Source: Schizochytrium sp. TIO01
Lineage: Eukaryota; Protista; Bigyra: Labyrinthulomycetes
Assembly: GCA_004764695.1 (NCBI GenBank)
Contig: SMSO01000005.1
Location: 1,426,001 to 1,490,000, forward strand
DNA: 64,000 bases
Direction: 5' to 3'
Position numbers and translations under genes: made by a program. The notes under the pieces were generated by a model, which had not been told where the DNA came from, did no database searches, and saw only the letters and a program-made list of their open reading frames with translations. Shown in pieces: positions 1-64,000 of the stretch (its first letter is position 1; each line of letters starts with the position of its first letter).

Positions 1-564
1 AACCTGAGTTTATCTTGCTTTCGAGCGCCACTCGGGCCAGCGTCGTCTACGTCGCCCACACAGAGCAGATTGCTTCAAACTTTGTTTCTAGTCACGCCCA
101 GGTCCAATGCTTTAGTAGTTTATATAGACGTCGTGTTCATGCAGGCGGGAACGCCCGAATTGAGGCGTCACGGGTCGATGCGGCACAGTTTTGGCAGGAG
201 GGATAAGCAAACGCCACGGCACGCGATAGCGTGCGTTGGTGAAGCCGTTGGGGGATCTCTTATTGAGTCTTCGCGCCAATTGGCGGCTGCCTTTGAAGCT
301 GTGTGCGAAGACAGCTTCGCGGAAGCTGGTGTACTGGAGCTGAGCGCCAGAAAAGGAAATGGAAAAGAAATAGAAGGAAAGTACAGGGAGCGGTAGAATC
401 GTCATTTCGTTGGAGAAAATCCAACGAATATGACCCTTCGTTCTTTCTTGTGTCTGAGGAATCCAAGTGCGAGCGGCCTAAGATGGTCTCGCTCACTGTT
501 ATAGAGAGAGCTGCGCATGCGTCGTTATTCCAAACCACGCAGGAATGAAAGAATCAAACACAAA

Positions 565-671
565 TGAGACAGAATGGCTACGCGGAAGGTAATTCATACG
601 AATGTAGCGGCTTGCAATTGAGACAGAATGGCTACGCGGAAGGTAATTCATACGAATGTAGCGGCTTGCAA
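565..671. repeat. 54-bp direct tandem repeat, 2 copies
   Basis: TGAGACAGAATGGCTACGCGGAAGGTAATTCATACGAATGTAGCGGCTTGCAA starts at 565 and again at 619. Confidence 0.95.
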
Positions 672-2266
672 AATTGCCGCGACACCTAGAAGGATAGAGG
701 TAATGTAATATTGAACATGCTGACCAGAATTTAGAAGTCAAACCTTCAGATTGTTTGTTTAGAAAACACCAGCTGTATATATGGTGAGGTTTGAGTTTAA
801 GCGGTTTACTTTTACATAATGGGAGATTGGAATGTCAAGAGCTGAGAGCACATATGCGCTCACAATTTATCTCGAGTGGGAGACTTGGCATCACCGTCGT
901 ATTGTTTGAGTGTTATTGTTATGTGGAAACAATCACTGTTGCGTTTCTATAATAGATCTACTTTTGACTCAGAGTTCAAGCTAAGATCTCATGGAATAAG
1001 GACTATTTATAAATCCTTTTGTGTTACTGTTCCACTTTGTGTTTGACGGTTATGTGTATTGGAAAGAAGATAGTCCCTGCTTAATTGTCAGTGACAAGTT
1101 CAATGGCTTCACTGAGTCCAAGAGCAACCTCATAGTTGGTGGGTATGCTGGTTGCGAAGATGTTCATAGTACATCTCAGCCTAAGAAACTAGACGTGAGT
1201 TCTTGAAGATGTAGAGACCAACAGAAACGATATATTACACCATGAATCAGTCTCTACCCTAAATTTGTCGTCCATTTTGCGCAATCATACTGTAGGAGTT
1301 CCTGTAGATGTAGGCCGGACGAATGAACTGTCCGTTTCGAGATTTAAATGTTAAATTCATCCAGGTAAAAACGCAGATAGTAATGATGTTAGCGATTTGT
1401 TGTGCATATTAGCTACAAACTTCCCATAGAAGACCAAAACTTGGACAATTTCACGAGTATGATACGTACAGAACATGAGAAGAACTGAACGAGTTGCTAA
1501 AACCAAGAAATCCGGAACCTGACGTGAGAGCAAATCTAGTAGGTATTGAACGAAACACCAGTTTAAAACCGTGAGACAGATCAATGCATAGTTCCTTGTG
1601 GCAAATTTGTGCAAAGGTGCTTCAGTCGTCGCCAATGTTTGTAAAAGCGGAAGCGACAGGATTGTTCAGAAGCGCAAGTTGGATGGGAGAAATTCTCGAC
1701 TATAATATTTATTACTGTGCTTTTGTGGTTCGGAGAGGGTATCTTACAAGTCGATTGACAAAGGCGGAGGTGAAGTGACGGTGGGTCTGCACAGTATTTA
1801 TGCTTGAGCGTCAGCCTTGGAATTTGTGGTGAGTTTGTTTATGCAGTGGTTTGAAAAGAAGGAAAGGAAAACATCTGCAAGAGTTCGGCGTTTTCCCGGC
1901 TGAGGGAAAGAAGAATGTGAGAGTTTGAGGGTCCTAGTCGAACAATCTTCAGCGATATGAGCTATGATTTCATTTACATTCATATGTGCGTGCCACCAAA
2001 CGTACCACGTCTTCTCTTAAGGGGAGATCTGTGCGAAATTCGTTGAAAAGGTCTTCAAACAACGAACACTACAATTTGTGTGAACAATTACAGGCTTTGA
2101 TTGAAATCATGGTTTCCTGTGCGAAGGGTTTTTCCTGGAGAAAACGTTGCTGACGGAAGACTTCGTCAGCGAAGGGCTGGCGATGAATTGCAAATTAAAG
2201 AAATGTCGAAGTCCACCAGCCTCAGCAAACATTCTAATAGTCAACTAAGCTTAGCTAACTTGAACT

Positions 2267-2274
2267 CACTTGGT
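2267..2274. repeat. Left target-site duplication CACTTGGT
   Basis: Identical 8-mer at 8511-8518, immediately outside the right TIR. Confidence 0.92.
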
Positions 2275-5200
2275 GGCTCATCTGCCATGCTGACGTGAGC
2301 TCAAAAAAAAAACTCGCGGGGGGGGGAGAGAACATAGGAGAGAACAGGCGAAAATCTGGGGGGAAATTCTACTTTTCCTCACAAAATCATTGTGTTGGCG
2401 AGTTTTTTGATATGCATTTTATAAGATATATGGCTTTAACTGTGGGACGCGGCATGACATTTAGCTTTTAATTTAAAACTCTTTATGAATTTTGTTACTG
2501 GTTTTAGCAAGAACACTCAGTGATAATCTTCCTCTAATTCCACTGAAAATAATTAAGTGTATCACCACTGGGTCTCCTCACAAGGATGTTACATATTTCT
2601 GGTAAACTGGCACATCCACCTCAACGAATACTACGCCGACGTTTCACTGATGCAATTTAATACTGGACTTTGATGGTGGTTAAGCTCGTATTCCTTGGGC
2701 TCGAATACATGTGCAAAGAGACTTGGAAATATTCACTGGATGATCAGGGCATATTAAATGATACTTTGAGGTAGCGAAACTCAACAACGAGGTAAACATC
2801 AAACACGAAAATGATGCAATTTTCATCACGTTGCAAGCTTCGCCAGGCGACAGCCACTCCCGGGGACAATGATCAGGAATCCTTGAGTCATGAGGATATC
2901 AGAAAGGATCTGGAAGGCTTAAATGAAAGCGCTAATGTAGATGAGGAGAAGCGCGAGACTACGATCACCTTAATCCAACAAAAATTTATCGACAGCTGCA
3001 AAGACACACTTGATAAAATGGATATCAAAACATGCCAGTCCCTGTACGACATTGTTCCTGATGGGACAATCACTTGGCTCCAGAAACCCAAACTGCCGAA
3101 AGTAAAAAGAGGTCAACAAATTGCACCAGAGTACTTTCACCAGCGCAGCGTTGGGTTATGGCATCCAGCAAAAATGTATGCGTCGATGAACAATCGCATG
3201 CCATGTCCATACTGCAACCAAAAAGCGCATTTGGGTGAACCTCTTGTCAGCGTCTCTGGTGACGATGGCTTCTGGGCACCAAATTACCGAGAGATTGCTG
3301 GTGCGACTGCAAATTGGTTTCTCGTGGCTCGAAAGTATAAATGTAAAAAGTGCAATAAAGAGTTTCGCAATACAAGTGAGGATGTTCTTCGTTTGTGCCC
3401 TGCTGACGTACGGATACGCTTTGGCCTGACCTTAACCCCACGCCACGGGATTGAAACAGAGGTTAGCCAACGTCTCAGCCAATTGTGGTTGAAAAGTCCC
3501 GCGTGGGCTGCAGATGCTTTCAATGAGGCTCAGGTACGGAACCATAATCGTCTAGAGTACTTTTACTATGCATCAAGCTTAGGAGAACACACTCGGCGCT
3601 TCGATGAAGCTGGCCCCAATACAATCCCAAGTTTTTTTCAAAAGCAAGCAGTGAACTCGACAAATACGCTCAAATCTAAGATTCAATTCCAGCCCGAAAA
3701 ATGTTCTGCTGAGGTTTTGAGAAAGGAGACGGCTGCTCGTGAATTACTGGAATTTGATTTAAAGCAAATCAAGAGTTTGGGAGAAAAAAAGATTAAAATC
3801 CTAAAGTCTGCTCTCAATATCTCTACAGTTGTTGATGTCTTCCATGAGCTTAAGAACATCCTAGATACAAAAAACGGCGAGAAAATCAAGCAACTCAGCA
3901 CTGCTCGACGTGAGAGGGACCGAACGAGGGTTATAGAGGGTTGGAAAGAACTTTTGGAGACTACAATCAACCAGATACTCCGAGAAAAGGACTTACTGAG
4001 CGTGGAGTATGCTCGAATGGTTATCCAGCAGCGCAACGAGCGACTTGCCCGAGACAAGATCAATAAAGAATCTGCCGAGCAAGCAGCTGAGCAAGCGAGC
4101 AAACAGGTCGACCAGACAAATCAATCAGCATCGTGCTCAAATGAAGAAGAAACGCAAGAGAAATCAATCACGGCTCCTGAAAATTTTGGCAACTTCGACA
4201 TGGAGTACAACGGATATCGATTAAGCTCCAAATTTCTCGACGAATTATGTATTGACCAGTTTAAAGGAGAGGCAAGACCTTTGCTTCGCGAAATTGCGTC
4301 ATACAGCGCCAGGTATATCGCTATCGATTGCACGTTCCGGTTTCCCGAGCGCTGTAAACTTCGATTCCAAGACCAAGACAAATCCTTTAGGATATACCAG
4401 CCATATCAAGCCCTACTCACAATCAGTAACGAACACAACCAGATTATATTCTATTGTGGGTTGGCGAACAGTGAGAACGAGAGGGAAATAAGAGAAGCTT
4501 TAGGACGATTCGTCAAGCTACGCCAGGAAATGCATGGTCGGGATTACCGGCCTGAATGTATTTGGACAGATACATGTTGTGGAAAATTAAATAAATGCCT
4601 ATCACAAATTTTCAAGGGAGTCCCCATCAAGCTCGATTTGTTTCACTGGCTCAAGCGTTGGGAGCAAATAATGGTGAAAAGCAGCAACGAAAGCCGAGCA
4701 CCTCGTACTGCATTCATGACTGCATTAGCAAACGCTGTTCTTCAGCGCGACCACAAGCGAGTGAAGCAGGTTCAACAGGAACATAAGAGTAAGAGCAACT
4801 TCACAAAAGATCGGCTTATCAATCAAGCTGTTGAAACCCGAATCCCACAACCAGAGGTTCTATATAAGCGCATCATGGAAGTTTTTAAGACTCACTATAT
4901 TATGAACTCGAAGATGGATCTCAGTGCTGACCTGCTTCATCGCGTACGAGAGCGTTGCAAACCAAGATCTGGTAACGCTTGTGTAGAACATTTCGGACCC
5001 TATCCAAATGGGTTTCGGCATGGATTATTTTTATCTAAGACCGCCACAGGGGTTGGCCTAGACAAGTATATTGCAGGCCTTTTTGAACATGTTCATAAGG
5101 GCTGCTTGAGCGACCCTCCAGGTCTCGTTCTACAGACTAAAATCAATGGCAAAAATCATCTTGTGGGAAATAGAGGTACTAATGCAAATGAGGTGTTCCA

Positions 5201-8200
5201 TCGTATGTTGAACCAGGCTGTTGCAAGTGCTACCATTGGTATTGTTCGTGCTGACGCGCTACTCACCAAAGTGGTTGCTAAATACAATCGTTCCAGAATG
5301 ATTGAGATAAAAGGTTTACCTTCGTATTTAATTCACCAACCATTCAGCCACCACCTCACGATAAACTCCCTCGTCAATGATGCGTTCAATGGTAAAATCG
5401 AGCATAATGAGCTCCCTTATCCAGATGCACGACTGCCTTTGTGCGTTTCTCATGACTTACATATGGGATTCAGCATGATGCCAAGTGTTGGTTCTGTTTT
5501 GGAGTCTAATCATATAATGAGGACGCGAGCCACTGTGGTGCCGATTTTCTTCGACAGCACGGAGAACTCAACACTGGCGCATGCCGTAGAGCAAGCCATT
5601 GCTGTGATATTTGCCTTTGCAAAAGCTCTCGCACGACCAGAACATAAAAGAAAAGCCATAAGTTACCTCCAGAAAGTTCTTCGAAAACTAACGGGAGGAG
5701 GGGTACCCACCGAAACAGATCGATCAGTCCTCGACGAGGCTGGCATCGATAAAAAATTGAAAGACCACATCAGCTTGCGCCTGATAGCAATGAATATACT
5801 AGTAAACGGCAGCCTTTTCACTAAAGGAGAGAACGGTGACAAGCCTGAACCTCAAGGTGATATTGGTGTTCAGAGAGTCCTTTCAACTTGTGTAGAAATT
5901 CTTGAAGATTGTATAAGTACAGACTCTGATTCTGAGGAATTTAAAGAAAGGATCAAAATATCGTGCGTACAGTTAGAACCGCCTGAACACGAGGATGACC
6001 CAATATCAGAATTAGTGGTTGGTAGCTCAAACGCTGATATTCATCTGCACATTGGATGTTCTGTTCGAAAAAATATTACAAATCTTCCAAAAGCGCAGCT
6101 TGCTTCTGCGCCAAGGGTAAAAAAAGGCTTGTTCCCTGCCGAAGAGGCAAGGCCTGACCGTACCCGTTGGATTGCATTCTGTGAAGATCCTTTGCCAAAT
6201 CGATCTGGAACCTCTCTGACTGATGACGTCTCGTGGGAGAGAGTTCTCAGCGAAAATAGTGGGGATGATGCCGAGCAAACGGTGGAATGTAGGAAGAAGC
6301 AGCAGCAAGTACTGTCGGCATCTTATACAACTTGCGGCATAAAAGGCTCTGGTTGGGCCAGACCTCGCCCCAAGGACCTCATAGGAGCTAGCACGCCTTG
6401 CCCATTCAAAATGAAAGGTAAGCCCGAACAGCAGGACAAAGTGGAGCAAGACTTTTATTTATATCTTCTTAAAACCAAAAACTTCAATCGAAAAGCTGCG
6501 CCCATTCTGTCTAACAGCTTCGAAAGCTTTGCACAGTTGTGGAATCGATACGCTTGTCCTGCAGGGGATCTTGACGGTCTTTTCCTTCCGAAGCTTGATT
6601 CCGTGCAGATCTCTCATCCGGGCGACTTGAGGGAATATCTGAAACCAAAGACGGCGTTCCTACTCAGGCAATATGCAGATTTTCTGAATCAGAGAGATAG
6701 CATTTCTGCCAAAAATCGAAAACTAATGCTAGCGTCCAAGTTAGAGCACATGACTGAGCCATTGGTCGACGTACCTGTTACTGCAGATGGTGCTTTGGTG
6801 CATCCCTTGCATCTATTGGAAAGTATCAGAGAGCTGGACTATTCAACACGTTGCAATCTGGAAGCGAACATCATAAACGAAGAACTCCTCTCTCGGCATC
6901 CCTCTCTGGAACGATTTGACACAGCAGAGTTGAGGTCAATTATGACGAAGAACTTCCCCCTTGCACCTCAACAAACCTTTTTCCAATTCAAGCATTTGAA
7001 AAGTAAACGAAAGAGCATCTGGCGAGCTCCTGAAAATCTGAGCAAGTGCAAGTACTGTCAGTCTTGCTATGCACCAAGAGAAGGGCACCCCACGCCATTT
7101 GGCGCTGAGTGCAAACTTCAGACCTGCGAAGCAACAATTTCTGCCCTGGACAGTTTACCACCCACAGACTTTTTCGGGTCTGAAAAAAGAAGGGCTCAAG
7201 CGATAGCCCCTAAAGAACATACTGTAGATGTCCCCAAGGTTGGAAATGTACGCGGTGTCAAAATGCAACCAAGACAAGGAGGACCTGTGCGAACGTTTAA
7301 CTCAAAATGCACAGCGTTCTGGAAAGCTTCAGCAAAGGTGTTCAGTCTTCTGAAGAGCTCCATTTCTCCCAAGCACTCTGTTTTTACAAGTGGAAAACAC
7401 TTTGTTCATTCAAACAACATCACTATGAATCATACGTTTCTAGAGTTTGGCATGTGTCAAAGGCTGTTCTTAGACTCTCATGGGAACTTGCCATGCTCCG
7501 AATCAACTAACCCCGAATCTTTCGGGGAACCTTTATCATGGATGCAAGGGGATGCAATGGATGCATGGTGTGCTACCTGCTGCGAAGAAAATCGCGTTAT
7601 GAAGCCTGCAGAAAGAAAGAAGTGTCACGGAACCGCATTTGTACCTAGCACCGCACTTCAATTCCTCACAAGTTCGGTAGATGACCGACACGATTTGTTT
7701 ATATCGTCTGTATGCAATGCGATTGCAAATGCCACACCAAGAGGCCATTTTCAAAAGGACAGCTCCTCAACGAGGTCAATCTATATTCCAGATGTCATTG
7801 AATATGTTATGCTACCGTTTTGTACAGGAAGTCATTGGCAGCTTCTTTATTTTAACCAAAGGCAAGCGCGTGTTGTCTTTTACGACCCATTAAGTACCTT
7901 GCATGAACCGAGCCACGTGATGAAAGTATTTGGCGATGCCATCCGTCTTTTTGGAGCTGAAGACTGGGAGATCGAGATTAGGCGAGGCAACCAAAAAAAC
8001 GGTGTGGATTGCGGATATCACGTATCTACTCTAATGTATACTTTATGGCGTGGAGATGTAGCTGAAGAAGTTGCTCACCAGGAAATTCAAGATGAACATA
8101 TGAATGAAGTTTATCGTAGGGCATTTGCGATGGACATTGTTCGTGGAATCTGGAGGGTTTACAATATTTCATATTTACAGGTCTATTGGGCAGCCAGATC

Positions 8201-8510
8201 TGACGCAAGGGGGTCTACGCATTTAAATTTAATCTTAGCTGCGATCAAAAATCCCAACCAAGCAATGTCAAGTCAAAGTCAAGCTCAAGCGCCTCAGATT
8301 TCAGCGACTGAGTTTTCAAGTCAAGTCGCCGTTACTGTTAGCTAGACTCATATAATATATAAGAACTAAGAACAGAACACCGTTCCAGAACACCCTTGAG
8401 AACACTGTTCTAGAACACCAATGAGTCTCCCATATTAATTCATAGGCGTTCTAAGCGCGAGTTTTTTGCTCTTTTGGAAGAGAGACTTTTGTCAGCATGG
8501 CAGACGAGCC
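2275..8510 (+). mobile_element. Autonomous DNA transposon (DDE/DxxH class; Dada/Zisupton/KDZ-related) with 20-bp TIRs and 8-bp TSD
   Basis: Left end GGCTCATCTGCCATGCTGAC (2275-2294) matches the reverse complement of right end GTCAGCATGGCAGACGAGCC (8491-8510) at 19/20. CACTTGGT flanks both sides (2267-2274 and 8511-8518). The ends enclose one 1844-aa transposase ORF. Confidence 0.93.
2811..8345 (+). CDS. Transposase (N-terminal CxxC..CxxC Zn-finger, HhH motif, DDE core with DxxH) fused to a C-terminal Ulp1/C48 cysteine protease
   Basis: Uninterrupted 1844-aa ORF between the TIRs. Motifs: CPYC...CKKC; IAIDCT (D506), IWTDTCC (D587), LDLFH (D609/H612), GCLSDPP, RGTNANEVFH (E794); CKYCQSC..H..C cluster. 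Protease motifs: WMQGDAM, GSHW (H1675), FYDPL (D1692), QKNGVDCG (Q1728/C1734). Family assignment is from recalled motifs, not a search. Confidence 0.88.
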   Translation: MMQFSSRCKLRQATATPGDNDQESLSHEDIRKDLEGLNESANVDEEKRETTITLIQQKFIDSCKDTLDKMDIKTCQSLYDIVPDGTITWLQKPKLPKVKRGQQIAPEYFHQRSVGLWHPAKMYASMNNRMPCPYCNQKAHLGEPLVSVSGDDGFWAPNYREIAGATANWFLVARKYKCKKCNKEFRNTSEDVLRLCPADVRIRFGLTLTPRHGIETEVSQRLSQLWLKSPAWAADAFNEAQVRNHNRLEYFYYASSLGEHTRRFDEAGPNTIPSFFQKQAVNSTNTLKSKIQFQPEKCSAEVLRKETAARELLEFDLKQIKSLGEKKIKILKSALNISTVVDVFHELKNILDTKNGEKIKQLSTARRERDRTRVIEGWKELLETTINQILREKDLLSVEYARMVIQQRNERLARDKINKESAEQAAEQASKQVDQTNQSASCSNEEETQEKSITAPENFGNFDMEYNGYRLSSKFLDELCIDQFKGEARPLLREIASYSARYIAIDCTFRFPERCKLRFQDQDKSFRIYQPYQALLTISNEHNQIIFYCGLANSENEREIREALGRFVKLRQEMHGRDYRPECIWTDTCCGKLNKCLSQIFKGVPIKLDLFHWLKRWEQIMVKSSNESRAPRTAFMTALANAVLQRDHKRVKQVQQEHKSKSNFTKDRLINQAVETRIPQPEVLYKRIMEVFKTHYIMNSKMDLSADLLHRVRERCKPRSGNACVEHFGPYPNGFRHGLFLSKTATGVGLDKYIAGLFEHVHKGCLSDPPGLVLQTKINGKNHLVGNRGTNANEVFHRMLNQAVASATIGIVRADALLTKVVAKYNRSRMIEIKGLPSYLIHQPFSHHLTINSLVNDAFNGKIEHNELPYPDARLPLCVSHDLHMGFSMMPSVGSVLESNHIMRTRATVVPIFFDSTENSTLAHAVEQAIAVIFAFAKALARPEHKRKAISYLQKVLRKLTGGGVPTETDRSVLDEAGIDKKLKDHISLRLIAMNILVNGSLFTKGENGDKPEPQGDIGVQRVLSTCVEILEDCISTDSDSEEFKERIKISCVQLEPPEHEDDPISELVVGSSNADIHLHIGCSVRKNITNLPKAQLASAPRVKKGLFPAEEARPDRTRWIAFCEDPLPNRSGTSLTDDVSWERVLSENSGDDAEQTVECRKKQQQVLSASYTTCGIKGSGWARPRPKDLIGASTPCPFKMKGKPEQQDKVEQDFYLYLLKTKNFNRKAAPILSNSFESFAQLWNRYACPAGDLDGLFLPKLDSVQISHPGDLREYLKPKTAFLLRQYADFLNQRDSISAKNRKLMLASKLEHMTEPLVDVPVTADGALVHPLHLLESIRELDYSTRCNLEANIINEELLSRHPSLERFDTAELRSIMTKNFPLAPQQTFFQFKHLKSKRKSIWRAPENLSKCKYCQSCYAPREGHPTPFGAECKLQTCEATISALDSLPPTDFFGSEKRRAQAIAPKEHTVDVPKVGNVRGVKMQPRQGGPVRTFNSKCTAFWKASAKVFSLLKSSISPKHSVFTSGKHFVHSNNITMNHTFLEFGMCQRLFLDSHGNLPCSESTNPESFGEPLSWMQGDAMDAWCATCCEENRVMKPAERKKCHGTAFVPSTALQFLTSSVDDRHDLFISSVCNAIANATPRGHFQKDSSSTRSIYIPDVIEYVMLPFCTGSHWQLLYFNQRQARVVFYDPLSTLHEPSHVMKVFGDAIRLFGAEDWEIEIRRGNQKNGVDCGYHVSTLMYTLWRGDVAEEVAHQEIQDEHMNEVYRRAFAMDIVRGIWRVYNISYLQVYWAARSDARGSTHLNLILAAIKNPNQAMSSQSQAQAPQISATEFSSQVAVTVS

Positions 8511-8518
8511 CACTTGGT
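8511..8518. repeat. Right target-site duplication CACTTGGT
   Basis: Identical to 2267-2274. Confidence 0.92.
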
Positions 8519-11500
8519 ATATTTGTCTCTTTCCATATTTTAACTTTTTCCTTTTACCGAGTAGGTCAGTACACAATTTACGAAGGCTTAAGCGCCTAAT
8601 CTGGCGGAGAAAGACGGGGAGGATGCCCATGTTTCAAAAGAATTGAGCTTTGAAAGGAACTGAGATATCAATTGGTTGGACCAATAACCCGAATGATTGT
8701 TCTTAAGGTTCGGTTTCATATATTGAAACGAAGTTTTTAAAGGAGACACTACTTTTGCACTATCTTTCAGTCTTTTTATTCGATTTAAAAAATAAAATCC
8801 CTGTATTTTCAAAGAAACCTTAGTTCTTTGCTAATTTTGAAATAAATATATAAGATTAACAATTTAATAATAATCATAATAATAGTAATAATCATAATAA
8901 TCATAATACTAGAAACAAATTAATAATTAAGGGGTTAATAGATGTAGCAGTTCTCTTATTATTTTCCTTTATTCCTCGCAACTATACTGATTGCCCGCCA
9001 TGATTATATCAATCAAAAGCACGTTGGTTTATTTATTCTAAGTCCTTCCCTCTTGAAACCTATCATCATCCCAAATGCATTTTCCAAGTCCATGCGAATT
9101 TTCTAATCTTCAAAAAGAGAAAAATAACAAAATGGTGAGTTACGGAAGCCCTGGCCACAATATCGGTTATGAGTGTTATCAGTTTGGCACAACATGTTTC
9201 ATGATTAATATGTGCTATAACTCCATATTGTCAGCCTGTCCCAATATAATGGTCCAAGATTCTTATTGTGCACTTTAAAGTGTACTTCGGAGCAAGTCTT
9301 TGCAAAAAGCCCGTATCACCTGAAACGTGTTTATGCCAAAAGCGTCCACCACCAGTTAAAACCTCTGATAAAATAATTTGAGCAGGTACAACTAGCTGAC
9401 ATATGATAAAGCTTTCATCTATGAAACGAGAGAGAAGGCCTAAGCAGGCTTTGTTTTGCTTTGTTTTTTTCAATCAAAGGGGTCACTCAGGTGGCAAATG
9501 TTAAGTACGCCCGCGATCGGCATCCCAATATGTTGGCCTTCATAGAAAGGCTGGAGATGAAAACAGCAATGGTGATGATGCATTTTGGGCTTGAGCGAGG
9601 ATATCACCATAAGTATTTCTAGTAAGCTGCGGTTAACTAATGCCACATTCGGTTTGGCTTTGGGCTATATATTTGGGTAAATGGTTGGTTGGATTTGGCT
9701 TTCAATTAAAATATACAACATCTAAGGCTGGAAAAAGCTGCCGGAAGCTGCCGGAAGCTGTCGAAAGCTGTTTCATCATGAGGACCATATTCTCTGCGCT
9801 CGTGAGGATTCCAACCAAAATAGACCATCATCGTAAAAGCTTTGGTAGCATCAGTCTCGCCGTGATCATATTAGTATCAATTGATTGCTAGGGCCAATCT
9901 GGAGGTGAGTTACAAATCAGAGAAAGTAGTAGTGATAGGTTCCTGAGAGATTGATTGTACTTCGTAGATCAAACTATCAGTAACATAACATATCCATTTC
10001 TTTGATCCTTGCGCTCAATAGTTTGCCGAGCTATCATAAATGAGTGAGCGACATATGGTTAATAAACTAAAGCAATGTGAAAGGCTAGTGCTGTTTTTTG
10101 GGGGGCTTGGCTGAGCCTGTAACTCCATTTTTCTTGGTTTAGTTTGAACGGTTGTTATTAAATTTTTAATCAAAAATCACTATCTACCTTGCTGACTTAT
10201 TTTATGATCATTCATTCCAACTTCCTTATTTACATTTACATAATTTTTTATTTATTTATTTTTTAAGTTTAAACATAGCTAATGATAAATAAATAAAGAA
10301 GCTAAAACGTTTTTTGTTTTTTTTTAAATAAAGGAAAAAGGAAAGAATGAAATATTTTATTTTAAGTTTTTCCTTTTTTCCCCCTTTCTTTTTTCAATAT
10401 CTAAATATATATTTTAAAGAAATACATAGCAATAATAAGAGCGTTTTCAGCTCCCTTCGATTCTGTGAAATGGTTTTATCGATTGTCTGATCTTGATAGT
10501 CATTGATTGATTGTCTATGGAGACGCAATCGACCAGATCGTTGGGTGTCGTCGAGAGAGCACAGGGGCCGGTCCAGACGTCCCAGCCACTGGAGATCACA
10601 GCAGCAAGAGCAGATAGCCGCGATCTTTTCGTCTCAAAAACACGCAAAGTAAAGTAAAGTATAATTGTGAAAGGAAAGATGAACCAGGCATAATTACTTT
10701 GTGACTTGATTTCCAATGCGCATCTTCGTCATCGATCGCAACATACGCGGAGTCCAGAAGAACTTGGCACGGGAAGCGGACCTCGTTAATTCATTCCTGC
10801 CAGTGCAGGTCAACTTTTGTGTGGTGTGACAAAAACTGCACCCCGATCAACTCGGATACGATACACATGCAGGTCCGCAACTGGTAGATTGCAACGATCG
10901 AACTTACTTGCATCGCCAGCGAGTGCCTGCCTGTTTGTTTGCCTGCCTCAAGTCGAACTTCAAGTTGAATACCGAGTGGCTAAGTTAGCAATGACGACTG
11001 CCTGGGCAACGCATTCTACCAGTTGGTCCCATGGAGTTATGGGCTCGCCTGAGCTCAAGACCAAAAAGCCTTGCTCGGAGCTCAAGACCAAAGCCATGCT
11101 TGCCTAGCCGCTCAAGCAGCTGCCTGCTTTCTCACGGGCTAGGCGCCAGCTTGCGTTCACGCTTGTGCATATGCCTACGGCCAGGAAGATAGATCGATAG
11201 CTACGCTGATCCTCGCAGTGCGGTGCCTCCTCCCGCTTTGCCTCGACCCGGTTCAACCGCTGCTTTGCCCATATGAGGAGTTCTGCGTCAGCTCGAGCTG
11301 CATGCTCTTTGGCAAGCAAGGAGCACAGACGGCAGGCACAGCAGCACCCGACAGTCACTCTGACAGTCACTCTGACCCTCAGTCAGTCAGTCAGTCAGTC
11401 AGTCAGACGCCAGGACTCTGAAACGAGAACCGACTGACAGCGCAGCGGCCTCGACGACGATGAGGCCTCCCTGCAGGACCTGCGTGCATCGAGTCGAGAG

Positions 11501-13690
11501 CAGGTTGGTCCCGACTCCAGTGCGACAACCGTGCATGCCATCGACCAATCGTCAATCGTCAATCGTCCATCAATCGTCAATCGTCGATCGATCGTCAATC
11601 GATCGAGGAAGGATGGAAGGGTGGCAGGATGGCAGGAAGGCAAGAAGCGCGACCTCGCGAAAGTCAGCCATGCAGCGCATGTATGCGTGGGGCTCGCAAG
11701 TGGGTTATAGCGAGCGCCTACAGTGCAAAGTTTACCACCGCAAGTGCGTTATAGGAGGCGCGCAAGTAGAGAATGCCGGATTCTAATGGCACTAGGGTCT
11801 CCAGCAGCCTTCACAGACAGACTTGGACTCGAGGCCACATGGCCTCCTCCAGCCAGCGACGCCTGGCAAGGGCAGGGACGGGCGGAGGCCAGCTCGCTCA
11901 GCTGAGGCCAGCTCGACCAATGCAGGAGCTCGCGGGGACCTGGCAGGACCGCTCGTAGCGCAACGGCTGAGTCGCGAGGGCTTGTTTGCGCAGCGAGGCG
12001 TGGAGGTCCGTCATCAGCGGAGGACCTGTAAGTGGAAAAAGGCAACAGAACGAAGCAGGCAGGCTGGTTCCACAACTTGGAGAACGAGGATCAAGGGCCA
12101 TACAGGAGTTTGGCACGAGCTCAGTTCGGGTCCAACAACAAACAGCACGCGAGTTACTGCTTGCGTTGACTTTGACTTTGACTTTGGCTTGTTTGTTTGT
12201 TTTATTTATATTTTTATTTATATTTTTATTTATTTTATAATTAAATTTTTATTTAAAAAAAAAAAAAAAAAAAACTCTTCTTAACTCTCACATAATTGGG
12301 GCTCCGTAGGAAATAATCAATGATATGGTCTTCTACTCTTCGGTTGATCATACCCCTTCTTTAACGTCGCCTCACTCCAGAGGAGGGAGCGCCGCCGCTT
12401 TCCAGGGAGTAAGTACCTCAGACCTCGATGGGATGTGGAAAACCTGAGTGGCTGAAGCTGACTGATAAAAGAGGACCAAGCCAACCAAGCCTCTGCTTTT
12501 CCGTGGTCATTGAGAATAAATAGTTCGTGCTACATGCTAGCTTATTTTAATTGCTATTTTATGCTATTTTACTATTATATTTTAAATATTATTATTGTTA
12601 ATATTATATATATATTTATTACTTTTATTATTATTGTTATCTACTTTTTAATTTAAAATCGATATCAGGCTCTCCAAGAAAGATAAAAGCTGAGACCGAT
12701 AAGCGGTCAGCCACATCTAGGATGCCGTGCAAAGCACATCGTTCACGATGTCTCTGAATTCTGTGTTACTCGGCACCACCTATCCTGAGGCCCTTTGGCT
12801 GTGAGTGATATTTATTTTGCCTACTATTTGCCTTTGGCTGTTGTCGTTGGATTCGTTGCTTTTATTTGCTTGCGTTGGCCCAAGTTTGTGTTTCCCAAGG
12901 CCTGAAGATTCAACACCTGCGAGTATCAGTTTGCTGGACATAAAGTATATCCTTCAGGCACAAGCTCGAGCGCATGCACATGCCCTCAAGACAATCAATC
13001 ATTCCGCGATCGATGGCAGTTCACAGATCGCCTGCCATTGAATGGAGCAGTGGTAACTGTAGTCTCATTGGCCAATGCGTTTGTATTCTTGGAGAGAGAG
13101 AAACATGAAAATTAATAAGCGACCTTTAAGATAAATCATAGTAAAATAGTGAGAGGAAGAAAGGAGAAATAGGACTAAGATGAGAAAGGTGAGAGTACGG
13201 AGAAAAGGAAAATAAAATCAAAGGTTCTGGTATCTTTAAAGTTATTATTATTATTATTTATGATTCTTTGATTCTTTTATTCTTTTTTAAAACTATTGGT
13301 TAAATAAGGTGGTATTGCTTTCAAGTTAGTGTTTTGCATATTTTTAACTTTGTTCAAAGCTAATAGAAAAGAAAGAAATCATAAAAAGAAAAGAGAAAAC
13401 AAAGAACGAAGTGGCGAAGTTGAGAAAGCAAACCCGAAAGGCGCGATCGGCGTGGCGGCGATTGCTCGACGTCGCGAGGTGACGGCTGCACCCACTCACG
13501 TGAGGACACATCTGGAAAACTTGGCTGGTGCAGGCGGCCCTTCCCTGCTATCCCTCGCTCCGCTCGCCAGCGGGACCTGGAGAGAGTCGAGGCGCGTTGC
13601 TCGTCTCTCGCTAGAACTGACTGATCAAGGAGCTCTATATCCATAGAAAGCCTACTTATCAATACATATATATATACATACCAGTCGAAG

Positions 13691-15151
13691 ATGACTTCCA
13701 ACGGCAACCACTCGTATGGCAGCATGGGTAAGAGCAACGGGTCCACGCTCTCTGAGAACTCTGCGCTGCTTGCGGACAAGAGACGCAACAGCTCTATGGA
13801 CGCACCCTCATTGAAGAATTTTGTTGGGTATGTAGAGCATGGCAAGAGCTTGGACACTGAGCCCGGCAAGGTGGAGTCGCCAGAGTCCAAAAAGGCTCGC
13901 AACAAACTCCTCCGTGCCACCATGATCTGCTTCTCGTTCATGCTCCTTGAGATTGCCGGTGGATACATTGCTGGCAGTCTTGCAATCATGACTGACGCAG
14001 CCCACTTGCTCTCAGATGTAGCTGGTTTCCTCATCTCGCTCTTTGCCCTATACCTCGGTAACCGCAAGGCTACACCAATTCTCAGCTTTGGGTTTAAGCG
14101 TGCAGAGATTGTCGGCGCAATCCTTAGCGTTATGCTCATCTGGTTCCTGACCGGCGTGTTGCTCTGGGAAGCTGTACTCCGCACGAAGTCCATCCTCAAC
14201 CATACTCGCGAAGAATTTGTCGACGGCAAAATCATGACTATTATTGCCATCGTTGGTCTCTTTGCCAACATGACCCTGCTATTCGTGCTCGGGCATGACC
14301 ACGGACACAGCCACTTCGGCGGAGGACATGGGCATGCCCATGATGGCCACGATGATGACCACCACGACGACCATGGACACGCTCATGACCATGGACACTC
14401 GCACGGTAGTGCTCCTAAGCCCAAGAAGCAAGTTGAGGATCACGGACACTCACACGACCATGGGCATGCTCACAGCCATGGACACGATGACCACGATGAC
14501 GATCACCACAGCCACGATGACGATCACCACAGCCACGACGAGGTTAGGTTGCCGATTACTGGTACGAAGGGTGCCAACGCCCCGAAGGCACACAACATCA
14601 ATGTCACTGCCGCCTATGTGCATGCCATTGGTGACCTGATTCAGAGTGCTGGTGTTTGTATTGCTGGTATCCTCATCTGGATCTTCCCTGGTGAAACCCA
14701 CCCAACTGTCCAGCTCGCTGATCCTATTGTTACCTTCCTGTTTTCTATCATGGTGCTCATGTCTACGTACAACATTCTCAAGACTTCTTTGAACGTCCTG
14801 ATGGAAGGTGTGCCTGATGGCTATGACCCGCTCCGCATTGCCCGCGAGCTTGTTGCTATTGAAGGTGTCATTGATGTGCACCACTTGCACATTTGGAGCC
14901 TTACTGTTGGCGAACCTTCCCTTTCTGTGCACATTGTTGTTGATAATAACACGGATATGGAACAGGCCCTTTGGCACGCTCAGCATGTACTCCGGGAGAA
15001 CAAGATTTCTCACAGCACTGTCCAGACTGAGCGCCGTGTTGGCGACGCCATCTGTGAAACGGAGGACGGATGCGACTTGTCGTGTGACCGTTATGCGCTC
15101 AACTGTGCAAAGAACGGCGCGTGCTACGACAATGCTGGTTTGCTCAACTAA
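13691..15151 (+). CDS. Cation diffusion facilitator (SLC30/ZnT/MTP1-like) zinc transporter
   Basis: CDF signature SLAIMTDAAHLLSD (TM2 HxxxD), HAIGD in TM5, very long His/Asp-rich loop between TM4 and TM5, C-terminal HHLHIWSL...HSTVQ domain. Confidence 0.95.
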   Translation: MTSNGNHSYGSMGKSNGSTLSENSALLADKRRNSSMDAPSLKNFVGYVEHGKSLDTEPGKVESPESKKARNKLLRATMICFSFMLLEIAGGYIAGSLAIMTDAAHLLSDVAGFLISLFALYLGNRKATPILSFGFKRAEIVGAILSVMLIWFLTGVLLWEAVLRTKSILNHTREEFVDGKIMTIIAIVGLFANMTLLFVLGHDHGHSHFGGGHGHAHDGHDDDHHDDHGHAHDHGHSHGSAPKPKKQVEDHGHSHDHGHAHSHGHDDHDDDHHSHDDDHHSHDEVRLPITGTKGANAPKAHNINVTAAYVHAIGDLIQSAGVCIAGILIWIFPGETHPTVQLADPIVTFLFSIMVLMSTYNILKTSLNVLMEGVPDGYDPLRIARELVAIEGVIDVHHLHIWSLTVGEPSLSVHIVVDNNTDMEQALWHAQHVLRENKISHSTVQTERRVGDAICETEDGCDLSCDRYALNCAKNGACYDNAGLLN

Positions 15152-16535
15152 GGAAAAGAACAACAAGATGCAGGAAGAAATCATTGCTATGGTTTCGTTT
15201 TCATTAACAACATCTTACATGTACTAGGCGCTTTGTAGGCTTTTTTAAACCTCTACACTGCTTTGAAGAAGGAAATTATTAACAAATAGTGTCTATCGTA
15301 CCCCAAAGGAGGGAGAGATTATTCGTGTACTAACTCAAATTCCCAGCAGGAGAGTTTCTAACGAGAAGTTCCATTCCATCGTTTTTTGTGTTTCTCTCTC
15401 AGGTACGATTTTTGTTCAATAACGTGTCTTATCGGAGCATTTAATGCAGGGTGGCATTCTCGCGTAGGATATTTGCCATGTTGTAAAATTAAATGATTTT
15501 GTTCTTGGGTATCGTTTTTGAAGTAGGTGTTGCTCTTTTCTTTTCTTATCATTTTTTTTTTCTCCAAGTATTCACAATTTAAAAAATAATGCAGACTCTT
15601 CAATTTTCAGTGTATGGGTAATCAGCAATCATAATTGCATGCGTGCACTATTAAAGTGGTGCAGAAGATTGCCCTTCAATACTCTTGATGAACAATTGCT
15701 CGTTTGAATCTGACCCAGAGGTAGTCAGGCTCACATGCTAACTAACTATTCAGTGAACATATGCTGATAAACTTGATGACAAGATCCAGTTCCATGATCA
15801 AAGATTTTCTGCCAACGTTAGTGAGCTGCAATTGCTTCACAACTTAAAATATTTTTCATAACAAAATACTGGTGCTAAAAACATATCCATTCAATATGTT
15901 TGGAGGGATCAATGCAATGTTTGCAGCTAAAGAAGAATTATACCGAATTATATCTCTTTTGAGTTGTTCAGCGTGGTGTGATTTTGAAGGTACCTAAACT
16001 GGTTTGTGCACTCTGCATGTGCTATCTTTGTAGGTACAACTAAACTTCGCGCGTAGTGCATGTGTATCTTAATAAACAAGCATGGATGGAACTCTGAGAA
16101 ACTCAATTAGGACAGCGTCTAAAATTTATAACTAGTTTGATGCCTGCACAATGCTTCTTGACAGACCCTAATTTAACTAGATGCATGGATGCAATCTTTA
16201 CGAATCACAGACAGTAACGTCTGATACAGTGGAGAATATTGCGCAAGGCCTAAAAAGGTACAAGATGTTTTTAAAAAATGAAAAGAGAAGATAAATCTAA
16301 TTATAAATCATTCCAACAAAGAAAGCTGAAGCTTCGAAAGAAACAACTGTTGAATGCAGAGCACAAACGTCCTGGAAAGTTAATTGCAACAAATAAGACG
16401 GATACACAGGTGCTCACAAACGCACAAAGGCATATGGATTGATTTGTATTAACACAGAGAGAGGATGAAGAGAAAGGAAACAACATGAAGACAAAGTTGT
16501 AAGCGAGAAAAATAGCATCACACATATGCACGACT

Positions 16536-18098
16536 TTAAACGGCCAGGTTCTCGCTTGTACCCTGAGCCTTGCTTTGTTCGTAGGCAAGACGCTGGTACT
16601 TTGTCTTTTGCTTAATCAGGAGTACTGGAAGACACCCAATGACCATAATCACTGCACCAATGATGAAGGTAAGCTTTGCGCTGCCAACAACCTCAGGAGC
16701 AAGAGAACTGACGAACACCAGGTTTGAGCAATTTATGACAGCACGATCCCACCCAGTGATCATACCTTCCAGGAAAACTTCTGGGGAAAAGACATATTCT
16801 AACTTGGTTTCGTAGACGGCAGTCTGCCAAGCGATAAAAACACACAGAGCAAAGATGACCATCGTGAAGAATCCCCAGTGAGATTCGGTGGTGTCGACAA
16901 GGTAGCAAATCATAGCAATAATCCAGAAGAATGTACCAGTTGTGTAGCCGCCAGCAGTAAAGGTATAGTAGCGGCTGTATCTGTCCAGCAAAAAGGCCAC
17001 CACGATGGCAGTCGGAATTGCAAGAACCACACCAATTGCAGCAGCAATAAAGCTGTAACCAGAAATATCAGCAGGGAAAACGCGGCTGATCGAAGAGTAC
17101 AACACAAGAGGAGGGCCGGAAACAATGAAATCACTAATGGCAAGCTTGAGGAAGCGTTCATTGCCAAAGAGGATTTTGGTGCCCTGCACAAAAGTGGTAT
17201 GGTCCTTCTTCAAAGCAGCCGTAGAGGGTGGTGTAGGCGGGCTGTTACGAACAAAAATGCAAACGAGAAAAAAGGTGAAAGTAGGAATGATTGCCATCAT
17301 GAGGTTGTAAGTTGGGATATCAGTAGGCTGATAGCAGCAAAAGGCATCTTTGGCATCGGCATAAGCGTCATCACAAACCACATTAGTTCCGTTCGATGTT
17401 GCAGCAATAACAGTCGCCAACTGAGTGGCAGAAAGCGTAGATGTATCGCACGACTTGAGAGTAATATCTACAATCTCGTAGTCAGTAGTGTAGAAAGGTG
17501 AGGCAGAGAGAAGTGCTGCACCGGAGCCAAGGAGTGAGAACAAACTAATGATCGCTGTGGCGATAGCACGCTCATTTTCTGGGAACCAACGGTTAGAGGT
17601 GGCAAGGACACATGAAGATACGGTCGGTCCAAGCACAGAGGCAATGGAGCGACCAATGAGCACACCAGTGTAGTTATGACCGGACGCGTACCAAATCCAG
17701 GAGGAGAGCGCAATGGCAAAAGCACCAATCATTGACATCTTCATACCATAGCGATCAATCACATAGGATGCAGGGAAATAAGAAAATAAAAGGATCAAAG
17801 AGTCAAGCACGGACATGAAATCAACACCAACACCATCACTACTGAATGACTCATTCGGGATATCGAACCATTTCGCGTACGTTGGAGCAATAATCACCTG
17901 GCGGGAGGTGTGCATATTCCATGATGCATACGAAAGGGCAATAGAGAGCATCACAAACCATCTCCGAGCGTAAGTCTTGGGCTTGCCAGATTCTGTCATG
18001 ACTACTTCTGCTGGATGCCGCAGCTCGGACTCTACCGAGCCATCGGCATTCACGACCCTACGGTCCATGATTTTGCTCTTGATTGACTCGAACACCAT
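16536..18098 (-). CDS. Major facilitator superfamily transporter, SLC49/FLVCR/DIRC2-like
   Basis: About 12 hydrophobic segments; KTYARRWFVM, IDRYG, SNRWFPENERAIAT and LLDRYSRY motifs. First ATG is at 18098 (MVFESIK); the ORF-track start at 18158 is TTG. Confidence 0.88.
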   Translation of the reverse strand: MVFESIKSKIMDRRVVNADGSVESELRHPAEVVMTESGKPKTYARRWFVMLSIALSYASWNMHTSRQVIIAPTYAKWFDIPNESFSSDGVGVDFMSVLDSLILLFSYFPASYVIDRYGMKMSMIGAFAIALSSWIWYASGHNYTGVLIGRSIASVLGPTVSSCVLATSNRWFPENERAIATAIISLFSLLGSGAALLSASPFYTTDYEIVDITLKSCDTSTLSATQLATVIAATSNGTNVVCDDAYADAKDAFCCYQPTDIPTYNLMMAIIPTFTFFLVCIFVRNSPPTPPSTAALKKDHTTFVQGTKILFGNERFLKLAISDFIVSGPPLVLYSSISRVFPADISGYSFIAAAIGVVLAIPTAIVVAFLLDRYSRYYTFTAGGYTTGTFFWIIAMICYLVDTTESHWGFFTMVIFALCVFIAWQTAVYETKLEYVFSPEVFLEGMITGWDRAVINCSNLVFVSSLAPEVVGSAKLTFIIGAVIMVIGCLPVLLIKQKTKYQRLAYEQSKAQGTSENLAV

Positions 18099-19975
18099 CT
18101 TTCCCAAGAACAGCAACAACGACAACGCCGATGATGACAAAGGCAACGACAACGACAATGCAACTTTATTGCTTCCCAGAGGTCTCGCTCCTTGACTGGC
18201 TCAATCTGCGCCAGCGATATTTGATTTGTGCACAACAAGGTACAATGTCAAGGACCACCTCGAGGTTGCTTATCAATCCGGGTTCTAACTTAGCACCCCA
18301 CGAATTACAGCTCGGAGATGCTGTTGTTTAGCTAGCCACCAGTAGCGGGGATTACAATGCGGCAGGCCAGACGGCGTGAGCCTGAGCTGGTCCGTTGCAG
18401 TTGTGGTTTTGCTTGGCCGGCTCAGGCAGCCAGAGTTCACGGTTTGCTCCGTGCGACTTTTGCTAAGAAGGAAGTACCTCGGCTGCTGCACAAACACAAG
18501 AATTACTACAGCGACGAGAGTGGCACCAGGAATTGCTGGAAGGCCGGAGCAGGAGATTCAGGAGTTTGTAAGTTCCGGCAATGCAAGTATGATGTTTGCT
18601 TTAACTTGCTTGCGTGTTTGCTTGCTTGCTTGCTTGCTTGCTTCGGTGACTCCCTGTGGGCCTGACACGAGGCACGAGGCGTTCTTAGAGTTAACCTACT
18701 AGTGCTGCTCCAAGTTTACAATTTTTACTTTTGTTTCCCTAAAGAAAGTCTTTTCGTTTTGTTTTCAAGGTGCTTGTTTGTTTCTTTGTTGAAGCTAGCC
18801 AATTATGCCATGGGAGGAAGAAGATCGGGGTCTCCGGGTCCGCTGGAGGTGCCACGATAGGTGGCACGAAGAAGAAGCCCTAGCCTGAAAAGACCGAATC
18901 TCGGCCGCAGGTTTGGCGAAGGTGGCGATTGCAGATCTTGTCTTGAGTTGGAAAGAATGTAATACACGTCCTTTTCTATTATCATACGATAGTCGGTATT
19001 TTCACTTCTTAATATTTCCTTTCCTTTTCTCAGAGTAATCATTTTGATACCTGGCTGATTGATCTTAAAACTAGGTTGGACACTAAATAACATCGCTTTT
19101 CACCGCTATCTCAAGCACAGACACATCCAGCACTAAGCGAGGCCTTTCTGCTGGCCCGGATCAGCCGCTGCAGCAGAGCTCTGACCTTTAGGCGCAACGC
19201 TGAGGGAAAGTTTACAAGCATATGCCTATTTCATTCTTTTTTATTTCCAAAGCTCTATGTTGCAATTTGTGAGAATGAAGAGCACTTGTGAATTGACCGT
19301 CTATTTTATTGATAAAACAATTCACACATTCTTCGATTCTTCTGTGTATATCGTGTAATATGCACATGCATACATAATAAACAAACAAACAAACAAACAA
19401 ACGTCCAAGGTCAAGAAACTGCCAGCCGATTTGCAGCCAGGAGCTGCTGCCACTTCTGTGCTGGTAGGAAGAGAGATGAGTCGAGGAATGGGTCGCTTCT
19501 CTCGAGTTCGACTGAGATCTCGTCGCACAGGAGGCACGTTTTGATTCTATTTAGCGTAGCAGTGATCCATCGCTCCATGGAAACTAACTTTTAAAAGAAA
19601 CATTCAAAGTGCCGCGCCCGTTAGCGCAAACTCTAATAGTTCTGTGCTCGACTAGTTCTTTCTTGAAAGTTTTTCTTCCTCTCACTCACTCACTCACTCA
19701 CTCACTCCACTTTTTTCTTTTTTTTTAAAGGCAAAACTATAAAGTGGAATGAAAGGGGGGTGTGCGCAATGTGCAGGAAGACCTGCTTCTATATCGCACA
19801 AAAGGCGGCAGGTCCTAAGTATCCCGCCATCATTATGAGTGGCACTCGAGGAAGACTCCAGTGCCCAGTGGCTGCGCAGCACCTAAGCGCTGAGGTTTAT
19901 AATACGTGCAGGATTTCAAGAACCCTGCTCAGTTCCCAGACTACAGCATCTAGCAAACTAAAAGATTAACTGTTT

Positions 19976-20086
19976 CAAACAAACAAACACACAAACAAAC
20001 AAACAAACAAACAAACAAACAAACAAACAAACAAACAAACAAACAAACAAACAAACAAACAAACAAACAAACAAACAAACAAACAA
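19976..20086. repeat. (AAAC)n microsatellite
   Basis: Direct reading. Confidence 0.97.
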
Positions 20087-20499
20087 TGACTGCTATAGTT
20101 AATCATATGTGTAGTTAGGTACCTCCCTCCTTATACCTTAAGAAAGAAGAAAGAAATGGATCTTGGGATTTCTATGTTTCATGTGTCACTTTTCTCATGG
20201 AAAAGGTGGGAAAATCAGGTGAAACCCGAAAGGCGAGGAAGGAAACCGCGCCAGCAAGCTCTTGCTCCACTCCTGGTCAGTCTTGCCAGCGAGACACCCG
20301 GCGTGCCACGAAATAAAAGTACAGCGACGTGTGCAGGTTTAAGCTACAGGTCGGAGCCACCTGCAAGACCGTGGCAGACCTTTGATGAGCAGGATTCGTC
20401 AATTGCGCTGCGCCAGATTCTTTGCCACAATCGGAGCTTGCCTGCTTCTGCAAATGCCCTGTTAAACACCCTCGGTCCAAAGTCAAGATATCATCGCCC

Positions 20500-20536
20500 A
20501 CTACTATTACTACTACTATAATAGTAATAATAATAA

Positions 20537-20567
<31 letters not shown>

Positions 20568-20597
20568 AAGAAGAAGAATAGTAATAATACTACTACT
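20500..20597. repeat. Compound (CTA)n-(TAA)n-(GAA)n-(TAA)n-(CTA)n microsatellite
   Basis: Direct reading. Confidence 0.9.
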
Positions 20598-21589
20598 TGA
20601 TAAAGCGTAAGAAGTACTACTGTTTATTTTTTAGTTCAATATTTCCACTTATCGAAAATGGAAAAGAGAATTTAAAAAGTGAAAACCCGCTCCGAAGGGT
20701 AGGAGTTATCTAAGTGTAAATAGGATCTGCCATCTGAAAGAAGATCTCACGTGCCCTACAGTAAGGGAGCTGTGGGGGAAAGACAGCCAGCAAAGAAGTT
20801 CAAAGATTCTCAGAAAGCGCAATTGTACCAAAGTACCTCCAAAGATCATCACAACGAGCGCCTTCAAATCAGCGCGGATAATTCACATCATGATAATAAT
20901 CAGAAAAATACCTGCATGCGCCAATGCCGACCAAGCTAGGTCCCCGAAATCAAAATGCTGTTAGGGACTCCACTTTCTGAGGCTTTCTTCTAGTTTATTT
21001 TACCTTATTCTCTATTATTATCTCTTGAAAAATTAATTTCTTAAATTATAAAAATAGCAGTATAAAAAAGTGCGCGAGGTTGATGGATGACGAGAGATTT
21101 ATGAAAATTGGTTGACCAAGGAAGGTTAATTGATTGAAGAGGTTTTAGATCGCGGTCTAAGGCGCCATCTTCGAGCCCGCCTGCACATGGCCCAGTGAGT
21201 ACGTTGAGTACGTTGCTACATCCCTTTTCTTTTGGCAGCACAGCACGAACGAAGACCGTGCCTGAAAGGTGGCGCAAAGAAAGACACCTCGAGCCAAAGT
21301 GCACTTTACTTATTAGTTAGCCATAATCGATCCATTTACATTTATTTACTCACGCCACAGTGGGCCTAGAAGGTGGCATCGTCGTCGAGTCAAGAAACCC
21401 AAGTCAAGGTGTCAAATGGATGTGTAGGTTGGCTCAAGCGGGACTTCAACTGGGTTGTAATGAGATCGATGTGAGTGCAGTGGCCGAAGAAGCAAGTAAA
21501 GCTCATCGGCAGGTAGGTAGGTACGGTAGGTACTTTTATGATGAAACTCAGGTAAACATGAATTTAGGAATGCTTTTGCTAAGCAGTGA

Positions 21590-21664
21590 AATGCAATGCA
21601 ATGCAATGCAATGCAATGCAATGCAATGCAATGCAATGCAATGCAATGCAATGCAATGCAATGC
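21590..21664. repeat. (ATGCA)n microsatellite
   Basis: Direct reading. Confidence 0.97.
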
Positions 21665-24600
21665 TAACTTTGAACGCAGGTCTCAGGTGCCATCGAACGA
21701 ATTGAATCACCAGCACTGCGATGTGCACAACCCCCCAGACATCGTTGCGGCGTGCTGTTAAATAACTCGAAACAGGCTTTAAGTTGTTTGCGTTCACTCG
21801 AATCTACGCCGAGTTCACCGCTTGTGTAGTAGGGTAGCAAGTACCTACTACTAACTTTAGTGAGGTTTCATTTTATAGCTGCACATTGCGCATTGACTGA
21901 CGGCTTATTTAATATCCTTGTCAGAACTCATGAAAAAGGCGTGCGCCCGCGTCGAAGCCACAAGGAATGTTGCCATCATCGAAGATGGAGCTGAATATAG
22001 CAACACCAAGACCTTCGAAGTTCTCTGGATGATGTATTTGTCTGTCTGAACAGGAGCCTTGAATGAAAGGAAAAGGAATTGGTAGGTACCTACCTACCCA
22101 CCCAGAGTCTGCTCAGAGCAAATGGAATCAATCACTCGTGGTGTACTCAGAAGCTTGAGATCGCTTGACATGATTTATTTTAATAATTATAATAAATATG
22201 ATATGCTTATTTCTTATTTCAATAATAATAAATAAGGTATGTAATAATTGAAAGCTTTCTTGGATGGGAGAGAAATAAACGGTGCCTGGATTCGTTTGCG
22301 TTGGTAGCATTTACTCACTTACAGGGTCCGAAGTTGGTTTATACAGCTCGGACGCCACCATGCTCTCAATCCTTTGAATTGAATGGGGTTCATATTCATA
22401 GAAAGGTTTGTTGCAGGCAACAGTAAGTATTTGTTTCGGAGACAATCGTTTACAGAAAGAACGGAAAGCTAGCTACAAAGCCTTGGCGTGGCCGCTTCGT
22501 TTGACTCGGCTTTGGAGAGGACAAAGGGTGGGTGTCCAGTGGTGACACTCATCATCACCATCATCAGCATGTTCTTCTTCTTCTTCTTTTTTTAAATCAT
22601 CGAAAAGTAGGCGATGATTTGTCCTTATTGTGCTTGTTCAAGTACCTTGTAGAAGGGAGGTACGTACCTGAGTACTTACCCTTGGTTCTCAGAAACTTGA
22701 TGGTGAATGAAGGTTTATTTCACTGCTTTCGATGCCGGCCTTGGCCCACGACTCCAGTCGCTCAGCGTACGCAAGGACTGAGGAGTGATTACTTTAAGGG
22801 ATTGCATCACAGGAAATCTGCTCAACTCCAGGTTCTGAAAATCAGTCTTACCGTGGTGGCGCAAAAGAAATTAACATTCACTTGCTTACGCACGGGGGAC
22901 CTTGATCTACGCAGGTACGTCATCCGTCTAAATGCGATCGTGGGCACTGATCACCGTGTGAGCGGCACGATGGTCAAAAGCAGCTTTGCAAGTAGAAGAA
23001 GACCACCTGGTGTCCAGAATGGATGAAATCTTTGATTCTGCCGTGCGATACGAGCGATCACGAAATCAGGGGCGATTCGCGCAATGACGTCGAATTGCAC
23101 TACGGGAACGGGTGGATGTCATTTCTGACGCTGCGAAATCTGCGCTTCCTTGGACTTAAATCAATATTCTCCAGACAGGCTCTCCACGAAGCACCTGTTG
23201 GTCTTAAGCTCGCCAGAGAAGCGGCGTCTCGCTTCTCAAGGTGGCGGCGAGCATTTTGTCAGCGTGGCTACTGCTGAGGCCCACGAGGTGCCTCTGAAAT
23301 GCCGCCACGATGGCTCGTGGCCTCGCTGCTATCCTCGAGTCGATCGGCCTGCCCGCCTACCTCTGCACATCGAGCACTGGGTCATCGCGCTCTTCTGGGT
23401 GGTTGACGCAGGCCGCTGGGCAGGTAGACGCTAGCCTGGAAAGGCAGGCAGACTTCCTGTAAGGAAATGTCTGGCGAGAAAGCATCCTTCATTTCTCGAG
23501 CCAAGTCTGCTTTTGGGGCTCGTCTCAGAGGCAGGCAGGTCGGTGGAGAAGATCGACGAATGCGCAAGGCACGAACCCACTAAGCCTGGGCTTGTCCCGC
23601 GCTATCAGCGGTACCCGGTTCTGCGAAAGGCGGGTGCACGCTGGAGGGAGGGAGGTACTGCGAGATGAGTGATCGGTCGCTGCTCCCTTGGCAACGTGCA
23701 AGCCAAGACGCCCTGCATCGCAAACCTTGAGCACCTCGCGACCTGCAGTAGCGAACACCGCAAGAGGTGTCGTCGAGACCCTCGCGACCCTCAGCCGTGC
23801 ATGCCAAAGAACTCGATCTTCGAATCATCGCTAGCTACTACTGATCCGCCCTTGACAACCCAAGTGCAATTTGCTTTCAGGGTGGGGTGTGCACTAAGCT
23901 ATTGTTGAGATAACTTAGGGGGGACTTGGAGGATGGGTCCCGATTTGGTCCGCGAGATTACATTGAGTTTGCAAATGACTTCAAGTTGGACAGAATACGA
24001 TTACAGACATCACCGTAGCAGGCAGTTGCGTTGAGGCTTGAGGGTGGCGGAGAATCTCATCGAGAAGGTACTTTGCGATGGCACAAGACAGGATCTCTCT
24101 CAGGCTGGAGAGGAAAGCTTGTGAACTCTCTCTCGACAGGAGTTGCTTCAGCCATAAGGTGGGTGTGGGTGTGTGCTACGAAGATGCAGAGCTTGGAATT
24201 AGGGACCAACAAAGGTTGATATGGTACGGCGAATGCTGAAGTCCGAGAGATGGAGACAGGGAAGCTCAAGATGGTGAGAGCATAAGAGTTGACAAGATTC
24301 CTTCCACTCTCTAACAAGCACCAACTTACGTGCCTCCAGAGGTACCTACCTACCTACCTACCCACCTTCCTACTCGGACAAATCCATCTTGGGTTCGCAA
24401 GTTGAGGCAGCAGATAGATAGATAGATCATCTACCTACTTACTTACCTACCTACCTAGTAGAGTAGTTTTTCAAGTTTGGAGACTGGCTTCGCTTAAAGG
24501 TTGGTTGCCTTGGCGACTCGAAGTGGCCCTGATGAATTCGATAGTGACTTAACCTTACAACAGACAGCACCCATCAGATGTTCTCATGATGATTTCTTGT

Positions 24601-25259
24601 GCTGGGCGGGAGATTCGACATCGTTCATGGCCTTGACGAAGTCATTTTGTCTCGCGTTCTTTGTAGCAATCAACTTCAGCACTATAATGAGACCTACGAA
24701 ACGTCTGATTGTCTCGCCTGCCAGCAGACCACTCTGAGAGGCTGAATTTAGGTTCGAAAGGCAATGCTCAGTCCTCCATGCAGTGACTTTTCAGTACCTC
24801 CCTATATTAATAGTGAAGGCCTTGGCAATGATTTGATGACGGAAGACTTCCCCTTTCTGAGAGGTAAAATATGAGGCAACAATGAAGACGAGAAGAAAAG
24901 ACAAACCAGCGTGGAAAAGAAGAGTTGACTAACAGCCCTTGGCTCAAACTGTCGCGTTTAAGACGCGAAAAGGAGATCATTATCAAGCAAGGTACTAGGG
25001 ATATGTTAATACTGTATTTTTTAATATATGCGAGATCTGAAGAGGCTAAGATGTGAACCGATTTTGGGGAAATACTTCGACGCAGGAAGGAGAACTTATT
25101 TTGACGTAATCTCCTGTTTCGAGTATAAATTACTCTCATCAATTCGATAGAACTGTATAATCAGTAACTCATGTTGTACGTCATAAGAATGATGACAAAG
25201 ACGATGGAGAAGAACTTACTACTAGATTAGAGAAAATTGCAGGGCTGGACACAAATGCG

Positions 25260-27289
25260 TTATAGAATACGTTCGTCAAGCTCTTCCTCTTCATCGCCTT
25301 CTTCAGTAGCAGTCATGAGAGGAGGCTCTGCAGAGGTGGCGCGGCGGAAAATCCGCTTGCCAATGAGAGCTGTTTCCGGAGATTTATCTGGAACAGATTG
25401 TTGCCGTGGCATGGGCACAGGAACCGATTTCGGGGGATCCTCTAGATACTGTGTTGGACTCCTTATTTTGGCACTTGGAGCGCCTGCGCTCAGACGCACT
25501 GATTGAGCACGAGTTGGCTTGATAGCGGCCAAGTCCGGATGGGCTTGAAAAGCCTTGTTCTCACTTGCAACGTAACTCTGCGGAGACAATACCTGAGTAG
25601 GCTGAGGAGGCCTAGCACTCGCTTGCATTTGGGCGGGCTGGTAAGAGGGTTGGATCCCACCAGGCAATGTAGATACACCAGCGACCTGTTCCGCTGTTGT
25701 GTGCAGGCCTGCAGAAGGGCCAGAGGGCAAGAGAGACTTTTGACTTGAAGTAGATGGCGATTTTTGCATACGAAGTGCAAGTGAGGCCATCGCAGCACTT
25801 GAACCCTTCCGCTTAATCTCCTTCTGTTTTTGATCCTGCTGCACCGCAGCTTGTTGTGCCTTCCCTTGCGCAGCTGCTGCAGCTGTAAATGGTGGCGGCG
25901 CCACTGGCTGCTTTTCTTGCTGTTCCTTGCTTTGATTGTGGTGGCCGTGATGGGATTTGTCGTGAAACCATCTGTTTGGTTTCATGATACGTTTGAGGAT
26001 GTCCCTCTTGCGATGGCGATTGTGTGAGTCGCTAAAACTACCTCCATTAGCTTTGTGTTCTGCATCATACTCGCGTAAGGCATCAATTGCTACGTCAAGA
26101 TCTGGCATACAGGCCTTAATATAGCCCCAGACACGGTGGCCAAAGATTATCATCACTTCAAGGCGAGTCTGCGGAGGCTGGCGATGGTCGATCTCAGCAG
26201 CACGACGCTCGTCATTCAGCATCTTTATTGACTTATGCTCTTGGATCAGCTGCATTGGATCACGAGCACCGCAGATGGATGGAAGGAATGGCACAAAGAG
26301 GTCATAGCTCTGCATTTCAAAGATCCGCATGCGAGACACCGTGCATAAGAGAGCAAAAATTTGACCCGCAAGACTAATAGCAGTGCTCAGGACTTCGTTC
26401 GAGCAGTCCCTATGGAAGGTCACCATCGTGTGCATCAAGTCTTCGGCTAAATTCGATCCAATTTCGCTCCGGGCATCCTCGTCTCCCTCTTGGGAGGCCT
26501 CTCCGAGCGCAAACTTGCGAAGATCTTCCGTGCAAAAGGCGAATGGAAGCAGAGGTTTTGGCAGGTCACGAAGGTAGCCCTTGAGTACCGAGCTAATGGC
26601 ATTTGCACACTCGCACAAACCCTGAGATATCCCAGATAATTCAAATCATGTAGAACAAATTCCAAGCGTGAGCGTTTCCCATTTCCCATTAGCCAATGCA
26701 TAAACAATGTAGTTCATAAATGATACCAAAAACATAAAAACATTAGTCCTCAAATTTATTGCTTTGACCCTTGACTTTTCTCTCTTTGGTTTTGCGCTAC
26801 GCTGGCCAGTTTAATTCATTGCCACAGTGCTGTAGAACGTTTTCTTAAGAAATTCATATTCTGGAGGCTTTACAAAAACCTAGCATTGGTCAAACAGCTT
26901 GACCAATTACATTTACTGCCATCAGATTCAATGTTTCCTAGGACTGGAAGAAATAAAGTTGATCATGATCAATTGCAAGCAGTAAATGCTAAAGCTCCAT
27001 TTCTTAATAACCACTTTGGAGAATCTGGTTTACTTACCTTCTCAGCGCGGTTCTCCTCAAGGAAGAGGCTAATCTTCTGGTACGGGAGGCCTTCGGGATA
27101 CTTCATGATGCGCCGGAGCCTGTCCACCGTGGCGTCAGAAGCCCTGACACGGAAGAGGCCCGCCTCGAACGCATCCATGCCGAAGGCGCCCTCGACATAG
27201 CGACCAAGCCATTTGGTGCAGGCCAGCGCGTTCACGAGCTCTGGCAAGCAGCCCTCCAGCGAGGCAGGAGCCGCAGAAGTCTCCGCCAT
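25260..27289 (-). CDS. RhoGAP-domain protein, two exons: complement(join(25260..26621,27038..27289))
   Basis: Exon 1 (84 codons, MAETSAAP...GLFRVRAS...NRAEK) carries the GLFR arginine finger and ends at AAG|GTAAGT. Acceptor TCTCAG|GGT at 26622/26621 is in frame with ISSVLKGYLRDLPKPLLP, the conserved RhoGAP motif. The C-terminus is low-complexity and Q/P/S-rich. Confidence 0.87.
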
Positions 27290-27997
27290 CGCAGGCACCT
27301 AACCTCCCAGCCAAACTCCACTCCTCTCGTAGTCAAGGCGGAGCCGTTCTTGGTTTGCTCAATCTTGCCCGAGTGCACGCGACCCAAACTGAGAAAGCTC
27401 AACAGTGGTAAAAATGACTTCTTCTTTGTCGATTCGTGATCATCATATTATTTCTTTCTTTCTTTCTTTCTTTTCACAAAATGTAATGCAAAGCATAGCG
27501 CCATTAGTACTCGTTTAGGCACATCTACCGTTTACTCGTCGAGCAGAAAAATGTACAAATGTGTACTTTCACAAACAAACTCAGCACAAGGGCGTGAATA
27601 TTCGAGCTGGCGAAGGCTAAAGGCAGCGAGGAGAGGCTTAGAATGCTGCACTGGTTGTAGGTATACCTGAAATCCAAATGACTTGCTTTTGGCAGGTAGG
27701 TTCTTGCCAATATTCACAGGTAATCCTATAGATTTCTGACTCCTTTTTTGTTTCGGACACAGGGCTCCAAGAATTCATTGCTTTACGTGTCCGGGAAGAG
27801 TCGAAATGGAGGAGCTAAGTGGTTTAGTTCTACGAACTTTGGAGAAAGACGAAGATGGAGGATCTCCTCGAGGCTTTGGAGCGATGGAAGTCTCAGTAGA
27901 CACCAAGGAACTGACGAGATTGCTGTGTGGAGATTAGTTTATTAGCATGAGGGTCATAGAACTTCTTTTTCGTTTCTTTCCATGAAAAGTATCGAAT

Positions 27998-28028
<31 letters not shown>

Positions 28029-28256
28029 TTTCTAGAGCCTACGTATATGTTTATTTATAAAGATTTAATGTTTTATTCTTTTAATAATTTAATATTGATA
28101 TTTAATTTAATTAAAATTATAGGAATGATGATAAACTATTTAGGTTATAAAGCGCAAAGGCAATACATGGAAATACGAAGTCAACGCTTAATTTTACAAT
28201 AGTTCGCGAGTCACAAATGCAAAGCTGCACGGGAAGCTTGCAAGGCAATAGATGCC

Positions 28257-30710
28257 ATGGCTGATTCAAACTCTATGGATCCACCTACTGCGAAATCACG
28301 CAGACCATCGTTAGCGGCAGAGATCGGGGCTGGGGAAGCCCGAAGGCGCAGGCTTGTACATGAAATTGTGGAGTCCGAGATGCGCTTTGCCGCGACTCTG
28401 GCAGCGCTCCCACGCGTAAGAGAAGCGGCATGCTCAAGCTATAACAGATCCATAAAACCTGCAGCATCAATTTCAGCCCCCAACCGAAGTTCTGTACGCT
28501 CTAAAACGACCTCTGGAGGGTCAAGCCTGGTAAATTCTGTAGATCTCGCGAACGTAGCGAACGGGCAAGTTCAAGGTGTTACTCTTGAGGAAAACGGAGC
28601 TTTCATGCACAGTCACAGTGGTCAGGAGATCCAATCAATGCCAAATAAGGTGTCTCCGCAGATGAGATGCTTGTTCACGACGCTAGAACAGATTGGCACG
28701 CTTAGTCGAGCCACTGTCAGAGCGCTGCAAAAAGCCGTGCGCGAATTTGCATGGGATCGAGTAGCAGCGGTCCTTTTGCGCCTGGCAGATGCTATGTTCC
28801 TGTACGAAGAGTACGCTGGGATGCATTGCTTTCTTGAGGATGAAATTAATACCCTTGCGTCGGACCCGGAGTTTTCAAGACTTTGGCGCAGTGCAACCGC
28901 AGCGGCAGCGGATTCTGCAGACCTGGATCTTTGGGAGCTCGAGCAGACAACAGAACATCACTATCAGCTTCAACAACACATGAGACAGTCGCAACACCAG
29001 CAACATCGAAATCAACAAAAGCAACTCAAACTCCCAACATCGCTCTCTAGTTTCTTAATTCTTCCTATCCAACGTGTCCCTCGGTATGAGCTGCTGTTAG
29101 AAGAGCTACGACGACAGGCTGATTTGGTAGAGAGCTTAGAGGTATCATCTAAAGACTGGGGCCACTCGCGTAGGTCGCATCAATGGTGGATTGAAGAACA
29201 ACAGATGGTTATTGAAGCAAGGGATAAATTCCGCGATGTTGCAGCGCGTATGGAAACTGCAATTCATAATGCTCAGAGCAGACCATTTCTCCTGGCAGTT
29301 TCACTGAGAGAACCACCATCTTATATGCACCAGTTGCCCACGCGTGGTCGAACAAAGTCTGATGACAGTGAGTATGGAGAGGAGAATGGAAAGGTCAATA
29401 CTTCTGAGCCCTTCGTATCCGGAGCATCGTCAATCAACAGATCGCAGTCAGTTGCTATAGTAATCCAAGAATTACTTGACACAGAGGTGCATAACCTGCG
29501 CAACTTAATAGTTGCAGAAGAAACATGGGTTTTAACTCGCGTCAAGCAAGTCCACCATCTGGTAATGCAGTCAGATGGCTATGACCCAGAGGAAGTCTGG
29601 TCGGTCTTGGGTTTTGCACAGAGTGTATTGCATTTTCGTCAACTTAGTTGCCATATTGTGCGCGTTTTACAAGATTATGATCGACGGCCGTCTTCCCCAT
29701 TTTGGGATGATCTATGCTGGCTTTCAAATATTATAAAATTGACTCGCACATACGTTCACTCGTTTCTTGTTGCATGGCGTCGGATTGCGCCTCGCCATCA
29801 GAGCCTGCACAGTGCTATTCCATCTTGGCTTTGGTATCAGGCAGAAGTTGCTTACCGCATTCTGGGTCCCCATGCGGCAGTATCAGCATCCCTTTCATCT
29901 GTGTCCTCTTCACAGAATAGTATTTTAAAACTTTACGGTGCAGAGAATATAACATCTGAAAACTATGTGCATTTTCGTGAGCCTTTGGAGCGTATTGCTC
30001 GCTATGAGGCAGATTTTGCAGTTATTCTGATGCACCCTGGAAGCTACCGAGCACGCAGGCCTGATTTTGCTGAAGCATGGACCACTGTGCAGCAGATTGT
30101 GCCAAGTGTTTGCGAGTACGCCGAACAGAAATTATCAATGGAGGTTTTGAGTGTTCTCGCTCCTGCGGTTGATCTCACACGTGACGAACTCTCTCGTGCT
30201 GGGGTTTTAATGCTCCGAAAGCGACCTTATCTTGCATGCCTACTTACGGATAGGTTGCTATTAGTTCCGTTCTCACTCTCCTCATCTGCGACAGTGACTA
30301 AGCAGGGGATTCGTGTGCTTGGGGCATCCGAAACGTTTATTCTTGCAGTGCAGACGCCCATGTCAGCAGAGGCATACTCTTCAGAATATTCATCACCACG
30401 AGGTCTGAGCCTGCGAAGAACCAAAAGCAGCGCAGGGAAACATCTGGTAATCTATCTGCGAGACGTGAACCGAATCGTTGCAGAGGCACAGTCCATGTCT
30501 CTTCGGCTAGAACCGCAAGGTCTGACATTAAACTTACCAGAAACCAACGATGTTGAAACTGAGCAATACGACATTTACGCTAAATGGACTCTTCCTGTTC
30601 CATCGAAAGGACATTCGCAGGCTCTCATTTTCGACAACTGGGTTCGCTCTCTTACTTCTGTAAAAACAATATCATCTCTTGCTGCACCACCCCCGCCGCC
30701 GGAATCATGA
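28257..30710 (+). CDS. RhoGEF (Dbl-homology) protein with a second degenerate DH-like unit and a PH-like C-terminus
   Basis: DH CR1 RRRLVHEIVESEMRFAATL and CR3 LSSFLILPIQRVPRYELLLEEL. Second set IVIQELLDTEVHNL...EPLERIARYE. PH-like RAGVLMLRKRPYLACLLTDRLLLV. Confidence 0.85.
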   Translation: MADSNSMDPPTAKSRRPSLAAEIGAGEARRRRLVHEIVESEMRFAATLAALPRVREAACSSYNRSIKPAASISAPNRSSVRSKTTSGGSSLVNSVDLANVANGQVQGVTLEENGAFMHSHSGQEIQSMPNKVSPQMRCLFTTLEQIGTLSRATVRALQKAVREFAWDRVAAVLLRLADAMFLYEEYAGMHCFLEDEINTLASDPEFSRLWRSATAAAADSADLDLWELEQTTEHHYQLQQHMRQSQHQQHRNQQKQLKLPTSLSSFLILPIQRVPRYELLLEELRRQADLVESLEVSSKDWGHSRRSHQWWIEEQQMVIEARDKFRDVAARMETAIHNAQSRPFLLAVSLREPPSYMHQLPTRGRTKSDDSEYGEENGKVNTSEPFVSGASSINRSQSVAIVIQELLDTEVHNLRNLIVAEETWVLTRVKQVHHLVMQSDGYDPEEVWSVLGFAQSVLHFRQLSCHIVRVLQDYDRRPSSPFWDDLCWLSNIIKLTRTYVHSFLVAWRRIAPRHQSLHSAIPSWLWYQAEVAYRILGPHAAVSASLSSVSSSQNSILKLYGAENITSENYVHFREPLERIARYEADFAVILMHPGSYRARRPDFAEAWTTVQQIVPSVCEYAEQKLSMEVLSVLAPAVDLTRDELSRAGVLMLRKRPYLACLLTDRLLLVPFSLSSSATVTKQGIRVLGASETFILAVQTPMSAEAYSSEYSSPRGLSLRRTKSSAGKHLVIYLRDVNRIVAEAQSMSLRLEPQGLTLNLPETNDVETEQYDIYAKWTLPVPSKGHSQALIFDNWVRSLTSVKTISSLAAPPPPPES

Positions 30711-30907
30711 AAAGAGTGCAACCCAAGGAATACCAGATCATTTTTCAAATCTGTTCAATATCTGAAAAGCCGATCTGATCTGAGTGACGTTGTATGGCAA
30801 TGTAAAAACCAGACAAGGATTATGTACATAGTAAACAGAAAACAAAAATGCATTACATGTAATAATTCGCTTGATTCTGTGCTCAAAGAATGCTTATTAA
30901 AGTGCAC

Positions 30908-31597
30908 TTAAACCCCTGGGAAAGAGTCAGGAAATGTAGAGTCCCCGTCACTATCTTCATCCCTATCATTTTGTTGCCCAATGCGACTCAACCTGTATGC
31001 CGGAGAAGTCAAAATCTGCTCCGGCTCGTCAATTGTTTTCCATTTCCTAATGAAAAAAGCTGCAAAGGCAGCAAAAAGAACAAAGCAGATGCCCCCTACG
31101 GTACCAGCTATTGCTGGAACTGTGATCTCGCCACTCTCAGTTACCGTTGGTGCACGCGTCGGCCATGGCGTGGTTCTATCACCAGTCGCAGAAGTAGGTG
31201 CGTTAGTAGGAAATGATGTCGTTCCGTTCCGTGCAACACAATCGCTGTCTAAAAAGGTCAAGGAGCTTGTTGGAGCCCCAAGCCGAACTTGACAATACGC
31301 TGAAGGCACGCATTGCATTGTATAATCTCCATCTTCAACGCACAAATCATCACTTAGAGGAACTGTGCGCATTACTCGACAAAGTCCGTTCTTATAAAAG
31401 CAGAACTCCGTAGGCTCGCATCCACTCGGCCCCCCACTATTTCCACATTCTTCTAAGGTACAGACACAGTCCAGATTTGTCTCGGGGATTTCGTCGCATC
31501 GAGATGTTGTGTACATGTCATCTGTCCATGTTGCCCAGTAGCAACCGGATGTACTGTCGCATGAAGCTTGAGATGTGATGTTGTTGCACATTGCCAT
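30908..31597 (-). CDS. Small single-pass membrane protein with Cys-rich ectodomain and Thr/Pro stalk (5' end may be incomplete)
   Basis: 229-aa ORF with a Cys-rich N-terminal half, PTNAPT/PTRAPT linker, TM segment IAGTVGGICFVLFAAFAAFFI followed by RKWK. No clear signal peptide. Confidence 0.7.
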   Translation of the reverse strand: MAMCNNITSQASCDSTSGCYWATWTDDMYTTSRCDEIPETNLDCVCTLEECGNSGGPSGCEPTEFCFYKNGLCRVMRTVPLSDDLCVEDGDYTMQCVPSAYCQVRLGAPTSSLTFLDSDCVARNGTTSFPTNAPTSATGDRTTPWPTRAPTVTESGEITVPAIAGTVGGICFVLFAAFAAFFIRKWKTIDEPEQILTSPAYRLSRIGQQNDRDEDSDGDSTFPDSFPGV

Positions 31598-34500
31598 TAT
31601 TGATCAGTAATCCACAGGCAATTTGATTTTTGTCTTGATATTAGACGATTGCTTTGTTGACCGGTTGCCCTTGGCAAGATTTGAAGAAATCCCTCCTTCT
31701 TTTTACCTTACAGCAAGCCAAGACGTAAACGAGCAAGAAACGCCCACAAAAGTTCAATCTACGATAGTTACCCAAGGCAGGTTATCAATACAATCGATGT
31801 TGCTTTTCATGAAGTGTCGAGATGCTGCTCTACCTTTGTTTGGTTCAATTTGTAGCTACTGCTGCTCAATCGACAGTGACTGCCTGCAGCCTGCACTATG
31901 CCGTGTGCCGGGACCCAAGCTCGCGTGAAGCCTTAGCAACTCATTGCAGAACTGCTTTGCCAGATTGTTTCATTCAGTAGCAGTACTACAGCTCTTTGAA
32001 AGGTCATGCTCAAAATAGTTTTGGCACACATAGTTAGACACTGAAAGTGATGAAGAGTTGGGACCAGTTTTGGAGCGTATCAATTAGATTTGGCTTAGGA
32101 AAAGGTATTAGTATTTCCTAATAGACAATCTGCTACTTAGTTCTTACTATGTACCTAGTTATTGGTATGAGTACTTCCCAGAAGAGCACACACCATGATA
32201 TTAGGGTTCAGGCTAGATTACCTTTCGCAACGAAGGGTTCCATACCATATATTAGATACAATATGCATGATACTTAATCTATTTGTGTCTATACCTTTGC
32301 ACTATATGAACGTAGTCACATAATCTTCGTGGACGTAGTATCTACTGAGACGGCAAAACTTTTAAAAAAGTTGTCAAACATTCCAAATGCTGGTTAGCGT
32401 TTGTATTCAGCCAAGCTTCATGTAGGCGGGGGAGCCTTTGTGTGAAAACCAAAGAAGACAAAATACATTTCTTCAATCTTTATTTTTTTGCAAGCCGGGC
32501 ACCACATTGATGATGATGGAAAACGTTTGAACACGAGATGAAATGTAACCGGGCTTGCGATCGCAGTCCAGCTTAGTAAGCGATCTTAAAATGAGAAGAT
32601 TGATTCCAATTTACTTTTCTAACTTTGTGTACAAATAACTAATAGAGAATAGAGAATGGCAAGTTTGGAGAACAAGATTCTTTGAAATCTATTCTTGATT
32701 CTTTTAATCAGTGTGAGCTTATAATAGTGTAAAAAAGATTTGAAGCTACAAGAATCGAGGAAGGTTTCACAAGCACACTTCAGCTATGCTATGGCAGGTG
32801 AATGTCAGATATAACCTCATCAGAATTACCTAGGATATAGTTTGCATTCTAGCTGGCCTTTAGCATATCTATAAACTGACGTACTCGTTAGGCGCGTTGA
32901 TTATCTGCGCGCAGTGATTTTTTTACTGTTATTTGTAGCATTTCTGGACTTACGATAGCTTCCCAGGCTACGTAGTAAACCTTTTTTAAAACGAATTCTG
33001 ATTGATAAGCAACTCTGTCGACATAGGAATAAGATTCAATATCTTGAAATGCAATTGCAACAAGTTAGAGAAGTACAAGACCTTATTCATTACTTCTAGA
33101 TATTGCAATACATTTTAAACAAAAATTTGTAGGTATATTAGTGCACCAAAAAAGAAGACTCAGCCTAGAATATTGACTTCGCACTTGGTGTTTGCGCATA
33201 ATTGTAAAGCAAAGAAGTCCCTAACTATAAACACCCATATTACGGTTTTTTGGTCCAGGGTTTACAAACAAATTACTTTGATAGTAAGATAGAACATAGA
33301 ATAATATTGAATAAAAAGGAAGAGGATTGAATAGAATGACGTTATCGGCAGTCTGTGTTTTAATGTTCATAATTGTCAAGTAAAGGGTAATTGTTCACAT
33401 GGATTATTATGTGTTGAAACAGAGGTTCTGGGCTAGTTGCTCGGAGCGGGTCCAAGCATTCTGAGGTAAAGGAATGGGCAGGGTTGACGACTCGCCGTAT
33501 GTAATGCCTTCTGTGAACTCCATTTTATCAGCAGGAAATATATTTAGGCACTTTCGTTTTCCATTTTTTTTAAAATTGTTTTATTTCTTTCTTCTAATTT
33601 TAGGAATAGCCCTAATCATTTTTAATTAAATTTATTTCAAAAATCTCACTTTTCAAACACTTGTTCAGCTCCCTCAAGCATACCTGAGCACGACAGTATG
33701 TACAACACTACGAAAACATCTCAAACATATTTGAAGAGCATAACACCTCCTATTGCGAAACATCAAGGGTTTATTGCGAAACGAGATAAACCCACGTCTC
33801 TGTTTTCAAAAAAGAGAATAAAAATAAAGGTGTGGTGACAATCAGTTTCACTTTTAAAATTACTTCAGAAAATTTCAAGGCAAGAAGAGATCAGCTCTTC
33901 ACCGCTGTAGTTTGTTCTTCCACTGTATAAATACGCAAGAAGAGACCACCTACTGGTATACAGAAAGCTGCTAAGCTTTCTTTATATTATATGTAATACT
34001 GATTAGGTATTCAGGTATTCAGGTATTCACTCGATGTCTGCTCCTCCACATTGGTGGTTAAATATTCTCGGCATCGATTCCTATGACAAGGTCAACCATC
34101 CATCTATAAATTTTTATTCGGGTTTCACCCACCTAGGAACCTACCGCTGTGTAGCGAGGTGTGGAATTACAGAACTGACCCTCATCCAACTTCCCATCAA
34201 TTACTTGAACGGTATAACCAACCAATTCTAAACAATCGAACAGAAGTGAGCTTTAGGTTTTCTATATTCACTTTTAATTAAAAACCAAGAGATGCTTTCC
34301 TGCCAACGTTCAAACTCTGTCTTGAAATAACATCCCACTTCTGCTTGTAGAGAGTCTTCTTTCTTCTTCATTTGATCCCACGAATGAGAAACTTTGCAAC
34401 ATCTTGGAACATTCGATGAGAACCCACTAGGTAAAAGGAGGAGCATAAAAACATAAATAGCCTTGCAAATTGTTGTTGCCTACCTAAGACCACAGCATTT

Positions 34501-37500
34501 ACCTTTATTGGTTTTTATTGGATGAGGGATCTTCTCTGTTTACTGGCCCAAGCATGTGAATAGTCATGAAGTATGAATCATGATAGAGGCGATTGAGTTC
34601 TTTCTCATCTTTCCTTTCTTCATGATGCATACACCGGATTGCCTGCTTTGTCGCGCACACGCCTTTGCGCGTGATCTGCCATTACCCCGCCGGCGCGTGA
34701 ATGCCTCAGTCACTTGCGCACACCAGCACCGCCCTCGTCTTTGCACGCTCCGTTTTGGCAGCTTTGCTTCCTTCACCACTGAGGAGCATGCGCAAATTCA
34801 CATTCCCCAAGCAGTAATTAAATTGTGAAGCAACATCATCGCTAAACTTGCCAATAACGCACCACTTACAGTAGTTCTGCTCTCCAGCTTGGCAATCTTC
34901 TCCAAAGCGAGAGACGCTGGCGCTTCTGTTTAGACTCTGACTTAGGTGAGCGCCACTCGCTCCCAGAACTTAGGGGGCCCAGAGTGATCCCATGGCTGGA
35001 GCAAGACACAATTTTACAGTTGAACCAATCACGAAAGGCCACGAAGGTGGTGGCTTCTAGAGACTCACTACAAAGTGTGAGTACTGCATGGGATTCCTGC
35101 AATTCCAACCGGCGCTTCAGGTGAAGGCAGTGACAGAATATGCAGAAACTGGGAGGTGTAATTGCCCCATGTGATGGCCAGCGTTGATGTTTTCTTATAG
35201 CGATCGGTTTAGCTGGTTGAAATGACAACAATGTTGGTGCCTGCGATCAATAGGTAATTAGGTATGAAGAAGCTATTTACTCTTTTTGGCTTCTTCTTCT
35301 TCTTCTTCTTTTCTTTTCCTTTTAAAATATAATATAGCAGGTGGCTATTATTAGTAATAGTAGTAGCTTAAGAGTTCTCTGCTTGCTCTTTGCATTTTTT
35401 GTTCTTTTTTATATTTTATACTTTTCCCTCCAAAGTTCGACGAAAGAAAAGTTGATTGAGGGTTGTCTTCAAAGGTAAGGGACTCCAACAACTTCAAGTT
35501 GTGACTACTTTTTAGTAAAACGGAGGTTGGGCCGTTCTCTAAAGGCATTCTATAAAGAGTGGGCTTATCGTTATGGCCTCTAAAATAATGCACCGGATGG
35601 ACGGAGCAGAGCGGCTTCAAGTTCCCACTGTCCTTCTTGAGCTGCGGCATGAGAACCGGCCGAAATGGTGTGTCTGTCATTCTAAGATGGGATATGGAAG
35701 CAGCCCAATTAGATCAACACATGCAATTCCCACGTACTAGTATTACTACTGCTATCCATCATTCTGCTATGCTAAAAACTCAAGGCAACATATATTACCC
35801 ATGACGCAATGAGAGCTTTGGATGCATGGTTAAACTACTACTAGGTACTATAAGACCATTTCGTCCTTGGTAGAAAAATGAGAACTTTGCTTCTACTCGG
35901 GGTTCGAAGCTTAAGTAATGTAATACGCTTTCTGCCTTGGCGATGATGATGATAATTATGAAGCAACTCAATAATTGTTGCAGACAGCTATACATTTATA
36001 ATAGAAAAGCTTAGAACACTCGATTCAGCAGGCATAAACTTCGAGGAAATTTTTGGTCAATGCAACTATCGTTATTGTTATTGCTGTTAATGTTGCTGTT
36101 GTTGTTATGTCTGCTCCTGACGTTGGTGCTGCTGGAGCTGGTGCCGCCGCTGCCTTCTAGTACCTCGAAAGAAAAGTTCCGACGTGACCATTGCTGATTC
36201 GCCGTCCGAAAGTATTCGCTAAAGAAACAGTTGTATGAGTGCAAAGCTTTCGTGTTGATATGCTACGCAAATTTTTACCTTGGTATCTAATCTCGGCTCA
36301 GTGCCAAGACTTTCAATATATTATTCCTATGCGTTACTGCTCATGGCTTGGCACTTCTCCTGGCCATCACGTAGTCCCGAAGCCTAGGAACTCACTCGCA
36401 TCAGCGTTTTCAACCACTCAACCATGAGCTTAATTTAGTTCAATTATAGGTCGCCATTGGCTGGTCAGCACAAGCGATGTCACCTCACCAAAACGTTCAA
36501 TATTTTGTTTGACACAATTAAGTCTTTCCTTACTTGCTGACTTACTAATTGACCGACCCTAACTTCTGTTTTTTGCAAGCTCGTCAGCCAAACCCAGCTC
36601 GCCAGTTGTAGATTTCGCTTTCATAGCTTGCGTAACCCGAAGCTTCTATCATGCATGCGCTGGTTCAAGCTCCACGCTCTCTGGCAGGCCCATAAGTATC
36701 AAATGCCTGAAATTCCTGAACCCCTGTCAATCGAGCCCTCGTACAGAGAGAGCACCACAACCTGGAGACCATTTGCTCCTACTGCACCAACTGGTGTTAA
36801 GTCAGCCCTCCAGCCACTGATCCATCCACCAAACCTCTCGCCCAAGAGGCGCTTACCAGTCGTTGTCAGACATACATGTGCTTCGCAAGCCTTGCTGCGC
36901 CGAAGACCGCTGCTCCGCAAACTCCCCAAGCCTCTCAGACGACTTGCGCATCGTTGCTCACGATGAGAGCGACAGCAATCATCCTAAATCATTCGTAGTG
37001 TTACATTCCTATTTTAGTTTATTAATTTGTAATTTTTAGAAAGAGGGAATGGTTAGACTACCTAACAAAAACCCCAACAAGAAAAACACAAGCCGTTAAT
37101 TTTTAAAACACAAATTAAAAATAAGGGCCCTATAATATAATATTGCAACCCAATGGAAGCGTGCCGGTGGCACATGTCCAAACATCCATTTATCGGTGAT
37201 TCTTTAGCTTTGACGAAATGATTAACCAAACCAGGCAGTCTAGAAATAATGCAAAGTAGACTACCTGAATTGTTGAAATAAGTCAAAGTGATATCAACAT
37301 TTATAGATTTATATATAGCGGTATTAAAAAAAGAGAAGTTTTTTAAGTTTTTGAGTTTTTTTTTTAAGATTAAAAAATGAAACAATTTTATTTATGTAGA
37401 TATAGTAAGAGAAAAGAACGTGAAAACTTGTTGGTCAGCTTTATATACACAGATGAATAAAACACGGCGGCGAGTGAGTCAATAAATAAATCTCAATAAA

Positions 37501-39303
37501 TCTCGATTCGCTGGCAGACAGGCAAGTGAGACCGGTTGGCGAACGGAGGGGGGGGTTCGGTCCGGTTGCGATGAACATTGCATCGTTATGCAGCCGCGTT
37601 TGGTGCCTAGCAGCTGCTCGAGTGAGTTGTGGAGTTTTTCGACGGCTTTGGCACGGCAGCAAGCAGTTAAGTCGAGGCCATCGGTCGTGGGAAAACGGGG
37701 CTCCATCATGGAATTCCGTGAACTAAGCAGGTCTTAGGTGCCTCCCTTTTAAAAGAACTCCCTTTTAAAAGAAGTTACTTACTCACTTACTTACTCACTT
37801 ACTTACTTACTTACTTACAAACACTAGTGTGACTTGACCCTTGAAAGTTTCCAATGCGGAGAGAGGAACAAAGAGAAATGAATGAATTATTAATGAAAAG
37901 TTTTAAGTTAAAAGGACGAACGTGGCGTTTACAAAGACGATGAGAACTCAAGTTGGACCACTTGAAGAACCTCTGCAACACGAAGGTCGGTTCTCAGGCA
38001 AAGTGGCTCGAGGCCAACGGCGAGCGATTAACCTGGCGCCGCTCGAGGTCGGCAGCGGTGCCGAGACGGGCACCGCTGATCACGTGCTTGTACAGGCAGG
38101 CAGGCAGGCAAGCGAGCAAGCCAGCCAGCCAACATAGCAAGCACCCAGGCACCCAGTCGATGAGCAGCCAGCGCCTCGTTGGGCTCGGCACGCAGCTCAT
38201 GGAGCCCAGCTCGCGAAGAGGGCCAGGCGAGGGATGGCGGGCGGTTCTGGCGAAGACGGACTCACTGCCGCCCTTCAGGGGGTGGTCTCTGAGCTCTTGG
38301 AGGCCCACGCGTTCTTGGAGGTACCCAAGAACGCCTCGCGGGGCAGCTTGCTGTTCCCCCAAACCATCGCCAAGAAAGCAAGCAAGCAAGCAAGCGCTCG
38401 CTCATGCCTGCATGACCTTGCTTTGTCCTCTCTTTGGGCCGGTTCAAGGCCCTCCGTGGCTGGCGGCTGGCGTCGCGTATCTACGCTGTAAGTTCACGTA
38501 CGCCCGCCCGCCTGGATCTTGGCAACGGCCTCGCCTACGACCTTGTCGGCAGAGCTGGAGCAGAGTGCTTCGACCTGTTCATCAACTTGAAGCGCGCGGT
38601 CTTCGAAGAGCTGCGCAGAGATCGGGCAACGCTGGGAGCTTCAAGCTCGACGGACAGCCAGCCTCGCCGCGAGGTGGCACGAGGCAAAGGCATGGTGCGG
38701 ACCCCGCCTCATTCGTGCCACGAGTGGGCCCGCGCTACGGCTCTGAGCATCGCCATCACGACCGCGAGCACTTCGTATCGTGAGCAATTTCATCCTCATC
38801 AGAGGATGCGCTCTTCTCACTCTCTATTCATTGCATGTCCCATTTTTCTTTAATTCTTCCTTTCTTTCAAGTTCATCATATTTATATAAAAATTTTTTGT
38901 TGCTATTTCTATAAGCTATTTTTGCCTTTTCACCAAGTTATTTATAGCCAGCCATGTACTTATTGACCATTAAAGACCAAACTTAACAAAGAAAAAAAGA
39001 AAAAGAAAAGCTAAAGTAAAAACGTGAGTATCCAGGCATTATGAATTTAATTTTTGGTTGGTACTGAAATTTCATGAAAGCCCGCGAATGAATGAAGTCA
39101 AACCAGGACCAGGCTTTCTCCAATGTCGATTTCCGGGTGCCAGGGCCCATACGACGCACCCGTCGTGTCAGCAGCCAGCTTCGTGATATACGGCAGCCAA
39201 TGCTGCACAGCTCCTAGAGAGCAAGAATCCAATCCTGGTTGGTTCTTCGTCGTTGAAATTGTCGTTCTTACATTAAAATCGCTCTGCCTACAAAGCCAAA
39301 TAA

Positions 39304-39614
<311 letters not shown>

Positions 39615-39922
39615 AGCGCTGCACTAACGAATGAATGAACGAATCAATCAATCAATCAATCAATGAATCAATCAATCTATGAATCAATCAATGAAGGATG
39701 ACGCATGGCGCGTGGCATGGCATGCGTGGCTCTCGCGAGGGAGGCCGTTGCAAAGCTGTGTGGTTTGGCATCTGTTAGGCTTTCTCGCAGGTCCTCGATG
39801 CGGCTGGCGACTGAGAAGAGGAAGAACCGAGCAGGAGCAGGTGCAGATGCATTCTCAGTCGCAGTCGAAGATGCGAACTCGCTTTGAAAACGAGGTTTCC
39901 CCAGTTCTGTTCCTTTTTTTAC

Positions 39923-40083
39923 CTAAACTAAACTAAACTAAACTAAACTAAACTAAACTAAACTAAACTAAACTAAACTAAACTAAACTAAACTAAACTA
40001 AACTAAACTAAACTAAACTAAACTAAACTAAACTAAACTAAACTAAACTAAACTAAACTAAACTAAACTAAACTAAACTAAAA
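39923..40083. repeat. (CTAAA)n microsatellite
   Basis: Direct reading. Confidence 0.98.
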
Positions 40084-42328
40084 CTCTATCCCATAATTGA
40101 ACTTCAACTCCTTCCATCCTCCCTTTCTCAAAACTATCATTCTATAAGTTTTAACAATGATAGTTCGAAGGCCCCGAGACTTTTTAAACTCTTAATTAAA
40201 GAAAGAATAGAGTCTAACTTACTACTCAAAGAACTACTTACTCACCTGCTTAGTAACCAACCAACTGACCGACCAACTAACTAACTACTGGCGAACTGCC
40301 TAGTCGCGACTAGCCAACTCGTAGCGGCTTCGTGATCAGTCATCTACTCACGTATCGAAGAAAACACTTCTGCTACGCACAGTTGCATACAAGTAAGTTC
40401 CCCTCGACACTGCAAAAGTCTTCAGACTCCCTCTCTCACGACGGCGAGTTTTAAGAACCTAATCTAATCTAATCTAATCTAATCGAACCTCAATCAAATA
40501 ATCGAATTCGTTATCAAACTCGACTCATCTTTTTCAATGTCACTTTCCTTCATAAGAAAAGCTCTTATTATTCTGAGGGAGCACACCCTACGGACTACCT
40601 ACTAGCTGTCACCTAAGACCTGCTAGCCCCAGTGTATGTATGTATGTATGCGCCCCGTTCTCTAAAACGAGGCAATGCGTCAGCGATGCTCTGGTCCTGG
40701 GCAGACTGCTCTGCAGGAGGCGCCTTCGCGACGCAACGCGAGCGAGGGCGCTGGTAAGCAGCCTCTCAACACAGCGGGAGACAGCCGCGGCTTCCTTCGT
40801 GAAGGCTCTCTGCTCTTCCCTGCTCGTCTTCGTGGCGGTTTGCAGACGGCGCGGTGTGCCTAATAAGGAGTTCCTGCGGCGTTCTTCGCGCACTTTGGGT
40901 TCGACGCGCTGGAGGTCCTTTGCCTCTTCGTTCCTCTATCGCACTCCGGCGACTAGCAACCGCATAGGTACTCCTAGCGCTTTGCCCCCTGTTCTGTTCT
41001 ATTCTGTTCTGTTCTGTTCTGTATCCCAGTCAGAAGAGGTTTAAAAAGTTATTTTTCCCTCTGTCGTTCACTAGAGTGTTTTTGCTTAGTTTAAAAAGAA
41101 TGGAAGAAATTTATGCAATATATAATTTATTTTATATTGCATAAATCGACGGCTTAGAAACGTGCGGGAGCTTAGACAGATGCATTGCTTTAGGTGCTGA
41201 TGCGGACTTGCACAAGAGCTGCTGGAGTCAGATTAAATGCGACGTGCTTGGACCAAGCGGACGGAGTCTGTGATCTTCTCAGTTTGTGGTGTGGTGGGCT
41301 TGACAATCGTCCATGGACTGATGACTTTCATGGGGTAATCCGAACACGACACACAGACAGAACCCTCCCTCCTCTGTAAGGAGTTGCAAAGGCAAGAACT
41401 CGTCTAAACTAGCTAGCAGATAATTGTTGAGACAATACCAACCCCTATGCGAGGACAGAAGGCAGGTCCTTCGCATTCCTTGCAACGTGGACGCTCTCCT
41501 GCACAATTTGCAAGCTCGCATCGTCGTTCGTAAGAGAGATGCACCAATCCATTCAACGCAATGAAGCATGCATCAATTTCTGCTACCCGCAAACAAATCA
41601 GTTGGCTTCTTGTGGATCGAGAGAAAACGTCTTTTGGCGATCTCAAACAGTGCACAGAAATTGGTGTCTATAAGAGAGGAGTTAGGGCTGCAGAACTGCG
41701 CATGAATGGCGGCGTAATGCATCAGAGAAGACCCCCTTCTTCATTGGAAACAAGAACGAGGTTCAATTTTGTCCATTTATGTTTATTTCGCAACACTAAT
41801 GTTCTCTTTTTTTTTCTTTTCTTTTTTTTAAATTATAAATAATCAAACAACATTACTCGAAGTTATTTTAATAAATTTATATTTTTTATTTATTTTTTAA
41901 AGTAGCTCAGCGATTAGCAGCATACATAAGAGGGAACTATGAAACACGGTAATATGACATTTATATGGCATCGACCTTTCCAACTTGCGAAGAATGATCG
42001 AGGAGGTCGCTCTCGGCGTGGGTCTTTGCATCAAAATAGAAATAGGCAGCTAGCTCAGACAAACAGGCAAGTGCAAGTCGTCGTCCTTCAAGAGCGGCCG
42101 AGAGAGCTAGCTGTTTACTTGTCTACTGGTGGCCCATCGTCGTTCAAGTTGGTGGTTTGCATCTCCTCAGCAGAAAGAAAGAGCCTGAAGTACTTAGGTA
42201 CGCACTAATCACACTCTAGAGGACCTTCGAAATGGCGGCTGCAGCTTAAAAGGAATGACTTTATTATTGGTTGATGAGCTTGAGTGAACGAGCGAAGAAA
42301 TTGAGAGATGGTATTTATGTGTATCTAT

Positions 42329-42363
<35 letters not shown>

Positions 42364-44546
42364 TTCGCTTGTTTGTTTATTTATTTGTTTGTTTCCAGGG
42401 ATACATTGGGTTCGTTCGTCATGCGTGGATGGATAAAGGCGGCTTGCTTTGCTATCTATTTTGAGAACTCACTCACTCGCTCGCTCACTTTTGCTTTCAC
42501 TTCCTTCGTCGAGCGAGGCCTGAGTTAGGAGGTCTTAGGCGTTGATGGGAAGAACATACATGTTTCTGCTTATGCCAATCGTTGTTGAGCGCTGAAGACA
42601 GAGAGGGTTCTTAAAACTAAGAAATAAAACACTGATCCTCTTCATAGCATTTGTTTCCATACTGAGTGTTAGTATTTTGCAGTTGACAGTATCAACACCA
42701 GTAGTAGTGGCAGTAGCACCACTAGTAAGTAGTAAAGTTAAAAAATCTATTTTAAACTCGTTTGTTTACTTACCTCTACTTTATTCTTTTTCGTTCTTTT
42801 GAATTGCAAGATTAAATTCAATGAGAGGTGTATGACTGAATGAATGAGTTTGAAAAAAAAAGAAAGAAAGAAAGAAAAAAGAAAAAGAAATACACGAGTG
42901 AAACAAAAAGTAACAAAAAGTAAACAAAAAGAAATGATGGTGAAGAAGTAACAAAATGGAATGGAAAAGCACACTCATGATCGATTCAAATGCATTGAAT
43001 CGAAAACTCGATCAAACCCCGAACCGCGGCCCCCGCGCGTTGCAACTCGGCGCAGGCGGGAGCGGACAGGACGGAAGCGAGGCCGCGGAAAGAAACACGC
43101 AAGCAAGCAAGCAAGCAGGCGAAGGCCCGCCGAGCCGCAGGAGGCAGGGCTGGAGCAGCGGTCCGCATCGACATCGGCAAATCCATCAATCCCCATCGTC
43201 GACGCGACGTCGCTCCTCTTTCACGGAAAGAAACGAAGGAGACCAAGAAGCGAAGGAGGAAGAGCAAAGGAAGGAAGGCAGCAAGGGACCGCAGAGACGC
43301 CTCGTGGAGCGGAGGGAGCAGCGGCGGCAGCAGCAGCAGCAAGATCTAGAGGCGACGTTTTGAGTTCGCAGGGCGATTTTGTTTCTTTGTTTGAGTGTGT
43401 TTGATTTCTTCAGTTCAAGTCGAACTCGGAGCTGCAAAGTCCTCGCATTTGGAGAACTTGGCAGCGAGCGAGCGGAGACAAAACGTGCAGAAGGCTGCAC
43501 GAAGCGACTGAAGAAACTTTGATCTCTAGCACAAGGCCTGGCCGGTTTAGAACTTGGTTGTAAATATAGAGTTAGAGAGCAGCTCGGACTGGTTTTTTCT
43601 GCAGGTTGACCTTCGAAAGTCCTTCACGTTTCTTCGAAGTGGACCGCGCGCTAGCTGCCGAGGAACAAGCACTACAAGGACGTCGCTGATCAGGCAACAT
43701 TCGGAGACGAATTCTGTCCTGCAGGAATCAAGAGGAGCCTTGCGAAAGGCCCTCGCTAGGCGACGGTTTCATAGACTAGAGGAAGGTGCCAAGATCAGAG
43801 CGAACATTTTGCTGGGTCCCGTAAAGAATTAGCCTCACAGCCAATTCATCGAGCTACTGCGGTTCCTGGCGCTCGGAAAAGCTCTTGTTCTACACGAACA
43901 AATCGATAGAAGTTAGCTAGATTAGCAAATCACTAAACCCTGAGCGAGTGCTAACACGGAGGGCGCACTCGTGGGTCCCATAGTGCAGTAGGTGGTGGTC
44001 CCAGGAAGACGCACTTTCCTCTCCTCCTTTCTCCATCGCTGAGACACCGGGCAGACGAACACAGACTACAGTCCAGGCGAGAGTGTCGTGCGTCTCTCTA
44101 GAGAAACAGCGCGGCAGCAGAGCAAGCAAGGACTGCATCGTCCCTCGTCCCCTCGATATCTATCCCTCGAACCCAAAAGTCAAAAGAAACTGTAGCGCAG
44201 ACAAGAAAAGAAAAGAAGAAGAAGAGAAAGCGAAGCGAGACGCCGTGAAGGAGTCCATAAGCTTCAGTAGCTGAAGACTAGGCCGACGACGCGGTCCCCT
44301 TTCTCATCGCTAACAAACGCGCGGTAGTTCTAGTTTCAGGGTAGCAAAGTCCTAGCACTGTAGGAGGAGGCACTGTTTGTTGCTTTCTTTGACGAGGCTC
44401 TTCTTGGAATTATTAGAGACGGAAAGGAAAGAAAGAGAGGGAAAAGGGGTTTCCACCTTTGTTTGTTTTTAATTTTTGGTGTAGAACTCTGTGTGTGGGT
44501 ATAGGCGTAGGTAGAAGAAACCTTAGGAGTATTGGAAAGGACGAAG

Positions 44547-44719
44547 ATGCCTCTTCTTGAGCCGTTGATGAGTGACCTGCAGGAGGACTACGAGAACAGC
44601 AAAGGAAAGGAGACAAACTCTTTAGTGAGCAAGATTATGGAGGAAGAGAACGATGGGCAGCGAATGCCACTTGACGATCAGAAACAAAGCCAAACTCAGA
44701 ACCAGCTGATGCAGCTTCA

Positions 44720-44761
<42 letters not shown>

Positions 44762-46814
44762 AGGCGTCGAGGATTGGCGGAGACCGAGGATGTCGAGGAA
44801 ACTCGCAAGAGTTTCTTCCTCCACGCCACAAACACTTGAAGAGGAAGACGACCCGCGTAGCGAAGATGAACCAGTTCGCGCCTATGGATCAGCAAAGCCA
44901 AATATACACCAAGAGTGTTCCTGCAGAGGACTAAACGCTCTCGAGGATGCCGAGGAGGAGGGTTACACTAGCAATGAGGAGGAAGATGACGAGAATGAGG
45001 ATTACGGTGCAATCGAAGCAGCCAGCATACACGGAAACGACGACGATACCCACAGCAGTAAAAACAACAACTCGCGACTGGAAAAGGTTGATGTTCAGAA
45101 TGACGAGATGATGAAACTCGATGTACATTCATCGCCACAGCTGCACCAATCCCAGCAGCAATATGAACCCAAGGAGCGAAACTATCCCACTCACACGGCA
45201 AATAAAGAGACTCTCATGGGCAATCCTCCAGGCGCAACGGCGATGGCTCAACCGAAGGATGGTAAAAACGCGAACGAAGAAGATAACAATGACGATGACT
45301 CTACAACCTCTCTGCAAGCTGGTGCGTGCCCAAACTGTTGGTCAGCAATCCTTTTATTATGGCGACGCCGCAAACAAAATAGACGCACACGCAGAGCAAA
45401 AAAGAGCAAGCCCAGCCTCACACAAACAAGTATTAAACTCCCTTTTGAAGAGAGACCAGAATCTTCTCCATCGCAGTCAACGGGTATGAGAAAGTCTGCA
45501 ACCCTTGCTAGCCCAAACAACAATAACAAAAGCAGTGCCAAGCACCATTCGCCTACGCTTGCAATCAATAACAACGAAATGAATGAAGAGGTTCGTGCTG
45601 AAGCTGCTGCATCGGAAAGAAAACGTGTAGAACGAACACTTGCTTTAAGAGCACTTCAGTCCAATGTCTGGGGAGAATTCATGGGATACCTCGAGAACGA
45701 TAACGTCGAAGGGATTCACCGTACTGCAGGCCGTGCGGAGATTCAAAAGGCTTTGCCACTGTGGAGAAACAGTAATGGAGAAGGTATCATCCATGTTCTG
45801 TGCCGTAACAAAGGTGCAAAGGCGATAGATGCTATTTTGTCAGGGCTTGAACCCGACGTCCGTCAATATTGCATTTCTGATTTTACTGAACGTGGTCGTG
45901 GCATGCTGCCTTTACACGTGGCCAGCGCTAAAGGTGACGAAGACTGTGTTCGTGTGCTTCTCAAATATGGTGCTGACGCACTTACGCCTGTTGATGACTA
46001 TGGTCTCTCAGCCTTGAATCGTGCTGCTGGCAACGGCTTTGGAGGTGTTTGCCAAATCCTGCTCGAGGCTGGGGCAGACCCAATGTTGCGAGATAAAGCT
46101 GGTTTTACTGCTTTTCACCGGGCTTGTTTTCATGGTCATATCGAGGCTCTGAAAGTGCTCATGATCTTCGAAGAAGATGAGTACCATTCTTTCAAACGAA
46201 TCATTAACGCAGATGCCCTCCTTCTTGCGCGGGGGAGATCTGCCTTGCACTACGTCGCGATGAATGCCTCTGCAGGTTCTCAAGCAGAAGAGCTTGTGCG
46301 TCTTCTCGTGCATGTTGTGGGAATGAATATTAATATTCGCTGTCGGGAGGGTCGCACGCCCCTTCATGAGGCGTCTCTTAGTGGCAACGTGTACGCTGTA
46401 GACGCCCTCGTTCGCCATGGTGCAAATGTGAATGAACGTGTTCTTGGCTCCGGCAGTACACCTCTGCATCTAGCTGTTGAAAACTTTCAAATTGGTGTCT
46501 GCGCAACTTTGTTACAGGACCCTGATGTGGATCTACATATTTTAGACGATACTGGCCTTTCCCCTGAAATGTTGGCTGTGGAAGAATCGAGATATGATAT
46601 TCTTGAGCTTTTTGGTAGCCCTGAGATTCGTCGTGCTCGCGCCAAGAACCTTGCCCTGCGTCGTGAAACCCTCAATAATGCTTCTACAACCTCCACTGTA
46701 TCAATTGCTACGACGAGCACTGCCGCAACAAGTTCAACTTCCCACATTCATCCTCAACGCTCCCAGCAGCAAAATAACATTGGTGCCCGGCGTAGCGTCG
46801 TGTCTATTTGGTAA
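44547..46814 (+). CDS. Ankyrin-repeat protein with long disordered N-terminus
   Basis: About 7 ankyrin repeats (GMLPLHVAS, GLSALNRAA, GFTAFHRAC, GRSALHYVA, GRTPLHEAS, GSTPLHLAV). Poly-N and acidic N-terminal region. First ATG is at 44547. Confidence 0.9.
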
Positions 46815-47255
46815 TGAGTAACCTCGTTACTTGTTTGTTTCATTCTTTGGTTTTTGACTGGAGCCATATTCTTGGTTTCAAGGTTATTCATAAACCCAGT
46901 TCATGACAAGACATCATTTGTCTTACCTGTGTCTTTAGCTTTGTATATAATGCAATGGATATCTCAAATCGCAATTGCAGCTGTCGGGAATTTCAGGGTA
47001 ACTGTTAACATTGCAAACTCACCTAGCGATTACCTCCACTGTTGTTGTAAGTGAAAGCTATTGCTTTCCTGTACCACTCTACTTTTGTGTCAATCATGAA
47101 TAATGTGAAGTGTCCATTGCCAGGTCTCGTTTCACATTCTACGTCTTATGACTATTTGGAGAGTTATTTCCCTTTGTTCAGCATACAATTTGTTTTTGAT
47201 ATGAGAGTTGTGATTCTCAACCTGATAACTCAATATATTCGAATTTCATTCAATG

Positions 47256-47732
47256 TGTCTTCAAAAACCTCCCCGCATTTTGTTTGTTTTATCTTAGCAG
47301 TGACTATCTTCTACACCTCTTTGTTTTGTTTTTTCTATTCTTAATTACTCAAAAGAAAATCATATATGAAAAATCGAAACTTTCTGTGTGGATGGGCTCT
47401 TGCTCTTTTTTGCAGTAGAAAGTTGAACGCCTGCTTGCTTGCTTTCCCTAAAGTTCGTAAAGGAGTCGATGTTCTGTAGCGGAAGTGTTTGTAAATGTTA
47501 AGCTTTCTGTCGGAAGGAAGTTTAGTCCAAACTTAAAGTGCGCAACCAACAAGTACACTAATTTTAATCAAGCATTGCAAAAAGACTACAAAATGTGTTG
47601 TACAGCAAACTTGGGTGGTTCTTCCAAGGAAATTGCATATACGCAAGTGAGGACGTTGAGCGCTCAAATGGCTGCAGTTGTTCCGGCGGCTGTGAACAAC
47701 CTCACCATTATCTACGCTAGAGCAAAAACAGA
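47256..47732. repeat. Dispersed duplicated blocks A (47256-47600) and B (47603-47732)
   Basis: A matches 58439-58800 (TGTCTTCAAAAACCTCCCCGCATTTTG...AATGTGTTG). B matches 60339-60468 (GTGGTTCTTC...GACGTTGAGCGCTC...CTAGAGCAAAA). Confidence 0.9.
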
Positions 47733-48648
47733 GATTCGAATGCCAGATCGGTAACCTCCAGCGTGCCTATCTAGACGACCCCGCTATCTACAAAGACATC
47801 GTTAGAGAGGTTAACTTAAACAGGCCGGCTTGCGCGCCCCACTGAACAACCGTGGTTCATCGCAAGCTTGCACTTTGGCTCTTGTGAAAACTAATATGTC
47901 ATCCTTTTGTCTAAATTTGAAACCTCCCAAATGGTCAACAAGTTAACAGGGGATCAAAAGCAAGACTGTTCAAATGATGAGTCGTTCAGGCCACTTTAGT
48001 TTCCGTCAGATGCTTATCCACGAAGTCGAGCTTTTCCTGGGTGTAAATGTACCATTCACCATGAGTATACACTTTCAAAACATGCTATGACAAGCTCGGA
48101 ACATCCAAGGTTTTCAAATGCCCACATGGAAACATCTAGCCGTTCGGGATACCCACGCCACCAGAGGCATCCTTTTGTGCTACCTATTCTAAGGACATGA
48201 TTTTAAAATTGTCTTTGAGTCGTGGGCAAGTTATCTTTAACAATCCTGTGATTGGGCCTTAGCCACACTTTTGTCATCATAGGAAATGCAAGTTTTGCAA
48301 AATTAATAGGTTTAGAATTCTAGAATGGTGTTGGCTTTTTAGACAAGACTGAGTTCATCCATAAACTTTGACGCTGAAAAGCACAGGTAGTTGATACGTT
48401 GTATGCATCACGGTCCATGCCTTGTGGACCACTTCTGTTGGAATAGAAGACTGCACAACAGAATAGGTTAAGGTTTCTTCTCGTGAATCTCATGAGATCA
48501 TGGTGCAACTGGGTACTCCAGCATTATAAGCTTCTTTTGACTTTTGGCAATGCATTTAGGTCTACAAATTAATAGGCGCCAGGTTACAAACAGACCCTAG
48601 CGGCTGCGCAGAAGACATCTTGAGTGTAAATGCCAACATTTTGACAAT

Positions 48649-50925
48649 TTAATTGGCAACTGTGACAGCCTTGAGAAGGCCAGGGCGAAGACGTGCAATG
48701 GAGACAAATTGTTTGCAGCTCGTTGGTTGAAAGATCGGCTGACCTTGAGCGTCAAGATAGACGTGCGGAAGACACATGCAGTACAACCTACCTGGAGAAA
48801 GCTCCATCGGACGATGAGTGAATAACGCATTACCAGCATCTCGAAAGTGAATATGCGCATGCAAGAGCACACGATAGGCGGCCTTTTCAGGAACGCAAAT
48901 GTAAATTCGTTGAAGTTGCAGATAGGTATCTTGAGCAACATTACTTGGTGCAATAAAGAGCTCTACGTCCTGAAGAGGCCATTGCATGAAACCGTGAGTA
49001 TCGTCAGAGATTCCTGTGAGCCCTTGACCCGTGGAGTAAAGCCCGGATACGCTATAAAAACAGCGATTTCCAGAACCTATGCTTTCATATTCAAGTCCAA
49101 CATATACCTTTGTCTCATCCCACAGGTCTAAGCGATTATAGCGAGGTAGAAAACCCGGATAAGGAATGCCTTTGCTAGGATCATAATCATGTGCTGGACC
49201 GAGGTCATGTAACATCCAAGAACCGCCTTTGCGTTGAGGTCTCGAAGCTTTCGGATTCTGTATGTGCTGGGTTTTACCACCTGCAAAAGAGGAGGAAGGA
49301 GACACAGGGAATACAGTTGATGAAGTAGAAGAGCTATGGGCTGCGGTGCCGATGGCCAAGTCATGAGTGCGATGTAGCACCTCCTCACAGCAACTATGGC
49401 TAGGGTATGTATGATTCAGAAGTCCAGGGAGGAACGGGTCGGCATACTCGAGCACGGACCTGCCGCAAGAGCATGCCATACGAATTGTGGCGCCACTACA
49501 ACATGATCGTGGATCAAATGTCCCTGGGCGTCCAGATGAAGTCTTGGCAAGGTTTTCGCGCAGTAAATTCACACAAGAACGACCTGTGAGAGAAATTGCG
49601 TCACAGAGTCTTCGATCGGGGCCCTTTTCAGTACTTGTAGTGATGGTTCTCCGCGTCGAAGAAAGTACTGCCTGCCCACGCCAGATACGCTTGCACTGGT
49701 CTGTGAGGCGCTTCTCTGCACGACGTGCCACAGACCCACGTCCGCCGGTAAATCTTCGCAACTCTCGAACAGCAAGCTCAAGGTGGGATTCGTGAACCTG
49801 GGTCCCGTACCGTGGTGGCAAATTACGTACATAAGTTTCCAGAGCAAATGGCATACCTTTATCAGCAAGAGCCCTACATAAAGCATCTTCCGATTTCGTT
49901 GCAGACTCGAGACGAGCAAGCGATTGTGCATCTTTCTTGGTTAGGTTGCTATCAGGCACATCATAGTGCTGAGTGGCGGTCTCCAAGGCCGCTACCAGTC
50001 CACTGCGTGCTGACAGGCGAATACTCACAGCGAGAACACCAGCCGACTTAAGCCATTCAGCCGATGTGAAGGTGTCAACATGTGCCTGTTTGATAAGGCG
50101 ATTGACACAAGGTCGAAGATTGCCAACCGCGCAGCAACAATCGTTTTTTACAGCACGGCAAAATGGCGTGCTACTCCGCGTTGGATTTCCCACCAGTCCA
50201 CATGCTTTGAGAGTGCCCATAATAATACCCTGCGCTTTCGAGACTTCATCATCTAATGAAAAACCAAAAACTAGATATGGCGTGCTACGACCTGGCCAGC
50301 CGCGAACTTGTTCACCACGATCTTTGCTTCGAGATCCACGCCCTGAGGTTTGATGTCGAACATTGATGCTACTGTTGCTGCTGCCGACTGGATGGCCAGT
50401 ACTAGTAGCAGAACTGCTAATGCCATTTGCCATGGGGGCAAATGATCGAGGTCTCGACGCCTTAAGAGCGTTGAGCAATCCGAAAGTAGTTAATGAAAGG
50501 CCTGCGGGACTTGACTGTACCCAAATGAGAACATGTGCACATGAGAATACGAAAAGCAACCTCCGGAGAGCCTCGAGGTCATGTTTGCCATGCGCTGCAA
50601 AATCTTCAGTATAATTGTCCTGTGAGTCAGCAACACCTGCGTTATTGTTGGCGATCGCCGGGTTGGCAGAAGTGGCGAAAGAAACAAAATGCTGTGCTAA
50701 AGATGAAGAGGGAGAAGGCTTGGGGCCAATGTTGGGGTCTACAGGGTCAAGCGCGAGAACAAGGTAAAGGATGTCATCGCAGACCTCGCGTTGCACATCT
50801 TGTGCCTGGCGTGGTTCGTCAAGGTCGCGAGGGAAAAGGCCTCGACCTCCAGCGGCATCATTGGCTGCACGAGCTGCATCAGACCAGCTCGAGGCCACCA
50901 CGCCCACTACGCGCGAAAAATGCAT
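48649..50925 (-). CDS. SMG8: Nonsense-mediated mRNA decay factor SMG8 homolog
   Basis: LLFVFSCAHVLIWV, YVRNLPPRYGTQVHESHL, CKRIW, CDAISLTGRSC, ACSCGRS...DPF and YVGLEYE motifs in the order typical of SMG8. Confidence 0.85.
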   Translation of the reverse strand: MHFSRVVGVVASSWSDAARAANDAAGGRGLFPRDLDEPRQAQDVQREVCDDILYLVLALDPVDPNIGPKPSPSSSLAQHFVSFATSANPAIANNNAGVADSQDNYTEDFAAHGKHDLEALRRLLFVFSCAHVLIWVQSSPAGLSLTTFGLLNALKASRPRSFAPMANGISSSATSTGHPVGSSNSSINVRHQTSGRGSRSKDRGEQVRGWPGRSTPYLVFGFSLDDEVSKAQGIIMGTLKACGLVGNPTRSSTPFCRAVKNDCCCAVGNLRPCVNRLIKQAHVDTFTSAEWLKSAGVLAVSIRLSARSGLVAALETATQHYDVPDSNLTKKDAQSLARLESATKSEDALCRALADKGMPFALETYVRNLPPRYGTQVHESHLELAVRELRRFTGGRGSVARRAEKRLTDQCKRIWRGQAVLSSTRRTITTSTEKGPDRRLCDAISLTGRSCVNLLRENLAKTSSGRPGTFDPRSCCSGATIRMACSCGRSVLEYADPFLPGLLNHTYPSHSCCEEVLHRTHDLAIGTAAHSSSTSSTVFPVSPSSSFAGGKTQHIQNPKASRPQRKGGSWMLHDLGPAHDYDPSKGIPYPGFLPRYNRLDLWDETKVYVGLEYESIGSGNRCFYSVSGLYSTGQGLTGISDDTHGFMQWPLQDVELFIAPSNVAQDTYLQLQRIYICVPEKAAYRVLLHAHIHFRDAGNALFTHRPMELSPGRLYCMCLPHVYLDAQGQPIFQPTSCKQFVSIARLRPGLLKAVTVAN

Positions 50926-51476
50926 GCCGTCTCGGGCCGCAATTTCGTCGACTTATATCAAAAGCTGCGCACAACCCTCCCCCTTTTTTAATAACCACAA
51001 AACCGACTGGGCTGCACGCTGCGTTCACGGAGATGCTCCCAAGCTGGCTGCAGGAGACCCGAAGAGAAAGGGTTATGAGTATCAGCAACTTAAGTCACTA
51101 ATACAGAATGATAAATTTGTTTATCTTTCAGTTATGTTCAAATTATTAAGCAAACAATATTAAGTGCAGCCCCGCATGCCAAGGCAGCACTGTATTGAAC
51201 CAGATATAGCTGTGTTAACTGGCCTCGCAGATGAAGACTTTTCACTCTGATGAGCTAAAGTTAAGTTTCTGAATCAGATTTTTTCACCCCCTCATAGCGC
51301 CTTTCAGGCTCTTTTGACATTCATGAAAAAAGGTAATAGATATAATGATTGCTTAGTAGTTGCTAGTACATTTTCCTTGAGTTAAGTATGATATGGCTCG
51401 CATACATCAAGACCCAATCAGTAATTGATTTGGTTTGAGGTTTTACTCATGCGAAAGTATTTAAAGGAGTTTGAGG

Positions 51477-52903
51477 GGCACATCTGCCATGCTGACGTGA
51501 GCTCAAAAAAAAACTCTCGGGGGGGGGGGGGGGAGGGAGAGAACATAGGAGAGAACAAGCGAAAATATGGAGGTAAATTCCTCTTCTCCTTACAAAAACA
51601 TTGTGTTGGCGAGTTTTCTGATGTGCATTTTATAGGTTAAATGGTGTTATATGTGGGACGTGATATAGCATTTAGCGTTAAATCCTAAGTCTTAATTAGT
51701 TTTGTTACTGGTTTTAGAAAGAATACACAGTGGTGACTCTCCTCTCTTTCCACTGAATATAATTAAGTCTACTGCTACTGGGTCTCCTCGCAAGGTATAT
51801 ACAATAGAGCTTTATAGTTGCACAATAACAATTGTTGTGTTTGTATATTTAAATTACACAGAAACAACAGCAGACTATTATTCTCAACAATTTGCGAACC
51901 TTGGCAAAGCGACTCAGGTTCCTGCGCTTGAACAATCAAAATGACGCGATATTAGACAAGTGAATGAAAGGCATTTTGGATAGAGAAGTATTTCTTAGTT
52001 TTGAGAGATCGATTTAAAGACTTAATCACTTCATAAATGAATAATCAACCAAGGAAAGCAAGCAATTTTGAGCATATTCTCATAACTTTTGGGACGAAGT
52101 AGGAGAAATGGTCTCAAGTTTAGAGTTACTCGATAACAACTAGTGCAAAACATCCACTCAACCCATCCAAACAGATTATTTGAGGTTCTTGCTTTATTTG
52201 CTTTACTACTTTTAAGTATTTTGACAAAGGAGCACCCTTAAAGATACTGATTCCTCTATAAATGACCATGTGTTTCACAGCAGCTTCTCAACTTCAGTTG
52301 ATATGAATATAATGTAGTCTCGGCATCATTTTGATCCTTATCTGTCATCCAAGTAGCCGGAGTATACTAGTATAGATCCTCGCATAAAGAGTTCGAAAGA
52401 TGAAAGATCATACTAGGAAAACATTAAAGTGGCATGAACTGAGGCTCCTCTGCATCGTTCTTGTGATTTTTTCAGATTCGATTTAGTAGTTGTGAGTGAA
52501 ATTTATAAAAGGAAAAGTTGGAAGCCTATATATATTGGCGTATCTCTATCTCATGGATTTGCTGATTGGAAAGTCTTAAAAATCTACAAATTAAGAAGTG
52601 CTACTATTTTGTTTGTGAACTCTTGAACTCTACATAGCAAATATTCAGTTATGTAAAGTAGAATGGGATAGATCTTAATGGTTTTGCTAGAACATCACAT
52701 GTATGAGTAAACTAGCCAGGGATGAAGAGGCCAAAATATCAAGTTGAACTGCTTGCAGAAATGACATGTTTGACTCTTGGTTGGTTTAGAACAGAACATT
52801 GTTATAGAACGTTCCATAATACTTCACACTAGCTCAGAATCGTTCTAAGCGCGAGCTTTCTCTCTTTTGGAAGAGAGCCTTTTGTCAGCTTGGCAGATGA
52901 GTG
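51477..52903 (+). mobile_element. Non-autonomous (MITE-like) derivative of the 2275-8510 transposon family
   Basis: 51477-51795 is clearly homologous to 2275-2585, and 52787-52903 to 8368-8510. TIRs are GGCACATCTGCCATGCTGAC / GTCAGCTTGGCAGATGAGTG. The interior has no long ORF and there is no intact TSD. Confidence 0.88.
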
Positions 52904-53975
52904 CTTACTAGTAGAAGTGATACATACCTAGGTACTGACTCACCCAATTAAGACGTAATTTTTATTTCTAAAATTCATAGGCCAGCTACAATCCTTGGTG
53001 TATTACTTGCTATATCCCCCACCAAAACTCCTTTTTCAATTTCAACAGAAGTGTCAAGTCATATCTAAACCTCATATATAATTCTTTATGCTAGGATCGC
53101 CTTACCAGGAACACCGAATAAATCACCATCAACCTCTCCGACCCAAAGCACAATCTCTGCTAGTTTAGTGATAGAAGTGAGCTCATTGGGACGAGCCTAT
53201 GTTCAAGTGATTTCCCTGCCGTCAGATCGTGTACGCAGTTAAATTTTGCATCTTTTCAATGGCAAGAGATATATGTAAAGTTATCTTTATTTTATTCCAA
53301 AAACTTGTTCTACTCTGATTTCACATGACAAAAGTTGCCAATGATCTGCGTTTACCAGTGCAATCATTTATTCGATCGGGCACTCCTTGCTAAACATATT
53401 TATAAGCATTGCCATCTTTCCTCACATAAAACAAGTGCAAGGAAACTTGCAGAGTCTTCGTCGTCCAGACACTTGCGCGGTATATGGGTTCTGATCGAGG
53501 TGGAAGTTTGTTTGGCCATTCCCTGGCCCTTCTGTTGTGTTCCGTGTTCTTGAAATGAAGTAAAGCCGCGTCAATGTTGGCTCTGTGAACCTCATTTCGA
53601 ACAAGAATTATTTTATTCCTTCATCACATTATCCACGATATCTCTAGGTACTCGCTTAACGCCAACTTGCAAAGTAACCAACAAATTCAACTCAAGAAAA
53701 AATAACTTTTACACTATGCAGGGGTAGGGGCGCCCCAGCTCATGGATGAATTTTCTTCATCTCAAGGTTTACTTGTAAAAGGTATTTACTTCAAAAGTGT
53801 AATAATCTCACTGAATAATTCTATTCAGTAAATTTAAATATATTGAGTTTCCTGCTACTTTCATGTGCCGAAGGCCGAATCCAATAAGCATCGCTTATCA
53901 CTCACGTGAGAAAACAAAAACACCAGATCTAAGTACTAACCTTATCCTTTACTCCATGTCCCTAGAACATTTTGT

Positions 53976-54354
53976 TTAACCTTGCTGCTCTTAAACTTCA
54001 CTTATCACCCATGTTTTATATTTTACATATTTCAACATAACGAATCTATCACAATAAGATACAACTAACAATTCCCAGCATCATAATATTGTCACTATAA
54101 CAAATAATTCCATTATTAAAACAAAAGAAACTTAAAATCAGAGTATACAGAGATTACTCAAGACAATTAACTTTGCCGCTCCTCAACTTCACTTATTATC
54201 CACGTTTTGAATTTTACATATTTAAACATAACGGATCTATCACAATAAGATACAACTAACAATTTCCAGTATCATAATAGCATCACTATAATAAATAATT
54301 TCAGTATCAAAACAACAGAAACTTTTAAAAGGGTATATAGAGATGGCTCAAGAC
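53976..54354. repeat. 191-bp diverged tandem duplication
   Basis: TTAAC.TTGC.GCTC..AACTTCACTTAT...CTCAAGAC begins at 53976 and at 54167. Confidence 0.85.
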
Positions 54355-54964
54355 CTCTTGAATTAAACATGCATTGAATAGCTGAATCTGAGTCCAGATA
54401 AAACTCGAGTAATTCTCAAAATTGGTGGCCAGGAATGAATCAGTGTTTTCGCAGCCTTGGGTGTCCCTGGTACTAACACGACACATCAGATTACATGCAA
54501 GTCTTTGTCAGTATTTTAAAACTTACAATCACTATTTCTGCAGTTCTACACCTTTCACGCCATCATATAGAGATAAACTAAGCATGAAAATCATATTTGT
54601 AAGAATATTCTCCGTCTTCACTTGTGTCCCTCCTACGAACCGATGCACTTGAGGTAAACTGAAATCTCACATTCTAACTGTACGCATCTATTCCTATTAT
54701 CTAATTGGGGGGGGGGGGTACTCAGAAGTGTAGTCTGCACAGGCTTCGAATGATTTCAATCTTCTATGGGTACTCGAGAACATCCAGAAAGTGTAACCCG
54801 GACAAGCTAAGGTCTCTCCTGAATTTATGTGCGCCGCCATACTCCATAGCAACCAAGGAGAAATGTAGTCTCGCCAGGTTTGGGTCCTCTCGAGTTTCCT
54901 ACCAAATGCCTAAGAAATGTAGTATAGGTGGGTATTACAGTATTCTAATTTTACATATGTGGTG

Positions 54965-55460
54965 CGTGAGAACATTCACAAGGTGTGATCTGGGCAGGCC
55001 CGGGCCTATCCTGAAGTTATATGAGGTACGCAACCACATCCAGGAAGTGCAGAAGGGAACAGGCCCTGGTCTATGCTTATTTTATATGAGGTACTCAAGA
55101 ATATCAACTTTTCAAGATCATCTGCGGCATTTTAAAGCCCTCCTTTACGTAGACGAAAAACATTTTCAGAATTCATGCAATGATTTCAAGTAGCACTCAT
55201 TCACATTTATAAGGTGTACTCGTGAGAACATTCACAAAGTGTGATCTGGGCAGGCCCGGGCCTATCCTGAAGTTATATGAGGTACGCAAACACATCCAAG
55301 AAGTGTAGAAGGGACAGGCTTTGGTCTATGCTTATTTTATATGAGGTACTCAAGAATATCAACTTTCCAAGATCATCTGCGGCATTTTAAAGCCCTCCTT
55401 TACGTAGACGAAAAACATTTTCAGAATTCATGCAATGATTTTAAGTAGCATTCATTTATC
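54965..55460. repeat. About 256-bp tandem repeat x2 upstream of vWA gene copy 1
   Basis: CGTGAGAACATTCACAA.GTGTGATCTGGGCAGGCCCGGGCC at 54965 and 55221. Confidence 0.92.
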
Positions 55461-55641
55461 AGATGTACACTGGTTTATTACACAAGAGAGGCCAGGCAGA
55501 GAAGACATAGTAGAGACCTTACAATGATACATGTCCCTATAATTGAAACCCAGAGAAAAATGGCAACAGCTCAAATATCTCGAATCGAGGTACAGCAGAA
55601 CCGAAACGCAGCATTGAGATCGAACGAAACCACTTCCCTCC

Positions 55642-57786
55642 ATGGCGAAGATCAGTAACATTTGGTGGGGCTGCCTAGGAGCAGTCGCCGCAGTGCTACT
55701 CACTGCTTACGATGCTACTGCAGCTTCTGGCAATGCATTTACTTGCAATCCCCGCGACATCGTTATGCTGGTTGATGAGACTGGCATGACGAATAGTGAG
55801 TTCAAGAAGGTAGAAAATCTTGCGAAGGCTGTAATTTCAGACTTCAACGTTGGAATTGACAGCGATGATGACCGTTTTGCTCTATACGGCTTCACAAATG
55901 AAATCAAGCACGAATTCAACTTTGGCTCTATCAAGAATGCCAACAAGCTGAAGAAATTCATCAAGAAGCTCTCTCCAATCAGCTACGGCGTCGCTAGTCT
56001 TCCTACGGCATTGGAGCATGCCCTGGAAAAGTTGAACAAATTTGGACGCGATTCGGCCCAGAAGGTTGTCATCGTCGTCTCAGGAAGCTTCTATGAGATT
56101 TCCTCTGACCAAACATCTGTCGTCGGTGTTTGTGATAACATTGCCGCCATTGGCGATCTGACGGAAGATTCTTTGGCTGAGTGCGTGGAAAACTTCTTGG
56201 ATGAGGCTATGGATGACGAGGTTATCATGATTCATGTCCCTACATCTGCTTCAGCAGGTGACGACAGTGTCCAAGAAGTTACCACTTCCGCTGAAGCCAA
56301 CTACGCGACTTGCCCCGGTCACCCTACGGCTAGCCCTACCACCAGCTCGCCCACTGTAAGCCCTACCACCAGCTCGCCCACTGTAAGCCCTACCACCAGC
56401 TCGCCCACTGTAAGCCCTACCACCAGCGAGCCCACTGCGAGCCCTACATCTGCGCCCACTCTAGACACCAGCTGCTACGTTTGGGGAAAGAAGTACACTA
56501 GCACGATCGGCATTACAGGTGTTAAGAACCCGACCAAGAAAATCAGATCTTCTACAGCATGTGGCGAGTTGTGCTTTGAGACAGATGGGTGCGAGTTCTT
56601 CACTTACCAGGTCAAAGGCAAGAAATGCTACATGTACTCAGCTGCAGGATCTTCGGCAAACAAGAAGGTGACTAGCTACGTCTCAGGTACCAAATCCTGC
56701 GAGACCCGCTCTGTTGAGGGCACTACTGCTGCGCCAACTACTGCTGCGCCAACTACTGCTGCGCCAACTACTGCTGCGCCAACTACTGCTGCGCCAACTA
56801 CTGCTGCCCCAACTACTGCTGCGCCAACTACTGCTGCCCCAACTACTGCTGCGCCAACTACTGCTGCGCCAACTACTGCTGCGCCAACAATCTATTCACT
56901 GGAAAACGCGCTCATTGCAGATGAAATCACTCTGTCTTCGCCGTACTCCGTGAGTTTCAAATTTACTCTCAACGCCATTAACGATGTAAGCCCTCAGGCT
57001 ATCATTCATCGCGGTAAAGCCAAGACCAGCAAGAACTTATATCATCGTCAGCCAGCGGTCTTTGTTTCCAAGGGTAAGCAAACCCTTTTGTTACGTAGCA
57101 ATGTAAATGGCGGCAAAAATAATGGAGAAGGTTGCGAAACAACCATTGCGCTAGACTTTGGAGTGGAGTACCAAATCAAGGTCTTTGTGGAAGAAGGCAA
57201 TGTAATGCAGCTCTGGATCAACGATGACCTTGGTTGCCAAGTTGAAACCTCAGGATCGCTAAATGACATGGATACTGCCTACCCGCTCTATACTGGAGGC
57301 TTTGATGGCTTCCCAACCGCACATGGTACTGTCTCCGATGTGTCTTGGGATATTGTTTCCGATGAAGACTCTGAAGATAGCACCGGAGACGAGGACTCTG
57401 AAGATAGCACCGGAGACGAGGACGCTGAAGAGAGCACCGGAGACGAGGACGCTGAAGAGAGCACCGGAGACGAGGACGCTGAAGAGAGCACCGGAGACGA
57501 GGACGCTGAAGAGAGCACCGGAGACGAGGACGCTGAAGATAGCACCGGAGACGAGGACGCTGAAGAGAGCACCGGAGACGAGGACGCTGAAGAGAGCACC
57601 GGAGACGAGGACGCTGAAGAGAGCACCGGAGACGAGGACGCTGAAGAGAGCACCGGAGACGAGGACGCTGAAGAGAGCACCGGAGACGAGGACGCTGAAG
57701 AGAGCACCGGAGACGAGGACGCTGAAGAGAGCACCGGAGACGAGGACGCTGAAGGCGTAAACCGTCTTCGTAGATCTCTTCGTTGA
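55642..57786 (+). CDS. Secreted modular adhesin-like protein: signal peptide, vWA, S/T/P linker, PAN/Apple, (TTAAP)11, LamG/ConA-like, (STGDEDAEE)14; copy 1
   Basis: Hydrophobic N-terminus; [10 protein letters not shown] / RFALYGF / KVVIVVS vWA strands; six-Cys PAN pattern (C..CGELC..CEFFTY..CYMY..C); beta-rich QLWINDD...LYTGG domain; 27-bp acidic repeats; no TM segment. Confidence 0.85.
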   Translation: MAKISNIWWGCLGAVAAVLLTAYDATAASGNAFTCNPRDIVMLVDETGMTNSEFKKVENLAKAVISDFNVGIDSDDDRFALYGFTNEIKHEFNFGSIKNANKLKKFIKKLSPISYGVASLPTALEHALEKLNKFGRDSAQKVVIVVSGSFYEISSDQTSVVGVCDNIAAIGDLTEDSLAECVENFLDEAMDDEVIMIHVPTSASAGDDSVQEVTTSAEANYATCPGHPTASPTTSSPTVSPTTSSPTVSPTTSSPTVSPTTSEPTASPTSAPTLDTSCYVWGKKYTSTIGITGVKNPTKKIRSSTACGELCFETDGCEFFTYQVKGKKCYMYSAAGSSANKKVTSYVSGTKSCETRSVEGTTAAPTTAAPTTAAPTTAAPTTAAPTTAAPTTAAPTTAAPTTAAPTTAAPTTAAPTIYSLENALIADEITLSSPYSVSFKFTLNAINDVSPQAIIHRGKAKTSKNLYHRQPAVFVSKGKQTLLLRSNVNGGKNNGEGCETTIALDFGVEYQIKVFVEEGNVMQLWINDDLGCQVETSGSLNDMDTAYPLYTGGFDGFPTAHGTVSDVSWDIVSDEDSEDSTGDEDSEDSTGDEDAEESTGDEDAEESTGDEDAEESTGDEDAEESTGDEDAEDSTGDEDAEESTGDEDAEESTGDEDAEESTGDEDAEESTGDEDAEESTGDEDAEESTGDEDAEESTGDEDAEGVNRLRRSLR

Positions 57787-58917
57787 TTTCATTGAGATGC
57801 TTGACAGATGCGGTCTTTGCGATTAGCGTTTTAATCCATTTGCTTCTCAGTTTGTGTCAACATGTGGGATAGACTAGAAACTTGAGTTTGCTCTAAAGCG
57901 AGCATACAACCAACTACCAATTTGGCCATTCCCGTGCCATATGTTTGTAGCGGGTCCCACGGCTTACACATAGTTCGTCTTAGATTTCGTTGTGTCTCCA
58001 AGTTCCTAAAACGATAATAAATTTGGAAATTGTCTTTAACTTGTACCGAAAAGCAGGTCCCAGCAAACTGTAAACTCAGGTTTACAACAACTTTATCATA
58101 AGCGCGAGGACAAAGCTCGAATTGCGCTCGGAGAGGTTGTGATCGCGAGCGGTGTGAAACTTTGCGGCGCTGTAGAGAAGGAATTTGAAGCGCTGGTGAA
58201 ATCTAGAATGGACGCCGCAGAACTTTAAGAAACGACGTGAAGATGCTCGGGAGGAGGCCTCGAGGCTACGAGATCTAGACAAAGATCTCGAAGACAATTT
58301 GGCGCAGGTATGTCTTCGACATCAGTGCCGACGTCTTCGCAAGCCGAAGCAAGAGCTAGCTTGTTGGACAGAGCAGACAACACAAACTGAGAGAGCAGCG
58401 CAAAGCAGAAGCCTCCAGAGAACAACAAGATACGGCTATGTCTTCAAAAACCTCCCCGCATTTTGTTTGTTTTATCTTAACAGTGCCTATCTTCTATACT
58501 TTTTTTTTCTTTTTTCTTCTTTTTCTATTCTGTATTACTCAAAAGATAATCATATATGAAAAATCGAAACTTTCTGTGTAAATGGGCTCTTGCTCTGTTT
58601 TTGCAGTGGAGAGTTGAACGCCTGCTTGCTTGCTTTCCCTAAAGTTCGTAAAGGAGTCGATGTTTTGTAGCCTAATTGTTTGTAAGTGTTTGTAAATGTT
58701 AAACTTTCCGCCTGAAGAAAGTTTAGTCCAAACTCAAGTGCACAACCAACAAGCGCACTAATTTTAATCAAGCATTGTAAAAGAACTTCAGAATGTGTTG
58801 AACGTGGCAAGAGTAGTATTTAAATTCGTAAAAGAGGCCGGCTATGTAAGTTCAAGTTCGGACAATGTTCTCAAACGCTCCTGGCATATTTTCTCACGCA
58901 AGGAAGCCTTGGTCTAA

Positions 58918-59380
58918 TTACATGGACGCGTCGTGGCTGTGGTTTTGCTGGCTGGCGAGGTGCTGCTTGAGGTGCTGCTGAACGGCAGCAACAGGGTTTG
59001 CAGCCATGGACGGGTGCTTGAGCACCTGTTTAAAAAGGGAGACTTCAGCCAATTGGATTTGCTTGCGTGCCTTGTTACGAAGCTTTTTCTGGGAAGGCTT
59101 GTTGTTGCGTCCAGCAAACGCCTTCTTTGCATCTTGCTGAGCCTTCTGCGCGCGAAGAGCGTTGATCTCACCCAGACTCTGGCTCAAAGCCTCACTCAAA
59201 GTCTGAACATTGCCAAGAGCCTCGCCGTGCTTGCGCACAGCCTGCTCGACTTGAATCTCGCGTTTGGATTCACGGAGTTTACCAAGGAACCTTTCCCGTT
59301 TGTTTTCACGACGTTCACGTGCAGCCTCCACGCCAGAAGGCATTTTGCGTTTCACTTTGCCATCGTTACTGTTGTTGTTG

Positions 59381-59420
<40 letters not shown>

Positions 59421-59550
59421 CAGCTCCGTTGTCAACTTGGTCCTCACCACCACGTGTCTTGGCTGCAGCCAGTGAGGTCGGTTTCTCACCAAGCACAAGA
59501 TCGTTGCGCAAGGCCTTGCGTACACTGCTCTTCCTGCGAATCTTTGGCAT
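58918..59550 (-). CDS. SLX9: Ribosome biogenesis factor SLX9/FAM207A homolog
   Basis: Basic 210-aa protein with KRERFLGKL and the C-terminal motif EVSLFKQVLKHPSMAANPVAAVQQHL. Confidence 0.8.
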
Positions 59551-59756
59551 TTTTGTCTATCCTGGTCAGTGGTCCGGGCCTAACTCGGGAACAGTCTACA
59601 GGAGCTTTGGTTTTTGCTGCCTACTAGTTCTGTGTTGATTTGCTCTTACAATTTGGTGATTTCTTCAATTCTACTAATATTGAGTGAGAGCGAGGTAATG
59701 GCTGGTTAGTGTTGCATTCCATAGCAATCAAAAGACCATCCTAATCTTAATTGCTG

Positions 59757-60107
59757 AGTTTAGTTTAGTTTAGTTTAGTTTAGTTTAGTTTAGTTTAGTT
59801 TAGTTTAGTTTAGTTTAGTTTAGTTTAGTTTAGTTTAGTTTAGTTTAGTTTAGTTTAGTTTAGTTTAGTTTAGTTTAGTTTAGTTTAGTTTAGTTTAGTT
59901 TAGTTTAGTTTAGTTTAGTTTAGTTTAGTTTAGTTTAGTTTAGTTTAGTTTAGTTTAGTTTAGTTTAGTTTAGTTTAGTTTAGTTTAGTTTAGTTTAGTT
60001 TAGTTTAGTTTACTTTACTTTACTTTACTTTACTTTACTTTACTTTACTTTACTTTACTTTACTTTACTTTACTTTACTTTACTTTACTTTACTTTACTT
60101 TACTTTA
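59757..60107. repeat. Compound pentamer microsatellite (AGTTT)n 59757-60012 then (CTTTA)n 60013-60107
   Basis: Direct reading. Confidence 0.98.
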
Positions 60108-61299
60108 TAATTTATGATGTAAGGGTAAGATGCAGTACCTATGAAAACCTTAGAACTTTTATAACCTCAAAGTGGTAGTGACTAGTCCATACAAATGACA
60201 TATTCTAATTATTGAGGTCTTTGTTCAGAAGTGGAGGCTAGGTAACAAAGTGGAATGGCCAAGGAACCTCCTTACTCCTAATACAACAACTGAAGCAAAC
60301 CTTCGGTTCAAATGATCAAAGTACTTCAACCAGGAGCTCAACAAGCCTGTGTGGTTCTTCAAAGAAAATCCCATGTACGCAAGTCACGACGTTGAGCGCT
60401 CCAATGGCTGCCGTTGTTCCGGAGGCTCTGAGCGACCTTACCATTATCCACACTAGAGCAAAACCAGAATTTCAACTACACCATGTTCCTGGAACATTTT
60501 GTTTAACTGTGCTGCTCTCGAACTTCACTTATTATCCATGTTTTGAATTTTACATATTTAAACATAACGGATCTATCACAATAAGATACAACTAACAATT
60601 TCCAGTGTCATAATAGCATCACTATAATAAATAATTTCAGTATCAAAACAACAGAAAGTTTTAAAAGGGTATATAGAGATGGCTCAAGACCTCTTGAATT
60701 AAACATGCATTGAATAGCTGAATCTGAGTCCAGATAAAACTCGAGTAATTCTCAAAATTGGTGGCCAGGAATGAATCAGTGTTTTCGCAGCCTTGGGTGT
60801 CCCTGGTACTAACATGACACATCAGATTACATGCAAGTCTTTGTCAGTATTTTAAAACTTACAATCACTATTTCTGCAGTTCTACACCTTTCACGCCATC
60901 ATATAGAGATAAACTAAGCATGAAAATCATATTTGTAAGAATATTCTCCGTCTTCACTTGTGTCCCTCCTACGAACCGATGCACTTGAGGTAAACTGAAA
61001 TCTCACATTCTAACTGTACGCATCTATTCCTATTATCTAATTGGGGGGAGGGGTACTCAGAAGTGTAGTCTGCACAGGCTTCGAATGATTTCAATCTTCT
61101 ATGGGTACTCGAGAACATCCAGAAAGTGTAACCCGGACAAGCTAAGGTCTCTCCTGAATTTATGTGTGCCGCCATACTCCATAGCAACCAAGGAGAAATG
61201 TAGTCTCGCCAGGTTTGGGTCCTCTCGAGTTTCCTACCAAATGCCTAAGAAATGTAGTATGGGTGGGTATTACAGTATTCTAATTTTACATATGTGGTG

Positions 61300-61795
61300 C
61301 GTGAGAACATTCACAAGGTGTGATCTGGGCAGGCCCGGGCCTATCCTGAAGTTATATGAGGTACGCAAACACATCCAAGAAGTGTAGAAGGAACAGGCTT
61401 TGGTCTATGCTTATTTTATATGAGGTACTCAAGAATATCAACTTTTCAAGATCATCTGCGGAATTTTAAAGCCCTCCTTTACATAGACGAAAATCATTTT
61501 CAGAATTCATGCAATGATTTTAAGTAGCATTCATTTACATTTATAAAGTGTACTCGTGAGAACATTTCACAAGGTGTGATCTGGGCAGGCCCGGGCCTAT
61601 CCTGAAGTTATATGAGGTACGCAAACACATCCAAGAAGTGTAGAAGGAACAGGCTTTGGTCTATGCTTATTTTATATGAGGTACTCAAGAATATCAACTT
61701 TCCAAGATCATCTGCGGCATTTTAAAGCCCTCCTTTACGTAGACGAAAAACATAGTCAAAATTCATGCAATGATTTTAAGTAGCATTCATTTATC
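61300..61795. repeat. About 255-bp tandem repeat x2 upstream of vWA gene copy 2
   Basis: Units start at 61300 and 61555. Confidence 0.92.
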
Positions 61796-61974
61796 AGGTG
61801 TACTGGTTTATTACACAAGAGAGGCCAGGCAGAGAAGACATAGTAGAGACCTTACAATGATACATGTCCCTATAATTGAAACCCAGAGAAAAATGGCAAC
61901 AGCTCAAATATCTCGAATCGAGGTACAGCAGAACCGAAACGCAGCATTGAGATCGAACGAAACCACTTCCCTCC

Positions 61975-63966
61975 ATGGCGAAGATCAGTAACATTTGGTG
62001 GGGCTGCCTAGGAGCAGTCGCCGCAGTGCTACTCACTGCTTACGATGCTACTGCAGCTTCTGGCAATGCATTTACTTGCAATCCCCGCGACATCGTTATG
62101 CTGGTTGATGAGACTGGCATGACGAATAGTGAGTTCAAGAAGGTAGAAATCCTTGCGAAGGCTGTAATTTCAGACTTCAACGTTGGAATTGGCAGCGATG
62201 ATGACCGTTTTGCTCTATACGGCTTCACAAATGAAATCACGCACGAATTCAACTTTGGCTCTATCAAGAATGCCAACAAGCTGAAGAAATTCATCAAGAA
62301 GCTCTCTCCAATCAGCTACGGCGTCGCTAGTCTTCCTACGGCATTGGAGCATGCCCTGGAAAAGTTGAACAAATTTGGACGCGATTCGGCCCAGAAGGTT
62401 ATCATCGTCGTCTCAGGAAGCTTCTATGAGATTCCCTCTGACCAAGCATCTGTCGTCGGTGTTTGTGATAACATTGCCGCCATTGGCGATCTGACGGAAG
62501 ATTCTTTGGCTGAGTGCGTGGAAAACTTCTTGGACGAGGCTATGGATGACGAGGTTATCATGATTCATGTCCCTACATCGGCTCCAGCAGGTGACGACAG
62601 TGTCCAAGAAGTTACCACTTCCGCTGAAGCCAACTACGCGACTTGCCCCGGTCACCCTACGGCTAGCCCTACCACCAGCTCGCCCACTGTAAGCCCTACC
62701 ACCAGCTCGCCCACTGTAAGCCCTACCACCAGCTCGCCCACTGCGAGCCCTACCACCAGCTCGCCCACTGCGAGCCCTACCACCAGCTCGCCCACTGCGA
62801 GCCCTACATCTGCGCCCACTCTAGACACCAGTTGCTACGTTTGGGGAAAGAAGTACACTAGCACGATCGGCATTACAGGTGTTAAGAACCCGACCAAGAA
62901 AATCAGATCTTCTACAGCATGTGGCGAGTTGTGCTTTGAGACAGATGGGTGCGAGTTCTTCACTTACCAGGTCAAAGGCAAGAAATGCTACATGTACTCA
63001 GCTGCAGGATCTTCGGCAAACAAGAAGGTGACTAGCTACGTCTCAGGTACCAAATCCTGCGAGACCCGCTCTGTTGAGGGCACTACTGCTGCGCCAACTA
63101 CTGCTGCGCCAACTACTGCTGCGCCAACTACTGCTGCGCCAACTACTGCTGCGCCAACTACTGCTGCGCCAACTACTGCTGCGCCAACTACTGCTGCCCC
63201 AACTACTGCTGCGCCAACTACTGCTGCGCCAACTACTGCTGCGCCAACAATCTATTCACTGGAAAACGCGCTCATTGCAGATGAAATCACTCTGTCTTCG
63301 CCGTACTCCGTGAGTTTCAAATTTACTCTCAACGCCATTAACGATGTAAGCCCTCAGGCTATCATTCATCGCGGTAAAGCCAAGACCAGCAAGAACTTAT
63401 ATCATCGTCAGCCAGCGGTCTTTGTTTCCAAGGGTAAGCAAACCCTTTTGTTACGCAGCAATGTAAATGGCGGCAAAAATAATGGAGAAGGTTGCGAAAC
63501 AACCATTGCGCTAGACTTTGGAGTGGAGTACCAAATCAAGGTCTTTGTGGAAGAAGGCAATGTAATGCAGCTCTGGATCAACGATGACCTTGGTTGCCAA
63601 GTTGAAACCTCAGGATCGCTAAATGACATGGATACTGCCTACCCGCTCTATACTGGAGGCTTTGATGGCTTCCCAACCGCACATGGTACTGTCTCCGATG
63701 TGTCTTGGGATATTGTTTCCGATGAAGACTCTGAAGATAGCACCGGAGACGAGGACTCTGAAGATAGCGCCGGAGACGAGGACTCTGAAGATAGCACCGG
63801 AGACGAGGACTCTGAAGATAGCACCGGAGACGAGGACTCTGAAGAGAGCACCGGAGACGAGGACGCTGAAGAGGGCACCGGAGACGAGGACTCTGAAGAT
63901 AGCATCGGAGAAGAGGACGCCGAAGGCGAAAACCTTCTTCGTAGATTTCTTCGTAGATTTCATTGA
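61975..63966 (+). CDS. Secreted modular adhesin-like protein (vWA-PAN/Apple-LamG-like, acidic repeats x7); copy 2
   Basis: Paralog of 55642-57786, 663 aa. Differs in repeat numbers, 7 substitutions in or just after the vWA domain, and the C-terminal tail. Confidence 0.85.
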
Positions 63967-64000
63967 GAGGCTTGACAGATGCGGTCTTTGCGATTAGCGT

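Follow-up and report, generated by a model that had tools for sequence, protein, structure and literature searches.

The window analyzed here, a 64,000-nt stretch of Schizochytrium sp. TIO01 DNA (contig SMSO01000005.1), in all likelihood contains an autonomous cut-and-paste DNA transposon, mobile very recently, with a Dada-related DDE transposase (whole element, 6,236 bp; positions 2275 to 8510, forward strand). What is new, as far as sequence comparison indicates, is a lineage related to Dada whose ends are those of an ordinary transposon. It would belong in or beside the Dada superfamily without showing the 6–7-bp target site duplication (TSD), the absence of terminal inverted repeats (TIRs) or the insertion into small-RNA genes published for that group.

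The original prediction, made from the DNA letters, had proposed a 19/20 TIR match, a perfect 8-bp TSD and an unbroken 1,844-aa ORF, and each of these was recovered. The left TIR, GGCTCATCTGCCATGCTGAC (20 nt; 2275 to 2294, forward strand), and the right TIR, GGCTCGTCTGCCATGCTGAC in its minus-strand reading (20 nt; 8491 to 8510), were complementary at 19 of 20 positions, and the sole mismatch, A/G at position 6, was identical in every copy. The two arms were directly abutted by the TSD CACTTGGT, at 2267 to 2274 on the left and at 8511 to 8518 on the right. When up to three mismatches were allowed, the TIR 20-mer was observed four times in the window, where 0.01 occurrences would be expected, and in the whole genome it occurred 42 times, compared to once for a reversed control. 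The ORF (2811 to 8345, forward strand), an intron-free transposase–protease fusion in an unbroken frame, was the only one of at least 150 aa between positions 1500 and 9500.

Five full-length copies were found in the genome. Over all 6,236 bp they did not differ in a single base, whereas the flanking sequences were only ~25% identical to one another, i.e., random. The TSDs of these five were all perfect 8-mers (AGACTTAT, GAGCAAAG, GTGAATCA, CACACATA and CACTTGGT), and a sixth copy, a 2,073-bp internal-deletion derivative, likewise had a perfect 8-bp TSD (TATTGAAG). Every copy began and ended precisely with the 20-nt TIR. TSD length was therefore 8 bp in six of six young insertions, no differing length was seen, and all six 8-mers were different, with no consensus common to them. 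Since identical copies stand in random flanks, each with its own perfect 8-bp TSD, the 8-mer is genuine and no coincidence. No strong target sequence preference was visible. It had also been predicted that the rejoined flank is not a small-RNA gene, and no tRNA or Rfam RNA gene was detected within 1.5 kb per side of the six insertions (0.7–1.5 kb for the deletion derivative). The single ORF at the rejoined site, of 84 codons, belonged to no known family, and we therefore claim no disrupted gene. The proposal of a recent, potentially active insertion is consistent with these data, in that five identical copies in unrelated flanks suggest that the element was mobile very recently, an activity that we infer from copy identity alone. 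An older, non-autonomous relative of 1,427 bp with the same ends (51477 to 52903, forward strand; TIRs 19/20 and 17/20 to the consensus) had no TSD left, and recognizable TSDs were not found for older same-TIR relatives elsewhere in the genome; the combination of TIRs and an 8-bp TSD is established for one young family only.

From the N to the C terminus, the protein is predicted to comprise a CCCC finger within DUF6729, a coiled-coil linker, a DDE core with a helical insertion, a CCHC finger and an Ulp1 domain. The DUF6729 match (aa 88–221; 3072 to 3473, forward strand; Pfam E 9e-9, 35.7 bits, cut-off 27) enclosed the CCCC zinc finger (C132, C135, C177 and C180). The RNase H-like core and its helical insertion (aa 502–858; 4314 to 5384, forward strand) contained D506, D587, D609xxH612 and E794, residues put forward at the outset as putatively catalytic. 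In an alignment of 28 homologues these fell in invariant or near-invariant columns, D587, C589, C590, H612 and W613 being invariant and D609 and E794 near-invariant. An AlphaFold2 model of the core (pLDDT 79, pTM 0.78) had an RNase H-like strand order, and its best Foldseek matches were ISCth4 (IS256 family; E 8e-5, probability 1.00), the P element transposase and Hermes; a profile search against PDB sequences returned no significant match. The model thus supports the notion that the region between DUF6729 and Ulp1 is an RNase H-like DDE domain, closest to the IS256, P and hAT transposases. Further downstream, a candidate CCHC zinc finger (C1416, C1419, H1426 and C1433; 7056 to 7109, forward strand) was partially conserved, its CxxC being present in eight of eight aligned relatives, the His in three of eight and the last Cys in four of eight.

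A SUMO-type protease had been proposed, and an Ulp1/Peptidase_C48 match near the C terminus (aa 1663–1773; 7797 to 8129, forward strand) was indeed found above the curated Pfam cut-off (PF02902, E 8e-9, 36 bits, cut-off 20.7). H1675, D1692, Q1728 and C1734 aligned with the Ulp1-like protease structure 6dg4 and with relatives; the His-Asp-Cys triad and oxyanion Gln characteristic of the papain-like Ulp1/SENP proteases were all present, suggesting that the domain is catalytically complete in its residues. DUF6729, the core and C48 also occurred together in two paralogues of the same genome (35–37% identity; open frames of 1,912 and 1,848 residues), and the combination was kept in the metagenomic proteins P0005, P0009 and P0011. 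Because the fusion recurs in paralogues this divergent and in several metagenomic relatives, it appears to be old in the element's branch. Neither Dada paper, Kojima and Jurka 2013 (PMC3706591) or Kojima 2022 (PMC8869645), mentions a protease, and a literature search found no paper describing a Dada element with Ulp1. An Ulp1 protease also accompanies the transposase of Ginger1 (PMC2836005), another cut-and-paste group, whose DDE transposase is in contrast Gypsy-integrase-like (rve) and unrelated at the sequence level to the one described here.

A HMMER search against 1.84 billion proteins yielded 238 relatives; of two earlier word-index protein searches, one gave a single match and the other none, and a metagenome scan found no relative. 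Five relatives (P0066, P0084, P0094, P0131 and P0089) combined DUF6729 (E down to 1e-22) with DNA_pol_A_exo1, and P0146, a gene call without its N terminus, showed the exonuclease only. The element was ~25–30% identical to the exonuclease-bearing proteins. The element grouped with its paralogues and with P0005, P0009 and P0013 in one clade of the core tree (support 0.87–0.92), and in this unrooted tree their clade stood apart from the exonuclease-bearing, Dada-like clade. We also searched for the termini of paralogous families B, C and D, and the candidates were set aside: inverted repeats built on exact seeds seemed to be due to chance, the boundaries did not agree between copies or were truncated, and the candidate family-B terminus was rare in the genome.

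The view that the core is Dada/DUF6729-like, offered in the original prediction, agrees with three lines of evidence, namely the Pfam match, the architecture of distant matches (23–37% identity) and motifs compared by eye with the published alignment. A DUF6729-type transposase with a 3'-5' exonuclease insertion has been described for the fungal and brown-algal elements Dada-1_LB and Dada-1_ES (PMC3706591), and the exonuclease-bearing relatives match this architecture. The blocks FxWxP..CP.C...YxC..C, LDxFH, GC(L/I)SDPPG and RGTNxxE..H are also found in Dataset S1 of PMC3706591. In common with Dada, the element has a DDE core with DxxH, an N-terminal CCCC finger (DUF6729) and a GC(L/I)SDP...RGT(N/S)xxE..H block, together with a candidate for the C-terminal CCHC finger that is a Dada feature (PMC3706591). 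Its size is within the 4.7–11 kb range, and it is intron-free, as are the Perkinsus Dada families. The ends, however, are unlike Dada, as had been anticipated. Published Dada elements have TSDs of 6–7 bp, no TIRs and only 9-bp subterminal repeats, and they target U6, U1, tRNA or 5S genes (PMC3706591; PMC8869645), whereas this element has 20-nt TIRs and an 8-bp TSD in its six young insertions and its insertion sites are unrelated to one another, none having an RNA gene within 0.7–1.5 kb of flank. Neither paper reports TIRs or accepts 8 bp as a TSD length, and the Ulp1 domain is absent from both descriptions, in line with the idea of a possibly undescribed lineage. In contrast to Dada-1_LB and Dada-1_ES, the element has no exonuclease insertion. 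The animal families that target small-RNA genes were not among the scored matches, so that the lineage could be sister to Dada and not inside it.

These differences bear on whether the element represents a separate, unnamed superfamily, with only the DUF6729 front end and a distant core similarity in common with Dada. The TSD length, the TIRs and the absent target specificity all depart from the published Dada diagnosis, and the position of the clade in the core tree and the low identity to the exonuclease-bearing proteins point the same way. However, TSD length varies within superfamilies, e.g., among hAT5, hAT6 and hAT7 (PMC12730594). The whole protein plan, from the CCCC finger through DDE plus DxxH and the GCLSDP...RGT..E..H block to the candidate CCHC finger, fits published Dada, and we regard a separate superfamily as unlikely.

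Mutator-like elements (MULEs) have TSDs of 8–11 bp, TIRs, a C/DxxH signature and an IS256-like fold. The 8-bp TSD and the best structural match, to ISCth4 (structures 6xg8/6xgx), with which the element shares an RNase H-like core plus insertion domain and the C/DxxH signature, would suit a very divergent MULE, and some MULEs carry Ulp1 (PMC2528002). We nevertheless consider this reading improbable. Pfam gave no match at E values up to 1 to MULE, Transposase_mut or any other model related to MuDR, the signature of the element is DxxH and not CxxH, and its TIRs are short (20 nt). Features of Dada, by contrast, are the DUF6729 finger at its front end, the GCLSDPPG/RGTNxxE block and the candidate CCHC finger in its C-terminal part. 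Moreover, Dada itself is reported to be distantly similar to MuDR and IS256 (PMC3706591), so an IS256-like fold match is expected either way.

Membership in the Zisupton/KDZ (Kyakuja-Dileera-Zisupton) group seems more doubtful still: the protein had no KDZ (PF18758) or CxC match at E values up to 1, its N terminus is DUF6729, its core motifs agree with the Dada alignment in the literature, and its relatives carry the Dada-type exonuclease insertion. KDZ was not matched genome-wide either, a weak blank, as control genomes gave none. The element does contain an Ulp1 domain, and Zisupton was reportedly described with a SUMO-protease domain by Boehne et al. in 2012; a literature search found no paper joining Zisupton with Ulp1. 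TIRs and 8-bp TSDs are common to both (PMC12730594). Finally, the copies might be read as members of a host gene family or as products of segmental duplication, given the long intact ORF and the occurrence of a related DUF6729 protein of 830 aa (P0004/P0152) in transcriptome data. This reading can practically be dismissed: sequence identity breaks off precisely at the TIRs, the flanks of different copies are unrelated (~25% identity), every copy is bordered by a separate 8-bp direct duplication, and there are deletion derivatives as well as non-autonomous relatives that share these termini.

Returning to a Dada-related transposon, we tentatively suggest, as a possibility that is far from favored, that the clade, in this reading combining DUF6729, a DDE core and a fused Ulp1 with true TIRs, TSDs of 8 bp and a lack of target preference, represents the ordinary, ancestral Dada form or a sister superfamily; the TIR-less, small-RNA-targeting Dada elements of animals and Perkinsus would then be derived, the fused deSUMOylase would contribute functionally to transposition or help the element to evade host silencing, and the element would still be jumping, in this case in a culturable, transformable industrial protist. 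Dada is among the least studied eukaryotic DNA-transposon superfamilies, and nearly all that is known of it concerns elements that insert strictly into small-RNA genes. An element of this kind with conventional termini is clean material for biochemical work: its 20-nt TIRs are defined, its ORF lacks introns and its catalytic residues are clear. Its comparison with targeted Dada families could reveal the part of the protein that confers target choice. The element also ties the uncharacterized Pfam family DUF6729 to a transposase, provides a further example, independent of the others, of a transposase accompanied by a SUMO-type protease, and may offer a native tool for insertional mutagenesis in thraustochytrids.

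In the mechanism that we propose, the transposase would bind the 20-nt TIRs, and perhaps also subterminal AGAACA motifs, excise the element and link the 3' ends of the element to the target DNA at positions staggered by 8 bp; repair of this stagger would leave the 8-bp duplication. For the protease, we speculate that its probable substrate is SUMO, or a modifier resembling SUMO, on proteins of the host or the element, and that it serves, for example, to counter SUMO-dependent silencing or to regulate the transposase. The subterminal (G)AGAACA motifs are possible transposase-binding sites, occurring twice near the 5' end (2329 to 2346, forward strand), with a third at 2510. Near the 3' end, a motif scan located a cluster of five forward AGAACA motifs and one reverse (8369 to 8417, forward strand). 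The motifs have the same orientation at both ends of the element, an arrangement atypical for binding sites.

The element, a 6,236-bp transposon at 2275-8510, begins with a left terminal inverted repeat (TIR; GGCTCATCTGCCATGCTGAC, 2275-2294) and ends with a right TIR that reads GTCAGCATGGCAGACGAGCC on the window strand (8491-8510), and copies of the target-site duplication (TSD) CACTTGGT abut it at 2267-2274 and 8511-8518. A repeat finder reported the arms as a 20-nt inverted repeat with 95% complementarity, i.e., the 19/20 match of the original prediction. With up to three mismatches allowed, the window contains four matches to the TIR 20-mer where 0.01 would be expected, and TIR-like 20-mers numbered 42 genome-wide versus one for a reversed control. 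The predicted unbroken 1,844-aa frame was recovered at 2811-8345 as the sole long ORF of the region. Directly inside the left TIR (2295-2330), an A10 run is followed by a G-rich run (GGGGGGGGAGAGAACA), a feature that recurs at 51497-51535 in a diverged relative. Eight of 13 forward AGAACA motifs lie within 240 bp of either element end, in the same orientation at both; any role for them in transposition is speculative.

A search of the genome that the window comes from (64 Mb in 37 contigs) returned five full-length matches at 100% identity, together with truncated copies and one 98% copy. By script, all 6,236 bases were the same in the five full-length copies, and their flanks (292 bases each side) agreed from copy to copy at ~25%, the random level. 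The identity of the full-length copies implies a very recent spread. Each of the five was bordered by its own perfect 8-bp direct repeat abutting the TIRs (AGACTTAT, GAGCAAAG, GTGAATCA, CACACATA and, in the window, CACTTGGT), as was a derivative at C34:3980596-3982668 that internal deletion has shortened to 2,073 bp (TATTGAAG). A perfect 8-bp TSD in 6/6 insertions is far beyond chance, and the concern that other copies might show other TSD lengths, rendering the predicted 8-mer coincidental, did not materialize. No target consensus was found among the six sites, and no Rfam family or tRNA in the six loci, where flanks reached 1.5 kb per side, or 0.7-1.5 kb in the case of the deletion derivative. 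The rejoined target in the window holds only an 84-codon ORF without a known match; we make no claim of gene disruption there.

Within the 1,844-aa protein, Pfam placed DUF6729 at aa 88-221 with 35.7 bits (cut-off 27) and Peptidase_C48 at aa 1663-1773 with 36 bits (cut-off 20.7); none of its transposase families matched, even with E relaxed to 1. Two word-index searches came back almost empty; a subsequent HMMER search with aa 80-900 gave 238 proteins at E ≤ 1e-3 (80 at E ≤ 1e-10), all of them distant (23-37% identity). A metagenome scan for relatives of the protein found nothing, and its best named homologues were from Hondaea fermentalgiana. In a 28-sequence core alignment, numbered on the whole protein, D587, C589, C590, H612, W613, P679, L766 and P769 were invariant, D609, F611, R616, H760, C765, S767, D768 and E794 were near-invariant, and D506 sat within a conserved IDxxF strand, so that every catalytic residue originally proposed falls at a conserved position. 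An AlphaFold2 model built on this alignment (pLDDT 79, pTM 0.78) has an RNase H-like strand-helix order, with a long helical insertion ahead of the helix bearing E794. Foldseek against the PDB placed the IS256-family transposase ISCth4 on top (E 8e-5, probability 1.00, TM 0.40-0.49), with the transposase of the Drosophila P element and then Hermes (hAT) behind it. IS256, P and hAT are also the relatives named for Dada (PMC3706591). The predicted SUMO-type protease likewise held up: the C-terminal domain could be aligned to a solved Ulp1-like protease, with His1675, Asp1692, Gln1728 and Cys1734 retained. In a CxxC...H...C finger at residues 1416-1433, CxxC was kept in 8/8 aligned relatives, and the His and last Cys only in some.

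Dada transposases combine a DDE triad with DxxH, an N-terminal CCCC finger and a C-terminal CCHC finger, and those of Laccaria and Ectocarpus carry a DEDDy 3'-5' exonuclease inserted past the second D (PMC3706591). Five of the distant relatives (P0066, P0084, P0094, P0131 and P0089) gave strong DUF6729 matches (down to 1e-22) together with DNA_pol_A_exo1, and a sixth, P0146, whose gene call is without the N-terminus, gave the exonuclease only. In their source records, some exonuclease-bearing relatives go under the names "3'-5' exonuclease" or "ribonuclease D", and the organisms named for them were Plasmodiophora, Amoeboaphelidium and Blyttiomyces. In the published alignment (Dataset S1 of PMC3706591), Dada-1_LB, Dada-2_LB, Dada-1_ES and later entries share the blocks FYWDP..CP..C...YRC..C, (L/K)D(I/P)(F/W)H, (C/Q)(L/I)SDP(P/H)G and RGT(N/S)xxE...H, to which, matched by eye, VGLWHP..MPCPYC...YKCKKC, LDLFHW, GCLSDPPG and RGTNANEVFH correspond in the element. 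Because of the Pfam match, the exonuclease architecture of the distant relatives and these shared blocks, we place the transposase with Dada, as its core had originally suggested. A Kyakuja-Dileera-Zisupton model matched neither the protein nor the genome, the latter result carrying little weight since control genomes were equally blank.

Unlike published Dada elements, which have 6-7-bp TSDs, are without TIRs and insert into U6, U1, tRNA or 5S genes (PMC3706591, PMC8869645), and for which neither paper describes a protease, the element has real TIRs, 8-bp TSDs, mutually unrelated targets and an Ulp1/Peptidase_C48 protease; its ends thus do behave as atypically as first proposed. These differences could be taken to mark a separate new superfamily, which we consider improbable. 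Termini could be defined only for those Dada elements that sit in RNA genes (PMC3706591), so the ends of non-targeted families have simply gone undescribed, and TSD length differs inside other superfamilies, e.g., among hAT5, hAT6 and hAT7 (PMC12730594). We therefore read the element as a variant lineage, which falls short of proving a new superfamily. By analogy with established hAT/P/MULE-group DDE cut-and-paste transposases, its transposase would bind the element ends, excise the element and, through a stagger of 8 bp, insert it elsewhere; for the deSUMOylase-like domain, any role is speculative.

Ulp1 domains also accompany MULEs (PMC2528002) and Ginger1 elements (PMC2836005). Two more lineages in the genome, 35-37% identical to the element and with long open frames, contain both DUF6729 and C48. 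One has an intact 1,912-residue frame (C24:917271-923006, in L037, C24:915000-924999) and a second copy (L038, C30:5881000-5890999) that is 95% identical over 6.1 kb; the two share an abrupt 5' boundary. A possible 3' terminus reads ...GGTGAGCGCCCC, and no matching left end was found. The other has a 1,848-residue frame (C34:596716-602259, in L032, C34:593000-602999) and several ~2.3-kb internal-deletion derivatives (L039-L044; 73-92% identity), with termini that disagree from copy to copy. Among the distant relatives, metagenomic P0005 and P0011 contain DUF6729 and C48 by Pfam, and a local Ulp1 HMM located the protease domain in P0009, P0035 and P0061 as well. A midpoint-rooted FastTree of 88 cores (336 match columns, after removal of redundant cluster members and of rows below 60% coverage) grouped the element and both paralogous families with P0005, P0009 and P0013 in one clade (support 0.87-0.92), apart from the exonuclease-bearing clade (0.94) and from a large clade with P0011, P0035 and P0061. 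Because many relatives come from truncated gene calls, a missing Ulp1 says little in those cases. On these distributions, the protease is old in the element's branch. P0061 (NCBI MFK7809473.1), which combines the transposase core with Ulp1, comes from a 5.2-kb contig and carries the title "MAG: Ulp1 family isopeptidase [Saprospiraceae bacterium]"; the contig is probably that of a eukaryotic transposon, binned into a bacterial MAG.

Other sequences share only parts of the element. At 51477-52903 lies a 1,427-bp non-autonomous relative (left TIR 19/20 and right TIR 17/20 to consensus), whose 5' 311 bp are ~81% identical to the element and whose interior is unrelated; no TSD is left in this or the other older relatives sharing the element's ends. 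More than 25 genomic places (e.g., L013-L030) match the first ~311 bp only, at 70-86% identity, and repeats of this part far outnumber those of the 3' end, representing either an old non-autonomous family or a conserved cis region. A fourth DUF6729 family (L053, C6:1104500-1114499; L054, C24:5366500-5376499) has a 1,583-aa ORF and no Ulp1 or exonuclease by Pfam. Its two copies, 98.6% identical, carry tandem repeats of 102 bp at the 5' end, and no TIR was seen. Only one copy has a possible 7-bp duplication, GGCTGCC, which would resemble classical Dada. Finally, an 830-aa DUF6729 protein (P0004/P0152; C3:1624286-1625284) is 33% identical to the N-terminal third of the element's protein, in a match without the catalytic core; it occurs in an MMETSP transcriptome and may be an expressed relative that was truncated or domesticated.
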